Virus record (IMG/VR): IMGVR_UViG_3300008266_009503
Coordinates: 9,671-73,670 of that record
Length of the DNA: 64,000 nt
From: a virus
Direction: 5' to 3' (one strand)
Shown piece by piece: positions 1 through 64,000 of the stretch. A program made the position numbers and the translations under genes. The notes under the pieces were generated by a model. It searched no databases and was not told the DNA's origin. It saw only the letters and a list, made by a program, of their open reading frames with translations. Every line of letters begins with the position of its first letter. Positions within the stretch are counted from its first letter, which is position 1.

Positions 1-547
1 TTCTCCTAATGTGAATTGCTACTTTTTTCTTACTGTAATTACCTTTACTAAGCCCGAAGCTACTTAAAATCTTGTTTCTATATTTCTTAAAATTATTTAT
101 ATCTAGTATACCGAGATCATACTCTTTATGTAAATACCTTAGTATGAAAAGTATGTTTGCGTCGTAAGTATTTTTTTGAAATAGGTTAAAAAGATCATAC
201 CCCTCTCTAAACTCAAAAGAGCTTATATCCAAGCTATTAACTGTCTCTCCACTATACACAAAAGCTTGATCCCAAAGCTCTGCTCTTTTAAAGTAACCTC
301 TATGGCTAATATCGTCGTAAGGGTACGGATTTGCTAAATCAAAATTACCACGAAGATCTACTCCCTCTACATAATCTTCTCCGATTGGAGGAGGTCCTTG
401 GTAACTAAAAGGAGTATGTACGTAAACTACCGGAAGTCTAAGCTCTTCTCTTAAGTGATAAGTGTAACACAGTACAGAGAGGATTCTCTGCATCCTTGCT
501 CCAAAACCATCTTGCGTTACTCCGCTAGTTACGTATAGAGGTTTCAT
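1..547 (-). CDS. GT11-like (alpha-1,2-fucosyltransferase-type) glycosyltransferase, runs off window edge
   Basis: Not in the ORF track. Read manually: MKPLYVTSGVTQDGFGARMQR...KKVAIHIRR, open to position 1. N-terminal GFG..Q and VAIHIRR match the GT11/GT23 GDP-fucose-binding HxRR motif. Confidence 0.6.
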   Translation of the reverse strand, partial: MKPLYVTSGVTQDGFGARMQRILSVLCYTYHLREELRLPVVYVHTPFSYQGPPPIGEDYVEGVDLRGNFDLANPYPYDDISHRGYFKRAELWDQAFVYSGETVNSLDISSFEFREGYDLFNLFQKNTYDANILFILRYLHKEYDLGILDINNFKKYRNKILSSFGLSKGNYSKKKVAIHIRR

Positions 548-1148
548 TCTCTGTATTAAAAACTTTCATTTGAGTCAAATCTGGCCAATCGCTTATACTC
601 CACTGCCTAGGCTCTGATAGTATTGCTGTTGGGAGTTTATCTAATCCTAGTTGAGCTGTCTCTGGTGTCATGTAATAGTGATAGCCAATAGTGTATATGT
701 TTTGATCTCGCCAAGGAATTTCTGGTAGTCTACCATCGTAAGACATTTTCTTTAAGTTTAGATAGTCGTGCGGCCTACTACAGAGAAGAGCTCCTCCTCT
801 ACCTAAAGATAAGTGTTTCTGATATTGAAAACTAATTCCCATAAACGTATCTGGAATATAGCTATTAGGTTTCCATAATACAGCTGCATCGATTACGTTT
901 TTTGTTAAGTAGTAATAATCTACCCACTCTTCGTCTTTCCAAATCCTTTCAATAGAAAGCTTTTCTGCTAGGAAAGGAATAGAAAGGTAAGTACATTTAG
1001 GTACTGTGATAGATTTTGCTTCTGTCCATCTCAAAGCTAATTCAATACCGTGCGTACAACTATCAACTGCAACTGCATACGGAGCTCCAAAAAAGTCTGC
1101 GATCTTATTTTCAAACTCTGTAATTACGTTAAAGTCCAGTTTTGCCAT
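525..1148 (-). CDS. DegT/DnrJ/EryC1/StrS-family PLP sugar aminotransferase (short form)
   Basis: FE..IA.F.G..YAVAVDSCT.G..LAL, DAA, SFQYQKHL...GG (PLP lysine); 207 aa. Confidence 0.8.
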   Translation of the reverse strand: MAKLDFNVITEFENKIADFFGAPYAVAVDSCTHGIELALRWTEAKSITVPKCTYLSIPFLAEKLSIERIWKDEEWVDYYYLTKNVIDAAVLWKPNSYIPDTFMGISFQYQKHLSLGRGGALLCSRPHDYLNLKKMSYDGRLPEIPWRDQNIYTIGYHYYMTPETAQLGLDKLPTAILSEPRQWSISDWPDLTQMKVFNTENETSIRN

Positions 1149-2037
1149 CTAAGTATGTTTTAATATTATTATAATCATTACACCACTTAGTAGCGTACCT
1201 GCCTTTCAACGGCCTAGAGAACATTGGGTGATAGTGCTTGCTACATCCTTTGAAGAAATAATGATTAGCTTGTGTTAACCTTGTTTTACTAAGGTCTGTT
1301 ACACCTTCTACGTTACATCCACCATGTAACATATTAGCAGCCCATATTAAGGCTTGTCCCTTTTTCAACTTTACTATCTTTTCAGTTGCTTTCTTAGCTT
1401 TTACTAATTCAACTAAGAAATCTTCGTATACTCTATAGTTAGCTGCTTCACCATCTTCGATATCGTCCGGATGCGGTAGATTGAGGTTGTGGTATTCGTA
1501 AACAGGCCATTTATGGCTGCCTGGTACTATTCTTAATGATCCATTCGTTTCGTCAACATCTTCAAAAGCAACCCACACCCCTACCATCCATAAGTGCGGT
1601 ACAGTATGAAAATGAATTGTGTCGCTGTGAAGCGGTTGATTACTGCCTTTGATGAAATTAATTGTTGAAAACGGAAACGGCTCTTCATCGTACAAGTAAC
1701 TAAGCGTATCAACAATACCTGGATGCATTGTTAATTTAGCAATAGCAGCACTCTTTCTCCAATGCTCAAAAATTCTCTTACTTTCTGTGTATTGAAAATG
1801 ATCTGCATGGTACTTAGTTTTCTCATCTTCTAAAGCTACATAAGTATCCTTTACTATTTCTCCTATTTCATCATCTTTCAACTCTAAGTCTACTATGAGG
1901 TATCCATTTTCATGATAGAAAATACAACCCTCTTTCTGCTTTTCTGTTAAATCTGATTGTTCTAGTAGTTCATAAAAGAACGGTGATTCAATCCACGGAA
2001 TGTCTAGTGATCGTTTTGCTGGTTTAAAATTATTCAT
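1129..2037 (-). CDS. PhyH-family Fe(II)/2-oxoglutarate dioxygenase
   Basis: QPLHSD, VWVAFED...NGSL..VPGSH, G..LIW...LHGG motifs. Confidence 0.85.
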   Translation of the reverse strand: MNNFKPAKRSLDIPWIESPFFYELLEQSDLTEKQKEGCIFYHENGYLIVDLELKDDEIGEIVKDTYVALEDEKTKYHADHFQYTESKRIFEHWRKSAAIAKLTMHPGIVDTLSYLYDEEPFPFSTINFIKGSNQPLHSDTIHFHTVPHLWMVGVWVAFEDVDETNGSLRIVPGSHKWPVYEYHNLNLPHPDDIEDGEAANYRVYEDFLVELVKAKKATEKIVKLKKGQALIWAANMLHGGCNVEGVTDLSKTRLTQANHYFFKGCSKHYHPMFSRPLKGRYATKWCNDYNNIKTYLDGKTGL

Positions 2038-2572
2038 AGTTCATAAGTTTTTGTGCGCTTTCTATTATTCTTTTTGAGTCACGAGGCTTTATTGGCTTAG
2101 CTGGACAGCCTGCGTACACCGTCCAAGGTTTAGTATCTTTTGTCACTACTGATCCAGCACCTACTATACAACCTTCTCCTAAAGTTACTCCAGGCAATAC
2201 CGTACAGTTAACTCCCAGTGTTGCATATCTTTTAAAGGTTACCGGTTTGTTTATGACAGTTCTATGTTCTAAAGGTACTACCGGTGATATTAGGCCTTGC
2301 ATAAAGTCGTCTGTAGCACATACAATCCTGCCGCCAGAGCCTATATTAGTAAAGTCCTCCATAGTAAGCAATGCTGGTGCTCCGCCTATGATTGATACGC
2401 TAGGTGCTATATGAATGTAGTTACCCAACACAGCTTGTGTCGATAAATAGACCCACATATCGATTGCTATATGGCTACCTACCTCAACTAATTCCGGACG
2501 AACAATCACAGCTTGGCTGCTTATTCTAACGTCCTCTCCTACTTTTTTATACTTACTATAATCCTCCATCAA
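2030..2572 (-). CDS. Left-handed beta-helix (hexapeptide) acyltransferase
   Basis: Hexapeptide repeats; VLPGVTLGEGCIVGAGSVVTKD...YAGCPAK. Confidence 0.9.
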   Translation of the reverse strand: MMEDYSKYKKVGEDVRISSQAVIVRPELVEVGSHIAIDMWVYLSTQAVLGNYIHIAPSVSIIGGAPALLTMEDFTNIGSGGRIVCATDDFMQGLISPVVPLEHRTVINKPVTFKRYATLGVNCTVLPGVTLGEGCIVGAGSVVTKDTKPWTVYAGCPAKPIKPRDSKRIIESAQKLMNYE

Positions 2573-3200
2573 TTCTTAAATTAATACCACATGCATATTC
2601 ATTATCTACGAGATAATTAACAGTGTTGTTAAGTTCTTCAATACTCCCCCATCTCTTTAATCCTATCTTATCTTTCGCCATATCCTGGTACTCTTGTTCG
2701 ATTCTATAACACATACCTCCATCCCAATACCCTAGCTGTATAGTATTACAGGTTACTCCGTACTTTATATTTTCTCTATTTGCAGAAGACATTAATCTGT
2801 CTACAAAAGCTTTAGAAGCAGAGTACAGCGAATTCTTAGGTACATTTAATTCTGCAAATACAGAGGATATTGCTATCACTCTTCCCCATCTTCTTTCTAC
2901 CATCTGCGGTAAGCAAGAAGCTAACACGTTTATGTTTCCTTTAATATTAACGTCTAGCATACTATCTACCTCTACCGTATCTTCTTCAGTAAGCTTGCTT
3001 AAAAAAACATCGTACTTTTTACCTGACATATTTAATACGATATCTACTTGGTTTTCTTTAAAGAAAGCTTTTGTTTGCTGTAAACTAGTTAAGTCTACTT
3101 CTTTACTGCTAGGAGCTAATACTTCATACCTTTCCTTAAGTAACGGAAGTATCTTAGCTCCAAGACCGCCGCCGCTTCCAAATATAACTAGCTTTTTCAT
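2556..3200 (-). CDS. Short-chain dehydrogenase/reductase, FabG-like
   Basis: GSGGGLG Rossmann loop, YSASK catalytic motif, C-terminal IDGG. Confidence 0.85.
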   Translation of the reverse strand: MKKLVIFGSGGGLGAKILPLLKERYEVLAPSSKEVDLTSLQQTKAFFKENQVDIVLNMSGKKYDVFLSKLTEEDTVEVDSMLDVNIKGNINVLASCLPQMVERRWGRVIAISSVFAELNVPKNSLYSASKAFVDRLMSSANRENIKYGVTCNTIQLGYWDGGMCYRIEQEYQDMAKDKIGLKRWGSIEELNNTVNYLVDNEYACGINLRIDGGL

Positions 3201-3205
3201 AATTC

Positions 3206-4147
3206 CTATTTCTTATAATATAGTAAAATAGACCCCCAGCTCCAACCCGATCCAATAGCTGTAAACATTATTTTATCTCCCTCTACTATTTCCCTACCTT
3301 TAATAGCTTCGTCTAAAGCTATTGGTATAGAAGCACCGGCAATATTAGCGTACTTATGCATAACTGTCTTTACTCTCTCCATAGGTATTGATAGTTCCTG
3401 TGCTATTACCTTAAGGATGTTTATACTCGGCTGGTGTGGAACTAGCATTTTAATTTCATCGATACTAGTCTCTGTTTCTTTAAGTACACTCTTTAATGAT
3501 TCAGGAAGTACTTTAATAGCTTGATTCCATACTTCTTTTCCTCTCATAATAAAAGTTGATGATAACGGTAAATTAAATCCTGTCATCCCTGTACCTCTTC
3601 CATTAGCCTCTAATTTACTATACATCCATCCTTCTTCAGAAGGGCCCATAACAACAGCTCCGGCTCCGTCCCCAAAGAAGACTGCATGCTGATCTTCCCA
3701 ATTAGTTATCTTGGAATAAGCTTCTGTGCTGATTATTAATATGTTTTTATAAGTTTTACTTTCAATTAAAGAAGCTGCTAAAGTCAGAGCATATACAAAT
3801 CCTGAACATACTGCATTAATATCAAATGCTGGTATATTTTTCGATGTATTAAACTTATTATGAATAACACAAGAGGTGGGCGGCGAGATTTGTTCCGGAC
3901 TTGATGTAGCTATTATCATCATATCAATATCCTCTATGTCCATACTAGCATCCTTTAATGCATTTATTGCAGCATTATAACCTAGATTAGAAGGTAGCTC
4001 TTCTTCTACTACTCTTCTTTCTTTGATTCCCAGCTTATCGTATATCCACTCCTCGGTCGTATCTACCTTTTCTGCTACCTGTGTATTAGTAACAATCTTA
4101 GCCGGTAAATAAGAACCTACCCCTTTTAACGTAACTTTATATTTCAT
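3206..4147 (-). CDS. fabH: 3-oxoacyl-ACP synthase III
   Basis: DINAVCSGF (catalytic Cys), FGDGAGA, VPHQ, YANIAGASIP, G.GWSWG. Confidence 0.93.
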   Translation of the reverse strand: MKYKVTLKGVGSYLPAKIVTNTQVAEKVDTTEEWIYDKLGIKERRVVEEELPSNLGYNAAINALKDASMDIEDIDMMIIATSSPEQISPPTSCVIHNKFNTSKNIPAFDINAVCSGFVYALTLAASLIESKTYKNILIISTEAYSKITNWEDQHAVFFGDGAGAVVMGPSEEGWMYSKLEANGRGTGMTGFNLPLSSTFIMRGKEVWNQAIKVLPESLKSVLKETETSIDEIKMLVPHQPSINILKVIAQELSIPMERVKTVMHKYANIAGASIPIALDEAIKGREIVEGDKIMFTAIGSGWSWGSILLYYKK

Positions 4148-4563
4148 TATAAGTCTATGAAAGTTTTATCTAAAGCTTGTCCTTCGTAAGGACCTGTTTT
4201 GTATTCATACACTAGAGTATTATCTTCTAAAATAAAGTAGTTGTGCCCTCCCTGTAAGGTAAAGCTAGCATCTCCAACCTTTAGTACAGGTTCTGCTACG
4301 ATAGTATCGTCTAAGTCATAAAAAATACATCTAACACTTCCCTGTACAACAATCCAACTTTCCTGTGCAATGACATCTCTAGTTCTCTGCTTCCAGATGT
4401 GTTTATGAGGTCTAAAAGTTTTCCCTTCTTCCATGTTGAGAATTGAACACTGTATGAAGTTTTCTTCTGAAACAATATCTTGTCTACCGGAAGTTATATC
4501 TTCTTTGCGCACAATTATATGTAACAGCGTTTCTGGGGATACTTTAGAGTATATTTTTTCCAT
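4147..4563 (-). CDS. Cupin-fold protein (WbuC-like)
   Basis: PHKH...E.W.V.QG...GGH....E.K.GPY metal-binding cupin motifs. Confidence 0.7.
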   Translation of the reverse strand: MEKIYSKVSPETLLHIIVRKEDITSGRQDIVSEENFIQCSILNMEEGKTFRPHKHIWKQRTRDVIAQESWIVVQGSVRCIFYDLDDTIVAEPVLKVGDASFTLQGGHNYFILEDNTLVYEYKTGPYEGQALDKTFIDL

Positions 4564-4564
4564 T

Positions 4565-6028
4565 TTAATTTATATTTAACATAGTAGCAATATGATTAAT
4601 GTCTTCATCGTTTAATTTGGTATTTTCGAAAACTGATTGATACCAGTCAGGAAGATATCTACCTCTTGCGTAAAGATGTGAATACATCGTCGGATGATCT
4701 TTAAGTGTAGTTAATATTCTCACTCCGTCATTTTTAGCATGCTGTGTTTCAAAGTCCCATGGTGATTGGTTTGGCTTTAACAACTGCAAGAAGTAGTCTG
4801 TAGACCATATAGCAGACTGTACGCTACTTCTATAGTCGCATACCTGATTTACATCATGAAACATTCCATTCAATTCTTCGACAGGCGTTAATTCAATATC
4901 ACCTAATAACGCTTTATTTCCGCTACTTAACGATCCTATAAGAAAAGACTTCTTTACTAGCCTGTTCTTTAACATATAGTCAAAAGCAATACGTACTTTG
5001 TTAATATCTGATGGCCTAGTCATTAAGCTTTCATCGCACATATTAATAAAGTGTTGATCTTCGAAAGATTTAAAATAATCAATCAATCCATTAGACCAAG
5101 CTCCCGGTCCGTAGTCTTTTCCGAGACTTACAAACTCCCAGTTATCTTTGAGTTTAAATTTAGGAGGTTGATATCCTAATACAACAAACTGATTCTTACA
5201 AGGCCAGTACTTATCTACTGTATACATTAGAGCTTCTACAAACTGAATATACCCGTCGCATGTAGGTATAAGTATTTTAAGGTCTTCTACATTTTTTACC
5301 TCCCTATACTCTTTAAAGTACGAAACTTCTTTAGCGTAGTTAGATGCAGGATTCATATAGGGCCTAGTAGGGTATCCATGTACAAACTCATCAATAGAAG
5401 ATCCTACATCTATGTATTGGTTGTTCGGGTTTATGTTATACAGTCTGTGAATTATTACTTCCGATACTGGTCCACAGGATATAAAGAAGGTTTTATTCTG
5501 TAGCTGCGAAACGTAATCACCGAGCTGGCTTATATAATCGTCTCCGTATTCTTCCCAGTACTCTATACAGCTGTCAGGGAAAGGAAATATTTCAGCGACA
5601 GTAAAAGGAAAAGACTCTTTCTGAGCTTTTTGATTGCAAACTAAATAAACCTCTTTTTTAAGGTTTTGGTAAAATGCTTTCATCTTCTGATAGTTAGCAT
5701 TTATCCACAAGTTAGCAAAAGTAATATTACTTCGTACTTTTATTTTTCCGTCTAGAAAAGTATTATCTCCAGAAAAATCAGAAGTCGATGATATAGCGTA
5801 GTAGTAATTGTCTTCGGTATGGTCTAACGATTCTAAGAGCTCTGAACCTACTTTGGTTAACCGGCCAGGCGCATGCCACTTGTCTACGTTATAGGCTTGA
5901 CTTCCTACATTAATTGCTTTACCTAACATTAACGCCACCTCTCCATCAGCATATCTTGCATAAGCAAAATTCTTATCCGATAGTATTAAGTCAGTAAAAA
6001 ATTCAAAATCTTTATTAAAATCCTTCAT
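4565..6028 (-). CDS. Two-domain glycosyltransferase-like protein (GT-D/DUF1792-like N-terminus plus GT-A-like C-terminus)
   Basis: ARYADGE and YIDVGS..D in the N half; ILIPTCD, DE, SPWDFE in the C half. Confidence 0.6.
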   Translation of the reverse strand: MKDFNKDFEFFTDLILSDKNFAYARYADGEVALMLGKAINVGSQAYNVDKWHAPGRLTKVGSELLESLDHTEDNYYYAISSTSDFSGDNTFLDGKIKVRSNITFANLWINANYQKMKAFYQNLKKEVYLVCNQKAQKESFPFTVAEIFPFPDSCIEYWEEYGDDYISQLGDYVSQLQNKTFFISCGPVSEVIIHRLYNINPNNQYIDVGSSIDEFVHGYPTRPYMNPASNYAKEVSYFKEYREVKNVEDLKILIPTCDGYIQFVEALMYTVDKYWPCKNQFVVLGYQPPKFKLKDNWEFVSLGKDYGPGAWSNGLIDYFKSFEDQHFINMCDESLMTRPSDINKVRIAFDYMLKNRLVKKSFLIGSLSSGNKALLGDIELTPVEELNGMFHDVNQVCDYRSSVQSAIWSTDYFLQLLKPNQSPWDFETQHAKNDGVRILTTLKDHPTMYSHLYARGRYLPDWYQSVFENTKLNDEDINHIATMLNIN

Positions 6029-7079
6029 TGCGTATGTGAGTTAGTATTTTTATAGCAGCCTTACCGTCTCCGTAAGGACATCTACTGTTAATATAGTAGT
6101 TATTTTTCAGAGAGTCAAATATTTCAGGCAATTCTGTAGGTGTATTACATAAATGTAGATGCCCGGTTTCTAATGCTTCTGGTCGCTCTGTTACTGTTCT
6201 ACAGACAATTACTTTCTTATTAAAAAAGGATCCTTCTTCTTGTAAACCTCCTGAATCGGAAATTACAAGTTTACATTTAACTAACAGGTCTAGTAGGGAG
6301 TTATGATCTAATGGGTCAACTACCTTAACGTGTTTAAGGATATGTTTATACTTCTGTACATTCGGGTTAGGGTGTATAGGGAGGATAAATTCTATATTAG
6401 GATTGTTTAAAGCTATCTCATCAAGCTCTGTAAACCATTCTAACATCATTGAATGATTTTCTCTTCTATGTAATGTTACTAGTACTTTATCTTTATACTC
6501 ACATTTGTTTTGATAGGTAACTAGATTATCTAGTACCGTGTTACCTGTTATGTAAACTCTTCCAGATACTTTTTCCTTAATTAGATTATTAAAAGATAGA
6601 TCTGTTGGTGCAAAGTTTACATCCGCTATTCTAGCTATCATCTGCCTATAGGCTTCTTCCGGGTAAGGATGTTGTAAATTATAGCTCCTAAGCCCGGCTT
6701 CAAGATAAAAAATTTTTAATCGCCTATTAAAAGCAGCTACTGCGCAGGCAAAAGCAGAAGCGGTATCTCCTTGTACTAATACTGAAGTAAATTCTCCTCT
6801 CGGAAACTGTAACAGGCAGTCACTAATAAGCTGATCTAACCTATTTTCATTCTCTTGAATCTTAATTTGATAGTCTACCTCTACGTCTTCTAGTAGGTCT
6901 AGATGTTGACCTGTAAATAGTAGCTTATACTCTACTTTATCCATTATGTGAATAAGAGGTTTAATCTTTAACCATTCGGGTCTAGTCCCAAAACAGAGTA
7001 GTATCATTTTATAGGTTTCTGTTTGTAAATAAAACTTCTTCGTGAAGATCAGATATCCAACTACAGGCCTTATTCGCAC
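6015..7079 (-). CDS. wecB: UDP-N-acetylglucosamine 2-epimerase (likely start near 7007, MILLCFGTRPE)
   Basis: GTRPE, TGQH, VQGDT, EAGLRS, PEE, TLHRRE, SDSGGLQEE, PYGDG. Confidence 0.95.
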   Translation of the reverse strand: MRIRPVVGYLIFTKKFYLQTETYKMILLCFGTRPEWLKIKPLIHIMDKVEYKLLFTGQHLDLLEDVEVDYQIKIQENENRLDQLISDCLLQFPRGEFTSVLVQGDTASAFACAVAAFNRRLKIFYLEAGLRSYNLQHPYPEEAYRQMIARIADVNFAPTDLSFNNLIKEKVSGRVYITGNTVLDNLVTYQNKCEYKDKVLVTLHRRENHSMMLEWFTELDEIALNNPNIEFILPIHPNPNVQKYKHILKHVKVVDPLDHNSLLDLLVKCKLVISDSGGLQEEGSFFNKKVIVCRTVTERPEALETGHLHLCNTPTELPEIFDSLKNNYYINSRCPYGDGKAAIKILTHIRNEGF

Positions 7080-7626
7080 TATGTGTCTGTTCTATATGCT
7101 GCAGTAGTTCTTCATACTTCTCTTTCGGTAACTGACAATGTAATTCAATTCCGATGTAATCTATACTACTAAGATCTTGATTCATTAAAAAATAATATTC
7201 TGATGCTTCACAGTCTACTTTCAAGTAATTAATATGGCCGCCTACACGCTCTAATACAGTCGGTAAAGAAACTGTAGTTACTTCCTCTATTTTACCTTTC
7301 CATCCTTGACTTGTGAGATCTGTTAAGATAGCATTTGAACCAGCATCCATATTAGGATGCGCTACTAACGGTATTTGAATACTATCTTCTCTGTAAACTG
7401 CTTCATTCCATCCAGTTACGTTGCTAAATTCTTTAGTCTTCTCTTCGACAACTTTAAAACAAACACTAAATGGTTCGTAGTAGTGTACTTTCTTAAAAGA
7501 CTGAGCCTGTTCTACGGTAAAAGATCCTACATTAGCTCCAATATCTACACATACGTCTTTAACACAGTCCTCTGGAATTGTATAGCTACCGAGGTTATGT
7601 TCTGGGATTTTAATTTTATCTTTCAT
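7009..7626 (-). CDS. FkbM-family SAM methyltransferase
   Basis: VDIGANVG, YEP, LKVDCE.SE. Confidence 0.85.
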   Translation of the reverse strand: MKDKIKIPEHNLGSYTIPEDCVKDVCVDIGANVGSFTVEQAQSFKKVHYYEPFSVCFKVVEEKTKEFSNVTGWNEAVYREDSIQIPLVAHPNMDAGSNAILTDLTSQGWKGKIEEVTTVSLPTVLERVGGHINYLKVDCEASEYYFLMNQDLSSIDYIGIELHCQLPKEKYEELLQHIEQTHSANKACSWISDLHEEVLFTNRNL

Positions 7627-8386
7627 TTACTAGCCTCCAGCCTTTTTTTCTTTGTTCAACAAAATAATCGTGCATTGCTTGCTTGAAAGGAACTCCTGTT
7701 GCTGTTTGTTTATTACTCTCCCATAATGAGTTTTCATCGGCACCGTAAACAGATCCCTTAGTAGATCCCCACATCTCAATATCGTACTTCGAATGAGGAG
7801 GAACGTACGTTGGAAGATTTCTATACTTCTGTAGTATATAACTAAAGTGCATATCTTCTCCGCATAAATTATACTTAGGGTCTGGTTGCTCTCTCCAGTA
7901 GTCAGATAGCCACTCTTTCCTAAAAAACCAAGAATGTCCTACCAAGTCTACTTGAACTGGTTGTTCGTTGGGATTAACCCATCCGTGACGTTCGTAGTAC
8001 TCGTAGTACGAACATAGCTGATGATTGGCCGGTAACGGTCTTTGATATAGGAGACCTACAGTACCTAGAAGCCCTTCATGAGTTTGCATCGTATTCATGC
8101 AGTTTTCAAGCCACCTTCTACCTGGAATAGTATCGTCATCGAAAATACAAATATACTCATGCTTAGCCATTAAAGCAAAAGCAAACCTTGCCCACACGCC
8201 GAAATTATAATTACAATAAGCTACTGGGACTTCAGTGCCTATCTGATAGTTAATTGGAGAATCATCTCCCGGGTTGTTGTACCAAACTAGTATTTCATCA
8301 GGTTTTACAGTCTGGTTATTCAGAGCTTCTAGCTGTTCATCTAAGTTAGTACCTCTTTTATATCCGTTGAGTATTGCAGTTATCAT
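7616..8386 (-). CDS. GT-A fold glycosyltransferase (GT2/GT64-like)
   Basis: IFDDDTIPG DxD motif; GED motif. Confidence 0.75.
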   Translation of the reverse strand: MITAILNGYKRGTNLDEQLEALNNQTVKPDEILVWYNNPGDDSPINYQIGTEVPVAYCNYNFGVWARFAFALMAKHEYICIFDDDTIPGRRWLENCMNTMQTHEGLLGTVGLLYQRPLPANHQLCSYYEYYERHGWVNPNEQPVQVDLVGHSWFFRKEWLSDYWREQPDPKYNLCGEDMHFSYILQKYRNLPTYVPPHSKYDIEMWGSTKGSVYGADENSLWESNKQTATGVPFKQAMHDYFVEQRKKGWRLVNER

Positions 8387-8388
8387 AG

Positions 8389-9366
8389 CTAAGATATTAT
8401 TAAATTTAATTTCTGTTTAAACGACTTTAAACTATAGTACCTGTTGTAGTTCTGTTTTGCTATATCGCTACAAGAGCTATAAAATTCTGGTTCAGCTACT
8501 AATCTTTTAGCTAACTTTCTTGCTTTGTCTATATCAGCAACATCAACAGCTAAATCTGGATGGCACAATATTTGTGTATCTACCTTTTCATTACCTATAC
8601 AAGGAATTCCAAAGTATGCACAGTTAAGACTAAAAGTACCGGCTGCTACTGTAGGCATTAAATGTACCGCATACCTAAAAGTACTTAATGCTTTCATCCA
8701 GTCAGTCCAGAAAAGTCTAGGTAGTAAGTTTATCATTTGTTCTTCTCCCTCTCTTTTAGCGTGAGAGGTCTGACCCCAGATTGGAACAGAAAATTCTTGG
8801 GCTACTACAAAGCTTTCAAAACCTCCGTACCACCTAGCAAAATTGCCACCAACAAAGACTTTTTCTTCCCGTGTAGGTACTACATCTTCAATAGTGTTAT
8901 GTATTAATAAAGAAGGTAAGACGTGTATAGGTATACTAGGGAACATTCCTCTATAGTAGGATGTATCGCTTTCATTATGAGCAAAAATACCATCACACGT
9001 TGCTAGAAAATTATAAAAGTTTAATTGGTCAGAAAGTTCATAATCATTAAACCACCAATGCGGACCTTCTTGTATGTAGTATATCTTTTTGTTATTTTGC
9101 TTTAAGTGTACGTAGAAGTCAGAGTTTAGTAGTTCTGTAACGGGATTAATTCCGTTAGTTATTTTAGAGGCTTCTGCACTTAGAAATGTTTTACCTTTAG
9201 GAAAGATTATAAATACGTGGTCATACCCTCTTACTTCTACGTAATGATTAATATGTCTATGTTCAGCCTCCAAAGCATGCATCCAAGCAAACTCTGTTCT
9301 CATGTTAAAATGATCAGAAGGTATCTTTCCTTCGAATCCCATCTCTGTTAAGAAAGCTATTCTCAT
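8389..9366 (-). CDS. GT-B fold glycosyltransferase-like protein
   Basis: C-terminal GTFSLNCAYFGIPCIG resembles the GT4 donor-binding region; island context. Confidence 0.6.
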   Translation of the reverse strand: MRIAFLTEMGFEGKIPSDHFNMRTEFAWMHALEAEHRHINHYVEVRGYDHVFIIFPKGKTFLSAEASKITNGINPVTELLNSDFYVHLKQNNKKIYYIQEGPHWWFNDYELSDQLNFYNFLATCDGIFAHNESDTSYYRGMFPSIPIHVLPSLLIHNTIEDVVPTREEKVFVGGNFARWYGGFESFVVAQEFSVPIWGQTSHAKREGEEQMINLLPRLFWTDWMKALSTFRYAVHLMPTVAAGTFSLNCAYFGIPCIGNEKVDTQILCHPDLAVDVADIDKARKLAKRLVAEPEFYSSCSDIAKQNYNRYYSLKSFKQKLNLIIS

Positions 9367-10013
9367 CTCTCAATCTGTTGTAGAGTGTTGTAGTACTTAT
9401 TCTGAGCTTCTTGTCTCATTATATGCTTTGGATGTAAAAGACAGTAGCTTTCTTCGGCAGGCAGTAAAGCGTAGTTGTTATGTCCTGTTAAGACTTCGTG
9501 TACTCTACTAGCCCAATTAATTTTGGGAGAATTCTGCAAGATACGAGTTTGGTAGTCCGGGAAGTTTATCCAACCTTTATCGTCTACTCTCCACCCCCAT
9601 CTCTTGATATGCTCTTCTGTAAGACCTTCTACAGTATTTATCCTCGGTAAAAGAAATAAATCTACTTGAGGATTTTCTTGTAATATCTCCGGCAAAGCTT
9701 TAATAAACTCTTCGTAGAGATACTCATCAGCATCTATCTGAAATATCCAAGCTCTAGTACAATTACTCTTAAGGTTGTTTTTAAATGCTGCAAAATTACC
9801 TTTAAGTGGAAAAGATACGATCTTTACCTGGCTAGCAAACTTGTCTAACACCTGGTATACTTCTAAGGTAGTATTCCCCTGATCACACTGAACTACTATC
9901 TCATCAATATCTCTTTTTTGTTGAGTTAGTTGAGTTAAGAGTCTATCTAACTCTACATGCTCATTACATACAGGGATTGCATAACTTATTCCTACCATGG
10001 CATTATTTATCAA
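9363..10013 (-). CDS. GT2 glycosyltransferase
   Basis: ISYAIPVCNE, WIFQIDADE, PDYQ.R, VHE. Confidence 0.85.
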   Translation of the reverse strand: MINNAMVGISYAIPVCNEHVELDRLLTQLTQQKRDIDEIVVQCDQGNTTLEVYQVLDKFASQVKIVSFPLKGNFAAFKNNLKSNCTRAWIFQIDADEYLYEEFIKALPEILQENPQVDLFLLPRINTVEGLTEEHIKRWGWRVDDKGWINFPDYQTRILQNSPKINWASRVHEVLTGHNNYALLPAEESYCLLHPKHIMRQEAQNKYYNTLQQIER

Positions 10014-10443
10014 ACATACCTATATAATCACAAGCCTCTATAAAATCATTTCCAAAATGTTTCATCGATTTAGGATCTGATTTATATGTAAGGTTTTTAT
10101 ACTTAGGCTGAGTTTTTTCTTCTTCTGTTAAAAATACGGTTTTAATTGCAGACCAGTAAACCTCTTCTGTACTTTTTCCGTTTAAAAAAACAGTTCCTTT
10201 TTCTGTTATGTTAAGACTAATTGGATACCAGATTCTACTCTCTTGATCTTTATACTTAATACCTTTGTAGAGTTCAGGTAAGGTTTCTTCGTAAGCTTCG
10301 AAATTAAACTCACCCTCTTTCATTAGATCATTCGTTTGAAAACCACACCCCCAACAGAAGTAACTATTCTTACTCTCATTGATAGGAGTTATGTAACATC
10401 CATCACATTCACATTTAGGGCATATTGCCAATTGATCAGTCAT
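10003..10443 (-). CDS. Hypothetical protein with N-terminal Zn ribbon
   Basis: CPKC...CWGCG. Confidence 0.65.
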   Translation of the reverse strand: MTDQLAICPKCECDGCYITPINESKNSYFCWGCGFQTNDLMKEGEFNFEAYEETLPELYKGIKYKDQESRIWYPISLNITEKGTVFLNGKSTEEVYWSAIKTVFLTEEEKTQPKYKNLTYKSDPKSMKHFGNDFIEACDYIGMFDK

Positions 10444-10652
10444 TGAGCTGTTATTTTTTAGTTAGTATATTTTTTTAATTCATCTTCCAACCACTCCTCT
10501 TTACTCTTCATTTCAAATAACTGAGCCGCTTTAGCTGCATTTGGAGATAATATTTTAATTAAATCTTCTTTTATTTTACTATAATCTTCTTTAGCCTCAT
10601 TATAGTATTTATCTATATTTTCTAATAACTCTTGTTTAGTCATTGAGCTGTT
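10438..10652. repeat. 15-bp direct repeat (agtcattgagctgtt at 10438-10452 and 10638-10652) bracketing a small ORF
   Basis: Exact copies 200 bp apart, read directly from the sequence. Confidence 0.8.
10458..10643 (-). CDS. Small charged hypothetical protein (likely start MTKQELL)
   Basis: ORF track 10458..10670; the ATG at 10643 overlaps the upstream stop region. Confidence 0.6.
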   Translation of the reverse strand: MTKQELLENIDKYYNEAKEDYSKIKEDLIKILSPNAAKAAQLFEMKSKEEWLEDELKKYTN

Positions 10653-10866
10653 GTTTAGTTGTATAAGCAATATTTGTTCCTGGAGTATAATAAGATACAG
10701 AGGTACTTCCTCCAGTAGTAATCACAGCTGGTCTTACATACCCTGGTGTATCTGATACTCTTTCTAGTTCTTCCTTAATACGGTCCCATTGCTTGGACGT
10801 AAGAGTACTGTAATCACAGGCTTCCATAAAACCTCTTAACCAGTTTGTAAATTCGTTAGAAGTCAT
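10636..10866 (-). CDS. Hypothetical phage protein
   Basis: Tightly packed ORF; F..WL.GF....L...QW..IKE.L pattern. Confidence 0.65.
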   Translation of the reverse strand: MTSNEFTNWLRGFMEACDYSTLTSKQWDRIKEELERVSDTPGYVRPAVITTGGSTSVSYYTPGTNIAYTTKQQLND

Positions 10867-10867
10867 A

Positions 10868-12178
10868 TTACAGTTTTTGTAGTTTGGGTAATTCTATTTT
10901 TTTGAGCTGAGGTAGTTTAACCTCTACTTGCTTAATAACATACCTTTCTAGGTAAGTAGAAAGTAACAGTAACATGTTATCGTAACTAAACTCAGTCTTT
11001 ACTTTATGCCCTTGCTTCTTAGCTCTCACCTCATACTTACTGTAGTTTTCAAAAACATCAACCATAGCTTTAGATGCAATAGTAGGATCTACCGAAAACC
11101 AAGAAGCTTCCTTAAGTATCATGTTGTTGACAGCAGCAGAACTATGTACTGGAGTTATCTCTCCTGGAAGTAATATAGCCATCTCCGGGTCTAGAAAGTC
11201 TATATGTCCAGACCATCCTGAAGCTATAATAGGTTTTTTCGATAATGTAAACTCGGCAAGAGGTCTTCCATATCCTTCTCCTTTAGTCAGAGACACAAAA
11301 GCTTTTACTTTTGGATGATTGTAGAGGTTGTTAATCTCTTGATCTTCTAAATCTCCATGAACAACGTAGATGTTTGGTAGGTTGTCGCTTTTTATAGAAT
11401 TTCTTATAATGTTAATCTTCGTCAGTACATCTTCTCTGTCCATTATACTTGCTCCTGCTTGAGAAATCTTTAGTATGAGAGCAGGTTGCTTCTTTCTATC
11501 TTTAAATGCTTCTAAGAATACCTTAATAAACAATCCCGTATTCTTTCTATCCTCTCCTAATGCTCCTTGTAGCCAATGCCCTACATGCAGAAAGCAAAAA
11601 GATTCTTTTATAGAGTTTAAATCTACGACTAGGGAAGTTTTTGTAAGTTCTTTCCCTGTAATATGGAAGTACTTATTAAGATCAACTCCTTCAAAAAGAA
11701 TTTCGACGGGTTTTTCTAGCTTAATTTTCCTTTTAACAACATTTGTGTTTTTATCTTTCTCTTCAAAAGTGCTAGCTTCAAAAACTTGCTTAGCGTGACG
11801 AGAAGATACTAGGGTAACATTCATTCTATTACAGCCTTCAATCCAAGAAGGATCACATACTGTAGTCTCAATACCGGCTGTAACTCCAATGTTGACTTTA
11901 CCTACTGCTTGAAATTCATTTGGTACTGTAATCTGAAACCAAATATCAGGTTGTCTAGGAAGACGTCCGTCGTATATAAACATCTCTTCCATCCACCCCC
12001 ACTCTTCTTTGTTATTTTCTATAAAGCCCCAAGGAGTTTGACCCCATCTCTGAGGGAGTACTTTTATTTCCCATTCTTCTTGTTTTAGGTCTCGAATAGC
12101 TTTAATAAAGTCTCTTGCTCTTGCTCCATAGCCGCTGTAAGTATCGGGAGGGGCAGATATAACACACAACTGTTTCAT
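10868..12178 (-). CDS. GT4 glycosyltransferase
   Basis: SGYG, RKN, GEGYGRPLAE...KPIIASGWSGH.DF. Confidence 0.85.
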   Translation of the reverse strand: MKQLCVISAPPDTYSGYGARARDFIKAIRDLKQEEWEIKVLPQRWGQTPWGFIENNKEEWGWMEEMFIYDGRLPRQPDIWFQITVPNEFQAVGKVNIGVTAGIETTVCDPSWIEGCNRMNVTLVSSRHAKQVFEASTFEEKDKNTNVVKRKIKLEKPVEILFEGVDLNKYFHITGKELTKTSLVVDLNSIKESFCFLHVGHWLQGALGEDRKNTGLFIKVFLEAFKDRKKQPALILKISQAGASIMDREDVLTKINIIRNSIKSDNLPNIYVVHGDLEDQEINNLYNHPKVKAFVSLTKGEGYGRPLAEFTLSKKPIIASGWSGHIDFLDPEMAILLPGEITPVHSSAAVNNMILKEASWFSVDPTIASKAMVDVFENYSKYEVRAKKQGHKVKTEFSYDNMLLLLSTYLERYVIKQVEVKLPQLKKIELPKLQKL

Positions 12179-12201
12179 ATTATAAATGTAGTTAAGATTA
12201 A

Positions 12202-13653
12202 TTAATAAACCAACGGATGCACCATGGCTTTTCTTCCAAGTTTTTCTACTTTAATGAATTCGTATTCAAACCGCGGTTCCCACTTCTTAAAAGTTTCTTC
12301 AATAGAATCAATAACATTCTCACACATCAACCTGGCAGACATCATAGACTCATCCGAGGTTACCCACTCACGAGCTGCTTTACTAATCTCTGCATAACGT
12401 TCTGGTGTTTCTATTTTAGTTCGGTAAGCTTTTTCAATCTGATCTGCTATTTCTCTAAAGTCTGCTCTATCGTCCCAAATATAAGGGGTAGGTATAGATC
12501 CTACAATACTAGTACTTTTAGGATAGACCGGGAATGCCCACTCTCCATGCTTTTTAGAAGTACCAAAATGATTAGAAGGAAACTTATCATTAAACTTAAT
12601 CCAATCTCCGTTCTCGTCTTCGAACCTCATCTGATCTTGCATACCTCCTGTTACTGTAGCGATAATAGGTTTACCGCACATCATACCTTCTGTTAAAGAT
12701 AATCCCCATCCTTCGTTGGAAGAAACCAGAGCTACTACATCGCCGCAGTTATACATTAAATTCATCTCTTGAGTAGAGTATCTGTAATCCGAAAAAACTA
12801 CTCTCTGGTATTCAGGGTCACAAAAAAGGTCTACTACTACAGGAAGATCTGTTCCATTTTCGTCCCTAGGTTGAGTGTGTAGTAATAGAGCACATTTCTT
12901 TGCTGCTTCCTTACCTATGCTGTCACAAAACAAAGCATAAGCGGCAACCAAGTCGGAAGTACTCTTACGCCTAATATTTCTTGCATTGTACGTAACAACA
13001 AACTCGGGTTGATTATCTCCGAAGTATTTTTGTCTCATCTCCTGCAACTTACTATAATCTTCAGTCTTATCAGGAGTGATAGGGTAGAACATATTTTCGT
13101 TAATCCCATGAGGTACATACTTAATGATCTTTCCCTTAGCTTTATCTCCTAATACCATCCTGTTAATATTTTCAGTCTGTTTAGAGATAGCCATTAGGGT
13201 ATCACAGGATTCATAGTATACTTTGTTGTAAAGCGGTGCAGGAAGATCATCCCAGATGTTTAAATAGATCATAGGGATTTTTCTCCTAACTTCATTTTCC
13301 ATTTGAAATAACCATATCCAATACCTTGGATCAGTAAAGAATATAATCGCGTCAGGTTTTTCAATGTGTAAAAATTGACGAAGTAGTTCCTGAGAACCGT
13401 ACCCAGACGAAGGGTAAATGTATACAGAAGCATCAGGAATGCCTGCAATGTTGCTGGTATCTTGTGATACGTCTAACTTTTTACCTACCTCTGGATGATT
13501 AATTGCAGCACCTAAATTAACCCAGTTGTACTTGTGTGCAGTACCTATGACAATCTCTTTAGCCATAGTCGAGATACCGGAAGTAAATCTAATATCATCG
13601 CATAGAAAAAGAATCTTCTTTCTCTGTTCTCTTGGAATGTAACCTTTTTTCAT
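12202..13653 (-). CDS. GT4 glycosyltransferase
   Basis: VPHG, RNIRRK, NEGWGLSLTEGMMCGKPII...TGG. Confidence 0.88.
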   Translation of the reverse strand: MKKGYIPREQRKKILFLCDDIRFTSGISTMAKEIVIGTAHKYNWVNLGAAINHPEVGKKLDVSQDTSNIAGIPDASVYIYPSSGYGSQELLRQFLHIEKPDAIIFFTDPRYWIWLFQMENEVRRKIPMIYLNIWDDLPAPLYNKVYYESCDTLMAISKQTENINRMVLGDKAKGKIIKYVPHGINENMFYPITPDKTEDYSKLQEMRQKYFGDNQPEFVVTYNARNIRRKSTSDLVAAYALFCDSIGKEAAKKCALLLHTQPRDENGTDLPVVVDLFCDPEYQRVVFSDYRYSTQEMNLMYNCGDVVALVSSNEGWGLSLTEGMMCGKPIIATVTGGMQDQMRFEDENGDWIKFNDKFPSNHFGTSKKHGEWAFPVYPKSTSIVGSIPTPYIWDDRADFREIADQIEKAYRTKIETPERYAEISKAAREWVTSDESMMSARLMCENVIDSIEETFKKWEPRFEYEFIKVEKLGRKAMVHPLVY

Positions 13654-13658
13654 GTAAC

Positions 13659-13865
13659 TTATTCTGATGGTTTTATGTAGCGAGCGTTTAATTGATTGTT
13701 AATCTTCTTTCTAAATTCTTCCTCTGTTAGGTATAAGAACATTGCTCTCTCTAACAGATTTCTCATAGTAATTTTATTCTTTACAGCTTCAGCTTTAAAA
13801 TTCTCGAATAACTCATCCTGAAGTCTTACTGTTGTGAGTATATCCCCTTTTTTTCCAATGTGCAT
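13659..13865 (-). CDS. Small ribbon-helix-helix-like DNA-binding protein
   Basis: TTVRL..ELFE.FK..A......R.L.ERA beta-alpha-alpha pattern. Confidence 0.5.
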   Translation of the reverse strand: MHIGKKGDILTTVRLQDELFENFKAEAVKNKITMRNLLERAMFLYLTEEEFRKKINNQLNARYIKPSE

Positions 13866-13915
13866 AGTTTTCTATTTTATAATAAATAGATAGTACTATA
13901 TATAGAATTATATAT

Positions 13916-14785
13916 CTAGTTATTTTTTTTATCACAGAGATTAGGTTTATCGTTGTATGGACAAAACTTACATTTTTTAGGGTCTTTAGGATACTCTTTT
14001 TCCCGGTAGTCTCCTTCCGGTGTGAATGCCTCTACAACAAACTTCTGAATATCTTCAAAAGCGTCTTTTACTTTCTTAGTTCCGTTTGCAGGTATAAACT
14101 CTTGAACTCTCTTAGGTGCAAATTCTAAATTCTCATTGATTTTCCTACGTACTATGAAAAATTGAACGTCTATCTTATCTTCCGGGATTCCCTTTAAATT
14201 TGAAAAGAATCTCTTGTATAAGAGTATTTGATTCACCTTTACCTGGTCTTTCTTTTCGTAATCAGACCAGCCTCTAGTAGAAGTTTTAATATCGTAGACT
14301 GTATACTTATCTAGAATTTTATCATAGGTTATTAAATCAATAAAACCTTTCATAGTGACTCCAGGAACACTCTCTACGATAGGTCCGTTAATAGGAATCT
14401 CTATACCAATAAGCTCAGTATTCTTTTTACTAAAGAACAAATTCCTCTTCTTCTTAAAAAAATCTAAGATAGATACTGCATCCTCGTAAAACTCTGAAAG
14501 TTCTTCTGGAGTAGAGAAATGGTCTGGTTGACAGTTTTCTCTGTAAAGCTCTATAAACTTTGTTTTAAAGTAAGTCGGAAGGTGTATCTTATCTGCTGCA
14601 GTGGCGGATTCCTCATACATAACTTTCAGGTAGTTCTGCAGGGTCTCATGAAAAGCAGTACCGAATATTAAATGTATACTAGGTTTAAACGGCTGAAGCT
14701 TTTTAACGTAGTCAAGATACCACCGGTAGTTACACTGTTTGTAAATAGAGTATTGTGAAAATGAAACTGTCTTACCTTTGACCAT
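13916..14785 (-). CDS. PD-(D/E)XK RecB/Cas4-like exonuclease
   Basis: SFSQ....QC, FGTAFH, GFIDL, YDIKT, Q..LY, C-terminal CKFCPY...C. Confidence 0.85.
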   Translation of the reverse strand: MVKGKTVSFSQYSIYKQCNYRWYLDYVKKLQPFKPSIHLIFGTAFHETLQNYLKVMYEESATAADKIHLPTYFKTKFIELYRENCQPDHFSTPEELSEFYEDAVSILDFFKKKRNLFFSKKNTELIGIEIPINGPIVESVPGVTMKGFIDLITYDKILDKYTVYDIKTSTRGWSDYEKKDQVKVNQILLYKRFFSNLKGIPEDKIDVQFFIVRRKINENLEFAPKRVQEFIPANGTKKVKDAFEDIQKFVVEAFTPEGDYREKEYPKDPKKCKFCPYNDKPNLCDKKNN

Positions 14786-15167
14786 ACAACTCTCTTATTT
14801 TTACTCCTAGTTCTAAATCATTAGAATACTGTTTAGTTAAATCTTGAACTGTATTGAGAGTTGTGATTTCTTTTTTTAAATACTGAGCTAGGTCAAGAGC
14901 TTCTTCGTAGGCATGCTGTAGCATATTCTGATGATTATTTTCTGCTAGAGTTGTATTATATTTTTCTACACCTCTTTTTGCTCTAGAAGTTAAGTCCTTC
15001 ATTACTTCCCAAGTAATATCGTCTTTGGGTCTATCTATTTTATCATTCACCTGGTAAAAATTTACGTCTATAAAAGTTTCTTCGCTTTCTTTTTCAGCAC
15101 ACTTCCAACACCATCCCTCCTCGTCTGTAGCCCACGGATGCCAAATACACTTATCTACTAAGTTCAT
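14772..15167 (-). CDS. Putative all-alpha (MazG-like) nucleotide pyrophosphohydrolase with N-terminal Cys/His segment
   Basis: R...G.EKY.TTL......LQHAYEEALD.AQYL (EExxD). Confidence 0.5.
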   Translation of the reverse strand: MNLVDKCIWHPWATDEEGWCWKCAEKESEETFIDVNFYQVNDKIDRPKDDITWEVMKDLTSRAKRGVEKYNTTLAENNHQNMLQHAYEEALDLAQYLKKEITTLNTVQDLTKQYSNDLELGVKIRELYGQR

Positions 15168-15386
15168 TTATTGCAAATCTTTTGGTAAAAATTCTACGTT
15201 TACATGTCCGCATTTACTACAAGAAAAACTCGGGACAGGAATCAAAGCATCTTGATCAGTTCCTGTAATAAACTTACTTACTTTGCGGAGAAACGTGACT
15301 TGTATAAAACTCTCGTTGCTACATTCTTCGCAAACGATAGGAGTAGTCTTATCTAATGAAATGTTGAGGTTAAAATTTTGTGACAT
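15168..15386 (-). CDS. Zn-ribbon protein
   Basis: CEEC...CSKCGH. Confidence 0.7.
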   Translation of the reverse strand: MSQNFNLNISLDKTTPIVCEECSNESFIQVTFLRKVSKFITGTDQDALIPVPSFSCSKCGHVNVEFLPKDLQ

Positions 15387-15460
15387 AGTATTTTATTTAT
15401 AATTGAATATTAAAAAGAAAAAAGCAACCTACCAACTTTTAGCTTGACTTTTGAATTTAA

Positions 15461-15485
15461 TAATCAAGACAGAATTCGAACCTAT
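15461..15485 (-). pseudogene. Decayed 3' half (T-arm plus acceptor strand) of the tRNA-like family
   Basis: taatcaagacagaattcgaacctat versus tagtcaggacaggattcgaacctgt at 22606; differences are G>A only. Confidence 0.6.
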
Positions 15486-15494
15486 ACGTAGTAG

Positions 15495-15683
15495 TTATTG
15501 CTTAATATAGACTAACTTACCGCCTCTAGGATTATTGTAGTAGTATCCGTTCGATGTTTTTATAGGTCTAATATAATCTTCCTCTTTGGATAACTCTACC
15601 AGTCCATTATTCACTACGGGTTTAGTACTTACACATCCTGATAGGAGTAATAAGAGCAGTGCAACTTTCCAAACTAAGTTCAT
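15495..15683 (-). CDS. Small lipoprotein (start MNLVWK; the longer track start overlaps the tRNA)
   Basis: Hydrophobic signal peptide with lipobox LSGC. Confidence 0.65.
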   Translation of the reverse strand: MNLVWKVALLLLLLSGCVSTKPVVNNGLVELSKEEDYIRPIKTSNGYYYNNPRGGKLVYIKQ

Positions 15684-15704
15684 ATGGATTTCTATTAACG
15701 TATG

Positions 15705-15786
15705 TGCCCTGAGTCGGACTCGAACCGACATGCCTTGCGGCGCTAGATCCTAAGTCTAGTCTGTCTACCAATTTCAGCATCGGGGC
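15705..15786 (-). tRNA. tRNA-Leu(TAG), CCA not encoded
   Basis: GCCCCGA/TCAGGGC acceptor (one mismatch), CTAGA-CTTAGGA-TCTAG anticodon arm, long variable arm, GTCGG-TTCGAGT-CCGAC T-arm. Confidence 0.92.
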
Positions 15787-15907
15787 TGGTCGGGTCTCTC
15801 CCCGTGGTCACTTTCTGAGTTTCATTACCGGCGGTCGCACTGTACCTAGCCTAGACAAGCTGTACAGATTCTCCATTTAGGGCCCTCTTTAAGTTACTTT
15901 CCCCTCG
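15787..15907 (-). ncRNA. Structured intergenic RNA candidate A
   Basis: GC-richer than its flanks; CTGTAC/GTACAG plus AGCTT/AGGCT hairpin; ends in TGAC..CGGG-GAGAGA-CCCG just before tRNA-Leu. Confidence 0.4.
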
Positions 15908-15985
15908 CAGTCAGGACAGGATTCGAACCTGTGACGTACCACCACGGAATGAAAATAATGTACAAAAACGTTCCGCCACCCGACT
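15908..15985 (-). ncRNA. tRNA-like element 1 (no recognisable anticodon arm)
   Basis: AGTCGGG/CCTGACT acceptor; ACAGG-TTCGAAT-CCTGT T-arm; the middle does not form a cloverleaf. Confidence 0.75.
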
Positions 15986-16112
15986 ATAGAGTGGGTCTAT
16001 TCCCCACAGTCAGAAGAACTTGATACTTACCTACGCACCGTGAGGTATTCTTCGTGTTCGTTCGCATTGCCTTAGCAGTGTCTAGTATGCCTTCGGTTGC
16101 CGTGCGTGTTAA
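15986..16112 (-). ncRNA. Structured intergenic RNA candidate B (possible pseudoknot)
   Basis: GAAGAA/TTCTTC and TACCT/AGGTA stems; loop GTGCGT is complementary to upstream ACGCAC; ends in TGAC.GTGGG-GAATAGA-CCCAC. Confidence 0.45.
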
Positions 16113-16118
16113 AGTTTC

Positions 16119-16394
16119 TTATTTTCCATGAATTAAAAGTGATAAATAGATTCCTATAAGGGATCCTACTAATCCACCTAAGGCGTAACCAAACCAGAGA
16201 TGCCAAGAGTCTTCAGACTTAGCTATCTTCTTAATAATAAAGAAGCTAAAAGAAGCCAAAACAAAATCTGATATTCCACTCCAAAAGTAACTTGCTTGCG
16301 CAACTGCTCTATAGTTAACAACTATTAATCCGTAATTAATGACTTGAGTAAAAAACAATAGGCTCATGTCTTTAAAATCTTTCCATGTTTTCAT
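16119..16394 (-). CDS. Small membrane protein (3 TM)
   Basis: Three hydrophobic segments; GYALGG..G...G. Confidence 0.7.
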   Translation of the reverse strand: MKTWKDFKDMSLLFFTQVINYGLIVVNYRAVAQASYFWSGISDFVLASFSFFIIKKIAKSEDSWHLWFGYALGGLVGSLIGIYLSLLIHGK

Positions 16395-16408
16395 ATAAAA
16401 ATCATTTG

Positions 16409-16479
16409 TAGTCAGGGCAGGATTCGAACCTACAACGGAAACTATCGCAACCGCTTTTCCAAGTTTAAGCTACCTGACT
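16409..16479 (-). ncRNA. tRNA-like element 2 (shortened, unpaired anticodon region)
   Basis: AGTCAGG/CCTGACT acceptor; GCTT/AAGC D-stem; GTAGG-TTCGAAT-CCTGC T-arm; only 19 nt between the D- and T-arms. Confidence 0.75.
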
Positions 16480-16483
16480 ATTT

Positions 16484-16582
16484 AGGAAAGCAGAAGATGG
16501 GTGAGTGGACATCTGCTTTTATGATTGGCGTTTCTAACCGAGTTTCCAATCAACCTTTTAGACTTCACTGTGTTCAGAAGTT
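16484..16582 (-). ncRNA. Structured intergenic RNA candidate C (three hairpins)
   Basis: ACTTC/GAAGT, TGATTGG/CCAATCA and AAAGCAGA/TCTGCTTT stems in tandem. Confidence 0.45.
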
Positions 16583-16918
16583 TAGTTACTGTTCTATGAC
16601 TAGTTTTTATTTTTTATTAATTAACCTGTTTTCTAACTTGTCTAATCTAGAATCTAATTGACCGAATATTTCTTTTTCAAATAAATCTACCCTCCGGTGA
16701 ATTTGTGTATTCTCTTCGGCTATACTTTGATAAATTTGATTGATGGCTGTATTAAGGTATCTTTGAATTTCATCTAATTCATTTTTTACTTTGATTACCT
16801 TAACGAAAGCATAAGTTGCAACTACAGTTAAAGCTATAACCACAATAAATGCTATCCCTAAAATAAATGATAGTGTTTCCATAATTTATTTCTCCTTTAT
16901 GTCAAAGAACAGTAACTA
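16583..16918. repeat. 18-bp inverted repeat (17/18) at 16583-16600 and 16901-16918 enclosing ORF 16607-16882
   Basis: tagttactgttctatgac ... gtcaaagaacagtaacta. Confidence 0.85.
16607..16882 (-). CDS. Membrane-anchored coiled-coil protein
   Basis: N-terminal TM; heptads ending LDSRLDKLE; AAGGAG upstream. Confidence 0.75.
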   Translation of the reverse strand: METLSFILGIAFIVVIALTVVATYAFVKVIKVKNELDEIQRYLNTAINQIYQSIAEENTQIHRRVDLFEKEIFGQLDSRLDKLENRLINKK

Positions 16919-16920
16919 GG

Positions 16921-17076
16921 CTGTCAGGGAAGGATTCGAACCTCCATGCTGTGATTCGGTAGTAGACAAAATAGCCGGCTTTGTGGTCAACCCATATCCA
17001 GTTACCTATCTCAAATTCAGCGCCCACGAGACGAGTGGGTGTGTATGCCGTGGATATATCCTTTCACCACCTGACA
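16921..17076 (-). ncRNA. tRNA-like element 3: 156-nt enlarged tRNA-Asp(GTC)-like RNA
   Basis: TGTCAGG/CCTGACA plus G73; D-region with inserted GGATATATCC hairpin; CCCAC-TCGTCTC-GTGGG arm; about 75-nt variable region closed by GCTG/CAGC; GGAGG-TTCGAAT-CCTTC T-arm. Confidence 0.75.
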
Positions 17077-17081
17077 ATTAA

Positions 17082-17309
17082 TTAAAATATGTCGTTATTC
17101 CTTCTCTTAGCTTCTTCGGCTTCTTTGTAGATACGAATCCAAATAAGAGTAATGTCGACAATAGCGAGTACGGGTGCAAAGACTATAATAGCAAGAGTTT
17201 CTAATCCCGGTGTAGTACCAGTGACGCCGTCCATAGAAGTACGTTTATAACTCTTAAAGACTCTCCAAAGACAGTACGTAACACTTACAAGATAGATATA
17301 AAAAAACAT
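17082..17309 (-). CDS. Small membrane protein
   Basis: Two hydrophobic segments; starts about 15 nt after tRNA-Leu(TAA). Confidence 0.65.
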   Translation of the reverse strand: MFFYIYLVSVTYCLWRVFKSYKRTSMDGVTGTTPGLETLAIIVFAPVLAIVDITLIWIRIYKEAEEAKRRNNDIF

Positions 17310-17323
17310 AATTTAAACTTTAG

Positions 17324-17409
17324 TACCGGGAGCGGGACTCGAACCCGCACGGGCTTTTTCTGCCCAAAGGATTTTAAGTCCTCCTCGGCTACCTTTACGA
17401 CACCCCGGC
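17324..17409 (-). tRNA. tRNA-Leu(TAA), CCA not encoded
   Basis: GCCGGGG/TCCCGGT acceptor; AGGA-CTTAAAA-TCCT; variable arm GGGC..GCCC; GCGGG-TTCGAGT-CCCGC T-arm. Confidence 0.93.
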
Positions 17410-17424
17410 ATTGATTATAAAATG

Positions 17425-17867
17425 TGGACCTAGCAGGACTCGAACCTGCGTCTCCGAAAGCGATAATAATACTAACGTCTCACATGCTTAGTACTGTATT
17501 TCTACTGCACCGTAGGGCTGACCTTTATGGTCGTTTCCACCACCTAGTTTACCAACTAGGAAATTACCTATCTTTTTACGACTTTAGCTTCAGTCGGAGA
17601 GATGATTCAAGATGTCTCGAAGTCTCCCATTCCACGGTCCTTATTTAGCGAGTCGATCGTGAACGCTCAGAGTAGTTCTGTTCCTAGGTTACTCACCCGA
17701 GGCTAATTAGGCTGCTAGAGCGTAATCAGCGCCTACGAAAGACATTACGTCATCGAAGGTCATTGTTGACATTTCGTCAGTTATTGTTTGCAGTTTTTTA
17801 AGGCGACTCTACCAAACGCCTGCATGTAGTATTACCTCAACATCCGGATCAATTCCAAGATAGGCCC
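17425..17867 (-). ncRNA. ssrA: tmRNA
   Basis: GGGCCTA/TAGGTCC acceptor with G3-U70 and A73; GCAGG-TTCGAGT-CCTGC T-arm; internal frame 17778-17707 DEMSTMTFDDVMSFVGADYALAA* following AATAACT. Confidence 0.93.
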
Positions 17868-17951
17868 ATATGTACAAAGAACTTATAATAAATAGTAAAA
17901 GGAGTTTCAACGGTATCCTTTCCGAGCGTTACCCTCGACATCTCGGGATTG

Positions 17952-18116
17952 TTATTTAGCTACTGCACTATCAGCAGCAATTTGAGCTACAGTCGAATCA
18001 ACTGCACCAACAGCACTGTCAACTTGAACAGCAACTGAGTCGGTGGTTACTTCTGTAGAAGTACCTCCACAAGCAGCCAAAGCTACGATTGCGAAAATTG
18101 CGATTACTTTTTTCAT
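17952..18116 (-). CDS. 54-aa lipoprotein (not in ORF track)
   Basis: MKKVIAIFAIVALAACGGTSTEVTTDSVAVQVDSAVGAVDSTVAQIAADSAVAK; lipobox LAAC; TATTTAT motif upstream. Confidence 0.85.
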   Translation of the reverse strand: MKKVIAIFAIVALAACGGTSTEVTTDSVAVQVDSAVGAVDSTVAQIAADSAVAK

Positions 18117-18142
18117 TTTTCTTTTTTTAGTTAATAAATAAA

Positions 18143-18394
18143 TTATCTGAATTGTGATAATACTTGAGTCAGTTGCGGTTTAGACATTACACCGGAGTTT
18201 CTATAAACTATACTACCGTTACTCTCTACTAGGATAGTAGGAACGCTAGTAATACCGTACTTTTGTGCGAGATCTTTTTGAGTATCTACATCGACAATAT
18301 TTACATTAATTCCAAGCTCTGACTGAACCTGTTGTAAGGTAGGTCTAAACATTTTGCAAGGGGAGCACCGTGATGCTGTAAAATAAAATACCAT
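18143..18394 (-). CDS. Thioredoxin-like protein
   Basis: FTASRCSPCK, VDVD...LA.KYGI.SVPT. Confidence 0.85.
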   Translation of the reverse strand: MVFYFTASRCSPCKMFRPTLQQVQSELGINVNIVDVDTQKDLAQKYGITSVPTILVESNGSIVYRNSGVMSKPQLTQVLSQFR

Positions 18395-18421
18395 TTATCT
18401 TCTTTTTATAAAAATATGAAC

Positions 18422-18763
18422 TTATTCTGGATCTTCCAACTTCAACGAATACTTTTCTTGAACTCCCGGTATGGCACTCATTGTAAATTCTACTCTGTAA
18501 GTTGAGTTTAGAGTTGTTACAAGATAATATCCTTGATGTTCTTCAATTTTCTTTACTTCGGAGGTATGAAAATATCTATCCGGACCATCTAAAATAAAGA
18601 AGCATTGATACTTGTTAGACAACTCTAAATGTAAAATACCCTCTTTCACAGCTCCCTCGTAGATTTGATTTGGATGTTCTCCGAAAAACCTATTGTCTCT
18701 AAGTTTTGTGAGCTTTAGTGGAATTTTTGCGTACTTATCAAAGTCTATTAATTTCTTTTCCAT
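18422..18763 (-). CDS. Hypothetical phage protein
   Basis: Packed ORF; TSEVKKI...T.NSTY motif. Confidence 0.65.
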   Translation of the reverse strand: MEKKLIDFDKYAKIPLKLTKLRDNRFFGEHPNQIYEGAVKEGILHLELSNKYQCFFILDGPDRYFHTSEVKKIEEHQGYYLVTTLNSTYRVEFTMSAIPGVQEKYSLKLEDPE

Positions 18764-18764
18764 A

Positions 18765-19502
18765 TTATAAAATGTTTATTTCTCTATTACTCCAATCAGC
18801 TTCTACTTCCCAGGGTTTATTAGACGGATAGTAAAACTCATCACAAGTACTAGCATTGAAGTAATGTGTATCCACATCATAGTCGTACCCGTAACTCTCA
18901 TGTATATGTCCACTTATGTGTATAAGAGGTTTTACCTTCTGTACAGCAGTCCGTAACTGATCACATCCCACATACTCTTGTGTCCCTGGAATATAATCTA
19001 ACTTATAAGAAACTGGTCCGTGTGTAACTACTACATCTGTTTCTTGCGGTATTTGATCCCACACTTCCCAAATCTCAGCTCCTCTATGCTTATTAAAAGC
19101 CCACCTGTCTCCGTGAAACCAAGGAGTAATTGGAGACCCCCAGATATTAACTCCCCCTATGTTTACCGAACTATTTTCTAAGTAAGCTACGTTTGAAGGT
19201 AAGCCGAGCAACTCTTTTTGAAGCCAAACCGGCTTTACACCTTCCGTATCATCTTCGTAACGGTTAAACTTAGGATCAAAAGAACGGTCATGGTTTCCAG
19301 CTACGAAGACAATACCGTAAGTATAGTTACTCGCAAACTTAGTACACCACTCCAAAAAGCTTTCTACTTCGTCTTTTCCTCCAACTCCGGAAAAATCTCC
19401 TGCATGGATAAGCAAATCTCCAGGGGGAAGAAAATAGTTTGTTCCTTTAGAAGTTAAGTGTTTATGCCTGTTATGTGTATCACTAATTAAAACTAATTTC
19501 AT
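18765..19502 (-). CDS. Calcineurin-like metallophosphoesterase
   Basis: ISDTH, HAGD, AGNHD, THGP, GHIHE. Confidence 0.92.
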   Translation of the reverse strand: MKLVLISDTHNRHKHLTSKGTNYFLPPGDLLIHAGDFSGVGGKDEVESFLEWCTKFASNYTYGIVFVAGNHDRSFDPKFNRYEDDTEGVKPVWLQKELLGLPSNVAYLENSSVNIGGVNIWGSPITPWFHGDRWAFNKHRGAEIWEVWDQIPQETDVVVTHGPVSYKLDYIPGTQEYVGCDQLRTAVQKVKPLIHISGHIHESYGYDYDVDTHYFNASTCDEFYYPSNKPWEVEADWSNREINIL

Positions 19503-19565
19503 CTCCTAAATATATGGATTCTTTACTGAAATGCCTAATATAAATAGAACTTTGAGAGAAACTAA

Positions 19566-21230
19566 TTAGAAATTACCCATATTCATCTCTTCTTCCTTCT
19601 TTTTATCGTCTTTTTTCTCAAAAATAACTGATTCAGTAGTAAGAATTGTTCCGGCAACAGAAGCTGCATTTTCGATAGCAGTACGTGTTACTTTAGCTGG
19701 ATCGAGAAGACCTGATTCTTGGGCTGTAACTACGTTTTGAGTCTTAGCATTATAGGTAAACAGCATATCTTCACCGCCATTACCTACTAAGTCCATCCTA
19801 GCATCAGCAACTTCTCTGAGAATAGAGTAGTAATCTTCTATTCCGCAGTTACTGAGAATTGTTTTAAATGGCTGAAAGCATGCTTTACGTACTATATCAA
19901 AGCCAAGCATTTCATCTGCAGAGACTTCTTTTGGTTTAATTGAAAGACCGTTAAATGCTTCGATAAGAGCAATGCCTCCTCCGGGTACTACCCCTTCTAC
20001 GAGTGCTGCTTTAGTAGCAAATAAAGCATCTTCTACTCTATCTCTTTTCTCTTTAATTTCGATATCAGAGTTACCGCCTACTGAAATAATAGCTACACCG
20101 CCTACCAGTTTTCCAAGCCTTTCTTGAAGCTTTTCTTTTTCGTAGAAAGAAGTAGCTTTTTCAACCTGATCTTTAATCTCTTCTGCTCTTGCACCAATCG
20201 CTTCTACAGTTCCTTGTCCGTCTACTACTGTAGTGTTTTCTTTAGATACGTTAACTATCCTAGCTTTTCCAAACATTTCTACAAGCTGTATAGGAGTAAG
20301 TTTGTCGAGTTTATGTCCTTTGTTCTTAGAAATAACTTGGCCTCCTGTTAGGATAGCTAGATCTTCTAGAATCAATGTACGCCTTTCTCCAAAATCGGGA
20401 GCTTTTACTGCTACTACACTTACAACTCCTCTCATTTTATTTACGATCAAAGTAGCCAACGCCTCATCTTCAATATCTTCTGCTACAACAAGGATAGATT
20501 TACTATCAGAATTAGCTTTACTCAAAGCATTGAGAAGTTCTGCAGCTTTTGTAATACGTCCGTCGTAGATCATAATATACGGCTCATTTAGTACAGCCTG
20601 CATACTTGTATTATTCGTAACAAAGTACGGAGATTTATAACCTCTATCAAATTGCATACCTTCTACGATCTCAAGACTTGTCTCTCCTGTTTTAGATTCT
20701 TCGATAGTAACAATACCTTCACGGCCTACTTTCTCAATCGCCGTAGAAATTAACTCACCTACCTCGGTGTCATTATTAGCTGAAATAGTAGCTACTTGCT
20801 TAATTTGATCTTGAGAGGCAATATCCTTAGCAATCTCTTTAAGCCTGCTAACAACCTGTCCTACATACTTATCAATACCTTTTTTTACTTCTACGGGATT
20901 AGAACCTTGGTTAATCAACTTCAGACCCTCTTCTACCATAGTAGTAGCAAGTAGAGTGGAAGTTGTAGTACCATCGCCTGCTTCGTTAGCAGACTTAATG
21001 GATACCTGTTTTACAAGCTGTGCACCGAGATCTTCTACTTGATCTTCTAATTCATGAAAAGAACGAGCAACTGTAACACCATCCTTAGTTACTTTAACCT
21101 CTCCTGATTGTTCTTTAATTAAGACTGTTCTACCTCCAGGGCCTAGTGTGGAAGAAACTGATTGATTTAGTTTCTTAATACCTGCTAGTAGTTTGTTCTT
21201 TAATTCTGTTCCGAAAACTGTTGTTGTCAT
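19566..21230 (-). CDS. groEL: Chaperonin GroEL
   Basis: [54 protein letters not shown]. Confidence 0.98.
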
Positions 21231-21231
21231 A

Positions 21232-21522
21232 TTAAGCTATTTTTGAGTAAATGTCTTGTTCTTTGCAAATAAAATATTCGTCACCTTCTACTGTAATTCT
21301 TACAGAACCTAACTTTGGAATAAGGACTTTATCTCCAACGGAGAGTTGAGAAGGTACAAACTTATCTGAGTTGTAGTTATAAGTTTCTGAAATAGAAACT
21401 ACTTCTCCCATCTCTGGTCTTTCTTTTCCGAGATCTGGAATAACAATGTTACCGTACATCTGTTCTTCCTCTTCGATCGGTTTAATAACGATGTAACCGT
21501 TTAGTGGACTTAAATTACTCAT
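21232..21522 (-). CDS. groES: Co-chaperonin GroES
   Basis: LSPL...IVIKP...G.IVIPD..KE.P..GEVV...VGDKV; adjacent to groEL. Confidence 0.93.
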   Translation of the reverse strand: MSNLSPLNGYIVIKPIEEEEQMYGNIVIPDLGKERPEMGEVVSISETYNYNSDKFVPSQLSVGDKVLIPKLGSVRITVEGDEYFICKEQDIYSKIA

Positions 21523-21527
21523 GTTTT

Positions 21528-21716
21528 TTATTTAAATTCTTCAATAATTTCTAAATCGGGGATAGTTTCAAGAAAGTATAGTACCCCGTCTTTCTTCAAT
21601 ACGGTATCGGCTCTAAGATATTCTTTCCAAGCATCTATGTTTGGATTCAAGTCTTCTCTTAGAAGTCTTTTAACTACAAAAATCTTATCTTGAAATTTAA
21701 GGAATTCTGATTTCAT
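21528..21716 (-). CDS. Hypothetical protein
   Basis: Packed ORF of 62 aa. Confidence 0.6.
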   Translation of the reverse strand: MKSEFLKFQDKIFVVKRLLREDLNPNIDAWKEYLRADTVLKKDGVLYFLETIPDLEIIEEFK

Positions 21717-21722
21717 AACCTA

Positions 21723-22248
21723 GTACTTAGCAGGCCTTTTTTTATTTTTTCTGGGAAAGTGTTTTTAAAGGTTTAATTTCAACCTTACGTATAGCCTTTC
21801 CTTCAGCAACTGGAATGCCTAGTACAAGCAATCCTTTATCGAGAGAAGCTTCTAGTTTGGAGAGATCAAACTTAGAAGAAATCTTCCAGCTTAAATCAAA
21901 TCCAGATCTTTTAATTCCTCTGTATATTATTGCTTCCTGGTCTATTGGTTTTGTTCTTTCGTATCTAATACGAAGCTGCTCTCCTTCAACGAGAATTTCA
22001 ATATCTTCTTCGTTAAGACCTACTGCAGCAATCTCAAAACGAATACCGTCTTGTGTTTCAAAGATGTCTACGGGGTGTGTAATTTTCTGTGTGATGTCGT
22101 AAAATTGCGGAGAAGCATTGAATAAATCTTTCCACAAAAGATCAAATTGATCCAATTCGAATGGTCTAATGAACGTCATAGTTTCAAGTTTGTGTTCCCT
22201 TCCGGTGAACGGTTAATTAATGTTTATAACTGAAGGCCTGCTAAGTAC
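21723..22248. repeat. Perfect 16-bp inverted repeat at 21723-21738 and 22233-22248 enclosing hsp20
   Basis: gtacttagcaggcctt ... aaggcctgctaagtac. Confidence 0.9.
21742..22179 (-). CDS. Small heat-shock protein Hsp20
   Basis: PVDI.E....IA.VG...EDI.I, YRGI..S.F, A.L..GLL...IP alpha-crystallin domain. Confidence 0.92.
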   Translation of the reverse strand: MTFIRPFELDQFDLLWKDLFNASPQFYDITQKITHPVDIFETQDGIRFEIAAVGLNEEDIEILVEGEQLRIRYERTKPIDQEAIIYRGIKRSGFDLSWKISSKFDLSKLEASLDKGLLVLGIPVAEGKAIRKVEIKPLKTLSQKK

Positions 22249-22289
22249 CTTGTTTATTTTTGATAAATATATAGAACTCTGCAAAACAT

Positions 22290-22592
22290 TTATTTTTTCT
22301 CGGGTTTAATTTTTTCTAAGTATTCCCATAAAGACTCAAAACTCTGACAAATTAAGTTTTTATTTTCGTCCCAAGCTTCAAATCCTCTACTACCGTATTC
22401 ATTTTCATAACAAAACCAACTCCACCAATCATATCCCTCCTCTCCATACACTTCTTTAATCAACTCGGTAATTACAGCGTTGTACGGATCTACAAAATCT
22501 ATTAAATCAATTCGCTTTGTGTATAACTCACTTAACAATTCATCTTGCTGTTTAAGCTGCATTGTTATTTTTAAAAATCTTTCGTATGTCAT
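22290..22592 (-). CDS. Hypothetical phage protein
   Basis: DWWSWFCYE..YG....FESLWEYL motif; starts about 14 nt after tRNA-like element 4. Confidence 0.7.
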   Translation of the reverse strand: MTYERFLKITMQLKQQDELLSELYTKRIDLIDFVDPYNAVITELIKEVYGEEGYDWWSWFCYENEYGSRGFEAWDENKNLICQSFESLWEYLEKIKPEKK

Positions 22593-22605
22593 AACTTAAT
22601 TTTAG

Positions 22606-22699
22606 TAGTCAGGACAGGATTCGAACCTGTGTAAAGTTTACAAGCTTTAACTACCACATTCATTAGTGGTATGCGTTATACCTATTCCATCACCTGACT
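22606..22699 (-). ncRNA. tRNA-like element 4 (8-nt loop in anticodon position)
   Basis: AGTCAGG/CCTGACT; TACCAC-TAATGAAT-GTGGTA; TAAAG/CTTTA variable stem; ACAGG-TTCGAAT-CCTGT. Confidence 0.75.
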
Positions 22700-22725
22700 A
22701 TTTGCTCTCTATACTCTTTAACAAC

Positions 22726-22758
22726 CTAAAGATAGAAGTTTTCTGTTAAAAAAACAAC
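22726..22758 (-). promoter_or_regulatory. Bacteroidota-type sigma70-like promoter (GTTG-N20-TATCTTTAG)
   Basis: The same spacing recurs at 36171-36201, 43841-43873 and 55182-55214; resembles TTTG / TAnnTTTG. Confidence 0.55.
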
Positions 22759-25071
22759 CTAATGGCCATCTCTAAAATTTACCGAAACTTCTGGAATTGC
22801 AATCAACTCTACTCCGTCCAGTTTAGTTGTATTTTCCATACAGTCTTGAACTATCTCACAAGCCCTTGATACATCTTCTTCCCTAACTTGACAGATTAAC
22901 TGGTCATGTATCTGACAAATAACCTGTCCTACAATATTCTCCCTTTGAAATCTCCTGTTTATTTGTAAAGCTGCACGGTTTACTATACTTGCAGAATAAC
23001 TTTGAATTTGAAAGTTTAAACAGTTATTAAGTGCATTCTTATAGTCCCGGTATAGACTAGTAACATACTCAATTCCATAGTCTTTTTCGAGTTCTTTTCT
23101 AAATCGCCAATCTTCAATAAGCTTATCTCCTAGTGCAGCATAAATCTCTTTAGCTTGCGGTAGGTGTCTCACACGTCCTACTTTATTTTTAATATAACCT
23201 TGCTCCTTTACAAACTTACGAGAATTCTCTCTCCACTCTCTCAGTTGAGGAAATCCGTCAAGGTAACCTTCTATAAGCCTTTCTCCTTCTTTTCTATCTA
23301 CGCCCAGTGACATTGCTAGAGCATACCCGGACATACCGTACGGCACACCCAGAGAATAAGCTTTTGCTGTCTGTCTTTTAACCGGATCTACTTTTTTAAG
23401 GAAGTTAGGAGCTTTTGTGTGGGCACTAACTCCTTCTAATTTTTCAGTTTTTATAGCAATGTGAGAATAAAAGTCAAGATCGTTGTTAAAGATATCTTTT
23501 AATCCCTGATCACCTGCCACAGTAGCGAATACTCTAGGTTCTAGTGAAGCATAGTCAGTATCTAAAACCTTAGTACCTTCGTCTGCAATAAAGAACGCTC
23601 GAACTAGGTTAGTATAGTTCATAATCATTTCTTCATCCTGTCCTGGTTCAAGAGGTTTAGGTAATTGCTGCATATCCGATCCATAACGTCCCGATACGGT
23701 GCCGTTTTGCTTAAAGTACGGGTAAAACTTACCATCTTCTGCTGAATCTAAAAATCGATCTACATACGCAGTTTTAATCTTAGTAAGCTTGTTGTATAAA
23801 CGAAGGTGTTTTGCCCAAGTATATTTGTCTTTAATAGACTGAATCATATCTTCGTCGAACTGTGCTTTACCTTTAGTAGTTGACGAAATAGGTTTTTCGC
23901 CTAGAACATTAAAAGCTATTTTACCCATTTGATCCTTAGACTGAATATTAAAAAACTGCCCACTATTATCTTCTTTCCAAAGAGAGAGGCTAGTTCTTAC
24001 TATTTGATCTTTAGTTAGGTAGGTTGTATCGCCAGTTATTAGAAAATCTTTAAGAGCTGAGTTAGGAAGTCCAGATACAGCTGCTTTGTTAATCGTAAAC
24101 TTACCTGTTTTTTCTGATTTAGGTAATTCTATGTTATTATGCTCAAGCAGTCTTTGTGCAAAAATACCTTTACTCTTAGGAGGGTAAGCTTCTACAGCCT
24201 GATCTATAATCCAACCCCTGACTTTAGGCTCTTTTAATAGTTCTTGAACTACCAAGACAGACTGCTCTTCTAAGTCCTTAGCTATTCTGTCTCTAGTTTC
24301 TTGAATTAGAGGGATATCTAACCTTATACCGTGTTCTTCCATTGGTATAGTAACCTCTCTATAAACAGGCATAACTTCCTCTTCAAAGAAAAACTTATCT
24401 AGACCTTCTTTGATTAACACTTCTAAGAAATGCTTATAGATACGTAGAGTCAAGTCAGTATCGGCTGCTGCATACTTAGATAAAATCTCTAGGTCTGCTT
24501 TGTAAATTTCGTAACTCTCCTTAGAAGTAGATCCGCCATTAGCTTTAATACTATCCTTCAATGCTACCTGCTCTTCATTAGCTTCCTTCTCAACATCCAA
24601 TCCAATTTCTTTCTGTACCATTATAGCAATCGGTTTCAAACCAAACGGACTACCGTATCCGAAAGCTCCTTCTTCTTTTACTGTATGTACTAGTAAAGAA
24701 GTATCTGCATGAAGAGAAGGAAGCAAATTAATCCCATAAAAACACTTTACATACCGTAAGTCGAAAGAGGCGTTATGGCATATAAGTTTTTTATTTATGA
24801 GTTGATTAATAACAAACTTAGTTAATTCATGCGCTCCTTTACCTTCTATCTGTACTTCCTCTAATCGGTCTACATTCCATATCATAGTAGGCATATAAAA
24901 ACCTTTACCTACCTCTCCGGAGACAGAAAATCCTATAATACGCCCTTTACGCGGGTTCAGACTATCAGTCTCGGTATCGAAAGCTATGTACTCATTTTCC
25001 CTAATGTGTTGAATTAGTTCTTTTAAAGTTTCTTTGCTGTTTACAGTTACATAACTTTTTTGTTGTACCAT
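22759..25071 (-). CDS. polA: Family A DNA polymerase (3'-5' exonuclease plus polymerase, no 5'-3' exonuclease)
   Basis: FDTET, HNASFD, YAAAD; GTVSGR; DYASLEPR (motif A); RQTAKAYSLGVPYG (B); QIHDQ (C). Confidence 0.95.
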   Translation of the reverse strand: MVQQKSYVTVNSKETLKELIQHIRENEYIAFDTETDSLNPRKGRIIGFSVSGEVGKGFYMPTMIWNVDRLEEVQIEGKGAHELTKFVINQLINKKLICHNASFDLRYVKCFYGINLLPSLHADTSLLVHTVKEEGAFGYGSPFGLKPIAIMVQKEIGLDVEKEANEEQVALKDSIKANGGSTSKESYEIYKADLEILSKYAAADTDLTLRIYKHFLEVLIKEGLDKFFFEEEVMPVYREVTIPMEEHGIRLDIPLIQETRDRIAKDLEEQSVLVVQELLKEPKVRGWIIDQAVEAYPPKSKGIFAQRLLEHNNIELPKSEKTGKFTINKAAVSGLPNSALKDFLITGDTTYLTKDQIVRTSLSLWKEDNSGQFFNIQSKDQMGKIAFNVLGEKPISSTTKGKAQFDEDMIQSIKDKYTWAKHLRLYNKLTKIKTAYVDRFLDSAEDGKFYPYFKQNGTVSGRYGSDMQQLPKPLEPGQDEEMIMNYTNLVRAFFIADEGTKVLDTDYASLEPRVFATVAGDQGLKDIFNNDLDFYSHIAIKTEKLEGVSAHTKAPNFLKKVDPVKRQTAKAYSLGVPYGMSGYALAMSLGVDRKEGERLIEGYLDGFPQLREWRENSRKFVKEQGYIKNKVGRVRHLPQAKEIYAALGDKLIEDWRFRKELEKDYGIEYVTSLYRDYKNALNNCLNFQIQSYSASIVNRAALQINRRFQRENIVGQVICQIHDQLICQVREEDVSRACEIVQDCMENTTKLDGVELIAIPEVSVNFRDGH

Positions 25072-25109
25072 ACTAATTCTTTAGCTTACTACACTTACCT
25101 ACTAGCGTT

Positions 25110-25280
25110 TTAAAATTCTTCTACTATACCAAGTATCTCAGCTCCAATCAATAGCCCTCCGGCTGTATTGAAATACCACTGATCGGCGTACATTAAAGCG
25201 ATACCAGCGCATATTCGTACTCCTGATTTAATCAAGCTGATATTGAAGTGCCAAGTTGATTTACTTTCTTTCGGTTGCAT
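25110..25280 (-). CDS. Small membrane protein (56 aa, not in ORF track)
   Basis: MQPKESKSTWHFNISLIKSGVRICAG...AEILGIVEEF fills the gap. Confidence 0.65.
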   Translation of the reverse strand: MQPKESKSTWHFNISLIKSGVRICAGIALMYADQWYFNTAGGLLIGAEILGIVEEF

Positions 25281-25290
25281 AGTTTATGTT

Positions 25291-25833
25291 TTATAGACTT
25301 GAACTTCTCTGCTTATCGTTTTGCCACTGCCCGTCATAGAGCTCTTCTACAGGACTGCATTCATGAAAATAAATCTGAGCTACTCTAGCATCCTCTTCAA
25401 TAAAAATAGTTTCAGTAACAAGCATGATAGTACCCATATTCTCTGTTTCGAATCCTGGATCAAATACTGGAGAGTTAATCAATGTACCGTTACGCCACAG
25501 AGATGAACGCTGCTTAATAAAAGCTGTTCTGTTTGCAGGAATTTTACATCCTTCCCAAAAGGTGATATCGTAAGTTCCTGGATATAGTAACCATCCTTCT
25601 ACTCCGTCTACTTGTTTAGTATCGACAGCTGTATAGGTAGTTAATTCAGTTTTGTCTTTTAGTACTTTACCTATTTTATTATCAGAGTAAATACTATTAG
25701 CCATACCCTCAACACTAATACCTATTCGCTGTACTTCTTTAAGTGATAAATCATAACCTACTTGTGCAGGTTTGCCTTTAGAATCCTCTACCTTAAGTAA
25801 GTTTTCCTCTAAGATCTGTTTTGAATTTAGCAT
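25291..25833 (-). CDS. Trimeric dUTPase/dCTP deaminase family protein
   Basis: GYDL, RSS..R.G, FDPGF, RVAQI, Y.GQWQ. Confidence 0.85.
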   Translation of the reverse strand: MLNSKQILEENLLKVEDSKGKPAQVGYDLSLKEVQRIGISVEGMANSIYSDNKIGKVLKDKTELTTYTAVDTKQVDGVEGWLLYPGTYDITFWEGCKIPANRTAFIKQRSSLWRNGTLINSPVFDPGFETENMGTIMLVTETIFIEEDARVAQIYFHECSPVEELYDGQWQNDKQRSSSL

Positions 25834-25834
25834 A

Positions 25835-26023
25835 TTATTTCTTTTTAAATGGAAATTTTTTATTTAACGTACGTTTTCTCCTCTCACAACCGCAATCCTC
25901 TTTACCGAAAAAACGTGCTACCTTCTCGGCTAACTTATCAATACCGAGAACATTAGTTATCTTAGCAATAACATCGCCAAGTCCTTCGGAAGGTTTCTTT
26001 GAATTAAATTCCTCTGTTTTCAT
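25835..26023 (-). CDS. Small conserved phage protein
   Basis: GLGD.IAKIT...GI....DCGC..R...LN. Confidence 0.7.
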   Translation of the reverse strand: MKTEEFNSKKPSEGLGDVIAKITNVLGIDKLAEKVARFFGKEDCGCERRKRTLNKKFPFKKK

Positions 26024-26036
26024 ATAAATTTTTAAC

Positions 26037-26744
26037 TTACTTTACAGCTAAGTCAATATTCTTATAGAACTCCGCTCTTGCTGAATCTTCTTCTAAGAAA
26101 CATCCTGATAGCTTTGTGGTTTGCATAGAAGCACCTTGGTGTTTAATTCCTCTACAACTAACACAGTTATGAGTAGCATTTACCATGACAGCTACACCTA
26201 GGTTCCCTTCGCAGATTTTATTTACAGCATTGTGTATAGCTACAGTCAACTGTTCTTGAATTGCTCCCCTTCTTCCAAAATGCTCTACAATACGGTTCAG
26301 CTTACTCAACCCTACCACTCTTCCGTTCTCACTAGGGATATACGCAATCGATACAAGACCAGAAATCGTTTCATGATGGTGACTACAAACACTAGTAACA
26401 GGTATATTACTTTCCTGCACTATTCCGGTATATCCATCACTAGGAAAACTTGTTATCTCCGCTAGAGGATTAAACCTGCCGGCGAATTTATCATTTACAT
26501 AAGCTTTAGCTACTCTTCTCGGAGTATTAGAACTATTAGGATCATTCTCCCAATCCACACCCAATGCAGTTAAGAAGTTACCGTAATGCTTTGCTGCTTC
26601 TTCAATAATATAGTACTTATCGCTATCAGTCAGGGAGTGCTCTCCTCTTAAAATAGCATCTCTTAGGTAAGTACTAATACCATTAGCATGACCTGCTTGC
26701 GCTAATTCTAATTCTTCGATGTTTATGTGTTTGTCTCTATTCAT
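26037..26744 (-). CDS. folE: GTP cyclohydrolase I
   Basis: TPRRVAK, CSHH, GLSKLNR, QE, H.C..CRG. Confidence 0.95.
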   Translation of the reverse strand: MNRDKHINIEELELAQAGHANGISTYLRDAILRGEHSLTDSDKYYIIEEAAKHYGNFLTALGVDWENDPNSSNTPRRVAKAYVNDKFAGRFNPLAEITSFPSDGYTGIVQESNIPVTSVCSHHHETISGLVSIAYIPSENGRVVGLSKLNRIVEHFGRRGAIQEQLTVAIHNAVNKICEGNLGVAVMVNATHNCVSCRGIKHQGASMQTTKLSGCFLEEDSARAEFYKNIDLAVK

Positions 26745-26751
26745 ACGTATT

Positions 26752-27270
26752 TTATAAGTAATTAGAAATTTGATTTAGACGCTGTTCTACCGTTCCTGTT
26801 AAAGTTACGATTTTTTCTGCAGGAATATGCTCCTTAATAAAATCTTGTATAACTCTATCAATCTTAACCTGTAATTCCTGCCAAACACCGCCTGGCCTTT
26901 CGTCGTCTATTACGTAGTCAAACTCAATAGGAATATAGAAAAAGTATTCCACTTGGTGCTTAGTTTGCTGAAATAGCTCTAACATTCCAGTAACATCCAC
27001 GTCAGGAGCTACAATTTGAGAGTATATAATACAGTCTACAATACTTCGAGTACTTATTACATTCTTATGAGATAAGTAATTTTGATAAGCCCAAGCAGAT
27101 AATTCGTTAATTACAAACTGCTTTTCGTTATTAGTAAACTCTAAGTATTTAGCAATCTTAGTAACAGGCCTTGAGAATCCGTCTGTAACGTAGTAATCAG
27201 GAAACCGAGTAGGTACTTCCTTAAGTAAGGTAGTTTTACCGGTTCCATGCGAACCAATTAGTATTTTCAT
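26752..27270 (-). CDS. P-loop NMP-kinase-like protein (AAA_28/thymidylate kinase-like)
   Basis: GSHGTGKTTL; RSIVD..IYS; DD.R lid region. Confidence 0.75.
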   Translation of the reverse strand: MKILIGSHGTGKTTLLKEVPTRFPDYYVTDGFSRPVTKIAKYLEFTNNEKQFVINELSAWAYQNYLSHKNVISTRSIVDCIIYSQIVAPDVDVTGMLELFQQTKHQVEYFFYIPIEFDYVIDDERPGGVWQELQVKIDRVIQDFIKEHIPAEKIVTLTGTVEQRLNQISNYL

Positions 27271-27298
27271 GAGAATGTTTTAGTAAAAGTAAGTACCT

Positions 27299-27856
27299 TT
27301 ATTCGAAGTTCCAATTATTTTTGAAAAATCTTATCCAGGAATCGAGGGAAGTTCCGCGAAGTAGGTTGTACATATCGTCTAAACTCTGTGCAGTATTTGA
27401 AATAGCAGCGAATCTCACTACCTCTCCTTCGTCAACTCCTTCTGTTACTTTGTGTACTACAGATCCGATAGTATCATACTTTCCTTCCCAAGCCCTGATT
27501 TGAGGATCTTTTCCTTTTAACTCTGGAAAATAAGTAATCAGTCCAGGATGTCCGTTGTAAATCTTGCCAGTTAAGTACTGAAATAACTCTGGAGGTAGTA
27601 TTCTCAAAAAGCCATGCAACGTAATTAACTTCTTTTCTAGTAGTTCTGGAATAAGATAATCTTCTAGAGTAGGTCTAAACGGCATCTCTTTTACGGTCAC
27701 CCCTAATTCTACAAGAGATTTTAAGGTCTCTAGGGGCATCTTACGTATGTTATTGGTAATAAGAAGACTGGGGAGAAACCCAGTCTCTTTACTTATAGCA
27801 ATAACTTCTGATCCGGTCTGCGAGATAAGTACTCCCCAGTCTTTACATACTTTCAT
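27299..27856 (-). CDS. dpdN: PurN-like formyltransferase, probable preQ1 formyltransferase
   Basis: LISQTGS, GFLRIL, YNGHPG, VH.VTEGVDEG (N/H/D triad); abuts queF. Confidence 0.75.
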   Translation of the reverse strand: MKVCKDWGVLISQTGSEVIAISKETGFLPSLLITNNIRKMPLETLKSLVELGVTVKEMPFRPTLEDYLIPELLEKKLITLHGFLRILPPELFQYLTGKIYNGHPGLITYFPELKGKDPQIRAWEGKYDTIGSVVHKVTEGVDEGEVVRFAAISNTAQSLDDMYNLLRGTSLDSWIRFFKNNWNFE

Positions 27857-28776
27857 TACTGTCCCATTGCTTTTTTAGTGTAATAGTTTTTAGACCTTAA
27901 AGCTACCGGAATAAGTGCTTCTTTACTTGCACGTACTGGACAGATATCTAGAGACCCTCTTCGTGCATAAAGTAGCATTACGCAGCAATCCTGTACTAGA
28001 GGGTTAGACATAATCTCAGTATAGAGCTTTTCTGCACAAAACTCATGAAACTCGTTTACTTCCCGTAGGGAGATAACTAACTTCAAAAGTTCTTTTTCTT
28101 TAATTGATCCTTCTTTAGTTATAATCTGAAAATAAGCAGCTCCAGTATCTTTTTGCTTTGTATGCCTGCAGCGAGACCTAAGTATGTTAGTAAAGAAAGA
28201 GATATCTTCACTTGCTTCACCGTCTTGTGCTACAATCTCATACTTCCCTGAAGCGTTGTAGTCGCTTATTTCCATAGAAGCTAATTCTTTATCCGAAATA
28301 TAACCGTATAGATCAATAAAACCTTCTGTTGGGTTACCTTCTAGCATTTCATCGTCTCCAGAACCGAAGAAAGCGACTTCTACGGGGGCTCCAATACAGG
28401 CGCTAATATCCTTCTTTACTTGGTTTTCATAATTAGCAACAGCTTCAGGAATAGTAGCTCCCATCTTACACATGTCAAACGTATTCAAGTAGAGCTTAAA
28501 GGATTTAGACTCTACCATAAATTCAGAACTTGCAGGACATACTATTTTCAATGTACCTGCTAGAGGAAGACCATTGTTAAGCAGGAAAGTAGCTTCGTGG
28601 CAATGCCATACATCATATCCTACAAATTCATCTCCTTTAATACCCCAATCTTGACGTGCAAGAATACGCGGCATAGGATTAAGTTGTGAAGCATCAAACT
28701 GGTCTGTATAGACAGCATACGAGTTGGCCGAGCCAAGAGATTTAGCGGCGGCATCTGACATGTTATTAATTGACAT
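27856..28776 (-). CDS. queF: preQ0 reductase QueF (bimodular)
   Basis: VESKSFKLYLN motif, SRC..T.Q.D, EFHE.C.E, Y.RRG.LDI.P.R. Confidence 0.9.
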   Translation of the reverse strand: MSINNMSDAAAKSLGSANSYAVYTDQFDASQLNPMPRILARQDWGIKGDEFVGYDVWHCHEATFLLNNGLPLAGTLKIVCPASSEFMVESKSFKLYLNTFDMCKMGATIPEAVANYENQVKKDISACIGAPVEVAFFGSGDDEMLEGNPTEGFIDLYGYISDKELASMEISDYNASGKYEIVAQDGEASEDISFFTNILRSRCRHTKQKDTGAAYFQIITKEGSIKEKELLKLVISLREVNEFHEFCAEKLYTEIMSNPLVQDCCVMLLYARRGSLDICPVRASKEALIPVALRSKNYYTKKAMGQ

Positions 28777-28796
28777 AAACTTTGTTTTTTATTAAA

Positions 28797-29459
28797 TTAA
28801 GGTATTTTATTTAACTTTCCAACTTTTTTATAAGGACCTCTAGGCTTGCTAATCCGTTTTTTTCGAATTACTAACCTCATCTTTTCTTTTGTTTCTTCAG
28901 AATGGACGTATTTACCTACGTTACCTTTGTTATTGCTAGGCTTTCCTTTCTTGCTTTCAGACATCTTTTTTTTAGTTTCGTCCGAGCGTTTTTTATCCCT
29001 ATTACTCTGCTTTATTTTTTCAATCGTCTCTCTAGAATGAAATTTACCTAGCATACCTCTAGAAGGATTTTGCTTAGCTATTTCAGATCTTTTAAGCCTT
29101 GCTGCTTGAGATAGTGTTCTATCTGATTTAGAAAAAAGTTCTTTCGCTTCTTCGTATACCCTGTTACCAGCCTTACCTCTCTTCTGGTACTGGTTCCCGC
29201 TATTACACATTTTGTAAAAAGTGTAGACTGCTTTCTTATTTGTAGGGTATATTCGTGCTAGTAGCCAATGACATAAAAAATGCTCTCGAGCAGTTAACAG
29301 TACAAGGTTAGGATGCCATTTCCATTGATGGGCTTTTCCTTCTCCGCCTAAAAACTTAGGACGTATATGGTGAGCTTCGTAGTAAGACCCGTTTCCCCTA
29401 CTACGGCACTCTTTCTTAGCTTTTTCAATAATCTGATCGTAAATTTTTTGATAGTCCAT
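28797..29459 (-). CDS. HNH homing endonuclease with NUMOD3 repeats
   Basis: YEAHHIRP...GG....NLVLLTAREHFLCH.LL; HS.ET..K repeats. Confidence 0.9.
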   Translation of the reverse strand: MDYQKIYDQIIEKAKKECRSRGNGSYYEAHHIRPKFLGGEGKAHQWKWHPNLVLLTAREHFLCHWLLARIYPTNKKAVYTFYKMCNSGNQYQKRGKAGNRVYEEAKELFSKSDRTLSQAARLKRSEIAKQNPSRGMLGKFHSRETIEKIKQSNRDKKRSDETKKKMSESKKGKPSNNKGNVGKYVHSEETKEKMRLVIRKKRISKPRGPYKKVGKLNKIP

Positions 29460-29554
29460 ACAGTAAAAAATTGGCTCTTAGTCTAAGAGAGTACGGCAAT
29501 ACTCAATTAAACCTCGAGCCAAAAGTTTATAGCTGTTGCCGCAGCTTTTACTGT
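29460..29554 (-). ncRNA. Multi-stem leader RNA with kissing loops upstream of the HNH gene
   Basis: ACAGTAAAA/TTTTACTGT closing stem; AGCTG-CGGCAA-CAGCT; TTGGCTC/GAGCCAA; GAGTA-TTGCCG-TACTC; the two loops are exact complements. Confidence 0.75.
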
Positions 29555-29570
29555 AATAAATATTTAAAAG

Positions 29571-30347
29571 CTACAAATAATTTCTAAAAGTTTTTACGTT
29601 TTTAAAAATTAAATCTAACTGCTCTTCTTTTAACTCGATATCAAGATTATCAGCAAGCTTAGCTTTAGGTTTAGGAGTAGTTAACCCGTGAGGACCTAGT
29701 TCACTACCTACCCACCCGTTTACGACAGGGGAACTTGTATCTAGGGAATATATGAGGTTAGTTATATGCCTCTGATTATACTTATAGAGTATAAATTCGA
29801 CAGGGTTTTGACATCCTAGTAGGTGGAATTTAGGCATTTTACCTGAAAACTTAAACCTATTAGCATACCACCAGTTTAGAAACCTAAACCTAACTGTTAC
29901 GTAATCTGAATCAGGTACTAGATCAAAAGGTAATGCAATAATATCTACATTTTTTTGCATATACAAATCAATGCAATCAGCAATTTGATCAAAAGTCTCT
30001 CCTTGACATACGCCGATATAATTTAACTTATCAGACGCAAACTCATCGAGGTATTTTATAGCATTGCTTACGGTCTGATCATGATCGTTTACCTTATCCG
30101 GAAGTACGAGGTGAGTAGGCTTGTACGCCTCTCCTAACTCATATAACTCTTCCATTGGAATAGACTGCCCTAATTCAAAAGCAGAATTGTCTAGGATAGA
30201 ATAAGGGGCTGTTTGTAACTTCTCTTTATAAAACTCTGCATACTCCTTATCTTGATTTAGCAAATGACCTAACACGTAAGGGTAATCGCTAATTAAATCG
30301 TGGTAAGGAAATAACTGCTTTGGAATTTCGTGACTAATCTGTATCAT
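29571..30347 (-). CDS. dpdA: DpdA-like (TGT-fold) 7-deazaguanine transglycosylase, probably the DpdA3-type
   Basis: LDNSAFE, LPD, GVCQG, HLLG, SLDTSSP echo TGT-family motifs; lies between queF and queC. Confidence 0.7.
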   Translation of the reverse strand: MIQISHEIPKQLFPYHDLISDYPYVLGHLLNQDKEYAEFYKEKLQTAPYSILDNSAFELGQSIPMEELYELGEAYKPTHLVLPDKVNDHDQTVSNAIKYLDEFASDKLNYIGVCQGETFDQIADCIDLYMQKNVDIIALPFDLVPDSDYVTVRFRFLNWWYANRFKFSGKMPKFHLLGCQNPVEFILYKYNQRHITNLIYSLDTSSPVVNGWVGSELGPHGLTTPKPKAKLADNLDIELKEEQLDLIFKNVKTFRNYL

Positions 30348-30350
30348 CTT

Positions 30351-31208
30351 TTATTTATTATGTTCTGCTAATACATTTTCAACGTGTGCTCTAGCTACTT
30401 CCCAGCTAACAGGACCTCTTTCATCAGCATAATCTACAGGATCAGGACGTCCTAGTTTAATAAATGCTTCAATACGCTCTACTGATGCTGCTGATTTATA
30501 GTCGCTAAACCAGTACCCTTCTTTCGATTCATACAGAACTATGTCTCCATCTAATGTCTGAGCTTTAGGAATCCAAATAGGTTTATAGCTTGTATTGGTT
30601 CTTTTGTATACTTCATCAAAGTTAATACCAAGCTTCTCACAACACTCGAGACCGTCTTTTAAAATATCGAACTTATTAACTTCCAAATAAGGCGTGTAAT
30701 AAGAAACGCGATCAGCATGCCAGTTACCAACCCTAAAAGCGGTATCATCTGCATCACGGAATTCTTGACGGCAGTCCGGGTAGATAGCATGATCGCCTGC
30801 ATGAATACCCATAGCGATTTTAACTTCTGTTTCATTTTTAGTGGCAATTGATAAAGCTACCGCCTGAATAAGCGAGCTAAAAATTTTATTACGGTTAGGT
30901 ACTACAGTATCTTTCATATTATCCTGTTCGTAGTGTCCTTCGGGTATATCCCATCCGCCTTCTACAAGGGCTGAATTGAGTAGTTGAGTAATACCGTCAA
31001 TCTTAATTACCTGGTGTCTCACATAAGGAGTAGTACAGTCTGAATTAAGATACTCGATCAGAGATTTAGCTCTTTCAAGCTCTACTCTATGTTTTTGTCC
31101 GTAGTCAAAGCTAAGAGCTGTTACTTCATAACCGTTTGCAAGAAGGTGAAGAAGGAGAGAACTTGAGTCCATTCCACCTGACAGTGATAATACTGCTTGT
31201 TTTTTCAT
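30351..31208 (-). CDS. queC: 7-cyano-7-deazaguanine synthase
   Basis: SGGMDS, YGQKH, VPNRN, D...YPDCR. Confidence 0.93.
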   Translation of the reverse strand: MKKQAVLSLSGGMDSSSLLLHLLANGYEVTALSFDYGQKHRVELERAKSLIEYLNSDCTTPYVRHQVIKIDGITQLLNSALVEGGWDIPEGHYEQDNMKDTVVPNRNKIFSSLIQAVALSIATKNETEVKIAMGIHAGDHAIYPDCRQEFRDADDTAFRVGNWHADRVSYYTPYLEVNKFDILKDGLECCEKLGINFDEVYKRTNTSYKPIWIPKAQTLDGDIVLYESKEGYWFSDYKSAASVERIEAFIKLGRPDPVDYADERGPVSWEVARAHVENVLAEHNK

Positions 31209-31260
31209 TGTTAAAATAATTAAAATATAGAGCGTATTATTTTATGAATCGATTAGCTCT

Positions 31261-31473
31261 TTAACCGATTTTTTTATCTTCTTTCTTACTAATCTCCTGC
31301 TGCATAGATATTATTTGTGCAGCTAGACTAGCAGCTAAAGTTCCGAGCTGGGTCCAGAGATGGTCGCATTCTTTTTGAAACTTAAAAATTACTCTCCACT
31401 GCCAAACTTGTATAGCCATTAGGATTAAAATAATAGCTACATAAACGTGTTCAGAACCTATTGTAAATGTCAT
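31261..31473 (-). CDS. Small membrane protein
   Basis: N-terminal TM segment. Confidence 0.6.
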   Translation of the reverse strand: MTFTIGSEHVYVAIILILMAIQVWQWRVIFKFQKECDHLWTQLGTLAASLAAQIISMQQEISKKEDKKIG

Positions 31474-31485
31474 ACTATAAAGATA

Positions 31486-31740
31486 CTACTTCTCTTCTGA
31501 ATTAGCAACTGTCTCTCTCATAAAGTTATAAGCTTCTGGAGTTCCTGGAAAAGCTATAAAATTAGGTTCATTCATAGCTCTTTGTAGAATCTTAATAGTC
31601 AAATCTCTATTACGGGCATCTATCATAAGAGGTTCAAAAACAAATTCAGTATTAGAACCTTTCTTACGAACTAAGTAGTAGAGGCTTCCTGCGCCTACAT
31701 GCTTAATTGCTTCGTAAAAACTTTCAGCTGTTGTTTGCAT
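31486..31740 (-). CDS. Hypothetical protein
   Basis: Packed ORF. Confidence 0.6.
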   Translation of the reverse strand: MQTTAESFYEAIKHVGAGSLYYLVRKKGSNTEFVFEPLMIDARNRDLTIKILQRAMNEPNFIAFPGTPEAYNFMRETVANSEEK

Positions 31741-31966
31741 AATATAGGTGTCTTACTTTTTTTCCTAGTTCTTGATCGTTAGGTGTATCGTGAATTATCT
31801 TCTTTGGAATGAAGAAATGTGTCTTTTCTTCTGGGTTATCGTAGCAAAGTCTGCAGAGTTGACCCATTCCTTTAATGTAGCCGTATCTAAAATCAATGTG
31901 AGTATCGACAGTGTATGGAGTTTCACCTCCACATATTATACAATTTTCTGTTTGTGGCATATTCAT
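31724..31966 (-). CDS. Small Zn-finger protein
   Basis: CIICG...R.GY..G.GQLC..C. Confidence 0.7.
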   Translation of the reverse strand: MNMPQTENCIICGGETPYTVDTHIDFRYGYIKGMGQLCRLCYDNPEEKTHFFIPKKIIHDTPNDQELGKKVRHLYYANNS

Positions 31967-32069
31967 TGGTTTTTATCTTGTTTATCTGCATACCACATGG
32001 CTAACTTCAACATACCTAGCGGTACTGCAAAGGTTACTACTACTCCTAATATTAGATAAGGAACATTCA

Positions 32070-32906
32070 CTATACATTCAATGTTTTATTCCAAGCAGCA
32101 ATATGTAATCTAGTCAATCCACGGAATTTATATTTCTTAGCCATTTCAAGAACGAACTGTGTACGCTCTTCAAAGTTAGCTACATCATCCAAACCAGGCA
32201 TGCAAACTACATTTTTAAGAGGTATGCTAAATGGTACGACAAAGTCCCTAAAAAGTTCCAATACATCTTCTTCATTGCTGATTACGAATTTAAATTGATA
32301 ATTTTTATGTTCCATTACTCGCCTAATAGCGGCTTCGTTGATACGTTGTTTAGCTTCTAGTCCTGAATTGGATAGCTTGGGTGAGCAGTTAATTTGATCA
32401 AGCATAGTGAATAGCTTGTCTTCAATTTTAACTGTACCGTTTGTTTCAATTTCATAGAACGGACTAACAGTATTATCAAGATGTTTACCTAACCAGTAGT
32501 TAGTGAAGTTAACAATTGCTTGCTGATGACCTTTAATTGTTGGTTCTCCACCCGTCCAAATAATATGAATTACACCGTTTAGAATATCATCGTAAATACC
32601 TTCATCTTTCCAGCGTTTAATTAGATAGTCAAATTCTTTATCTTCGCCTCTCCACAACCATTGGCTTGTAGAATCACAAGTCCAAGTTGCTTTACCTTCA
32701 GCCTGTAAATCACCGACGAATATTTCACCGTCTTCAAGCTTTTGTTCTTTAGCAAGTTGGTTAGCAAACTGACGAGACATTCCGCAAGTTAAGTTACAGA
32801 TACCTAGACGAACAAAGTAAGAAGGTACTCCAGAGGAGATTCCCTCTCCTTGTACAGAATAAAAGTCTGAACTAATTAAAAGTTTACTTGAATCTATTTT
32901 ACTCAT
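32070..32906 (-). CDS. queE: 7-carboxy-7-deazaguanine synthase (radical SAM)
   Basis: FYSVQGEG, FVRL..CNLTC...CDS, TGGEP, IETNGT, SPKL, RLH. Confidence 0.92.
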   Translation of the reverse strand: MSKIDSSKLLISSDFYSVQGEGISSGVPSYFVRLGICNLTCGMSRQFANQLAKEQKLEDGEIFVGDLQAEGKATWTCDSTSQWLWRGEDKEFDYLIKRWKDEGIYDDILNGVIHIIWTGGEPTIKGHQQAIVNFTNYWLGKHLDNTVSPFYEIETNGTVKIEDKLFTMLDQINCSPKLSNSGLEAKQRINEAAIRRVMEHKNYQFKFVISNEEDVLELFRDFVVPFSIPLKNVVCMPGLDDVANFEERTQFVLEMAKKYKFRGLTRLHIAAWNKTLNV

Positions 32907-33098
32907 TTATAAAAATTTTTCTTTTTTAAGTTTATTATAAGTTGCGTTAGCTATAGCCAAAGTCCATAACACAAAGCATAGCCTTCCAATCCATCCCCAA
33001 CTAACAATACTAGACTCCCATGTTATAAGAGCTATGCAAATATAAGGTACAACTATAGCACCAACGGCTATTAGACAATAGACTAAGAACTTTCTCAT
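32907..33098 (-). CDS. Small membrane protein (2 TM)
   Basis: Two hydrophobic helices. Confidence 0.6.
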   Translation of the reverse strand: MRKFLVYCLIAVGAIVVPYICIALITWESSIVSWGWIGRLCFVLWTLAIANATYNKLKKEKFL

Positions 33099-33220
33099 CT
33101 GAATAATGTTTTTATATAGGTGAATATAGGATTTAATTGGGGTGTTTCCAACAAAAAAGCAGCAAGTGAGGGATGACTATCTCCACAAAAGCCTAGTGTG
33201 TGACTAATTACTTCTACCAT
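33095..33220 (-). CDS. 41-aa peptide (not in ORF track)
   Basis: MVEVISHTLGFCGDSHPSL...; its stop overlaps the next ATG (ATGA). Confidence 0.55.
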   Translation of the reverse strand: MVEVISHTLGFCGDSHPSLAAFLLETPQLNPIFTYIKTLFR

Positions 33221-33223
33221 AGT

Positions 33224-33538
33224 TTATTTATAATGTTGTAACTTAGCTCTATACTTATCAATCTGAATTTGACAATACCATTTACCTAACCAGCTACTAG
33301 CTTCAGCGTACTTTTTTTCCCACTTTTCTATATTCCTGAATACAGGTCTATTTGCTTTATTAATAATGTCTATATCGTAGTAGCTATCATTTTCTAACAT
33401 ACTCTCTTCCCAATGCCCTTCTGTATAGGGAGGAGGAGCTTGTTCAGCCTTTTCAATAAATTCTTTTTTCTTACTGTTCTTGGTAGATTTTTTATTCTGC
33501 ATATATGGCGGTATTTTTACTGTGTTCCATAAATTCAA
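33224..33538 (-). CDS. Hypothetical protein (true start probably internal, MQNKK)
   Basis: Packed ORF. Confidence 0.6.
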   Translation of the reverse strand: MNLWNTVKIPPYMQNKKSTKNSKKKEFIEKAEQAPPPYTEGHWEESMLENDSYYDIDIINKANRPVFRNIEKWEKKYAEASSWLGKWYCQIQIDKYRAKLQHYK

Positions 33539-33956
33539 CCTTTGCAGCCCGTACTCTACCCTCGGTCTCTACCTGTACAAAAGTATTAATTTTCTCAAAA
33601 ATAAATTTTGCAAATTGCTCCGCTCCGACGCCAGGAATAACTCTTAATTGAATAATACCTTGCTCATGCATTTTTTGAAATTCTGACAAGAAAGGATCGT
33701 CTTCGGCTACAAGGGTTGTATGGTCGAACATATAATCCATCCACGCTTTAGGATTCATTCCGTCGATAGTACCTTGAGCACGTTTCATACCTCCGAAATC
33801 CCAAACCCAATTACGGTGATCTAAATCACCCTGAAACCATACTCTAAAGGATATTCCATATCCATGCATGAACCTGCAGTGGGTACCTGCTGCTTTCCAT
33901 TGACGGAATACACAACTATAACCGTCAAAAACTTTTGTTGATTGAAACTTAGGCAT
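33492..33956 (-). CDS. queD: 6-carboxytetrahydropterin synthase (PTPS/QueD family)
   Basis: HCRFMHGY, WDFG, FDH, E.FA, V..MEH.KN.A.Y. Confidence 0.88.
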   Translation of the reverse strand: MPKFQSTKVFDGYSCVFRQWKAAGTHCRFMHGYGISFRVWFQGDLDHRNWVWDFGGMKRAQGTIDGMNPKAWMDYMFDHTTLVAEDDPFLSEFQKMHEQGIIQLRVIPGVGAEQFAKFIFEKINTFVQVETEGRVRAAKVEFMEHSKNTAIYAE

Positions 33957-33999
33957 TTTAATAACTTTTTAATAAGATGGGATATACCTTTACTTAAAT

Positions 34000-34203
34000 T
34001 TACGGTTTTTCTTCTAAATAAGCAAATTTTTCTGCTACTTTATCGCTATTTCTTTTATGTCTTGGTTCAAAAGGACAGCTAGAGCATCCATTTCCACAGC
34101 ACTTACCTCTTTGAATGTGAAAAAGGGCAGTAAATATAATCTGCCCTCTCTCTTTGTGGTAGTGAATTTCTTCTATAAAACCGTCTCTATAATGTGGTTG
34201 CAT
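34000..34203 (-). CDS. Small Cys-rich protein (DUF5522-like)
   Basis: FT..FH..RG.CCGNGC..CPF. Confidence 0.75.
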   Translation of the reverse strand: MQPHYRDGFIEEIHYHKERGQIIFTALFHIQRGKCCGNGCSSCPFEPRHKRNSDKVAEKFAYLEEKP

Positions 34204-34234
34204 AGTAGTTTGTACCTATTTTAATTTTTACTAG

Positions 34235-36094
34235 TTATACAACCTCACAAGCTCCTCCTGCACAAGCTGCTTCTCCGGCTAAGTTTGTATTGTCTACAAA
34301 TTCTATAACTTGGGAGAGATCTACCTTGTGCAGGCTTTTCATTTTTTCGTTATAAATCTCTTCTGTACAGTCTTCAAATGGAGCTTGAATATAGGTTCCG
34401 CCGTCGTAAGGTAGTACTGAAAGTCCGTTATAAAACTTTCTGTTCTCCCACATCCACTTACCTACCTCTTCCCATTCTTCTGCTTTTATAGAGACTGTAG
34501 CAGAAATATTGTGAGTATTACTTCCTGTTCTATGTCCAGGTTTAATCCAGTTTTGGTAAAAATGCTTAACCCTTTCTAAAAGATCCAAAGCAGATTCATG
34601 CCTCAGTATAGCACCTTCTGGTGCTTTTTGCGGTACTGAAATTACAGCAGTATCGTGTGGACGGAAGTACTCGTCTTCAATAAGTTCTGGATGATTTATC
34701 AACAGGTGAGTATAAATTGATTCGTTCTTACCGACTCTAATCCTACGAAGGTAGTAATCGTTATGCCAAGCATGAATACCGCTTGAAGTACCTAAAGTCA
34801 GAGAAGAAGTACCGGAAGGTTTAATAGTAGTACACCTTGCGGCAGAGTTAATACCGAGTAACTTAGCTACTCTGTCGTTTTCCTGCTTTACTATTTCAGC
34901 AGCTTCTTTTAAATTTAACTTCTGTGCAGCACCAGATCCAATTCCAGTCATACCTACACCAATCAAAGCATCTTTCTCGGTAGTACGTTGCCATACTGGT
35001 CTTAGGTAGTGAAAGTTAGTGTACGAGGCTTGTAAAGTTCCAATAAAAGTAGCAGCTTTTACTCTTGCATTCAAGTCTTCTTGATCTACTACATCAGAAA
35101 CATTTACCTCACAGAGGTTACAAAACTGAAAAGGACGTAAAGCAATCTCACAGCACGGGTTAGTACCCCAATCCTTGTCGTTATTAAAATAAATCCCGGG
35201 TTCACCAGCTCCACTAGCTTTAATTTTCTCCCATAAGTCAGAAAAGAACTCCTCTGTTACTTTGCTTCTGAGGAGAACTGCTGAATTATTGGCACGGCCT
35301 CGTTGAGGATGGAGCTCCCACCAAGCACCGGATTTAGCAGCAATCATATCTTCATCATCAGCACTAAATAGACTGATAAGAGCTGCTCTACGTATACCTC
35401 CTGCAAGTACTGCATCAGCAATGTGACATACCATGTCATGTACTTCGCTCGGAGTTAATTTATCGTTAGTTTCTTTACTATCTAGAATTCCTTGAACCTT
35501 AATCAAACACTCTTTAAGAGGTTGAGGACCAGGAGCTTTACCTCCTGAAGTTATTAACGCTGCTCCTTTTGGACGGATATCAGAAAAATCGAATATAGGA
35601 GTTGTCCCACCTTCGAAATACGATTTAACCAGTACTTTTACTGCATCGGCCCACCCTTCAATACTATCGCCAATCAAAAAACGTCTATGCTTCTTAGAAT
35701 CTGGTTTTCTTATTTCCGGTAGCTGCTCTACATGGTGTTTTTGAACAGAGTATCCTACCCCTGTACCGCCTAGAAGCAAAAACATTACCTCTCCAAAAGC
35801 TCTCCAATCGTCAATCGGTAAATAAGCGCAATTATAAATACGGTTAGGACTGATCTCGACAGGTTTACCGGCGAATTGCATAGACCTCATAGAAGGAAGT
35901 GCTTTCTTTTCGTAGACAAATCTATAGTTTTCTTCAATCTCTTCAGCTAGCTGCGGAAATTTTTTTAAATGCATACCTTTATTCCTGTCGACTAACTCTT
36001 TCCAGCTTTCCCTTCTTTCTTTTTCGGGATTGAATTTTGCATATTTCATGTAGACTGTTAGATCCGACAAAATACTCTTACTTACTTCCATCAT
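34235..36094 (-). CDS. nrdJ: Class II (B12-dependent) ribonucleotide reductase
   Basis: YNC, GGIRRAA, TNPCCEI, TIKPSGT, C-terminal CAGGAC; no beta-subunit gene nearby. Confidence 0.9.
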   Translation of the reverse strand: MMEVSKSILSDLTVYMKYAKFNPEKERRESWKELVDRNKGMHLKKFPQLAEEIEENYRFVYEKKALPSMRSMQFAGKPVEISPNRIYNCAYLPIDDWRAFGEVMFLLLGGTGVGYSVQKHHVEQLPEIRKPDSKKHRRFLIGDSIEGWADAVKVLVKSYFEGGTTPIFDFSDIRPKGAALITSGGKAPGPQPLKECLIKVQGILDSKETNDKLTPSEVHDMVCHIADAVLAGGIRRAALISLFSADDEDMIAAKSGAWWELHPQRGRANNSAVLLRSKVTEEFFSDLWEKIKASGAGEPGIYFNNDKDWGTNPCCEIALRPFQFCNLCEVNVSDVVDQEDLNARVKAATFIGTLQASYTNFHYLRPVWQRTTEKDALIGVGMTGIGSGAAQKLNLKEAAEIVKQENDRVAKLLGINSAARCTTIKPSGTSSLTLGTSSGIHAWHNDYYLRRIRVGKNESIYTHLLINHPELIEDEYFRPHDTAVISVPQKAPEGAILRHESALDLLERVKHFYQNWIKPGHRTGSNTHNISATVSIKAEEWEEVGKWMWENRKFYNGLSVLPYDGGTYIQAPFEDCTEEIYNEKMKSLHKVDLSQVIEFVDNTNLAGEAACAGGACEVV

Positions 36095-36238
36095 TTAAAT
36101 GTTTATCTATATTTTTAAAATTTCAATACTACGTTCAAACTACCCTAACTGTTACAGACAGTACTATTAGCTAAAGATAGGTATTTCAGCTAAAAATCAA
36201 AAGATTCTCAGAAAGATTCAAAACCTATTTACTAAAAA

Positions 36239-36457
36239 TTAAAGTAATCTGCTTGCTCCTGCATTCTGCTTGAATGTCTGAGCGATATACGAATCTTCAG
36301 GAAGAGGAGGTCTAAACGTAGGATCAACCTGATTTCTTTCGACAAGATCATTAGTTCCGTTCCTTTCCATATTGAAAACGAACTGCTCATAAGTATCCTG
36401 TACTGGAGGAGGCCCAAAGGCTGATTTTTTCTCGTCGTAAAGTGTAATAAGACTCAT
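36239..36457 (-). CDS. Hypothetical protein
   Basis: TATTTAT motif about 20 nt upstream. Confidence 0.6.
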   Translation of the reverse strand: MSLITLYDEKKSAFGPPPVQDTYEQFVFNMERNGTNDLVERNQVDPTFRPPLPEDSYIAQTFKQNAGASRLL

Positions 36458-36486
36458 ATTAAGGCAGTTTTATAGTAATAAATAGA

Positions 36487-37860
36487 CTATTTCCCTAATT
36501 CAAAGAATTTTTGCTGTAAATAATTTCGTTCTTCTGTACTAAATCCAGTTACAGGAGTCTTTCCTGGAATCACTGATCCTTCCGGAGTTAATTCATCTTC
36601 TCCGATTTCACGTGCTTCGATTTCAATATTACCATTCTCTGTGTTAATTTTCATAGGATAAGTCATTCCATCGGCACCATATCTATTTTTCATAATATGT
36701 CCTCTTCCTGTTCCGTTTACCTTGTCTAGCCTTTTTCTAGAAAGAGACATAGCAAAATCGGCGATCATAATCTTATTATATGAACCTGCTGCTTTATCTC
36801 CTTCAATAACATCGTCTTTTGCACCAGCCCTATTCACCTGAGATACTGTCCATACAGGTATTTTTAATTCCCGGGCTAGAGCTTTAGTAGATATATAGAC
36901 ATCGTCAATTTCATCTTTCCTGTCTATTGACTTTCTCTTAGACTTTAGCAAATCTACGTAGTCAATAATAATAAGATCAGGTTTATGACCGAGATCTGCA
37001 GTTTTCTGAATATGGCTTTCAATAGTAGATATAGACGCTTTACCCATTGGAAACTCCTTGATAATAAGCTTACCGGGTAGTTTATTAATAGCAGCATCTA
37101 CCTCTGCTCTATGCAGGCCTAACTCTTGAATTCGAATCCCGGTAAATACTGCATCATATCTCTTACCTACGTAGGCTTCTGATAACTCTAAAGTGTAGTG
37201 ACATACTGTACGTCCTGCAGAAACTGCCATAGCTCCCAAGGCTGTTAACATCCAGCTCTTACCTCCGCCTGGATTACCGAAGACAATACCGAGGTCTCCT
37301 GAACCTAATCCTCCTTCAAGTAATACGTTAATATGTTCCCATGGTGTAGCAACAGGACTTCTTTCTTCTAGTCTATAACGAGTTTCAGTGTCCTTTTCGT
37401 ACTCGTGTCCAATATTTTTATCAGACCCTGCTTTTAATGCAGTATCAATAAGGTATCTAATATCATCGTACTGCCCTTTTTCAAGAAGCTCCACCGAGGA
37501 GAGCAGGGCTTTTTTAAGTTGTTGGTTCTTACAGAAATTAGCAAATTCCTGTTCTACAAACTCTCTATCTTCGTTAGAGGCTTTATAAGCTTCTTTTAAT
37601 TGCTCGATAACAGAAACCTTCAGTACTTCGTTATCAATTTTTTTAACCTCTACCTGCAGTACGTCAAGAGTCGGAGAGGTATTATACTTGTAGTAGTACT
37701 TAAGAATCTCTTCTACAATCCATTTGTGAGCGGGGTTATCAAAATAATCTTCCTCTAAGATATCGTAGATACCTTGTAAAAACTCTTTATGCTTTAGTAA
37801 GCTTGATAGTACCTTAATCTGAAAACTTACCCCGTATTGGTTCAGCTGATTCAAAACCAT
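36487..37860 (-). CDS. dnaB: Replicative DnaB/gp41-like helicase
   Basis: GNPGGGKS, IIIDYVD, SQVNR, KNRYG. Confidence 0.93.
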   Translation of the reverse strand: MVLNQLNQYGVSFQIKVLSSLLKHKEFLQGIYDILEEDYFDNPAHKWIVEEILKYYYKYNTSPTLDVLQVEVKKIDNEVLKVSVIEQLKEAYKASNEDREFVEQEFANFCKNQQLKKALLSSVELLEKGQYDDIRYLIDTALKAGSDKNIGHEYEKDTETRYRLEERSPVATPWEHINVLLEGGLGSGDLGIVFGNPGGGKSWMLTALGAMAVSAGRTVCHYTLELSEAYVGKRYDAVFTGIRIQELGLHRAEVDAAINKLPGKLIIKEFPMGKASISTIESHIQKTADLGHKPDLIIIDYVDLLKSKRKSIDRKDEIDDVYISTKALARELKIPVWTVSQVNRAGAKDDVIEGDKAAGSYNKIMIADFAMSLSRKRLDKVNGTGRGHIMKNRYGADGMTYPMKINTENGNIEIEAREIGEDELTPEGSVIPGKTPVTGFSTEERNYLQQKFFELGK

Positions 37861-37890
37861 GTTTATGTTGTTTGTTTAAATATAAAACTT

Positions 37891-38586
37891 CTATATGTAA
37901 CTAAAAACTTTTTTTCTTACGTAATAGCTCATATTACTCGGAGCTATGTTGAAAGTTTTTGCTGCTTCTGCTGCAGATTCATATACCTCTCCGGTAGCTA
38001 CATGCTGTACTTTTTTTCTAAGAGTACTATACTTTTCTATACGTAATTGAATTTTAGTTTTACTTCTTTTTTCATATTCCTGTTTTGTAATAAAACTAAA
38101 TTCTCCTTTTTTTAACCGGCCTGTAATAGTTCCCGGAGTTAATCCCAGTATTTTTGCAGCATGCTTTCCAGATTCAAAAACAGCCCCTGTTTCATTATGT
38201 ATAATTGCTGTTTTACGAGCTTCCCCTATTTTTGTCTTAGTTTCTTCGGAATGTTTCATACCGGTTCTAGTACTACTTATTCTTCTATTTCTTTCTAAAG
38301 AGTGTTTTACTCCTTTTCTGATTTTACTGAAATGTTCTTTCATTTCTTCTGTATGATGCCACCCTTTCAGAGTCTCTTTTTCCATTCGTAACCTTATGGC
38401 GTGACATGCAATTTCATCTCCCTGCTCTAAATGTATTTTATAGTGATCCTCTATGGTAATACATTTTAAATTTTCTAAAGAGTTATTTTTTCTGTTTCCG
38501 TCAACATGATGTATCTCGTAACTCCTACCTTGTTCGTCTACCGGGATAGGGCCGTAGTGTTTTTCCCAAAGTTTTCGATAGTTCAT
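37891..38586 (-). CDS. HNH homing endonuclease with NUMOD3/NUMOD1 domains (likely start MNYRK)
   Basis: EIHHVDGNRKNN..ENL.....EH...H; HSEET; two ETG.VFES...AA repeats. Confidence 0.88.
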   Translation of the reverse strand: MNYRKLWEKHYGPIPVDEQGRSYEIHHVDGNRKNNSLENLKCITIEDHYKIHLEQGDEIACHAIRLRMEKETLKGWHHTEEMKEHFSKIRKGVKHSLERNRRISSTRTGMKHSEETKTKIGEARKTAIIHNETGAVFESGKHAAKILGLTPGTITGRLKKGEFSFITKQEYEKRSKTKIQLRIEKYSTLRKKVQHVATGEVYESAAEAAKTFNIAPSNMSYYVRKKVFSYI

Positions 38587-38650
38587 ATTTAAATTTATAA
38601 TAAATATCAACTAATTTAAAACACTCATAACTTAATTTAACTTATTTTTA

Positions 38651-39667
38651 TTAATCTTTCAACTTATACTGCAATAGTTTAGTAAAAGTTTCATTTAACC
38701 ACATCTGCGGATTGAGTAAAGTCTTTCCTAGCAAATCCTCTTTATACAAGTCTACAAACTTTTCAGGAGTATAGCTTATAGTCGGATTAGCAATAAGAAA
38801 ATCTAATCTAGCTACATCTTCTTCCGGAATGTTAGGATTGTGTAAATCCATTAGTTGTTTATTAATCTGTAGCTGAGCTTTAAAGTTAATAATATCTACA
38901 AATTTTTTATCTTTTCCGTTACACTCCTGTAGTAGATCTTCTAGACTAACTTTCTTTTCGCTAGCTAGACTAGGAAACATTTTTAGCAGAGTCTTAATTT
39001 GAATACCTTTTACTCCAGGCACGTTATCCCCCTTATCCCCTACGATAACCTTATGGGTTAAAAAGTTATGTGGTGGTATACCATACTCCTTTAGAACCTG
39101 CTGAGGGCTATAGATAACCTTTTTAACAGGGGAATAAATACTGGTATTATTAGAAGTGAGTTGTAGATAGTCTTGATCGGTAGAAAGTATAACTACTTTT
39201 TCAGAAAATTTCTGTGCTAGGTAGCCAATAACATCGTCTGCTTCAATCTTATTAATAGCAATTAAGTCTACCGGTAAGCACTTAAGGTAGTCAATAAGTC
39301 GTATGATTTGACTCGTTATTGACTCTGACTCTTCTTCTTGACTGTCGAATGCATCCCAGTTAGAGATTTTAGTAATATGGCGGTTAGCTTTGTAGTCAGG
39401 GTACAGGTACCTTTTGTTGGTAGAACCTCCCTGTCCGTCAAAAACTAGTATTACTCTGGTGGGTTGAATCTGTCTAATTACAGCTCCTATAGATTTTAAA
39501 AATCCTCCTAATCCTCCAACATGATTGCCGACTGGATTAATATGATGAATAGCTACAAAGTTACGTAAGAAAGTATTAAGAGAATCTACAATTAAAACTT
39601 TACTATTCCTGTGTAAATGTACTTCCGGCTCTTTCTCCATCTGCTCGAACATCTTTCTGTAGTCCAT
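38651..39667 (-). CDS. 5'-3' exonuclease / flap endonuclease (T4 RNase H-like)
   Basis: FDG, YKANR, EADD, STDQD, GDKGDNVPGVKGI. Confidence 0.93.
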   Translation of the reverse strand: MDYRKMFEQMEKEPEVHLHRNSKVLIVDSLNTFLRNFVAIHHINPVGNHVGGLGGFLKSIGAVIRQIQPTRVILVFDGQGGSTNKRYLYPDYKANRHITKISNWDAFDSQEEESESITSQIIRLIDYLKCLPVDLIAINKIEADDVIGYLAQKFSEKVVILSTDQDYLQLTSNNTSIYSPVKKVIYSPQQVLKEYGIPPHNFLTHKVIVGDKGDNVPGVKGIQIKTLLKMFPSLASEKKVSLEDLLQECNGKDKKFVDIINFKAQLQINKQLMDLHNPNIPEEDVARLDFLIANPTISYTPEKFVDLYKEDLLGKTLLNPQMWLNETFTKLLQYKLKD

Positions 39668-40046
39668 TTTTCTTTTGTTTAGCGATAGGATTAGCCAACC
39701 TTTCAGCTATTCTTTCTCGAATTATTTCAATATCCTTGATAGTAGGAATGTATCCATTCATTAATTCCTGTGGAACTCCGTCCCAAGATACTAGATAGCT
39801 CTGCACATTAAAGCCCCTGTTTAAACACTCGTTGTAAAGGCCAACGTACCTATCTCTTAAGTAGCCGAGCTTATCATAAAAGAAAGATACGTGACCTTTA
39901 CCGAGAGTAAACTGTGTTGGTATGTTGTTAAGATTACACCTACCTTTTGCTACAACATTAGGAATACGTTTTAATTCCCTATGTTCAGCAATCAAATGCT
40001 TATTTGTTAATTCTATAGGAGGAATACCTACATTAATTCTTGTCAT
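39603..40046 (-). CDS. denV: Pyrimidine-dimer DNA glycosylase (endonuclease V)
   Basis: MTRIN...L...HL.AE.RE..RI, F.LG.GHV.FFY.KL.YL..R. Confidence 0.93.
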   Translation of the reverse strand: MTRINVGIPPIELTNKHLIAEHRELKRIPNVVAKGRCNLNNIPTQFTLGKGHVSFFYDKLGYLRDRYVGLYNECLNRGFNVQSYLVSWDGVPQELMNGYIPTIKDIEIIRERIAERLANPIAKQKKNGLQKDVRADGERAGSTFTQE

Positions 40047-40070
40047 AACCTATTTTAGCTAAAGATAAGG

Positions 40071-41147
40071 TTATTCCTCTGATACGTCAAAGATATCTTT
40101 ATTATCTTCGTCGGTTTCTATCACTACATCAAAATCTGTAGACCCTAAAGTCTTTAACCAGTCTTTTGAGTATTGCTTTTTGTAAGCATCAATAGCTTGT
40201 TTAGTATCATCGATAAAACCGTGAGCAGTCATAATGACCCTTCCGGTAGATGTTACATCATTAACGTGGTTTTTATCGCAACTAACCTTAGTTCGCTTTG
40301 CAAACTCTACATCCTTACCGTTCTTAGTAGCTTTTATTTTATTAGTCCCGGAATTAGTTACATTACCGAACGTGATAATCAAAGAAGAATCAAAGTACAT
40401 AGTGTCGCCGCCTTTATTTTTCATTTTAGGCTGCGCCATAATATTTTCTGCTTTAGCTACCCAGATTTTATTTACTGCAAGCATGGTATTAGTGTAGGGT
40501 TGACTTTGCTTGCGGGATAGTACAATTTTCTGATTGATAAAGTTACCAAACTGCTGAGACATTGCACCTGCATTCCACTCGTTATTATTCTTATTAGACT
40601 CAACAGATAACCTGCTAGGAATAGATCCTACAGAATCCCATAGAAGCAGTAGATCGTGTGGAAGCCTTCCGTTCTTTTGCTCATCAAGTAGATCAGCAAT
40701 AAAAGCAGCAACGTCTTCAATGGTATTTAATCTCTCTCTATCAATGTATATAAAAAAACCTTTATAATCCGATACCACACCGTTACTGTCTGGTACGTCT
40801 TCAAACTGTAGACCCATCTGCCGGGCATGTTCCCAGTTCCACTTCATCTCCGTAATAATAAAAACAGGTAAGATGCTCATTTTCTGGGCATTTACTGCTG
40901 CTTCTAGTAATGCGGTGGTTTTTCCTGTATCAGAATGACCTCTTAGTAAGGTAATATGTCCGATAGGAATACCTGGGATAGACAAGCAGTCTTGAAAAGC
41001 TTGTGATAAAGGAATCCACCTTTGTTCTTTCATTTTGATGGAAGTACTAGATAGATTTTTAGCTTGAATAAACTTCTCAAGGTCAAAAGAACCTTTCAAA
41101 GCACCTGCAACACTTTCGTTAAGTGAAGCTTTATTTGCTTTCGACAT
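40071..41147 (-). CDS. recA: RecA/UvsX-like recombinase
   Basis: GHSDTGKTT Walker A, WDSVG Walker B, KGG, KNH. Confidence 0.85.
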   Translation of the reverse strand: MSKANKASLNESVAGALKGSFDLEKFIQAKNLSSTSIKMKEQRWIPLSQAFQDCLSIPGIPIGHITLLRGHSDTGKTTALLEAAVNAQKMSILPVFIITEMKWNWEHARQMGLQFEDVPDSNGVVSDYKGFFIYIDRERLNTIEDVAAFIADLLDEQKNGRLPHDLLLLWDSVGSIPSRLSVESNKNNNEWNAGAMSQQFGNFINQKIVLSRKQSQPYTNTMLAVNKIWVAKAENIMAQPKMKNKGGDTMYFDSSLIITFGNVTNSGTNKIKATKNGKDVEFAKRTKVSCDKNHVNDVTSTGRVIMTAHGFIDDTKQAIDAYKKQYSKDWLKTLGSTDFDVVIETDEDNKDIFDVSEE

Positions 41148-41216
41148 ACTCTTATTTATTTTATTTGCAATTACCGATTATTTTTCTTAATTCACTGCTC
41201 TATAGGCAGTAAGCTA

Positions 41217-42017
41217 TTACTTGAAAAGCTCATCAAATTCGTCATCAATGCTTACTTTTGGTTTTGCATTGAGAGTAAAAGAAGCAGGCGGAACAGCGGG
41301 CTTAGGAGCTTCTGCCTCTGGTGCAGCTGCTTTCTCTGCAGTTTCTTCTGGATTTAACCAAGAGAACAATGATTCTTTCATTTCGTCGTAAGAGTACTTC
41401 TTAAAGATAGAAAATACTTCGGGTTGATTATTTAACCACTTTTCTACCTCTGCAGCATTGTCTGAAAGAGGAGTTGTTTTAGTACGTACGCGTACTTTGG
41501 ACTGATTAAAACTAGTTCCGTTACTTTCAGGACCTGTAGTTTCAATAGTAATATCACGACCCTGGATTACATCGGTATAATCACCAACATCTGGATCATC
41601 AGCAAGGCTGAGTAGTTCGGCATAAATTTGCTTACCGAATTCCCAGAGACGAACTCCTTTCTCTTCTTCCCCACGTACAATTACAGGAGCAAATACACGC
41701 ATCTTTGGTTCAAGCTTACGTGACATCATCCAATTCTCCTTATCGCCCGTAGTAGCTAGTTGTTTAGCAAACTCTACAATAGGGTCTTTTTCGCCAAAAT
41801 TTGCTAAAGAAATCATAGTACGGTTACCAATACCGTAGTGTACGAAAACTTCCTTAAAAGGATTTGACTTATCCCACATAGCAGGAACAATTCGTACAGA
41901 ATGCTTTCCTACTGCTGGCTTCCAGAGAATAAGAGACATATCTCTTTTCTGTCCGCCCTGTTTTTGGTTTTGCAATGCGCTTAATTTAGACTTAATGGTG
42001 CTGAGATCCATTCCCAT
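41217..42017 (-). CDS. Single-stranded DNA-binding protein (gp32-like)
   Basis: WKP..G...VRIVP, DPI.E, LWEFG, D.TD...GRD; acidic tail DDEFDELF. Confidence 0.8.
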   Translation of the reverse strand: MGMDLSTIKSKLSALQNQKQGGQKRDMSLILWKPAVGKHSVRIVPAMWDKSNPFKEVFVHYGIGNRTMISLANFGEKDPIVEFAKQLATTGDKENWMMSRKLEPKMRVFAPVIVRGEEEKGVRLWEFGKQIYAELLSLADDPDVGDYTDVIQGRDITIETTGPESNGTSFNQSKVRVRTKTTPLSDNAAEVEKWLNNQPEVFSIFKKYSYDEMKESLFSWLNPEETAEKAAAPEAEAPKPAVPPASFTLNAKPKVSIDDEFDELFK

Positions 42018-42082
42018 AACTTTTTTTTTAATTAAGAATTATTTGACTAAGGAAAAATAAAAAGAAATTTTCAATCTAGCAA

Positions 42083-42502
42083 CTAAATGTTGACTATTCT
42101 GTAAATTTTTGTAGAAAGCTTCTTAAGCTCGTCTCCTTGTGATAGGAGTACAGTGTTTCTGTAGTTTTGCCATTCGACTTTAAACGTAGTATCGAGAATA
42201 CCTTCGTTTAGAGATTTAATCAACAGATTAAGACTGTTAATTGTGTATAGAGTATTAGTCTCTTTCTTTCTATGCAAGAGTATCGTGTTAGGAAGCACTC
42301 TAGCACTACTTCCTTGAAGCTCAATATTGTAAGTACATAAATATTCTTCAGAATCTTCCGATTCTAGTACAAAAATCTTACCGTACATGATAATGTACTC
42401 GGATCTAATAGTAGTCAGGATATCTTCTAGCTTATCCTTAGTAGAAAAAGTACAAAATAACTTATTTTTCAACTGATCTTGTGTTAATTCAATATATTCC
42501 AT
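42083..42502 (-). CDS. Conserved hypothetical phage protein
   Basis: LFCTF...HRKKE.NTLYTIN.LN motif. Confidence 0.7.
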   Translation of the reverse strand: MEYIELTQDQLKNKLFCTFSTKDKLEDILTTIRSEYIIMYGKIFVLESEDSEEYLCTYNIELQGSSARVLPNTILLHRKKETNTLYTINSLNLLIKSLNEGILDTTFKVEWQNYRNTVLLSQGDELKKLSTKIYRIVNI

Positions 42503-42523
42503 AATAAATAGGATTAAACCCTT

Positions 42524-43819
42524 CTAAAAGTTGTAGTTATGACCTTTTTTTGCTTTTACTTTATAATTACCTATCTCAATGACGTTTTTAATTTCAGTTA
42601 GAAACCCTTTTCCGTCCTCTGCTGAATAATCTATTAGAATAGAGTCGTAGACAACTAGTATTACTTTACTTTTCTTTCCTCTTAGTAATTCTTTTAGGTC
42701 TATCAGCTTTTTTACATTATTTACCGTCTCTAAACATTGAACATAGTAGTTAAAGAGTTTTTGAGGTGTGAAATCTCCTTTAAAAATCTTCCTACCGTTA
42801 GGTAAGGTTAACTTTCCTACACGTCTATACTCAACCCACATAGCCTCAACAAATTCAGCAATTTCTTTAAATAGTTCAATATGTTTATATTCCTCTTCTA
42901 CTCCATTATACAGTTGCCTAAAGGTAATTTTTTTAGACTCCTGGTATTCTTCCGGAGTTAATTCTTCTTTTTTAAAATACTCCTCACCTAAGAATACATG
43001 GATTGACTTATCTACAGGTATTTCTGTTCCTAACATGTTTGCAATTAACCTCAAATGATATCCATCGAAGTCAAATTCAACAAAAGCATCGTTTTCAGGA
43101 ATAAAAGCTGTTCTGGAATTGTTATCTTTGTTAAAGGCTAGGAAGTTTATACCATTAAAAGCGTTAGTAGGCCTAGAAGTTATGTTATAAAGGTTATAGC
43201 TTGTGTATATCCTACTCTCTTTCATAGATCTACCCTTCCATACGGGTTCGAAGAACTTATCGAAAACCCGGGGATCTGTAAGCAGACCCTGTTCTTCTAC
43301 CCACCTATAGGCCTCTACATACTTTTCCTGCCATTCTACATTAGTTTCCTGTCCAATATAGGATTTTACTTTTTCAAACATACACTCACACCTCTCGTAA
43401 TGTTTTGAAATAGGAATGAGAGTGTTAACCTCTACGTTATACTTAAACTTATTATAGAAATCAAAATGCAATGTAGTATAGCACTGTAAGTCCTTTAACT
43501 CGTTATCATGATCAAGGATAGTAAAGTATACATCTACAGCTTGCGGCAGGTCGAGGTAATAGGAATGCCACTTCTTATCTAAGAGATAGACTTTTGGAAT
43601 GTTTTGTAAAAAGGTTTGAATATCTTCTAACCTAAGAGAAAAGGCTTCTGAATGTTTAATTGGAAAAATATAGCCTTTCTGAAAATCGTTGTAATATAGT
43701 AGACAAGGAGCAGTAAGCAGTGGATGAGATTCTTCAGATAGAGAAACAAGCTCAATGAAACACTTCTCCGGTTTCGGTAAACTCTCTAACTGCTCTTTTG
43801 TTTCTATCACGAAGTACAT
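42524..43819 (-). CDS. Short, divergent family A polymerase paralog
   Basis: TSRP, EFDFDGYHLRL (A), SKKITFRQLY (B), FNY.VQ..E, VYDSILID (C). Confidence 0.75.
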   Translation of the reverse strand: MYFVIETKEQLESLPKPEKCFIELVSLSEESHPLLTAPCLLYYNDFQKGYIFPIKHSEAFSLRLEDIQTFLQNIPKVYLLDKKWHSYYLDLPQAVDVYFTILDHDNELKDLQCYTTLHFDFYNKFKYNVEVNTLIPISKHYERCECMFEKVKSYIGQETNVEWQEKYVEAYRWVEEQGLLTDPRVFDKFFEPVWKGRSMKESRIYTSYNLYNITSRPTNAFNGINFLAFNKDNNSRTAFIPENDAFVEFDFDGYHLRLIANMLGTEIPVDKSIHVFLGEEYFKKEELTPEEYQESKKITFRQLYNGVEEEYKHIELFKEIAEFVEAMWVEYRRVGKLTLPNGRKIFKGDFTPQKLFNYYVQCLETVNNVKKLIDLKELLRGKKSKVILVVYDSILIDYSAEDGKGFLTEIKNVIEIGNYKVKAKKGHNYNF

Positions 43820-43874
43820 AACTTTTATTTTTACCCTTACCTAAAGATAGATAGTCTACCTTTATATACCAACT

Positions 43875-44501
43875 CTATGGTGTCACTCTAGCAAACTTAG
43901 TATAGTCTCCCCCTATGTAAGAAATAATTCCTTTAAAAGAAGCTTCCTTAGCTTCTGTAACTCTTTTATTAGTGTCTACAATACCTCCCTGTATCTGGTA
44001 CTGAGATATTCTCTTATTGTTTAGAGGTCCGGTTAGTTGCCAAAACATACTAGTTACTTCATAAGCAAGAACAGTTTGTTCTGTAAGTCCGTTTTGTAAA
44101 TTAGACCAATCGTTTTCTGAAATTTCAAGTATGTAACCAGGGCCAGTTAATTGCTTGGCAAAATATCTAGTAAAATACCCTCTTGCATAATCTGATTCTA
44201 AAGGTATGGGATAGTACGGTACAAGTTGTCCGAGTTCGACACTAGTAGCTATTGTTGCTCCCTGTGTTGCAGATTGAATTGCTTCTGCACGTAGAGCAGG
44301 TCTACGGGTAAGAACTTCTTCCTGTTCACTTTTAACGAGAAGTATATTGGTTCCTAGCAGAGGATTAACTCCTGTAAAAGCTTTTCCATCAAACGTCAAG
44401 TAATACCTTCCGCTATAAGGTTTTCCATCAGGCAGAAAAAAGTCTCCTCCTCGTGTGTAAAGGTTTGTTTTTATTCTAGTGGAAGGGTAATATTTAACCA
44501 T
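43875..44501 (-). CDS. Hypothetical virion/baseplate-associated protein
   Basis: LYT.GG.F...G..Y.G.Y motif; last gene of the tail operon. Confidence 0.55.
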   Translation of the reverse strand: MVKYYPSTRIKTNLYTRGGDFFLPDGKPYSGRYYLTFDGKAFTGVNPLLGTNILLVKSEQEEVLTRRPALRAEAIQSATQGATIATSVELGQLVPYYPIPLESDYARGYFTRYFAKQLTGPGYILEISENDWSNLQNGLTEQTVLAYEVTSMFWQLTGPLNNKRISQYQIQGGIVDTNKRVTEAKEASFKGIISYIGGDYTKFARVTP

Positions 44502-44503
44502 GA

Positions 44504-47500
44504 TTAAAACTGTAGATTATTAGATTCATAAATAGAAAAATGCATTGGATCTTTCGACTTAAACCAACTCACTCCGTACTTGTTTAAGATCAAGGCAACT
44601 CTTTCAAATCCTCTGTTAAAATCATTCTGAGGTAAGCTATTCCATGAAACGTCATACCCGTACACACTAGCATTAATGTCAATAGCAAAGCCCCAAGCAT
44701 GAAAAGAGAGAGCTGTTCCGTTAGTTACGTTTCTAACAGCTAAACCTCCTGCTACGTCTACAATATACCTCTGAAGTCCTTGCTGACGCACTTCTGTAAA
44801 GGCAGGTACTAGTCTAGTAGCAAAGGCCGGACTTACCCTAACTGTAACGTCTCCTGTATTTGTTGGAATTGTTACATTTACTAACCTTGATAGATATGTT
44901 GGGTTTGGCTGTAACCAGTATCGGCTTCCTTCTATTCTAGCGATCTGGAAAGTACCGTCTGCTAACTGTACTGCAGGTAATACTCCACCTGTATATTGGT
45001 TAGCAAAAGCAATATCAGACTGCGATACAGGGTATCCATCCCCTATTACAAATCTTCCTTGATCTGTATCTAATTTTTTCTTTAATGCATTTTGTCTCTT
45101 GTTTACTTCTGTAACAACTGATACGGTTGAGACATCTCTTAGCTTAATCATCTGACCTCTAATCTTAGTAAGCCATTGATTATTTACAATACTATGAGAG
45201 AGTCCTGCGACAATAAAGCCTACTTTCGGCCTACCCGGTTCTCCCCTTAACGAAAGAGGTAACCTATCTTCCGGAATCGTAAAAGCGTTTCCTATCAGTA
45301 TACCTGCAATCCCGTCTATAGTGATTTCAAGATCAGCAGGAATAAACGGTGCAGCCGAAGTAACAGAGTCTTCTGATTTAGATTTAGAGATACATTCAAT
45401 ATAGTAATTCTTAGCTGCATCTACTTTATCGAAATCAAGATCAAAATTAGAATAAATACTCTCTACTAAAGCATTAAACTGTTCGGCTACTACCAAGTCG
45501 TTGTTCGTTTGGTCTGTAGATTTTTTCTCTACAGCCTTTGTAGCAGCATTACCGGAAACAGGATCTCCTGATCCTTCTGTGATATAGGGTTTAAACCTAT
45601 CTTGATAGGTAGCGTTTAAGTAGCTAAAGGAAGAGGGATCGGTAGCATTAATAGAACCTGTAGCTGCTTGTGCAGAGATAGCTACCATACTACCTAACTT
45701 AGTAGATACATTCGTTCTAAACTGAAAACTTCTAACTAAGCTCTGAAGACCGAAAACAGGTAATTCTCCTAGCCGTAGTTTACTTGTAGCGTTAACAGGA
45801 GTGTTTCTGTTTAGTATAGATACTTCACCAGCAGCACCCGGTACCCACTGATCGTCTTTTATCTGTACTGTATTCGAATCATCTCTATAGGCTACTCTAA
45901 ATAAATTTAAATTACCTAAACTCTTATTTACCTCTGTTAAAATAGCTTCAAGAAACGGCTGTAAGTTGACGGCATGGTCAGGACTTGAAGCAGTAAAACT
46001 ATTTGCAACTTTCATTAAAAAGTCAACATTCAATAAGATGTTCATCGTTTTACCCTGGTATGGATTCCCTGCTAAGGTTTTAAACTCAGGTAATTGTCCG
46101 GATAATTCATCTTCTTGCTTAGGTAAGAAAATTCCCTGTACAGCAGAAGAAACATTACTTGGAAAAATCTCTTTATAATCTTCGTTACTTCCTTGAAAAG
46201 GAATTAAGCATATTCTGGGGTCTATAGATAAATGCTGCGGGGAGGTAAGACAAAAGTTTGTATCGGGATTAAAATCGATATAAACGTACGGAGTCTTATC
46301 TGAACCTTGCGGTGAGTTGTTGGAACCTATCTTCTGTTTTGAATCGTAAATTAAACACATATTGTTTATAAACGCAAGAAGATACCCTAAACTAATGTAT
46401 ACCGGATACTCAATGTTCTCAGAAGTTTGATTACTTAGCTGATACTGTGTTAAGTATGCTCTACATAGCTTGTTAAAATCTACACTGCCTACTTGTCCAA
46501 ATAGTTCCGGAGTACTTAAAGCATCGGCTAATAAATTACTATTAAATCCTTTTTGGGCATAAGAAGTTAGGTTGAAAGGAGTCGTTCTAAAAATTTCTAC
46601 AGACGGTACCGGATTAAATACATTTTTTAATACTCCATCTTGGTAGAAAGCTTTAGTAGCAGAGACTAGATCTACAACAATTGTCTTTTTTGTAGCATTT
46701 TCTGCTAAAGTTGCTTGATTTAGGGATAAAGTCTTGACATAAGCTAGCATAACATGAAGTGCTGACTCATATCCTGGTGCTGCATCTGTTTGAGTGGCAG
46801 TAGCAGTATTTTCAGCTGCAGAAGTATCTCCGAGATTAGGAGTTTGAGTAGCTCTTACAGCAGGTAAGCTCTTAGTAATAGGCGGAAGAACTTTTTCAAT
46901 GAAAGCAGTATTATTAAAGGTAACGCTTATATTAGGAATAAAATCTCCTACCTTAATATCTAGCAAGTTACCCTGTACTACAATGTTAGATCTTTTATTC
47001 TTAAGATTAGGGTTAAGACCGTAATCTATTTTACCGAGAAGATCTTCATCTACGGTAGTATCAATCGTAGTAATACTTATTTTACGGCTACCTGAAAACC
47101 ATTTCTGCAAAGCCTCTATTAGCTGTTGACGTGTAGGCCTGAATCCGGTAGACTCTGCTGAAGGAGGTTGGTAATTTAGTACGAGAAAAAAAGTTTTTAA
47201 CTCTTCTACTCCTTGTGCATTTTTTACCCTAGTTACATACGATACTTTAAAAGCTATCCCAGAAGAAACAGGATCTACCAAGTTAATATTAGCTAAAACT
47301 CTAGTAAGTCCAGCTCCTAGTATGTTAGCTGCAGTAGAGAAAACAGGAAAAACCGGTTCATTCGGATCTACGTACAAATCACCAGACAGAAACCTATTTA
47401 CGGTACTTGCGATATTAGGAGTTGTACTAGTTCTGATAGTCTCATCATAGAGCTTAACAAAGTTATCCTCTCCTAAATTATTTTGCAGATTCACTCCTTC

Positions 47501-48826
47501 TGCTTCTATAAAAAACCGAGCTGCTTGATTTAACAGGGTAGCAGAAAGGGCTACGGGTGGTGAGTTTTCTGCAAAAACTACTTGCCAATCACTTCTAACA
47601 CCCGGGACAGGGTTTAAAAATAGTCCGGTATACTTAGTATTAAGCTCTCTTACGTAAGGTACACTGTTACTGGTACCTCCTTTTTGTGCTCTATAAAAAT
47701 AATCAAAAACGTTATTAGTAACGGTTAGACTAGGTTGATAAGAAACAGGGTAAGAAACTACTTCTAAGAAAGATTGCTCGTTCTGAGTAACGGCATTACC
47801 TCCTCTATCATTTTTAAAGATATACTGGTAGATTTGCGAAGGGTTACTCGGCACAGCAGGCGGGGAAGGAGGTAATCCCTGTCCTTGTCTCTCTCTAGCA
47901 AGCCTGTCTTCTTCGGCTGCAATAGCTTTTCTCTGTATTTCAGCTTCGATAGATTGAGTAGCTTTTTTAAACTCTTTAACTAACCCAGAGGGCATTTTAT
48001 AGGATTGATTAATTCTTACCGTATCGATAATAGAGCCAAGCCCTACAATCTTTACACTACAATCATATCCTCCTTCTTGATTAAAAGACCAAGTAAAGTT
48101 AGAAACAATACCTAACATTCCGTCGTAGTTACCGCTCAACTCTTTTGACTTTTTAGTAATTTTTTGCTGAACAGTTGCCTTATCTGTACCTACTGCAAAA
48201 GGATCGTCTAATCCAAAAGTATTAGTAGCTATTTCAAATTTTCCTCCCGGTGTATTGACAGTAGGGTTGTTAAAAAATTGAGTATGTCCCCATTCTAGTA
48301 ACATTGAATATCCTAGCCTAAAATATAAAGCTTCAACTATGTTAAGTTGATTCATATTCCAGACCTTAAAGTTGATCATAGCTTGTCTTAGAGATCCTAA
48401 TCTTCCTGCTGTTTCAACTTCTACTGTGGTAAGTCCGGGCATTGGTCTATACCCGAGTTCTTCAATACCTCCTAATCCGTAAGCTCCTTCTGCCCCTATT
48501 CCCGATCTTAAAGCTATACCTTGACCTGTTCCTATAGAAGTACCTCCTTGTAAGATCCAGTTCTTCGCTAAATCTTCAGGCTTTGTATAAGTAGAACCCA
48601 GACCCAAAGTCTTATAAAACTCAGTTAAAGGTTTTGTGTTGGCAGAATCGCCTACATTTATGTTAACAGAAGAAATGAGTCTAGCCCATCCTGTTTTATT
48701 CGCTAAAAACAAAACCTCTTCATTACTTCTCTGAGAAGTGCTGTTACGTGTAGCTCTTATGTAGAGTTGATCTAAAACATAATTACTAAATGGAGCTCCT
48801 ATTACATTAGATAACTTCTCAGCCAT
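44504..48826 (-). CDS. Large baseplate hub protein with C-terminal M15 peptidoglycan peptidase
   Basis: LLEWG, NYD.MLG.V.NF.W, hub-like C-terminal strands; SFHAWGFAIDIN...DPMHF (SxH..G.A.D...H). Confidence 0.75.
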   Translation of the reverse strand: MAEKLSNVIGAPFSNYVLDQLYIRATRNSTSQRSNEEVLFLANKTGWARLISSVNINVGDSANTKPLTEFYKTLGLGSTYTKPEDLAKNWILQGGTSIGTGQGIALRSGIGAEGAYGLGGIEELGYRPMPGLTTVEVETAGRLGSLRQAMINFKVWNMNQLNIVEALYFRLGYSMLLEWGHTQFFNNPTVNTPGGKFEIATNTFGLDDPFAVGTDKATVQQKITKKSKELSGNYDGMLGIVSNFTWSFNQEGGYDCSVKIVGLGSIIDTVRINQSYKMPSGLVKEFKKATQSIEAEIQRKAIAAEEDRLARERQGQGLPPSPPAVPSNPSQIYQYIFKNDRGGNAVTQNEQSFLEVVSYPVSYQPSLTVTNNVFDYFYRAQKGGTSNSVPYVRELNTKYTGLFLNPVPGVRSDWQVVFAENSPPVALSATLLNQAARFFIEAEGVNLQNNLGEDNFVKLYDETIRTSTTPNIASTVNRFLSGDLYVDPNEPVFPVFSTAANILGAGLTRVLANINLVDPVSSGIAFKVSYVTRVKNAQGVEELKTFFLVLNYQPPSAESTGFRPTRQQLIEALQKWFSGSRKISITTIDTTVDEDLLGKIDYGLNPNLKNKRSNIVVQGNLLDIKVGDFIPNISVTFNNTAFIEKVLPPITKSLPAVRATQTPNLGDTSAAENTATATQTDAAPGYESALHVMLAYVKTLSLNQATLAENATKKTIVVDLVSATKAFYQDGVLKNVFNPVPSVEIFRTTPFNLTSYAQKGFNSNLLADALSTPELFGQVGSVDFNKLCRAYLTQYQLSNQTSENIEYPVYISLGYLLAFINNMCLIYDSKQKIGSNNSPQGSDKTPYVYIDFNPDTNFCLTSPQHLSIDPRICLIPFQGSNEDYKEIFPSNVSSAVQGIFLPKQEDELSGQLPEFKTLAGNPYQGKTMNILLNVDFLMKVANSFTASSPDHAVNLQPFLEAILTEVNKSLGNLNLFRVAYRDDSNTVQIKDDQWVPGAAGEVSILNRNTPVNATSKLRLGELPVFGLQSLVRSFQFRTNVSTKLGSMVAISAQAATGSINATDPSSFSYLNATYQDRFKPYITEGSGDPVSGNAATKAVEKKSTDQTNNDLVVAEQFNALVESIYSNFDLDFDKVDAAKNYYIECISKSKSEDSVTSAAPFIPADLEITIDGIAGILIGNAFTIPEDRLPLSLRGEPGRPKVGFIVAGLSHSIVNNQWLTKIRGQMIKLRDVSTVSVVTEVNKRQNALKKKLDTDQGRFVIGDGYPVSQSDIAFANQYTGGVLPAVQLADGTFQIARIEGSRYWLQPNPTYLSRLVNVTIPTNTGDVTVRVSPAFATRLVPAFTEVRQQGLQRYIVDVAGGLAVRNVTNGTALSFHAWGFAIDINASVYGYDVSWNSLPQNDFNRGFERVALILNKYGVSWFKSKDPMHFSIYESNNLQF

Positions 48827-49124
48827 TATTTTCTATATTATAAGAACTTAAAACTCTTTGAACGTCTGTTGGAATTCTTAACTGTATACCAATGGGCGGG
48901 TAGATTGAATCCCCCGGAAGAGCATTAGCAGAAGCTATGATCCACCATAGACTTGAGTCTTGGTAAAAATCATATGCAAGTAAGTCAAGCCTGTCTTCTG
49001 CTGTTGTAATAACATAGTAATCGGTGTCGGTCGGTGTAATGGAAGGATAAATATTATTCCTATAATACAGACTTCCTGTTCCGTCTAATTTGACTATCGG
49101 TATGTTCTGATATCTTGATGCCAT
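48819..49124 (-). CDS. LysM-like baseplate wedge/tail protein
   Basis: DRLDLLAY.FY.D..LWWIIA.AN...G.QLRIP. Confidence 0.85.
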   Translation of the reverse strand: MASRYQNIPIVKLDGTGSLYYRNNIYPSITPTDTDYYVITTAEDRLDLLAYDFYQDSSLWWIIASANALPGDSIYPPIGIQLRIPTDVQRVLSSYNIENNG

Positions 49125-49134
49125 AAGTTAAAAT

Positions 49135-51225
49135 TTAAAAACCACCTCCAAACTGTCCAGGAGCTCCCTCTGGTCTAAACCGGTTTACATTACTTCTAGT
49201 AGGAGTGGGTTGAGAGGGAGTTCTTCCTGGTTGATTTGTTAATCCAATACCATACGCAGGACCTTGTGGGATAAAACCTTGCTTAGCTTTTGCATTTGCT
49301 TTAGCTGCTGCTTGTTTATTTGCTTTATTGACTACTGCTTTTTTCTTTGTAGCAGTATCAGCAGAATTAGCCCCTACCTGTATGGCAGGAATTCTCACAT
49401 CTTCGTCTACAATGACTATTTCATCCTCCTGTGGGATCGGAATTTGCGGTGTAGGAGTCTTGTCTACAATGTTACCCATAAAGATATCTTTCTCTACATT
49501 ACCTATTAAGGATACACGCGGGTTAGCCATTGTTACCCTGGATGGTAAAATGTCCATAATAGGTCTAAAAGAACAGTATACAGTAACCATGTGAGGTAGC
49601 TGTGCTACATCGGATTCAACTAGCGGACCGTATAACTGTATCTCCCACGGAGTATTACTGTTATCAATAGTAATAGAAATATTCTCTAAAAATCCTGGCA
49701 TTCTATAAATATAATCTCCAATCGTCAATCTAACAACAGATCCTCTCATTAACTTAGATTGTGGAGAGTAGTCTGGGTATAGCTGTGATAATAAAGTATT
49801 AAGCTTAGTATAGAGAGGTCTTACTTCTTCACGTGTTTGTGCAAAAACTTTAAAACTAAATCCAATAGTTCTATCAAAGCCTTGATATGTCCTAAAAGTT
49901 TCACCCCTACCTAAATACTTAAAAGAGTCAAACTCCGCTGAATTACTATCTGAGATTTGTCCTTCAAGAAAAGCTCTAAAGATTAAAGCTACTGCGTAGT
50001 CTGGATTGTCATTAGACATACACTCGAAAGCAAACTTTATAATATCTTTCGTATCATTACCTCCTGCTGTCCAAGGGGTTTCAGTGCTGGCATTATAGTA
50101 AAAAGGATTTACCTTATTTAATAAATCTACACCTCCAGGCTTGGCAAAAAGAGGGTTAGTTTCTCGTAGAGGTTCTCCTGGATTACCTATACCTAATCCT
50201 CCTGCAAGACCGTCGTATGGTTTTGCAATATTGTAAAGAGTATAATCAGTCCAAGGAATAACAGGACTACCGTTATTAGTTTGACTTCTAAAGTCCTGTA
50301 TTGCAGCTTGAGTAGGAGATACAGGGTTAGTTGTACGAGTATCTTGATCAGCTAACTGCTGATAGGTTAATGCAATAGCAGAATATGGACGAGAAACTCC
50401 TACCGGGGTTGGATCTCCGCCAATAGTAAATCCTACTGTATTATTGTCTAAAAAATTGGTAGCTTCTGTATTAGAGTATCTAAAAATTCTAGTATTTCCA
50501 ATACCGTAGACAGATCCAGGACCTCCGGGGTAGTTAAATAGTTGATTACTTATAGGAGAAATACCTAGCTCTTCAATCTTATCTACAGCTACTCCAATAT
50601 CAATAATATCTCCCCTTGTAGGTGCAAAGCCGCTTAAGTTTCCTAGCTTTAAAGACTTTAAAATAAGTAACCTATTAGTAGAGGCAGTATTATTTTGCGG
50701 TGCTCCGGCAATATATTCGTAGGTTTGTTGTAAACTTTCTGTTATTGTTGGAACGACTCCTTGTCTATTAAAATGTGCTCCTGTTCCCTGTACTTGTACC
50801 TGGGCTAAAGTGTTTAAAGGGTTATAAGTCTGCGTAACAGGTAGTACAGCATTGCCTAGTACACTACCTGCAAATTGTATAGTGTTAGGTACTTGAGTTC
50901 TGGGATTGGTTAACTGTAATCCTACCTGTTTTTGGATAAAAGCAGTACCGCGTGGAGCGTCTTTAAAAAATTTTTGAATCCTCTCTCTATCCACCGTTGC
51001 AGTAACAGCAGAAAAAGCTCCATCCACTAGTGCTGATATTGCACCCCCTCTAATTGGAAAATCTAAACCAGTTCTATTAATCTCATAGTACCTTCTTGTA
51101 GCAGAAGGAGTGTTAGGACCTTCAATAGGGTTTTGAATATAGGGTTGCCCGCTATACCCTCCTCCTGGTTGATCAAGTCCGTACTTGAGGCTAGTTAAAT
51201 TCGTTTTAAAGTCTATTAATGGCAT
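49135..51225 (-). CDS. Baseplate / tail-tube initiator-like protein
   Basis: FRAFL...SD......Y.GRGE.F.TY.GF.R...F; LTIGD...PG...PWEI...LP. Confidence 0.65.
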   Translation of the reverse strand: MPLIDFKTNLTSLKYGLDQPGGGYSGQPYIQNPIEGPNTPSATRRYYEINRTGLDFPIRGGAISALVDGAFSAVTATVDRERIQKFFKDAPRGTAFIQKQVGLQLTNPRTQVPNTIQFAGSVLGNAVLPVTQTYNPLNTLAQVQVQGTGAHFNRQGVVPTITESLQQTYEYIAGAPQNNTASTNRLLILKSLKLGNLSGFAPTRGDIIDIGVAVDKIEELGISPISNQLFNYPGGPGSVYGIGNTRIFRYSNTEATNFLDNNTVGFTIGGDPTPVGVSRPYSAIALTYQQLADQDTRTTNPVSPTQAAIQDFRSQTNNGSPVIPWTDYTLYNIAKPYDGLAGGLGIGNPGEPLRETNPLFAKPGGVDLLNKVNPFYYNASTETPWTAGGNDTKDIIKFAFECMSNDNPDYAVALIFRAFLEGQISDSNSAEFDSFKYLGRGETFRTYQGFDRTIGFSFKVFAQTREEVRPLYTKLNTLLSQLYPDYSPQSKLMRGSVVRLTIGDYIYRMPGFLENISITIDNSNTPWEIQLYGPLVESDVAQLPHMVTVYCSFRPIMDILPSRVTMANPRVSLIGNVEKDIFMGNIVDKTPTPQIPIPQEDEIVIVDEDVRIPAIQVGANSADTATKKKAVVNKANKQAAAKANAKAKQGFIPQGPAYGIGLTNQPGRTPSQPTPTRSNVNRFRPEGAPGQFGGGF

Positions 51226-51226
51226 A

Positions 51227-51457
51227 TTACTTGGCTGGTGAAGATCTTAGAAAATCGAGGTAAGTAGGTTGCGCAACACTATTAGTACTAATGTCAATCG
51301 GACTCTGTATAGGAGGTATAGCACGAGATGTTATAGGGACTTGTACCCCTCTCTCTACTAAAGATACATTATCAGGAGTTCCTTCAAATACACCTGTAGG
51401 GTTGGTTAGCCCCTGTTTACTAAGTTTTGAAGTTTTTATTTGATCAAGGATAGCCAT
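51227..51457 (-). CDS. Small hypothetical virion protein
   Basis: Packed between the tape measure and baseplate genes. Confidence 0.55.
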   Translation of the reverse strand: MAILDQIKTSKLSKQGLTNPTGVFEGTPDNVSLVERGVQVPITSRAIPPIQSPIDISTNSVAQPTYLDFLRSSPAK

Positions 51458-51459
51458 AG

Positions 51460-53763
51460 TTATTTAAGATTAGTTTGAAACATACCTGGGACTCTATTAA
51501 CAACCTGTTTTGCAATTACTTCACCGTCTACTACCATGTATACAGTCGTGGTTTGGTTACCAGTAGTGGTCGGGATTGGTCCATAGGCTGCAGCAGGTGC
51601 AACCGTTTCTCCTCTAGCCCCTCTCTCTAATACCGATCCTACAGAAGGTGCAGCAGTTCCTTCTACAGCAGAAGTAGCAGCAGTAATACCGCTAGCAAAA
51701 CCTGCCGCACCAGACCTTACCGAAGAAGCTAGACCTCTTAATTTTGTTGCTCTATCTTCACTAAAAAAGCCAGTAATGTCGGCCATTAGTTCTACAATTC
51801 CTGCTACAAGTTCACCTACCATGTTAACAGCACCTGCTAATCTATTCATAAGTCCTGTTATAAATCCTTGAATCTTATCTGGATTGGTAATAAAATCTAA
51901 AATACCAGACTTTTCAACAAACTCAACAAAAGTTGTTTTGATTCTGTTCATCAACTCGGCAAGACGTTCAGCAGTAGAAGTTTGCGTAATGTAATTATAA
52001 GCGTCTTCTCCAATTCTCTTACTAATTTCTTCCTGCGTTAGTCCTTTTTCTTTTAGAGCTTTTAATTCTTTCTGTGCTTGATCTAAATTAGTAGCACCTA
52101 ACTTTCTATAGTAGTCTTGTTGTTTTAGAACATCCGCTAAACCATCTCTAGTCATACCAACAGATTCTGCAATTGCTTCTTGCTGAATTCTATTCATTCT
52201 TAAGTACTCGTCTGTACTACCTATTTGGGATGTGATTTCTCTAGCTACAGTTACAAGATCGTTATTTAGGGCAGCTTCCCGGGCTTTTGTTAAATTTAAT
52301 TCTTTTCCTGTTAAAATTTGAGCTTCTATTTCTTTAGAGATACTACTTTCAAAATCTAGAAAACTACTAGCTATACCGTCAAGCTGTTTAAGCTCAATAC
52401 CCATAGCTTTTGTAGTCATTAAGGCTTTTGTTAATTTTTCTGGATACTTTGTAAAAGTCAATCCCAATACTCCGGCCTGTTTTGAAGCCTCTCCCAGTAT
52501 TTGCCTATATTCAAAAGCAACACCTGTTTGAAATTCAAAAGCTTTAGACTGTGCAAGAACATTCTTTGTTAACTGTGTAGCACTCCTGCCTTGAATTACG
52601 CTAGTTTGTGCAATAGCTTTTCTAGTCTCTAACTCAAGACCTGCTATCTCTTTTAACTTAATATTATTTTCAAGAATATCTCCTGAAAGTTGATTTCTAA
52701 CACCAAGAGCTCTAGTTAATTCAACTTGAGACTCCATTAATCTAGTCTCGTTGACTACTATGTTATCACTAGCCTTAGCTATTGCTCTAAAGTCTTCTTT
52801 TACTGCTTTGGCTTGATCTTTTGAAATACCGAGGTTACGAGCAAAATTAGTTATACCCTGATCAAGGCCTAAAACAAGGTCAGCGATGCCTTTAAAGATT
52901 CCTATCAAGCCTCCAAGCAATCCTCCTATGAAAGGTATTTTGCTAGCTATTTCTTGAAATCCTCCTAATATACTTGTTGCACCTGTACCTGATATTGCTC
53001 CTCCGCCTACGCCATAACCTCCCCCTATTCCTCCTGATACTAGCCCTGATACTTGTTGTAAGGGCCCTGCAAGAGAGGTAAGAATTAATTTACCGATTCC
53101 TAAAAGTGTATTTTTAATTCCCTGTACAACAGTTACTAACCCTGCCGCTAAAGCACCGTAAGGACCTCCTGCAGCAGCTCCTGCAGCAGCGGCACCAGTA
53201 ACACCGCCTCTTCCACCACCGCCGCCGGCATTGCCTCCGCCTCCTGCTCTTGCACGAGCTATGTCTATGTCTCTCTGCCTGGCTTCCTTACTTCTAAATA
53301 AATCAGCAATCCTACCGGTAATGGTCCGCTGTTTATTAATATCCTTAATTAAGTCCCTTTCAGCAGTTAAGGCTCTTCTAGTAGCATCGGCTTGAGTTTT
53401 CCGAGCAGCTAGCATACCTCCTTCTGTCTTAGCTAAATCTTTTAACTTGGCTTGTTGCTCATTAAGCATTCTCTTGGCTTGCCTAGCAACTTGATTATTT
53501 CCGTTTCTCTTAGCTTGAATTAAGCTTTCCTCTAAATTCTTTATGACATTTAACTTCCCTTGATATTGAACTGCATTCCGGGCCTGTTCTCCTTGGAGTT
53601 TGTTTATAGCTTTATCGAAAACTTCTTGCTCTTTAGCAGCATCTTTGATCTTTCCCCTTAACCTGAGTATATTAGTCCAGGCGAGTTGTTCACGTTCTAG
53701 TCTTTCGACCCGTGATCTCTGTTCTCTTTCTTCCGGAGTTAGTGGATTTTGTGATAATGACAT
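51460..53763 (-). CDS. Tape measure protein
   Basis: Helical, Ala/Gly-rich; LDFESSI..E.EA..LTGK.LNL.KAR.AAL; follows the chaperone pair. Confidence 0.8.
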   Translation of the reverse strand: MSLSQNPLTPEEREQRSRVERLEREQLAWTNILRLRGKIKDAAKEQEVFDKAINKLQGEQARNAVQYQGKLNVIKNLEESLIQAKRNGNNQVARQAKRMLNEQQAKLKDLAKTEGGMLAARKTQADATRRALTAERDLIKDINKQRTITGRIADLFRSKEARQRDIDIARARAGGGGNAGGGGGRGGVTGAAAAGAAAGGPYGALAAGLVTVVQGIKNTLLGIGKLILTSLAGPLQQVSGLVSGGIGGGYGVGGGAISGTGATSILGGFQEIASKIPFIGGLLGGLIGIFKGIADLVLGLDQGITNFARNLGISKDQAKAVKEDFRAIAKASDNIVVNETRLMESQVELTRALGVRNQLSGDILENNIKLKEIAGLELETRKAIAQTSVIQGRSATQLTKNVLAQSKAFEFQTGVAFEYRQILGEASKQAGVLGLTFTKYPEKLTKALMTTKAMGIELKQLDGIASSFLDFESSISKEIEAQILTGKELNLTKAREAALNNDLVTVAREITSQIGSTDEYLRMNRIQQEAIAESVGMTRDGLADVLKQQDYYRKLGATNLDQAQKELKALKEKGLTQEEISKRIGEDAYNYITQTSTAERLAELMNRIKTTFVEFVEKSGILDFITNPDKIQGFITGLMNRLAGAVNMVGELVAGIVELMADITGFFSEDRATKLRGLASSVRSGAAGFASGITAATSAVEGTAAPSVGSVLERGARGETVAPAAAYGPIPTTTGNQTTTVYMVVDGEVIAKQVVNRVPGMFQTNLK

Positions 53764-53798
53764 AAGACTACAACGTTACTGTACAAATAAATAGCTAC

Positions 53799-54032
53799 TT
53801 ACTTCTTTTTTACCTTAGACGTATAGGTAGGTGTGACGTCTTGAGATTTGATCCCCGGTTTAGCAAGTAAGGGCTTATCTGCCGTAACTGTTTGTCTCTC
53901 ATTACGGATCTCTTGTAGCTTTTCTAGATGCTCGGTAATAAACTTGATGTTGAGTCGTCTTTCAGCCACAGGCATATCCATGACTTCAGACCATGAAAAC
54001 CCGCCACCACCGTGGTAGGTAAGTTCAAACAC
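53799..54032 (-). CDS. Tail assembly chaperone, downstream (frameshift) part
   Basis: Frame is open back to the T9 run; YHG.GGF.W.EV..MP...R. Confidence 0.7.
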   Translation of the reverse strand: MFELTYHGGGGFSWSEVMDMPVAERRLNIKFITEHLEKLQEIRNERQTVTADKPLLAKPGIKSQDVTPTYTSKVKKK

Positions 54033-54057
54033 CTCTCTCTTAAATACCTGGCGGTAT

Positions 54058-54810
54058 TCAACTCCCGGGAAAAAAAAATTCCGCCGTAAGCGGGAGGCTC
54101 TCCTCTACCTCTTTACCGTTGGATAGGGTAAAGTTAACAGTTAAATCGATATCTGGAGTGAGATTTGTCATATAAGCTCTTAGTGGACTAGAATCCTTAG
54201 CTATGAGGTAGTTGTCTACAAAATCTCGTACGTTCTTTGCTTCGTAATCACTGTTTACTGATAGAATCTGCTTTTTTAACCTGGTTGTAATTTCACCGGC
54301 AGTTAAATTAGCTTTTTTCAATCCTTTCAACTCAGCTTCAATAGCTTTTTCGTCTTCAATAGTAAGAAGCTTAAATGTAACTGTGTTTTTAGAATACGGT
54401 AACTCAAAAGCAAATTCATTCTTGGCGTTATATAACGAATAATCAACTTCTTTGTTCTTCAATGACTGCAAATCTACAGTAACTTTTTCTTTCCTATCGT
54501 CCTCTCCATCATAATACTCAAAACTGTAAGAAGAACCATAAGCTAAGATACGAGCTGCTACTAAGAGAGCATTCCTGTCTCCCAGTAATAGATCTTCATA
54601 TTTAATGGGGGATTTAATCAAAGACTGTAACATCTTTTCAATAGCGATCCCTTGTTTTAACAGGTTTACATTAGTGAGAATGTCTTCTTCTCGTGCTGTC
54701 ATATACTTCATATCGACAGTACCGGAAGACAGGGGGTTTGTGAGGTCGTAAACTTTACCTTTAGAAGGCAATTCAATTACTTCGGTGGGAAGTGTAAACT
54801 TTTCAGCCAT
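54058..54810 (-). CDS. Tail assembly chaperone / gp26-like protein
   Basis: LPSKG..Y, MTAREEDIL, GDRNALL.AARI..YG; ends EFFFPGS. Confidence 0.75.
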   Translation of the reverse strand: MAEKFTLPTEVIELPSKGKVYDLTNPLSSGTVDMKYMTAREEDILTNVNLLKQGIAIEKMLQSLIKSPIKYEDLLLGDRNALLVAARILAYGSSYSFEYYDGEDDRKEKVTVDLQSLKNKEVDYSLYNAKNEFAFELPYSKNTVTFKLLTIEDEKAIEAELKGLKKANLTAGEITTRLKKQILSVNSDYEAKNVRDFVDNYLIAKDSSPLRAYMTNLTPDIDLTVNFTLSNGKEVEESLPLTAEFFFPGS

Positions 54811-54849
54811 AATCTTAATTTATTATATATACATAAATATATAGAGTCT

Positions 54850-55167
54850 CTACTTTCTAAGTAGATCGCGAATAAATCCTTTAAAATACCGGTAAGCATC
54901 AGTCAGGATCAAGTAACAGACTACACTTACAGTAATATAAGTAATAAAGAAGAACGTCCAAGTAAGCCAAAAGCCGTCTATAGGACCAGATTGATAATTT
55001 TCTATAAAAACCATCCAAAATATAGCAGATATTGTAGCACCTACACTAATCCAGAATAATCCTTTAAGTAGAGTCCAGATAATAAACAACTCTAACCAGA
55101 AAATTCTTATAAAAATAGCTAAAACACCGACGATTAGCAATCCGATAAAGAAGGTAGATATTGACAT
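54850..55167 (-). CDS. Membrane protein inserted in the tail operon
   Basis: Three TM segments; has its own host-type promoter motif and lies downstream of a terminator. Confidence 0.65.
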   Translation of the reverse strand: MSISTFFIGLLIVGVLAIFIRIFWLELFIIWTLLKGLFWISVGATISAIFWMVFIENYQSGPIDGFWLTWTFFFITYITVSVVCYLILTDAYRYFKGFIRDLLRK

Positions 55168-55223
55168 AACTTTTATTTTACCTAAAAATATGTAATTTCC
55201 ACATAAATAACAACTTTTAACAT

Positions 55224-55250
55224 AAAAAAAGCCGCTTTTTAGGCGGCTTT
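55224..55250 (-). terminator. Rho-independent terminator after the tail tube gene
   Basis: AAAGCCGC-CTAAAAA-GCGGCTTT followed by a T-run on the minus strand. Confidence 0.85.
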
Positions 55251-55276
55251 CTTAACATATTGAGAATCAATGTACT

Positions 55277-55762
55277 CTAGAAGTTGAGGATACAATAATC
55301 CATTCCAATTCCAAGTTCGATTGTGATTGCATCTTGGTTAGACCAATCATAAGAACCGAAGTTTGCGGTCTTAACGAAAGCTCCTTTGATAATCCACTCA
55401 CTCACCACATCGCCTACTGGACCTAAAATAGAAAGGTTAAGGTCTTTCTTGTAGAAATCAGAATAACCATCACGGCCAGTTACAGATTCATGTGATAAAC
55501 GAATCCACTCCATACAGGCTTGTTGACCAGAAGGAGAAATTGGATTGTAGAGGTTAAGAGTCATATCTTGCCACTCAGCCTTACCTTTAATCTTACGGTA
55601 CACGTTGATATGATCAAGCTTCACTTCGTTCAAATTAATGTTTGGTGCTGTAGCACTCTTAATCATGAAGGAAGGAATACCATCTACATACATGATAAAG
55701 CGATTTTGAACTGTTGGTTCAAACGCTGTAAACATTATCTCATTAGGATCGAGCACCGGCAT
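55277..55762 (-). CDS. Tail tube protein (gp19-like)
   Basis: FEP...NRF, KG.AEW, W....E..TG..GY..YKKD; follows the sheath gene. Confidence 0.88.
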   Translation of the reverse strand: MPVLDPNEIMFTAFEPTVQNRFIMYVDGIPSFMIKSATAPNINLNEVKLDHINVYRKIKGKAEWQDMTLNLYNPISPSGQQACMEWIRLSHESVTGRDGYSDFYKKDLNLSILGPVGDVVSEWIIKGAFVKTANFGSYDWSNQDAITIELGIGMDYCILNF

Positions 55763-55787
55763 AGTTATTCTAGTTTAATTCTTACTT

Positions 55788-55794
55788 ATAAATA
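55788..55794 (-). promoter_or_regulatory. Putative late promoter core TATTTAT (representative copy)
   Basis: The same heptamer recurs upstream of many starts: 13882, 17888, 18134, 19540, 22263, 29556, 36478, 38600, 53787, 54833, 58449, 59040, 62623. Confidence 0.65.
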
Positions 55795-55820
55795 TCCAAT
55801 AACGAATTTATTCACTTATA

Positions 55821-56219
55821 CTAGGCAACTGGTTTGCTAGCAACGTTTGCTGCTTTTTTCCTAGCTTTATCTTTTAGTGCTGCAGATATTACTGATTCGC
55901 TTACTTCGCCTTCGTCTACTTTATGCTTAGAAGACATTTCCATTTCTTGAATCTTTTTGTCGATTGCAGCTTTAGCAGCTTTCAATTCTTCTAAGCTCTT
56001 ACCGTCTTTTTTCTCAGCTACCTTAGTCTCCATTTCTTTCATTGGCTTTTCTTCAGCTTTGTGCATTTTAGCAGCTTTGTCGTGCTTCATCTTAGGACCT
56101 TTTACAGCTTCTGTATAAGCACCGCCAGACATATCTTTATTTTCAGCAACTATTTGCTTTGCGAGAGATTCAAACAATTGCTTGGAGAGATGCAATCTAA
56201 TCTTAGTATTATTTTTCAT
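55821..56219 (-). CDS. Lys/Glu-rich hypothetical protein
   Basis: Lies between the sheath and tube genes. Confidence 0.65.
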   Translation of the reverse strand: MKNNTKIRLHLSKQLFESLAKQIVAENKDMSGGAYTEAVKGPKMKHDKAAKMHKAEEKPMKEMETKVAEKKDGKSLEELKAAKAAIDKKIQEMEMSSKHKVDEGEVSESVISAALKDKARKKAANVASKPVA

Positions 56220-56237
56220 TTACGTGTTTGTTTTATA

Positions 56238-58427
56238 TTATTGTCCAAAAGTTACACCTGTCGGTAAGACGTTAAAGTCAAGTTGAATAAATTCAGCAGT
56301 CCTAGTCGGCTGTAAGTAAATAGCACCTACAAGTAAGTTTCTATCGATTACATCCGGTGTATTGTTGGTATCGTCCATTACTACACGGAAAGCATATAAT
56401 CCTTGACGCTGTTGTACGTAATCTAAGTATGGATTAACTTGAGACAAGAATTTGTTTCTTGTTACAGCAGTATTTTGTTCGAATACCAAAGTCTGTGCAA
56501 TTTGTCCGATATAAGATTTCAATGCAATCAACAAACGCCTTACGTTTACACGATCAAGAGCAGAAGCTTTAGACTGTAAAGTCTTTTGTCCGTAGATTAC
56601 AGTGCCTTGTCCTGGGAAGATTGCAATTGGGTTGACTTTTGCAGTGTAAAGAGTGTTTCTTTGAGAAACAGTCAACCTTCTTTCTGGTTGAATTACAGTT
56701 GGAAGACCTCCTCTTGTAAGACCTGCAGGTGCAAACCATTCAGCAGCAACCTTATCGTTGTATTCATATACAGCTGGAACTATTAAAGAGGCAGGTACGA
56801 AATTTAAACGACCAGTCTCAGTAGATCTAATCTGTACCCATGGCCAATAAGTAGCACCGTAGGAATTGTCGTAAGATTGAGCAGCAATAGATACTGCTGT
56901 GATAGATTGATTATAGCTAACCATGTCTACTACTGCAATGGCATCACCACGATTCTGTGCTACTGAAAGCAGAGCACTTATTTGAGTGGCAGCATTTTGG
57001 TTTGTTAATCCTGGAGCATAAATTGCGTTATACACATATGCATCCTGGTTAGCAAGAAGGTTAATAGCTGTATCATAATCTCCTGCTCTTAAACCTTGGA
57101 TGTTTTTAGCATCGGTATTGGCTATAGCAGCAGGGATTGCTTCGTACATGTTAAGTGGAGCTGTAGAAGCTTCGGTTGTTGGATTTAAACATCCATACAG
57201 AGGTCCAGCAGCACCGCCAAATGCACCATTATACGAACCAGATCCATTTACTGGAATAGAAGCTGTATACTGAGATTGTGCTTGGCCTGTTGGTCCAAGA
57301 TAGTTTGGAGTTGGGTAGTTAACTTGCCTAACCCTAACATAATTAGAAGCGTTAGGATAGCTTCCAGTAATCTGAAGGTAGTCTTGACCAGCTTCGTCGG
57401 TAAGGACTTGCTGAGTTTGATTACCTATTACATACTCGATGTAGTTGTTTTGGTTAGGGTCGAGAGAAATATTTGACCAAGTCTCAAGTACTGTTTGGTT
57501 TGTGGTATAGTCATCACCTCTTCTAATGAGTAAAGTGAAGTAACCTGAAGCACTATCTGCTTGTGCAATTTGCCATCTGATATTATTAGCAGAACCAGAA
57601 GGAAGTACACCGTTAACTGCACCAGTAGCTCCTTGAATGTTATTCATTACAGTACCTACAGAAATGGTTTCGAGTTCGAAAGCACTTCCCGGTGTTGAAG
57701 CCGTACCGCCACTTAAAGTAGCTTGTAAGGTACCAGAGCCAGAAGGAGATCCGACCGGCAAGTTTGAATATACCTTAGTTCCATTTCCGTTGACAGATCC
57801 GCTGATAACAATATTAGATCCTACAGAAGATAGGGTTAAGCCTAATTCTGGAATGCTATTAGCAAAGGAAATTAAAGAAGCAGTCCATTGACCTATAGTA
57901 TAAGAACTTCCTAAGTTCGGACTAAAGTACCCGTAGTCTAAAGTATCAGAGTAGGAGTTGTAATTGCTTCCGAAAGCAGCTCCTGCTAGATAAATGTAAT
58001 TATTGTTTGAATCAACAAATGCAACAGCAATTCCTGATCCAGTCTGAGCTGATGTTAAACCAGATACACTAAAAGCAGCATTTGCTGAAGCGCCTGCTAC
58101 TGATGCAATACTGTTAGCAACAGATGCGGTAGCGGCAGTATAAGAACCGCTAGCTACCCTAGTTACTAACAGAGAAGTACCTCCTTGCTGAAAATAATTA
58201 TAAGCAGCCTGAGAGGTCATGTACTCGTAAGTGTTACCACCAGATATAAAAGTAGTTCCGAACTTAGCTCTATACTGAGAATAAGACGTTACTAGTGTTG
58301 GAATATCTGCTCTACCTACTACCGTAGGTCCGATTAAAGCCGACCCTACTGTAATTGGTCCTGCTGTTATTTGGGAAAGGTCGTTTTCTCTCAAGAAAAC
58401 ACCGGGACTAATAAGCGCTTCTGCCAT
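56238..58427 (-). CDS. Tail sheath protein (gp18-like)
   Basis: SPGV..RE.D; YWPW; WFAPAG..RG; VNPI; GQKT; RVNVRRL; FEQN; P....EFI.L.F. Confidence 0.95.
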   Translation of the reverse strand: MAEALISPGVFLRENDLSQITAGPITVGSALIGPTVVGRADIPTLVTSYSQYRAKFGTTFISGGNTYEYMTSQAAYNYFQQGGTSLLVTRVASGSYTAATASVANSIASVAGASANAAFSVSGLTSAQTGSGIAVAFVDSNNNYIYLAGAAFGSNYNSYSDTLDYGYFSPNLGSSYTIGQWTASLISFANSIPELGLTLSSVGSNIVISGSVNGNGTKVYSNLPVGSPSGSGTLQATLSGGTASTPGSAFELETISVGTVMNNIQGATGAVNGVLPSGSANNIRWQIAQADSASGYFTLLIRRGDDYTTNQTVLETWSNISLDPNQNNYIEYVIGNQTQQVLTDEAGQDYLQITGSYPNASNYVRVRQVNYPTPNYLGPTGQAQSQYTASIPVNGSGSYNGAFGGAAGPLYGCLNPTTEASTAPLNMYEAIPAAIANTDAKNIQGLRAGDYDTAINLLANQDAYVYNAIYAPGLTNQNAATQISALLSVAQNRGDAIAVVDMVSYNQSITAVSIAAQSYDNSYGATYWPWVQIRSTETGRLNFVPASLIVPAVYEYNDKVAAEWFAPAGLTRGGLPTVIQPERRLTVSQRNTLYTAKVNPIAIFPGQGTVIYGQKTLQSKASALDRVNVRRLLIALKSYIGQIAQTLVFEQNTAVTRNKFLSQVNPYLDYVQQRQGLYAFRVVMDDTNNTPDVIDRNLLVGAIYLQPTRTAEFIQLDFNVLPTGVTFGQ

Positions 58428-58486
58428 GTCAATAAATTATTTATACTAATAAATAGCTGTTATCGGTGGCAAAACCTAATTTATTC

Positions 58487-58753
58487 TCAAGCGGGCTGGT
58501 CTTGCTTTTCAATGGGGGTAATTTCACCTGATTGGAAATCAACAGTACTGTCTCCGTACTTCTCACCTAAAGCTTGCATGTGTTCTTGTTGCTTCTTAGC
58601 ATTCTCTCTAATACTTACCTTAATAGCCTCTAATTCGAATTCAATAAGTGTTTTCTGATAAGCAAATTCACCGAGAACTGCTCCTAAACGATTGGCTTCA
58701 TTACGAATGGCCTGTAGATCTTGTAATTCTTCTGGAGTTAATTTTTGACTCAT
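58487..58753 (-). CDS. Small coiled-coil protein
   Basis: Heptad pattern; EKYG...D..SGEI. Confidence 0.65.
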   Translation of the reverse strand: MSQKLTPEELQDLQAIRNEANRLGAVLGEFAYQKTLIEFELEAIKVSIRENAKKQQEHMQALGEKYGDSTVDFQSGEITPIEKQDQPA

Positions 58754-58755
58754 GT

Positions 58756-59019
58756 TTATTTAGATTTTTTTGGTTTTGTAACTGGTTTGGCTGCTTTTTT
58801 TACAGCTTCAATTGTTGGTTTCTCTTCAACCTTCTTTTCTTCGACCTTTTTTTCTTCAGGTTTTTCCTCTTCTACCTCTTTTTCTTCTACAGGAAGCTTC
58901 ACTACTCGAGCTTCTACAATATCCTCTGTAAGAGAATTATTTTTCCTCTGTTGGGATTTATAAACCAATACACTGATTCCGATTGCAAGCAGGATAACGA
59001 AAAATAATGTGCCTATCAT
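58756..59019 (-). CDS. Membrane-anchored Lys/Glu-rich protein
   Basis: N-terminal TM; VEEKK repeats. Confidence 0.65.
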   Translation of the reverse strand: MIGTLFFVILLAIGISVLVYKSQQRKNNSLTEDIVEARVVKLPVEEKEVEEEKPEEKKVEEKKVEEKPTIEAVKKAAKPVTKPKKSK

Positions 59020-59070
59020 AATTAATGTTTTTACTATATATAAATATAAGGATTTCTGTAAGAACGTAGT

Positions 59071-59283
59071 TTAACTTTTTTTAAGTCCAAATTTTATCCA
59101 CCTATACCATACCCTCTCGTGAAGGTAATACTGAACAGGTTTGTATATTAATTCCGCTACTCCAAAAGCAGCTCCTATTTTAACACTTCCGCTTACACTC
59201 CACATAATTAAAAAACCTATTAGAGTGCTTACAACCCGGTAGCTAATTGTTTTTGCTATATGCCTTTTTCTACTTACGTGCAT
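59071..59283 (-). CDS. DUF2061-like small membrane protein
   Basis: RHIAKTISYR...K...YY.HERVW....FG. Confidence 0.8.
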   Translation of the reverse strand: MHVSRKRHIAKTISYRVVSTLIGFLIMWSVSGSVKIGAAFGVAELIYKPVQYYLHERVWYRWIKFGLKKS

Positions 59284-59621
59284 AGTCCTTCATTTCTATT
59301 TAAATTGATACCGACTGCTCTATCGACTTCAGGTACTTCCGGGTCCTTATCATTGATAATATACCTCGTACCTCTACCAATTCCCATTACTAACTGATGG
59401 TACTTAACACCGATTTTTTCTAGTTCTTGTTTTGTAAACAACTCAAATTCTATAGGTCGAGCAGTTGTAATTACTACATGAGCACCATTATCATATTCGT
59501 TATTTACCTTATCAATAACGCTCTGTATAGGTGTAGGCGGTACTTCATTTATCTCAGTAAATTTTCTATACCTGATTAATGTACCGTCTATGTCTACAAA
59601 GTAGGTAGGATATTTTATCAT
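59274..59621 (-). CDS. Minimal HAD-family phosphatase
   Basis: DIDGTL, TTAR, INDK. Confidence 0.8.
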   Translation of the reverse strand: MIKYPTYFVDIDGTLIRYRKFTEINEVPPTPIQSVIDKVNNEYDNGAHVVITTARPIEFELFTKQELEKIGVKYHQLVMGIGRGTRYIINDKDPEVPEVDRAVGINLNRNEGLCT

Positions 59622-60004
59622 AGCTTACCCTCCGCTTTCATCTGCTCACGAATCTTCGTAGCAGAAATATCGTGTATTTCCTGCGGCGGTACATGCTCTA
59701 TAATATCATAGCCAACACCCCTACCAATATTGATAGATTCAATATCAGGTATAATAATAACTTTAAGCCTTCCTGCTTCGACCAAGTCTTCGAGTTCATT
59801 GAATAAATTTAACATTATTTCCGGAGGACTCCAAGGATTTTTTTCATCCGGTTCTACATCTCTAATACATAGCATCACATCCTTTCCCTCATTAAGGGCT
59901 TGATCAATTAACCACCGGTGCCCTGAATGCCAGGGTTGCCACCTTCCGATAAACATTGCATACCTTCCTGACTTACTTGCTGCTTTAACTAAGTGATTTT
60001 TCAT
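59618..60004 (-). CDS. HxGH nucleotidyltransferase (cytidylyltransferase / ATP-sulfurylase-like)
   Basis: GRWQPWHSGH, GRGVGY, ISATKIR. Confidence 0.8.
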   Translation of the reverse strand: MKNHLVKAASKSGRYAMFIGRWQPWHSGHRWLIDQALNEGKDVMLCIRDVEPDEKNPWSPPEIMLNLFNELEDLVEAGRLKVIIIPDIESINIGRGVGYDIIEHVPPQEIHDISATKIREQMKAEGKL

Positions 60005-60419
60005 CTTTGTACTTTTTAATCGATTTAATACACTCCTCTACGCTAGTCTTAGACGTATCTAATGATAATATACGTTCTTCTGTTGGAAGTTCAAAATCTT
60101 TTACATGAAAATTTTCTCTTCCTCTCTCTCCTTCGTAAGTCAAGTATACCCAAATCACTTCTTTGCAAAGATTATTAAGGTACTCCCTAGCTTCTTTGAT
60201 TGGATACACCAAAGACAAAACTACATCGTATCCCTTCTTATCTAGGTAAACAGCAATATCACTAGCCCGGTTAAGGTTCTTTATCCTACCCTCTCGACTA
60301 TAATCTGTGTTCACGAAAATACTTCTGAGATCATCTCCATCAATGTAATGATCGGCTGTAATCTTTTTTGCTAGAGTTGATTTACCGCTGTGTGGTTGTC
60401 CGAATAAGACTAGAATCAT
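59985..60419 (-). CDS. cysC: Adenylylsulfate (APS) kinase-like protein
   Basis: GQPHSGKSTLA, IDGDDLR, DYS.EGR.KN..R, S.V.P....R. Confidence 0.75.
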   Translation of the reverse strand: MILVLFGQPHSGKSTLAKKITADHYIDGDDLRSIFVNTDYSREGRIKNLNRASDIAVYLDKKGYDVVLSLVYPIKEAREYLNNLCKEVIWVYLTYEGERGRENFHVKDFELPTEERILSLDTSKTSVEECIKSIKKYKDEKSLS

Positions 60420-61378
60420 TGTTTATCTATTGATTTAAAGATATTACTTATTTCAAACATCTCTGTCACATCCATATATGGACATTCGTGTATGTTTCCT
60501 TCAAAAGAATAATCGAAGAGATAAGAATCTATAAGCTTTACATTCCCTTTTGGCGGTTTTGCTGCAATGTTGGAGTGTATGTCATACCCGAAATTCTTGG
60601 GGGTAGTACCTATCCACAAAACCGTAGACTTTAACTGCATAGCAGCAGCAGCATGTTGTAGACAAGAATCAATTAGTACTCGCCTGTCCGATAAAACGAG
60701 CATAGCAAATAATTCGTGATTTGTCATAGGACGGTTGATAAACTCAACACCCGGTAGGGCGTGTCCTGGATCTCTACCTATCTGTATTATGTGGTACTTA
60801 CTAGAATACTTCTCTACAATAGCTTGTCCAATACTATAAGGCATGTCTCTTGTCCAAGAATACAAAGTTTCTTGCTGTAAAGGTCCTCCGTTGGTATGTA
60901 ATATCATCGTAGGCCTATCTCTCTTCCAATTATACACAATCTCTTTTTGAATCATGTTTGGATAGAGAATAGGTTGCTGTTTCTCGTACTTAATGCTTAA
61001 AAGATCACACCAATTATCAATCAAATGTTTCTTGTGTGTTATATGATCTGACTGGAAGTAAGGTTCGTGTCTATATACGATTGTATCTTTATCCTTGATG
61101 TAATCATCGTAGAAGTAAGAAGTCATTCCTACCCTATACACCCTATGTATATCAGGGTGATTCAAAAATACTTCAGGATATGATACTACAAGTATTAACT
61201 TTCTATCTTTATGCTTTTGCTTTACCGAAGAAATTAAAGCTGTTGCAGCTATATTCTTTCCTAATCCGCCCTCAATATGCCAAATGACATATTTAGTACT
61301 GTTGTTTGACTTATCTTCCAAAACTGCTAATTTTTCTTGTTTTTGTAAATCAGATTCTGTTCTATAACCTACATTCAT
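60416..61378 (-). CDS. GT9-like glycosyltransferase
   Basis: GGLGKNI, IDS...HAAAA.....VLW..T....GY. Confidence 0.7.
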   Translation of the reverse strand: MNVGYRTESDLQKQEKLAVLEDKSNNSTKYVIWHIEGGLGKNIAATALISSVKQKHKDRKLILVVSYPEVFLNHPDIHRVYRVGMTSYFYDDYIKDKDTIVYRHEPYFQSDHITHKKHLIDNWCDLLSIKYEKQQPILYPNMIQKEIVYNWKRDRPTMILHTNGGPLQQETLYSWTRDMPYSIGQAIVEKYSSKYHIIQIGRDPGHALPGVEFINRPMTNHELFAMLVLSDRRVLIDSCLQHAAAAMQLKSTVLWIGTTPKNFGYDIHSNIAAKPPKGNVKLIDSYLFDYSFEGNIHECPYMDVTEMFEISNIFKSIDKQ

Positions 61379-61381
61379 TTT

Positions 61382-62203
61382 TTAAATTTGATATCCGAAA
61401 TCGTTAAAAAACCACTTATAGCTGTCCTCTAGTATACGGCAAGCGTTTGGACCTAGCACCTCTAGAAAGTCGTTTTTAACAGGCTTTAGCTTACCTCTAA
61501 TAACGTGATCTCCAAAGATCCCGTACCATTTATCATCTTCTTTAGTGTACTGTGGGATATTGTTAAAATCATGTTTAAAATAGGGGAGCTCTAAGTATTC
61601 GTATACACGCTTCATCTGAGCATCTGGATCTAAACAAAGTTCTTCGAACTTAATGAATAGAACATGCTGATGAGTTCCTTGAACTAAAACTTGGTACAAC
61701 CTATCCATAGCAGGACCGATTGGAGGATTAGCAGACCAGACTTGCATTCTTTTATCTGTCGTAGTACCTGTTAAATTTCCCCAGTTTGCAATATGGTGGT
61801 CTGTGAGAGGGTTCTGCCTATACTTTTTTTCCAGAGAAGAGTAAATTGCCCTGACATCCCTGATCATGCAGATAATCTTAGGATTAGGGTCGAATGCATT
61901 AATAAACTCGTACTCAGAACTCCATCCCCTACACTTATCAACCACATAGGGCCTGTCGGTGAGAGGTTCATAGAATCCGTAAAGTGCAGATTTGAGTAGA
62001 GACTTAAATCCAGTCTCCATCTCCTTAGTATCTTGTGCCTTAAACTCTAACCCGTCTGTATAGATGGTACGACAAGCCGATAGCATCTCATACAGTCCCG
62101 AGGTGGGAGTTGTATGGATGCTAGGGTTTTGTCCTAAAATATTTTGTATTAAGGTAGAGCCAGCTCTAGGAAGAGAGCTATTGTAGAATATCCGTTGAAT
62201 CAT
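61382..62203 (-). CDS. PAPS-dependent sulfotransferase
   Basis: LPRAGSTL (5'-PSB loop), RD......S (3'-PB), FEEL..DP......Y.YL.L. Confidence 0.88.
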   Translation of the reverse strand: MIQRIFYNSSLPRAGSTLIQNILGQNPSIHTTPTSGLYEMLSACRTIYTDGLEFKAQDTKEMETGFKSLLKSALYGFYEPLTDRPYVVDKCRGWSSEYEFINAFDPNPKIICMIRDVRAIYSSLEKKYRQNPLTDHHIANWGNLTGTTTDKRMQVWSANPPIGPAMDRLYQVLVQGTHQHVLFIKFEELCLDPDAQMKRVYEYLELPYFKHDFNNIPQYTKEDDKWYGIFGDHVIRGKLKPVKNDFLEVLGPNACRILEDSYKWFFNDFGYQI

Positions 62204-62245
62204 AACAATAAATTACAGAACTTTAATTAAATTAGCAACTTTTTT

Positions 62246-62590
62246 TTAGAATCCCATTCCGTTAGCGCTTCCAGATACAATAGCAACAACAGTTGTTCCT
62301 TGTTCATCTGCAAGTGCATCTAAAATAACAGAATCATCTTCTCCCCAAGTAGTAATGGTGCTTCCGGAAAGTACTACGTTATCGGAATGAACAACGTTGA
62401 ATTTCACTACACTCCCGCTCTCAAAAACGCAATTGCCGTAAGATACGCGGAAGTTTACTTGATTGGCACCGAGAGGATATTGGTTTGCTACAGCAGTCAT
62501 ATAAGAGCCAGTAATAAATTCTGGAGCTGGATTAAAGAGCGTGTCTTGAGTAGCAATACTAAGTACCGGGTTAATTTGACCGAAAATCAT
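62246..62590 (-). CDS. Hypothetical protein (possibly virion-associated)
   Basis: TATTTAT upstream; WGEDD motif. Confidence 0.6.
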   Translation of the reverse strand: MIFGQINPVLSIATQDTLFNPAPEFITGSYMTAVANQYPLGANQVNFRVSYGNCVFESGSVVKFNVVHSDNVVLSGSTITTWGEDDSVILDALADEQGTTVVAIVSGSANGMGF

Positions 62591-62629
62591 GGCTTTATTT
62601 TTTTGTTTTAATTGTTACGATAATAAATA

Positions 62630-63268
62630 TCAGCGTTTTTTGAAGAGAAGGTCTAATTGAAAAATAGCTCCGCCATAAAGTTGAGGAAAACTGTGATACT
62701 CGACTATATCGATAATGCAAAAACCGTAATCTATCATCTTATCTACTACGTGTGCTACCAATGGAGCTTTTTCGTTGTATTCTACCAGAGATACTTCGCA
62801 GTTGACGAACTCAGTTCTAGATAAAGTCTCAGTTCCTCCGTTTAAAATATCTAGCTCCGATCCCTGGACGTCTATTTTGATAAGATCGATGGGCTGATGT
62901 TGAAATAGGTTTAGACTATCTAATGTCTTAGTCGGTACTCTAACTGTTTCGTACTTCCCTTCTCCGTACCAATCTGTATTTTCTTTATACAAGGAAGCAC
63001 CTGTTGCTACTGGGTTTATTTTCTCAACATAAAGATCAGCATAGCCTTCTTTGTCAGATAGTGCTACAATACTGTACGGCTTTCCTAATAATCGTAAATA
63101 AGGCTCGCAATTAGGGTTAGCCTCAATCATTACAGACCTACATTCTGGATATCGGTAGCTGAGTTGTTTGGTAAAGTTTCCGATGTGGGCTCCGATGTCG
63201 ATTGCTCTTGCTGGGTTAATGTGCTTAAAAAGTTTGTCCATTCGTCTATTCTTTGATCCCAACTCCAT
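62630..63268 (-). CDS. FkbM-family methyltransferase
   Basis: IDIGAHIG, IEAN, TLD, IKIDVQGSEL.IL.GG. Confidence 0.88.
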   Translation of the reverse strand: MELGSKNRRMDKLFKHINPARAIDIGAHIGNFTKQLSYRYPECRSVMIEANPNCEPYLRLLGKPYSIVALSDKEGYADLYVEKINPVATGASLYKENTDWYGEGKYETVRVPTKTLDSLNLFQHQPIDLIKIDVQGSELDILNGGTETLSRTEFVNCEVSLVEYNEKAPLVAHVVDKMIDYGFCIIDIVEYHSFPQLYGGAIFQLDLLFKKR

Positions 63269-64000
63269 CTTGGAGCGTATACTTGTTTTTGTAATTCTAA
63301 ATGTGAATCTAATTCGCCATTCTTTATTTTACTAATTTCTTCATCCAATATATCAGCAAATCTTTTAGCGTGTAGTTCTTTACTTGCTAAATAAGGATAC
63401 ATACGAGCCCACCCCTCTGTTGTTTCAGGTAGAGCACCTAAATTAGATGTTACTACTCTTAATCCTGCAGATAATGCCTCTATTACAGTAATGCAAGACG
63501 TTTCTTCAAACGTATTAGGATAGGCTAGAATATCAAATGTATGAAGTTCTTTACGTAGTTGCTCATTAGATACATTACCTCTATACACAACATCATCTAA
63601 TGCTTCACATTTATCGTATAGATCTTGATAATAGTTTTCATTATTAATAGCGAAGTCTTTGCCATATATTTTTGTGCTGGAGAATATATGTAATTCAACA
63701 TTTTCTGATTTAAGTAATTCCCAAGCAGCCAGCAATATATCTAAGCCTCTCCACGGTGTTGAGGTATAACATAATTTTACTTTATCTCGTTTTCCAGGTT
63801 GTCTTTGTTCTACACCAATACAAGCATTTTTGATTACATGTGTTTTGTATCCTGGAATGTTAAATGTCTTTCTAAATTGTTCTGACTGCCAGTGTGATAC
63901 AAACACAAACTGATTAATATCATCCACGTTTTCTTGGTTTTGTAGAAGTTGAACTGCATTTTGATCATACGATAACTGATTCCAATATATTGTTGGTTTA
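63130..64000 (-). CDS. GT4 glycosyltransferase (5' end beyond window)
   Basis: STP.RGL, YP...ETSCI..IEA..AG.....SN.GALPET; frame is open to the window edge. Confidence 0.85.
   Translation of the reverse strand, partial: KPTIYWNQLSYDQNAVQLLQNQENVDDINQFVFVSHWQSEQFRKTFNIPGYKTHVIKNACIGVEQRQPGKRDKVKLCYTSTPWRGLDILLAAWELLKSENVELHIFSSTKIYGKDFAINNENYYQDLYDKCEALDDVVYRGNVSNEQLRKELHTFDILAYPNTFEETSCITVIEALSAGLRVVTSNLGALPETTEGWARMYPYLASKELHAKRFADILDEEISKIKNGELDSHLELQKQVYAPRWSWDQRIDEWTNFLSTLTQQEQSTSEPTSETLPNNSATDIQNVGL

Follow-up and report, generated by a model that had tools for sequence, protein, structure and literature searches.

Staphylococcal non-proteinogenic tRNA-Gly species serve as donors for cell-wall FemXAB, and tRNA-shaped RNAs that work off the ribosome are rare and informative. 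The dimerisation initiation site of HIV-1 is a palindromic loop. Among canonical tRNAs, the conserved determinants of aspartate identity are G73, G34, U35, C36 and C38, and bacterial tRNA-Asp has in addition a G1-C72 pair that aids AspRS (PMC9976931). The first base pair of the acceptor also matters for tRNA-bound amidation, in that U1-A72 promotes amidation by bacterial GatCAB and the G1-C72 pair of tRNA-Asp prevents it, while U20A is an antideterminant for GatCAB (PMC1635274). Here we describe a phage-encoded RNA that keeps the aspartate determinants, carries U1-A72 and has an anticodon loop that appears unfit for decoding.

The window, i.e. the whole stretch of 64,000 nucleotides that was analysed, comes from an IMG/VR virus record of 73.7 kb that is about 45% complete. 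The RNA takes up 156 nt of its minus strand (16921..17076), with the 5' U1 at 17076 and G73 at 16921, and all parts given below lie on that strand. A sequence-only reading of this DNA had described an intact acceptor stem with G73, a CCCAC/GTGGG stem with the 7-nt loop TC-GTC-TC, a hairpin within the D region and a structured variable arm of about 75 nt, and every one of these parts is present. The 7-bp acceptor stem pairs UGUCAGG (17070..17076) with CCUGACA (16922..16928), which is followed by G73 (16921) and C74 (16920). The D arm (17041..17067) is of the tRNA-Leu type, with the stem GUG/CAC and a loop composed of AAA, a hairpin and ACGGCAUA; the loop reads AAA...GGCAUA, and the insert between A15 and G18G19 is the palindromic hairpin GGAUAUAUCC (17052..17061). 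The anticodon arm CCCAC-UCGUCUC-GUGGG (17023..17039) presents GUC (17030-17032) in a 7-nt loop together with C33, U37 and C38. Next comes the giant variable arm of about 75 nt (16948..17021), an enlarged class II arm that in this copy is laid out as a proximal stem GCUG/CAGC, an internal loop GAGAUA/GAA, a distal stem and an apical loop; it holds the conserved apical motif UAUGGGUUGACCAC (16983..16996) and, at its tip, the self-complementary element AGCCGGCU (16973..16980). The invariant U48 (16946) precedes the T arm GGAGG-UUCGAAU-CCUUC (16929..16945). With U8-A14, A15-U48, G18G19, the T loop and the tRNA-Leu-like D arm in place, the class II tRNA body is complete.

Rfam cmscan left the RNA at 16921-17076 unmatched at E values up to 10, and ARAGORN made no call there or on any of its homologues (0/57), although ARAGORN and Rfam do call two tRNA-Leu genes, a tmRNA and three further odd tRNA-like elements nearby. 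A literature search found no description of the RNA. The family is uncatalogued: Rfam lacks it and tRNA finders overlook it. Separately, a 2023 survey includes a candidate, 'DNAVirus_1850', which overlaps one ARAGORN tRNA-Asp call and might be the present family. The single-sequence minimum-energy fold of the RNA is no better than that of shuffles (z = -0.48), so that the case for structure rests on comparison.

The 17-mer CCCACTCGTCTCGTGGG from the anticodon arm matches 78 IMG/VR contigs, 77 of which hold full-length homologues with an element of 150-170 nt, and searches without a fixed anticodon arm yielded about 45 further members; by covariance model, phage homologues amount to about 130 contigs from uncultivated phages. 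The family structure was drawn from RNAalifold and pair counts, and the window copy scores 167.4 bits against the covariance model R1. A first alignment of 56 unique sequences gave a class II cloverleaf with compensatory changes in 23 of 39 pairs. In an alignment of 94 distinct sequences, which was fitted to R1 and is to that extent biased toward the structure, 99.0% of cells pair, compared with 41-50% in a control in which the partners were slid by 1-3 columns. Both-sided changes occur there in 28/39 pairs, including all five of the anticodon stem; acceptor pairs 3-70 to 7-66 and the T stem covary, and in the variable arm helices 4-7 show 95-100% pairing and include 12 compensatory pairs. None of 500 shuffles reached any observed measure, and a MAFFT alignment gave the same helices independently of R1. 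The earlier reading had looked to related phages for conservation of the GUC loop and the insert structure; both are conserved, and the arm helices covary. The window RNA is a real, strongly conserved structured RNA.

The failure of standard tRNA finders, together with the calls that ARAGORN makes in intron mode, could be taken as signs of a decaying tRNA pseudogene or of a tRNA split by an intron or a mobile insert. This is contradicted by the covariation, since the RNA is conserved in about 130 contigs of phages and in 16 genomes of bacteria, with compensatory changes in every helix, the arm included. Moreover, the intron-mode calls are mutually inconsistent, and Rfam returned no group I or group II intron match for the RNA. 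We regard such an origin as scarcely credible. The more specific suggestion of a non-canonical intron is not supported either, because the insert is an extended class II variable arm and one member (L674) has a short, ordinary arm.

As to distribution, blastn against 50,697 phage records (INPHARED) detected no homologue of the RNA. Flavobacterium phage immuto is the closest among cultured phages: its PolA is 56% identical, and it has a syntenic 7-deazaguanine/PolA/GroES-EL block; a search of this phage with R1 gave no match. Loose gapped DNA patterns run over viral, metagenome and genome collections produced chance matches, with at least three extra members among the matches listed, and the corresponding scan of genome contigs gave mere chance matches, no member being among the 120 matches listed. 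DNA of the region is present in lake, freshwater and estuary metagenomes. A single metatranscriptome run, available as assembled contigs, leaves the RNA core uncovered and gives no evidence for or against expression.

Across the family, the variable arm consists of a 4-bp and a 3-bp helix, followed by a distal helix of about 10 bp and the apical loop, and its internal loop, GAAAUAG opposite GAA, is conserved. The apical core GGnUnGACCAC is invariant or nearly so among phage copies and the full motif UAUGGGUUGACCAC is near-invariant, while its GGGUUGACCAC portion is found in most bacterial copies too (see below). An AUG-GGU-UGA string in the arm of the window copy is not conserved. The D-loop insert is optional: members without it read GUGAAAUUGGCAGACAC, short inserts are mostly perfect palindromes of 8-12 nt, and a longer class carries a UCUCAGUUAU loop. 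Palindromes also mark the arm tip: just past the apical motif, a stretch of 8-12 nt forms a perfect Watson-Crick palindrome in about 90 of 93 phage copies, compared with an average of 4.4 nt in shuffled segments. Fourteen distinct ones occur, e.g. AGCCGGCU, GCUUGCAAGC, GCUGCAGC, GCUCGAGC, GCCGGCCGGC and GCUGGCCAGC, with six different central tetranucleotides, every one self-complementary, and with predicted duplex energies of -9.5 to -24 kcal/mol; among bacterial copies such a palindrome is present in 1/19. As a self-complementary centre is needless in a hairpin, the simplest reading is pairing between two molecules, and we surmise that the phage arm tip probably lets two RNA molecules form a dimer. 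If the covarying palindromes do reflect selected self-pairing, they would offer a natural example of it within a tRNA scaffold.

We compared the positions that a synthetase reads with those that the ribosome needs. G34, U35 and C36 are invariant (94/94 phage copies) and C38 nearly so (90/94); G73 is kept in 91/93, U1-A72 in 93/93 phage and 19/19 bacterial copies, and G2-C71 in all phage copies but one. U8, G9, G10, A14, A15, G18G19 and U48 are likewise invariant among phage copies, half of which have UUCGAAU or variants as the T loop. In contrast, position 33 is C in 62, A in 17, U in 14 and G in 1 of the 94 copies, and position 37 is U in 77, C in 14 and A in 3, hence a pyrimidine in 91/94. 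Set against a canonical tRNA-Asp, the RNA has the GUC anticodon, G73 and the tertiary core (U8-A14, G18G19, T loop), but it lacks U33 and purine 37 in its 7-nt loop. The determinants listed for aspartate (PMC9976931) are kept while U33 and a purine at 37 are not, which means that the family keeps the bases read by AspRS and lets decoding needs drift. The proposal of a tRNA-Asp(GUC)-like molecule with aspartate identity marks, apparently unfit to decode, is thereby borne out at family level (GUC 94/94, U33 14/94, purine-37 3/94). With marks for aspartate charging kept and those for codon reading not, the RNA probably works off the ribosome.

A specialised tRNA-Asp that does decode Asp codons, and whose odd loop would escape host nucleases or queuosine modification, is an alternative in keeping with the 7-nt loop, the 5-bp stem, the GUC anticodon, the full tRNA core and the placement in tRNA clusters. 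Nevertheless, we consider it quite improbable in view of the counts at 33 and 37, the 75-nt arm and the host copies, which are mostly single and lie beside AsnC, outside tRNA sets. It also meets the difficulty that the same genomes hold a canonical tRNA-Asp: the complete jumbo phages G001 and G028 encode 25 canonical tRNAs each, including a tRNA-Asp with the loop CUGUCAC, and one copy of the RNA stands at the end of the 25-tRNA array. With a canonical tRNA-Asp (U33, A37) beside it, the RNA is not the Asp decoder of the phage. Complete phages of about 175 kb have one copy of the RNA, 1-2 true tRNAs within 10 kb and a tmRNA; its retention by phages that themselves encode hardly any tRNAs indicates that it is of importance in infection.

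The long variable arm, G73 and G2-C71 might instead suggest a serine-accepting class II tRNA, similar to allo-tRNAs and read by SerRS via the long arm and G73, and SerRS ignores anticodons. Several features speak against it: the acceptor/T branch is 7/5, not 8/4 or 9/3, the D stem has U11-A24 in place of C11-G24, and the base of the arm is an interrupted helix. Besides, charging by SerRS leaves an invariant GUC in a non-decoding loop unexplained, and we judge this option highly improbable.

The RNA shares maturation signals with the tRNAs around it. C74 is present in 93/93 phage copies, compared with 348/386 canonical tRNAs from these loci, and a U precedes U1 in 80/94 phage copies; U(-1) and C74 are common to the RNA and the neighbouring true tRNAs, and the 3' trailers CAA/CTA/CAT are the same for the RNA and the canonical tRNAs of its loci. 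CCA is not encoded in the RNA genes. The window copy sits in a tmRNA/tRNA operon, after a gene for a 75-aa putative membrane protein with two hydrophobic segments (17082..17309, minus), whose stop lies 5 nt before the RNA. Homologues of this protein (34-62% identity) are encoded on the strand of the RNA and upstream of it in 50 loci, of which the window is one; in 36 of these, again counting the window, the gene ends no more than 20 nt from the RNA. The protein has no match in Pfam, PHROG or phage tblastn, and in the ESM Atlas solely anonymous viral and Bacteroidota look-alikes. A scan for promoters and terminators gave nothing beyond shuffles. None of 33 RNA-bearing phage records encodes an AspRS-type enzyme. 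The suggested tie to queuosine and TGT fares poorly, with QueC in just 10/33 RNA-bearing records (4/12 complete ones), so that the 7-deazaguanine cluster of the window is not tied to the RNA.

One could argue that the RNA is solely a cis-acting processing or stability signal, i.e. RNase P/Z punctuation that ends the mRNA of the 75-aa gene, given that the stop precedes the RNA by 5-20 nt in 36 loci, the window among them, and given that three other tRNA-framed elements in the window also punctuate small ORFs (15908-15985, 16409-16479 and 22606-22699, minus; frame GGTTCGAATCCnnnCCTGAC, non-canonical middles). However, processing requires the acceptor and T arms alone, many phage copies have no adjacent ORF, and punctuation accounts neither for the invariance of GUC and the covariation in the anticodon stem nor for the conserved motifs of the arm and the host genes that stand alone, for which reasons we think it very improbable.

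Some further features of the neighbourhood deserve mention in their own right. The acceptor/T frame of these three elements, which is tRNA-Leu-like with A73 and reads AGUCAGG UG GCGGAAUGGUAGACGC ... ACAGGUUCGAAUCCUGUCCUGACUA, occurs again in more than 119 IMG/VR contigs, where the middles are hypervariable and measure roughly 20-130 nt, up to 8 copies being found in 5 kb (L093), and some of the middles recur with covarying stems, e.g. with the loop UAAUGAAU. The true tmRNA of the window (17424-17867, minus) has, according to ARAGORN, the tag ADYALAA alone; its relatives in other loci have unusually long predicted tags, e.g. DEMSTMTFDDLMAFVGADYALAA. About 40 nt past the RNA, behind a conserved leader GUUACUGUUCUUUGACAUAAAGGAG, lies the gene of a 91-aa protein (16607-16882, minus) whose N-terminal stretch is hydrophobic and whose C-terminal part is long and polar, and homologues of it occur near the RNA in 19 other loci, upstream in some. 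The dodecamer CUGAACACAGUG directly follows the RNA on its 3' side in nine phage loci, with one base different in two (loci named: L020, L037, L050, L054, L067, L308 and L708); in the window it comes after the inserted 91-aa ORF instead (16566-16577, minus). It resembles a conserved border between modules, or else the beginning of a further RNA. The 7-deazaguanine cluster belongs to a cluster-PolA-GroES-GroEL order (window 22759-33956) that recurs in Flavobacterium phage immuto. Pfam TGT (PF01702) misses the DpdA-like gene of this cluster, and searches for the DpdA family therefore need another model.

The RNA is not confined to phages. R1, built from phage sequences only, found one full-length match in each of three chromosomes (3/3), from Dyadobacter, Ekhidna and Saprospiraceae, and under strict filters it found full-length matches in 14 of 151 sampled Bacteroidota genomes. 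The bacterial matches run end to end at 52-114 bits and were obtained from 16 positive chromosomes, mostly as single copies; in forty other genomes R1 with laxer filters returned ordinary class II tRNAs alone. Bacterial copies measure 109-212 nt, have U1-A72 and G73 in 19/19, and have no family in Rfam. Most of their anticodon loops read UUGUCUC, CUGUCUC or UCGUCUC, and in three copies CUC or UUC replaces GUC. As the phage copies share with them U1-A72, G73, the N-N-GUC-Y-C loop and the giant arm with GGGUUGACCAC, the window RNA is a phage copy of a Bacteroidota RNA family. In an unrooted tree built from the model alignment (156 columns), a single branch splits 66 phage from 19 bacterial copies with an SH-aLRT of 99, which fits one old transfer whose direction is left unproven.

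An AsnC-like gene of the Lrp/AsnC family lies divergently upstream of the RNA in 10 of the 16 positive genomes. Its products are 54-71% identical to one another and score 159-170 bits on the NCBIfam AsnC model (curated cut-off 227), other Lrp models giving 86 bits at most. No such divergent regulator is found beside the window copy, which lies in its tmRNA/tRNA operon. Among individual bacteria, we observed two-copy genomes (G075, L731: 1200-1411 and 1501-1695; G171, L735: 1279-1388 and 1501-1609; G179, L733 and L737), and both copies of G171 are short (109-110 nt), lack GGGUUGACCAC and have UUC at the anticodon position, where the Ekhidna copy has CUC. In one bacterium the RNA is located just downstream of lysS, which encodes lysine-tRNA ligase (L723, 1864-3150, minus), and in another it is flanked by the AsnC-like gene and by a gene for a TrmB-type methyltransferase (L725, 1992-2753).

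Taking these data together, we see about an even chance that the RNA does not decode, is recognised by AspRS and matures as tRNAs do. RNase P together with 3' trimming would release it from the tmRNA/tRNA operon transcript, CCA would then be added, and host AspRS would aspartylate an RNA that is kept off the ribosome. U1-A72 might further make the Asp-charged RNA a substrate of GatCAB, by which Asp would be converted to Asn on a carrier unable to mistranslate Asp codons. U1-A72, the AsnC-like neighbour and GatB, which is present in 16/16 positive genomes, point to asparagine synthesis on such a non-mistranslating carrier. That the RNA is an asparagine carrier on which GatCAB converts bound Asp to Asn is the foremost specific mechanism, though a tentative one that we think unlikely. 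In its fullest form, a discriminating AspRS would charge the RNA by way of GUC, C38 and G73, GatCAB would amidate it by virtue of U1-A72, the remodelled loop and giant arm would keep Asn-RNA(GUC) off the ribosome, the divergent AsnC-like regulator would control the RNA gene in hosts, and the phage would bring its own unregulated copy, constitutive and dimerising, that raises the supply of asparagine in infected cells; the RNA dimer would perhaps match the two sites of the dimeric AspRS. To this combined scenario, too, we attach rather low probability. RNA-bound Asp-to-Asn conversion under AsnC control is nevertheless a concrete hypothesis that emerges from the pattern of conservation.

Several observations weigh against parts of the carrier reading. 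The positive hosts possess AsnRS (16/16) and mostly an AsnB-type synthetase (14/16), and AsnA is absent from all genomes checked; with AsnRS and AsnB kept, there is no pattern of gene loss that demands an asparagine carrier. GatB, moreover, is frequent in RNA-negative genomes too (33/40). To GatCAB the enlarged D loop may be an antideterminant in the way that U20A is. Charging by AspRS would itself have to do with U1-A72 in place of the helpful G1-C72. AspRS approaches its tRNA from the variable-arm side, with which the 75-nt arm might clash. The three bacterial copies with CUC or UUC in place of GUC also count against an aspartate reading, and we know of no route for the release of free asparagine.

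The main rival to the carrier reading is a decoy or regulator that carries no amino acid and acts by binding a protein that recognises the anticodon of tRNA-Asp. Candidate targets are AspRS, with an RNA dimer perhaps holding both sites of the enzyme dimer, a host anticodon nuclease and a modification enzyme. In its favour, GUC, C38 and G73 are (nearly) invariant while decoding positions drift, the covarying phage-specific palindrome fits a symmetric dimer, and tRNA-targeting defences and phage countermeasures are known. On the other hand, phage counter-defence does not explain why hosts encode the same RNA beside an amino-acid regulator, conservation of U1-A72 and G2-C71 is needless for anticodon-loop nucleases, and to our knowledge no nuclease is specific for tRNA-Asp alone. 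We hold the decoy to be doubtful.

Whatever its role, the family is widespread, both among phages of fresh water and in Bacteroidota, where a tenth of the sampled species have it, and its conservation pattern parts the bases read by a synthetase from those needed by the ribosome unusually cleanly. Its cloverleaf is most like that of class II tRNAs, especially tRNA-Leu (RF00005), with which it shares the 7/5 acceptor/T branch, the D arm GUGAAAUUGGCAGACAC, the A15-U48 pair, G18G19, the T loop and the hairpin form of the variable arm. It differs from tRNA-Leu in that this arm is about five times longer and has conserved internal motifs, and in having G73 in place of A73, a GUC anticodon, a position 33 at which U is not kept and a pyrimidine at 37. 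The 7-bp acceptor and 5-bp T stem also set it apart from allo-tRNAs, which are 8/4 or 9/3 (PMC5389517). With the tRNA-Asn of the indirect pathway, which is served by non-discriminating AspRS and GatCAB (PMC1635274), it has in common U1-A72, G73 and an Asp-type anticodon stem-loop, and GatCAB occurs in every positive host. However, its anticodon is GUC, not GUU, so that a discriminating AspRS would suffice, its D loop is enlarged to class II size, with a hairpin insert in the window copy, and its putative product could not enter translation.

The palindromes of the arm resemble the HIV-1 dimerisation site in being short, GC-rich, self-complementary loops whose palindromy is kept while the letters change, whereas the context is unrelated and the dimer would here follow from sequence alone. 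As an off-ribosome aminoacyl carrier beside normal isoacceptors, the RNA would be comparable with staphylococcal tRNA-Gly; the latter is of normal size with weakened EF-Tu binding, in contrast to the remodelled loop and arm of the present RNA. Compared with tmRNA (RF00023) as a whole, it has no Rfam match and no conserved tag frame (AUG-GGU-UGA). It is similar to the aminoacylatable tRNA-like structures of plant RNA viruses and to the tRNA-like domain of tmRNA in being virus-borne or non-decoding with synthetase and processing signals kept, but those forms have no true anticodon arm or a pseudoknotted acceptor, whereas the RNA described here is a complete, stand-alone cloverleaf with homologues in host chromosomes.

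Follow-up and report, generated by a model that had tools for sequence, protein, structure and literature searches.

Why does the gene for a small homing endonuclease in an uncultured phage begin directly behind an RNA element with two mutually complementary hairpin loops? The element lies in a window of 64,000 nucleotides, the whole stretch of DNA analyzed here, which was taken from a 73.7-kb IMG/VR virus record (IMGVR_UViG_3300008266_009503; estimated completeness, 45%). A preliminary description, made from the letters alone, had proposed a closing stem reaching to the ATG, an inner stem, two hairpins, and a TATTTAT motif just upstream. All of these elements are present on the minus strand (Table 1). 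Based on their conservation in nine further copies, we conclude that the leader is a real structured RNA family without an Rfam entry, and we propose that it most likely controls the timing of nuclease production.

The nuclease cassette and its leader family

All genes around the leader are carried by the minus strand. Homologues of the 220-residue HNH protein are annotated homing endonucleases in many phages, and the neighboring queC, queF, and PurN-like formyltransferase genes place the cassette within a 7-deazaguanine DNA-modification cluster. The phage belongs to a lineage of uncultured Flavobacterium-type myoviruses. Among cultured phages, the 160-kb myovirus Flavobacterium phage vB_FspM_immuto is the nearest by tail sheath (52% identity), and neither the locus nor the leader has a DNA match among cultured phage genomes.

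Table 1. Features of the nuclease cassette and related positions in the window
Feature	Position	Strand	Description
Mobile cassette	28777-29576	-	5' linker (new stop for upstream gene), box, leader, HNH gene, 20-nt 3' spacer
HNH-NUMOD3 homing endonuclease gene	28797-29459	-	220 aa; NUMOD3 E 6e-9
Intergenic stretch	29460-29570	-	111 nt, 5' of the HNH gene
DpdA-like gene	29571-30347	-	258 aa; upstream; without Pfam match
TATTTAT box	29556-29562	-	Identical in 10/10 leaders
Helix P0		-	RNAalifold prediction: on read-through RNA, UUAU of the box may pair with AUG
P1, 5' strand	29546-29554	-	ACAGUAAAA; partner, 29460-29468
P1, 3' strand	29460-29468	-	UUUUACUGU; abuts ATG (29457-29459)
P2 hairpin	29532-29545	-	GCUG(CGGCAA)CAGC; loop L2, 29536-29541
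Joiner J2/3	29523-29531	-	A/U-rich; unpaired in consensus fold
Long arm P3/P3a/P3b	29471-29522	-	~21 layers, two 2x2 internal loops, tip loop L3
Arm base	29516-29522 with 29471-29477	-	UUGGCUC with GAGCCAA
Arm tip	29489-29504	-	GAGUA(UUGCCG)UACUC
Loop L3	29494-29499	-	UUGCCG; kissing partner of L2 (29536-29541)
U6 tract	29465-29470	-	Immediately 3' of the arm; terminator-like or unpaired ribosome landing site
Second HNH gene	37891-38586	-	TATTTAT 13 nt before ATG (38586-38606)

Comparison with relatives identifies the cassette as an insertion. Among 38 IMG/VR homologues of the 258-aa upstream gene (72 to 87% amino acid identity), 37 have no gene between this DpdA-like gene and queF, the two either overlapping or separated by only a few bases. 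The only insert at the same site, in contig L117, comprises a homologous leader (76% nucleotide identity to that of the window) and an HNH gene (46% amino acid identity). The insert starts directly after the ...TAT of the upstream gene and supplies a new stop, with TATTTAT following 12 to 14 nt on. In a lake metagenome run (X4), a contig joining position 28777 to 29590 represents a cassette-free allele and other contigs bear the cassette, indicating that it is polymorphic in that lake sample. Metagenome DNA contigs contained no loop variants at the window locus, only this cassette-free joint. L117 (1253-2262, plus strand) and L115 have another insertion, of ~1 kb, between queC and the DpdA-like gene; that of L117 carries a gene for a 313-aa GIY-YIG/HTH (SegE-like) protein, the start of which is enclosed by a perfect 17-bp hairpin whose 5' strand contains TATTTAT.

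Searches of IMG/VR and JGI/TARA metagenome contigs, using DNA patterns in which the loops were left free, recovered eight further distinct copies from uncultured phage and metagenome contigs, in addition to that of L117. The resulting ten sequences (window, L117, L128, L129, L131, L133, L136, L138, L140, and L141) are 29 to 34% G+C outside the loop pairs and score 111 to 143 bits with a covariance model. The model finds one true copy in the genome of the window, two in the L128/L131 contig, and one in the L129 contig; the single match in the window bears out the earlier statement that the second HNH gene has no such leader. Further exact-pattern matches (L120-L126, L130, L132, L137, and L150-L159) were chance hits, excluded by the covariance model or by inspection. 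No leader was found at 79 loci encoding HNH homologues (28 to 51% identity), and the central-arm pattern had no match in GTDB genome contigs. The preliminary description had suggested a comparison with Rfam, and the leader matches no family there, with pRNA, c4, riboswitches, ribozymes, and group I introns among those covered: Rfam 15 gave no match with E <0.99 in positions 28500 to 30500 (searched to E 10) and no gathering-score match for the leaders of L133, L136, L138, and L141. ARAGORN detected no tRNA or tmRNA in the leader.

In all ten copies a nuclease ORF directly follows the leader, and its type varies: HNH-NUMOD3 in the window, L117, L131, L136, L140, and L141; a different HNH type in L129; and GIY-YIG in L128, L133, and L138. 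At one insertion site, behind the same AAA_18-like kinase gene, near-identical leaders precede a GIY-YIG gene (L128:2181-2873, minus strand) and an HNH gene (L140:1-502, minus strand). The HNH proteins of L136:5903-6481 and L141:2908-3693 share their first ~39 residues exactly and differ beyond that point, so that the genes are mosaic. The leader is therefore a 5' module that remains the same as one enzyme gene replaces another, and we conclude from the sequence comparisons that it is a portable, probably cis-acting part of a mobile nuclease cassette.

A three-way junction with a covarying loop-loop helix

The leader RNA, of ~95 to 100 nt, is a three-way junction formed by a closing stem (P1), a short hairpin (P2), and a long arm. 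A 119-nt stretch folds at -38.5 kcal/mol, compared with -22.2 ± 3.3 kcal/mol for 200 shuffled sequences (z = -4.9). RNAalifold, applied to the ten homologues, independently recovers the nested fold and adds the pairing of AUG with the UUAU of the box. The minimum-free-energy structure of the window sequence taken singly swaps part of P1 and P2 for a 5' hairpin specific to the window, which we rejected because it is not kept in homologues. On the model-based alignment, 99.7% of 310 pair cells (31 pairs) are standard pairs, versus 29 to 46% in slid controls. G.U pairs occur at at least five positions in the sense orientation only, indicating that the structure is that of an RNA transcribed in the direction of the nuclease gene.

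The individual helices differ in how they vary. P1 (8 pairs; 98.8% of cells paired) has one variable pair, C-G in the window versus U-A, with U.G and C.A intermediates. P1 and P0 are otherwise mostly invariant, and the 5' strand may be kept as a promoter or initiation sequence, so that covariation support for P1 rests on this one pair. The four pairs of P2 are formed in every sequence, with G-C/G.U and U-A/U.G variation. At the base of the arm, GGCUC/GAGCC is invariant across the ten copies; the stem at its tip covaries (A-U/G-C in a 5:5 ratio; A-U/G.U/G-C), and arm length is conserved across three sequence subtypes. The placement of the element is equally constant. P1 starts 1 to 2 nt 3' of the box in the ten leaders (1 nt in the window), and the AUG overlaps P1 or lies no more than 2 nt from its end in all ten, despite the unrelated ORFs.

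The two 6-nt loops of the window, L2 and L3, are exact reverse complements, as had been claimed. Across the family, the loop-loop helix retains 6 of 6 pairs in 10 of 10 sequences (100% paired), and compensatory double changes are seen at four of the six pairs, with no one-sided changes. We found four codes: T1, CGGCAA/UUGCCG, in five copies including the window; T2, CUGCAA/UUGCAG, in L131; T3, CUGGCA/UGCCAG, in L129, L133, and L138; and T4, CCCUCA/UGAGGG, in L141. All follow the pattern C-NNNN-A / U-NNNN-G, with 3 to 4 G-C among the 6 pairs. Covariation between the loops of homologous leaders had been put forward as a check on the pairing, and it is decisively borne out by all four codes, none of which is broken. 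One other potential partner of L2, a UGCCG word within the ORF, was dismissed, since it is not kept in the other copies.

Judged by this covariation, the loop-loop pairing is under selection. The codes are reassorted relative to the three arm subtypes and to the nuclease types, and they change quickly: between L136 and L141, 8 of 8 loop-core bases differ, compared with 5 of 99 bases elsewhere (Fisher 4e-9), and between L136 and L131 the figures are 2 of 8 and 2 of 99. The only genome with two copies, represented by the L128/L131 contig, bears two different codes. Such rapid, concerted change is unlike the behavior of a passive structural brace, and the turnover of the loop cores points to selection on the specificity of RNA-RNA pairing.

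Proposed start codon control and its alternatives

The TATTTAT motif is distributed like a promoter element. The window contains 26 copies on the sense strand and 10 on the other, and 16 of the 26 fall in the intergenic 8.7% of the window (p 2.5e-11), mostly 13 to 37 nt before an ATG, including those of the tail sheath gene and its structural neighbors. In the immuto phage (L160; NC_055915.1, 144026-152149), TATTTAT(A/T)A occurs 22 to 30 nt before the tail sheath, tail tube, baseplate hub, and tape-measure genes. Based on these positions, TATTTAT(A/T)A is probably a late promoter element of this phage lineage. The short leaders contain no Shine-Dalgarno sequence, consistent with a Bacteroidota host. 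Two further copies of the box have unusual surroundings. One (42502-42510, minus strand) ends 1 nt before the ATG of ORF 42083-42502, the start of which is either misassigned or that of a leaderless mRNA. The other directly follows a terminator, AGCCGCC..GGCGGCU plus U7 (55209-55250, minus strand), between a 161-aa ORF (55277-55762; tail-tube-like by position) and the next gene.

Nuclease genes that lack the leader combine the box with simpler structures. Upstream of the second HNH gene, the box region forms a small hairpin with the start, and predicted AUG accessibility is 0.29 on read-through RNA versus 0.93 on RNA with its own start. In this gene and two others (window 38586, L117:1321, and L128:5357), a simple hairpin covers the start, with the box in its 5' strand and AUG or GGAG in its 3' strand, as published for T-even phages (PMC2988022), providing a precedent for the design within these phages.

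For the leader itself, we lean toward a switch in which the nuclease would be off on read-through transcripts and on when transcribed from its own promoter, the kissing-loop core serving to fix the leader fold. On read-through transcripts from the DpdA-like gene, the box and the next 8 to 9 nt (P0 and the 5' strand of P1) would be available to pair with the AUG and the 8 to 9 nt before it, burying the start and leaving the nuclease silent. The host group apparently does not use Shine-Dalgarno sequences, and structure at the start should thus be decisive. Transcripts from the late-type box of the cassette would lack the 5' strand of P1 and would be translatable. The preliminary description had likewise proposed that a start just after TATTTAT deletes this strand; the promoter-like placement of the box in both the window and immuto fits that proposal, and the start itself we infer. 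Between the P1 strands, P2 and the ~21-layer arm, with their loops paired, would most likely hold the leader in the fold that the switch needs.

Predicted accessibilities agree in direction with such a switch. In the window, the unpaired probability near the AUG is predicted to be 0.26 on read-through RNA and 0.66 if the RNA starts 7 nt after the box. Across the family, the corresponding ranges are 0.14 to 0.52 and 0.33 to 0.59, a modest gain, with no change in 2 of 10 copies (L117 and L138). Many ordinary late genes of the phage have the same contrast between read-through and own-start RNA, so occlusion alone leaves the extra 80-nt core unexplained. This core must add something beyond simple occlusion, and fast-changing loop cores are not expected if it is purely a structural brace.

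What the core adds might be termination. It is possible, although we give it a clearly lower probability than the switch, that TATTTAT drives an ~85- to 90-nt RNA consisting of P2 and the arm and ending at the U6 tract. Production of the nuclease would then require read-through of the terminator, and the short RNAs or nascent leaders would interact through their loops; the outcome would be copy-specific negative feedback with the loop code as its specificity, as for the P4 CI or P1/P7 c4 RNAs. No other hairpin-plus-U-tract in the window is as strong as the arm plus U6 (-23.4 kcal/mol), which has the form of an intrinsic terminator or attenuator, a stable hairpin directly followed by a U-tract; a simple terminator scan omits it, as its loop and stem rules exclude interrupted arms. 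A hairpin followed by at least five U residues is kept in 10 of 10 copies, the order of promoter, structured RNA, and U-tract is that of a small-RNA gene or attenuator, and the conventional terminator with U7 and TATTTAT at 55229/55209 shows that such signals exist in this phage. Loop cores that are hypervariable but always complementary (L136 versus L141, above), and that differ between the two copies of one genome, are also in line with specificity of this kind. However, the downstream queF has no box of its own and overlaps the upstream gene in relatives, and an efficient terminator would starve it. The conserved, tight abutment of P1 and the AUG would be unnecessary for a stand-alone small RNA, and pairing with the A-run of P1 accounts for part of the U-richness after the arm. 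If the arm and U6 do terminate transcription, they would also be predicted to stop own-promoter transcripts before the ORF.

The loops might instead join separate molecules. Covariation alone does not distinguish loop pairing in cis from pairing in trans and is compatible with either. For the window subtype, rough helix-length arithmetic suggests that a kiss in cis requires a sharp fold-back of the near-continuous arm: the ~21 layers of the arm are conserved and P2 has only 4 to 5 bp, so that in a straight-arm model, itself a rough estimate, L3 lies far from L2 and the kiss may be intermolecular. L2 of one leader would then pair with L3 of another in head-to-tail dimers or multimers, as in the phi29 pRNA; loop-loop contacts in the pRNA family join separate identical molecules (PMC4201828). 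Silencing or decay at high mRNA concentration might follow. The internal loops of the arm might nevertheless permit the fold-back, and an arrangement of this kind has no known benefit; we consider it improbable.

We assign a similarly small chance to a passive role, in which the core of P2, arm, and kiss protects the 5' end of the mRNA against decay, or keeps the start from misfolding with the phage sequence around each new insertion site, with no switch. P2 would be at the extreme 5' end of own-promoter transcripts, and a self-contained fold would be useful to a cassette that inserts in many contexts; in the window, the start-proximal strand can indeed mispair with the 3' strand of P2 and with J2/3 when P2 is open. 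Neither the complementarity between the pre-AUG and promoter-proximal strands nor the hypervariable loop codes would be explained by such a role. Finally, the earlier suggestion that the leader is an autoregulatory binding site for, or an RNA partner of, its nuclease is very improbable, since one leader serves three unrelated nuclease types, the near-identical leaders of L128 and L140 precede different enzymes at one site, copies encoding proteins with the same N terminus have different loops, although these are the part of the leader that is most exposed, and the available precedent, I-TevI, represses its own promoter via an operator on DNA, not RNA (PMC2988022).

Relation to known RNAs

The switch that we favor has its closest parallel in T-even phages, where the homing endonuclease genes I-TevI, I-TevII, I-TevIII, segB, and Aeh1 mobE have control hairpins with an embedded late or middle promoter (PMC2988022). 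In both cases the element is part of the mobile gene, a nuclease-specific promoter (here predicted) lies in or next to the 5' strand of a start-burying structure, and read-through transcripts are silent and own-promoter transcripts open, again by prediction here. Unlike the simple T-even hairpins, the leader forms a three-way junction of ~95 nt, has a loop-loop helix of 6 bp that covaries, and is common to different nuclease families. It is also without a Shine-Dalgarno sequence, such that the AUG and its upstream flank are predicted to be buried, and its promoter box is TATTTAT rather than the T-even TATAAATA. A promoter embedded in an inhibitory structure is thus already known. What is new here is the three-way junction, a loop pair that both covaries and is hypervariable, and the use of one leader by several nuclease families.

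Other RNAs share parts of the architecture. Like the leader, the phi29 pRNA (~120 nt) is a phage RNA with a three-way junction and two loops that remain complementary among relatives despite sequence change, and its loop contacts were first drawn as an internal pseudoknot. It differs in being a stand-alone, portal-binding RNA with intermolecular loops, whereas the leader is part of an mRNA, has no packaging context, and matches no Rfam family. Purine riboswitches likewise have a P1 that closes a junction, the two arms of which touch by their loops, and the expression platform is controlled by whether P1 forms; here the arms are very unequal (4 to 5 bp versus ~21 layers), a conserved ligand-pocket junction is lacking, and Rfam gives no match.

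The loop codes themselves resemble RNAs that act by pairing specificity. The P4 CI and P1/P7 c4 RNAs are processed from a leader and pair with single-stranded targets, resulting in a translation block or termination. In those systems, short complementary leader segments with compensating changes define the specificity of RNA-RNA control over downstream expression, but here both partners are hairpin loops within one ~95-nt element, which has no Rfam c4 match. Fully paired 6- to 7-nt kissing complexes are formed by HIV TAR-TAR*, ColE1 RNA I/RNA II, and R1 CopA/CopT, and in the plasmid kissing RNAs loop sequence sets specificity and diversifies. The leader shares with these complexes the pairing of every loop base and a GC-rich core. 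Their partners are antisense pairs that come from opposite strands or separate molecules, unlike the two loops of the leader, which are on one sense transcript.

A further idea, which we regard as doubtful, is that the loops are more than a brace and form an address code by which leaders, or short RNAs terminated at the arm and U6, recognize each other in trans through L2 and L3. If so, contact could take the form of head-to-tail dimers or of RNA immunity like that of P4 and c4, and each nuclease cassette would sense and limit its own dosage. Orthogonal codes would keep cassettes that share a genome, or that meet when phages co-infect, from interfering with each other, and selection for new ones would drive the rapid, concerted turnover of the loops.

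In the full-text literature, we found no paper linking a kissing-loop leader to homing endonucleases; the motif may be an unnamed entry in a catalogue, from 2023, of candidate structured RNAs of viruses (PMC10690425). Homing endonucleases serve as models of selfish genes, and what has been published on how they are regulated is based on the simple T-even hairpins. Here a whole RNA module of box, putative switch helix, and kissing core travels with nucleases of unrelated families. It is a well-supported new structured RNA family and a candidate for Rfam, and it offers a natural set of orthogonal 6-bp kissing pairs. Other known examples of selection on RNA-RNA specificity come mainly from the copy control of plasmids and the immunity RNAs of phages. 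The leader also represents a predicted case of structure-based translation control in phages whose leaders are without Shine-Dalgarno sequences, and the promoter-like box and the cultured relative immuto give experimental access to it. A second structured RNA occurs on one of the family's contigs: L136, which is phage-like, carries at 3398-3790 (plus strand) an Rfam tmRNA match (68.6 bits, E 4e-25), a phage-borne tmRNA gene.
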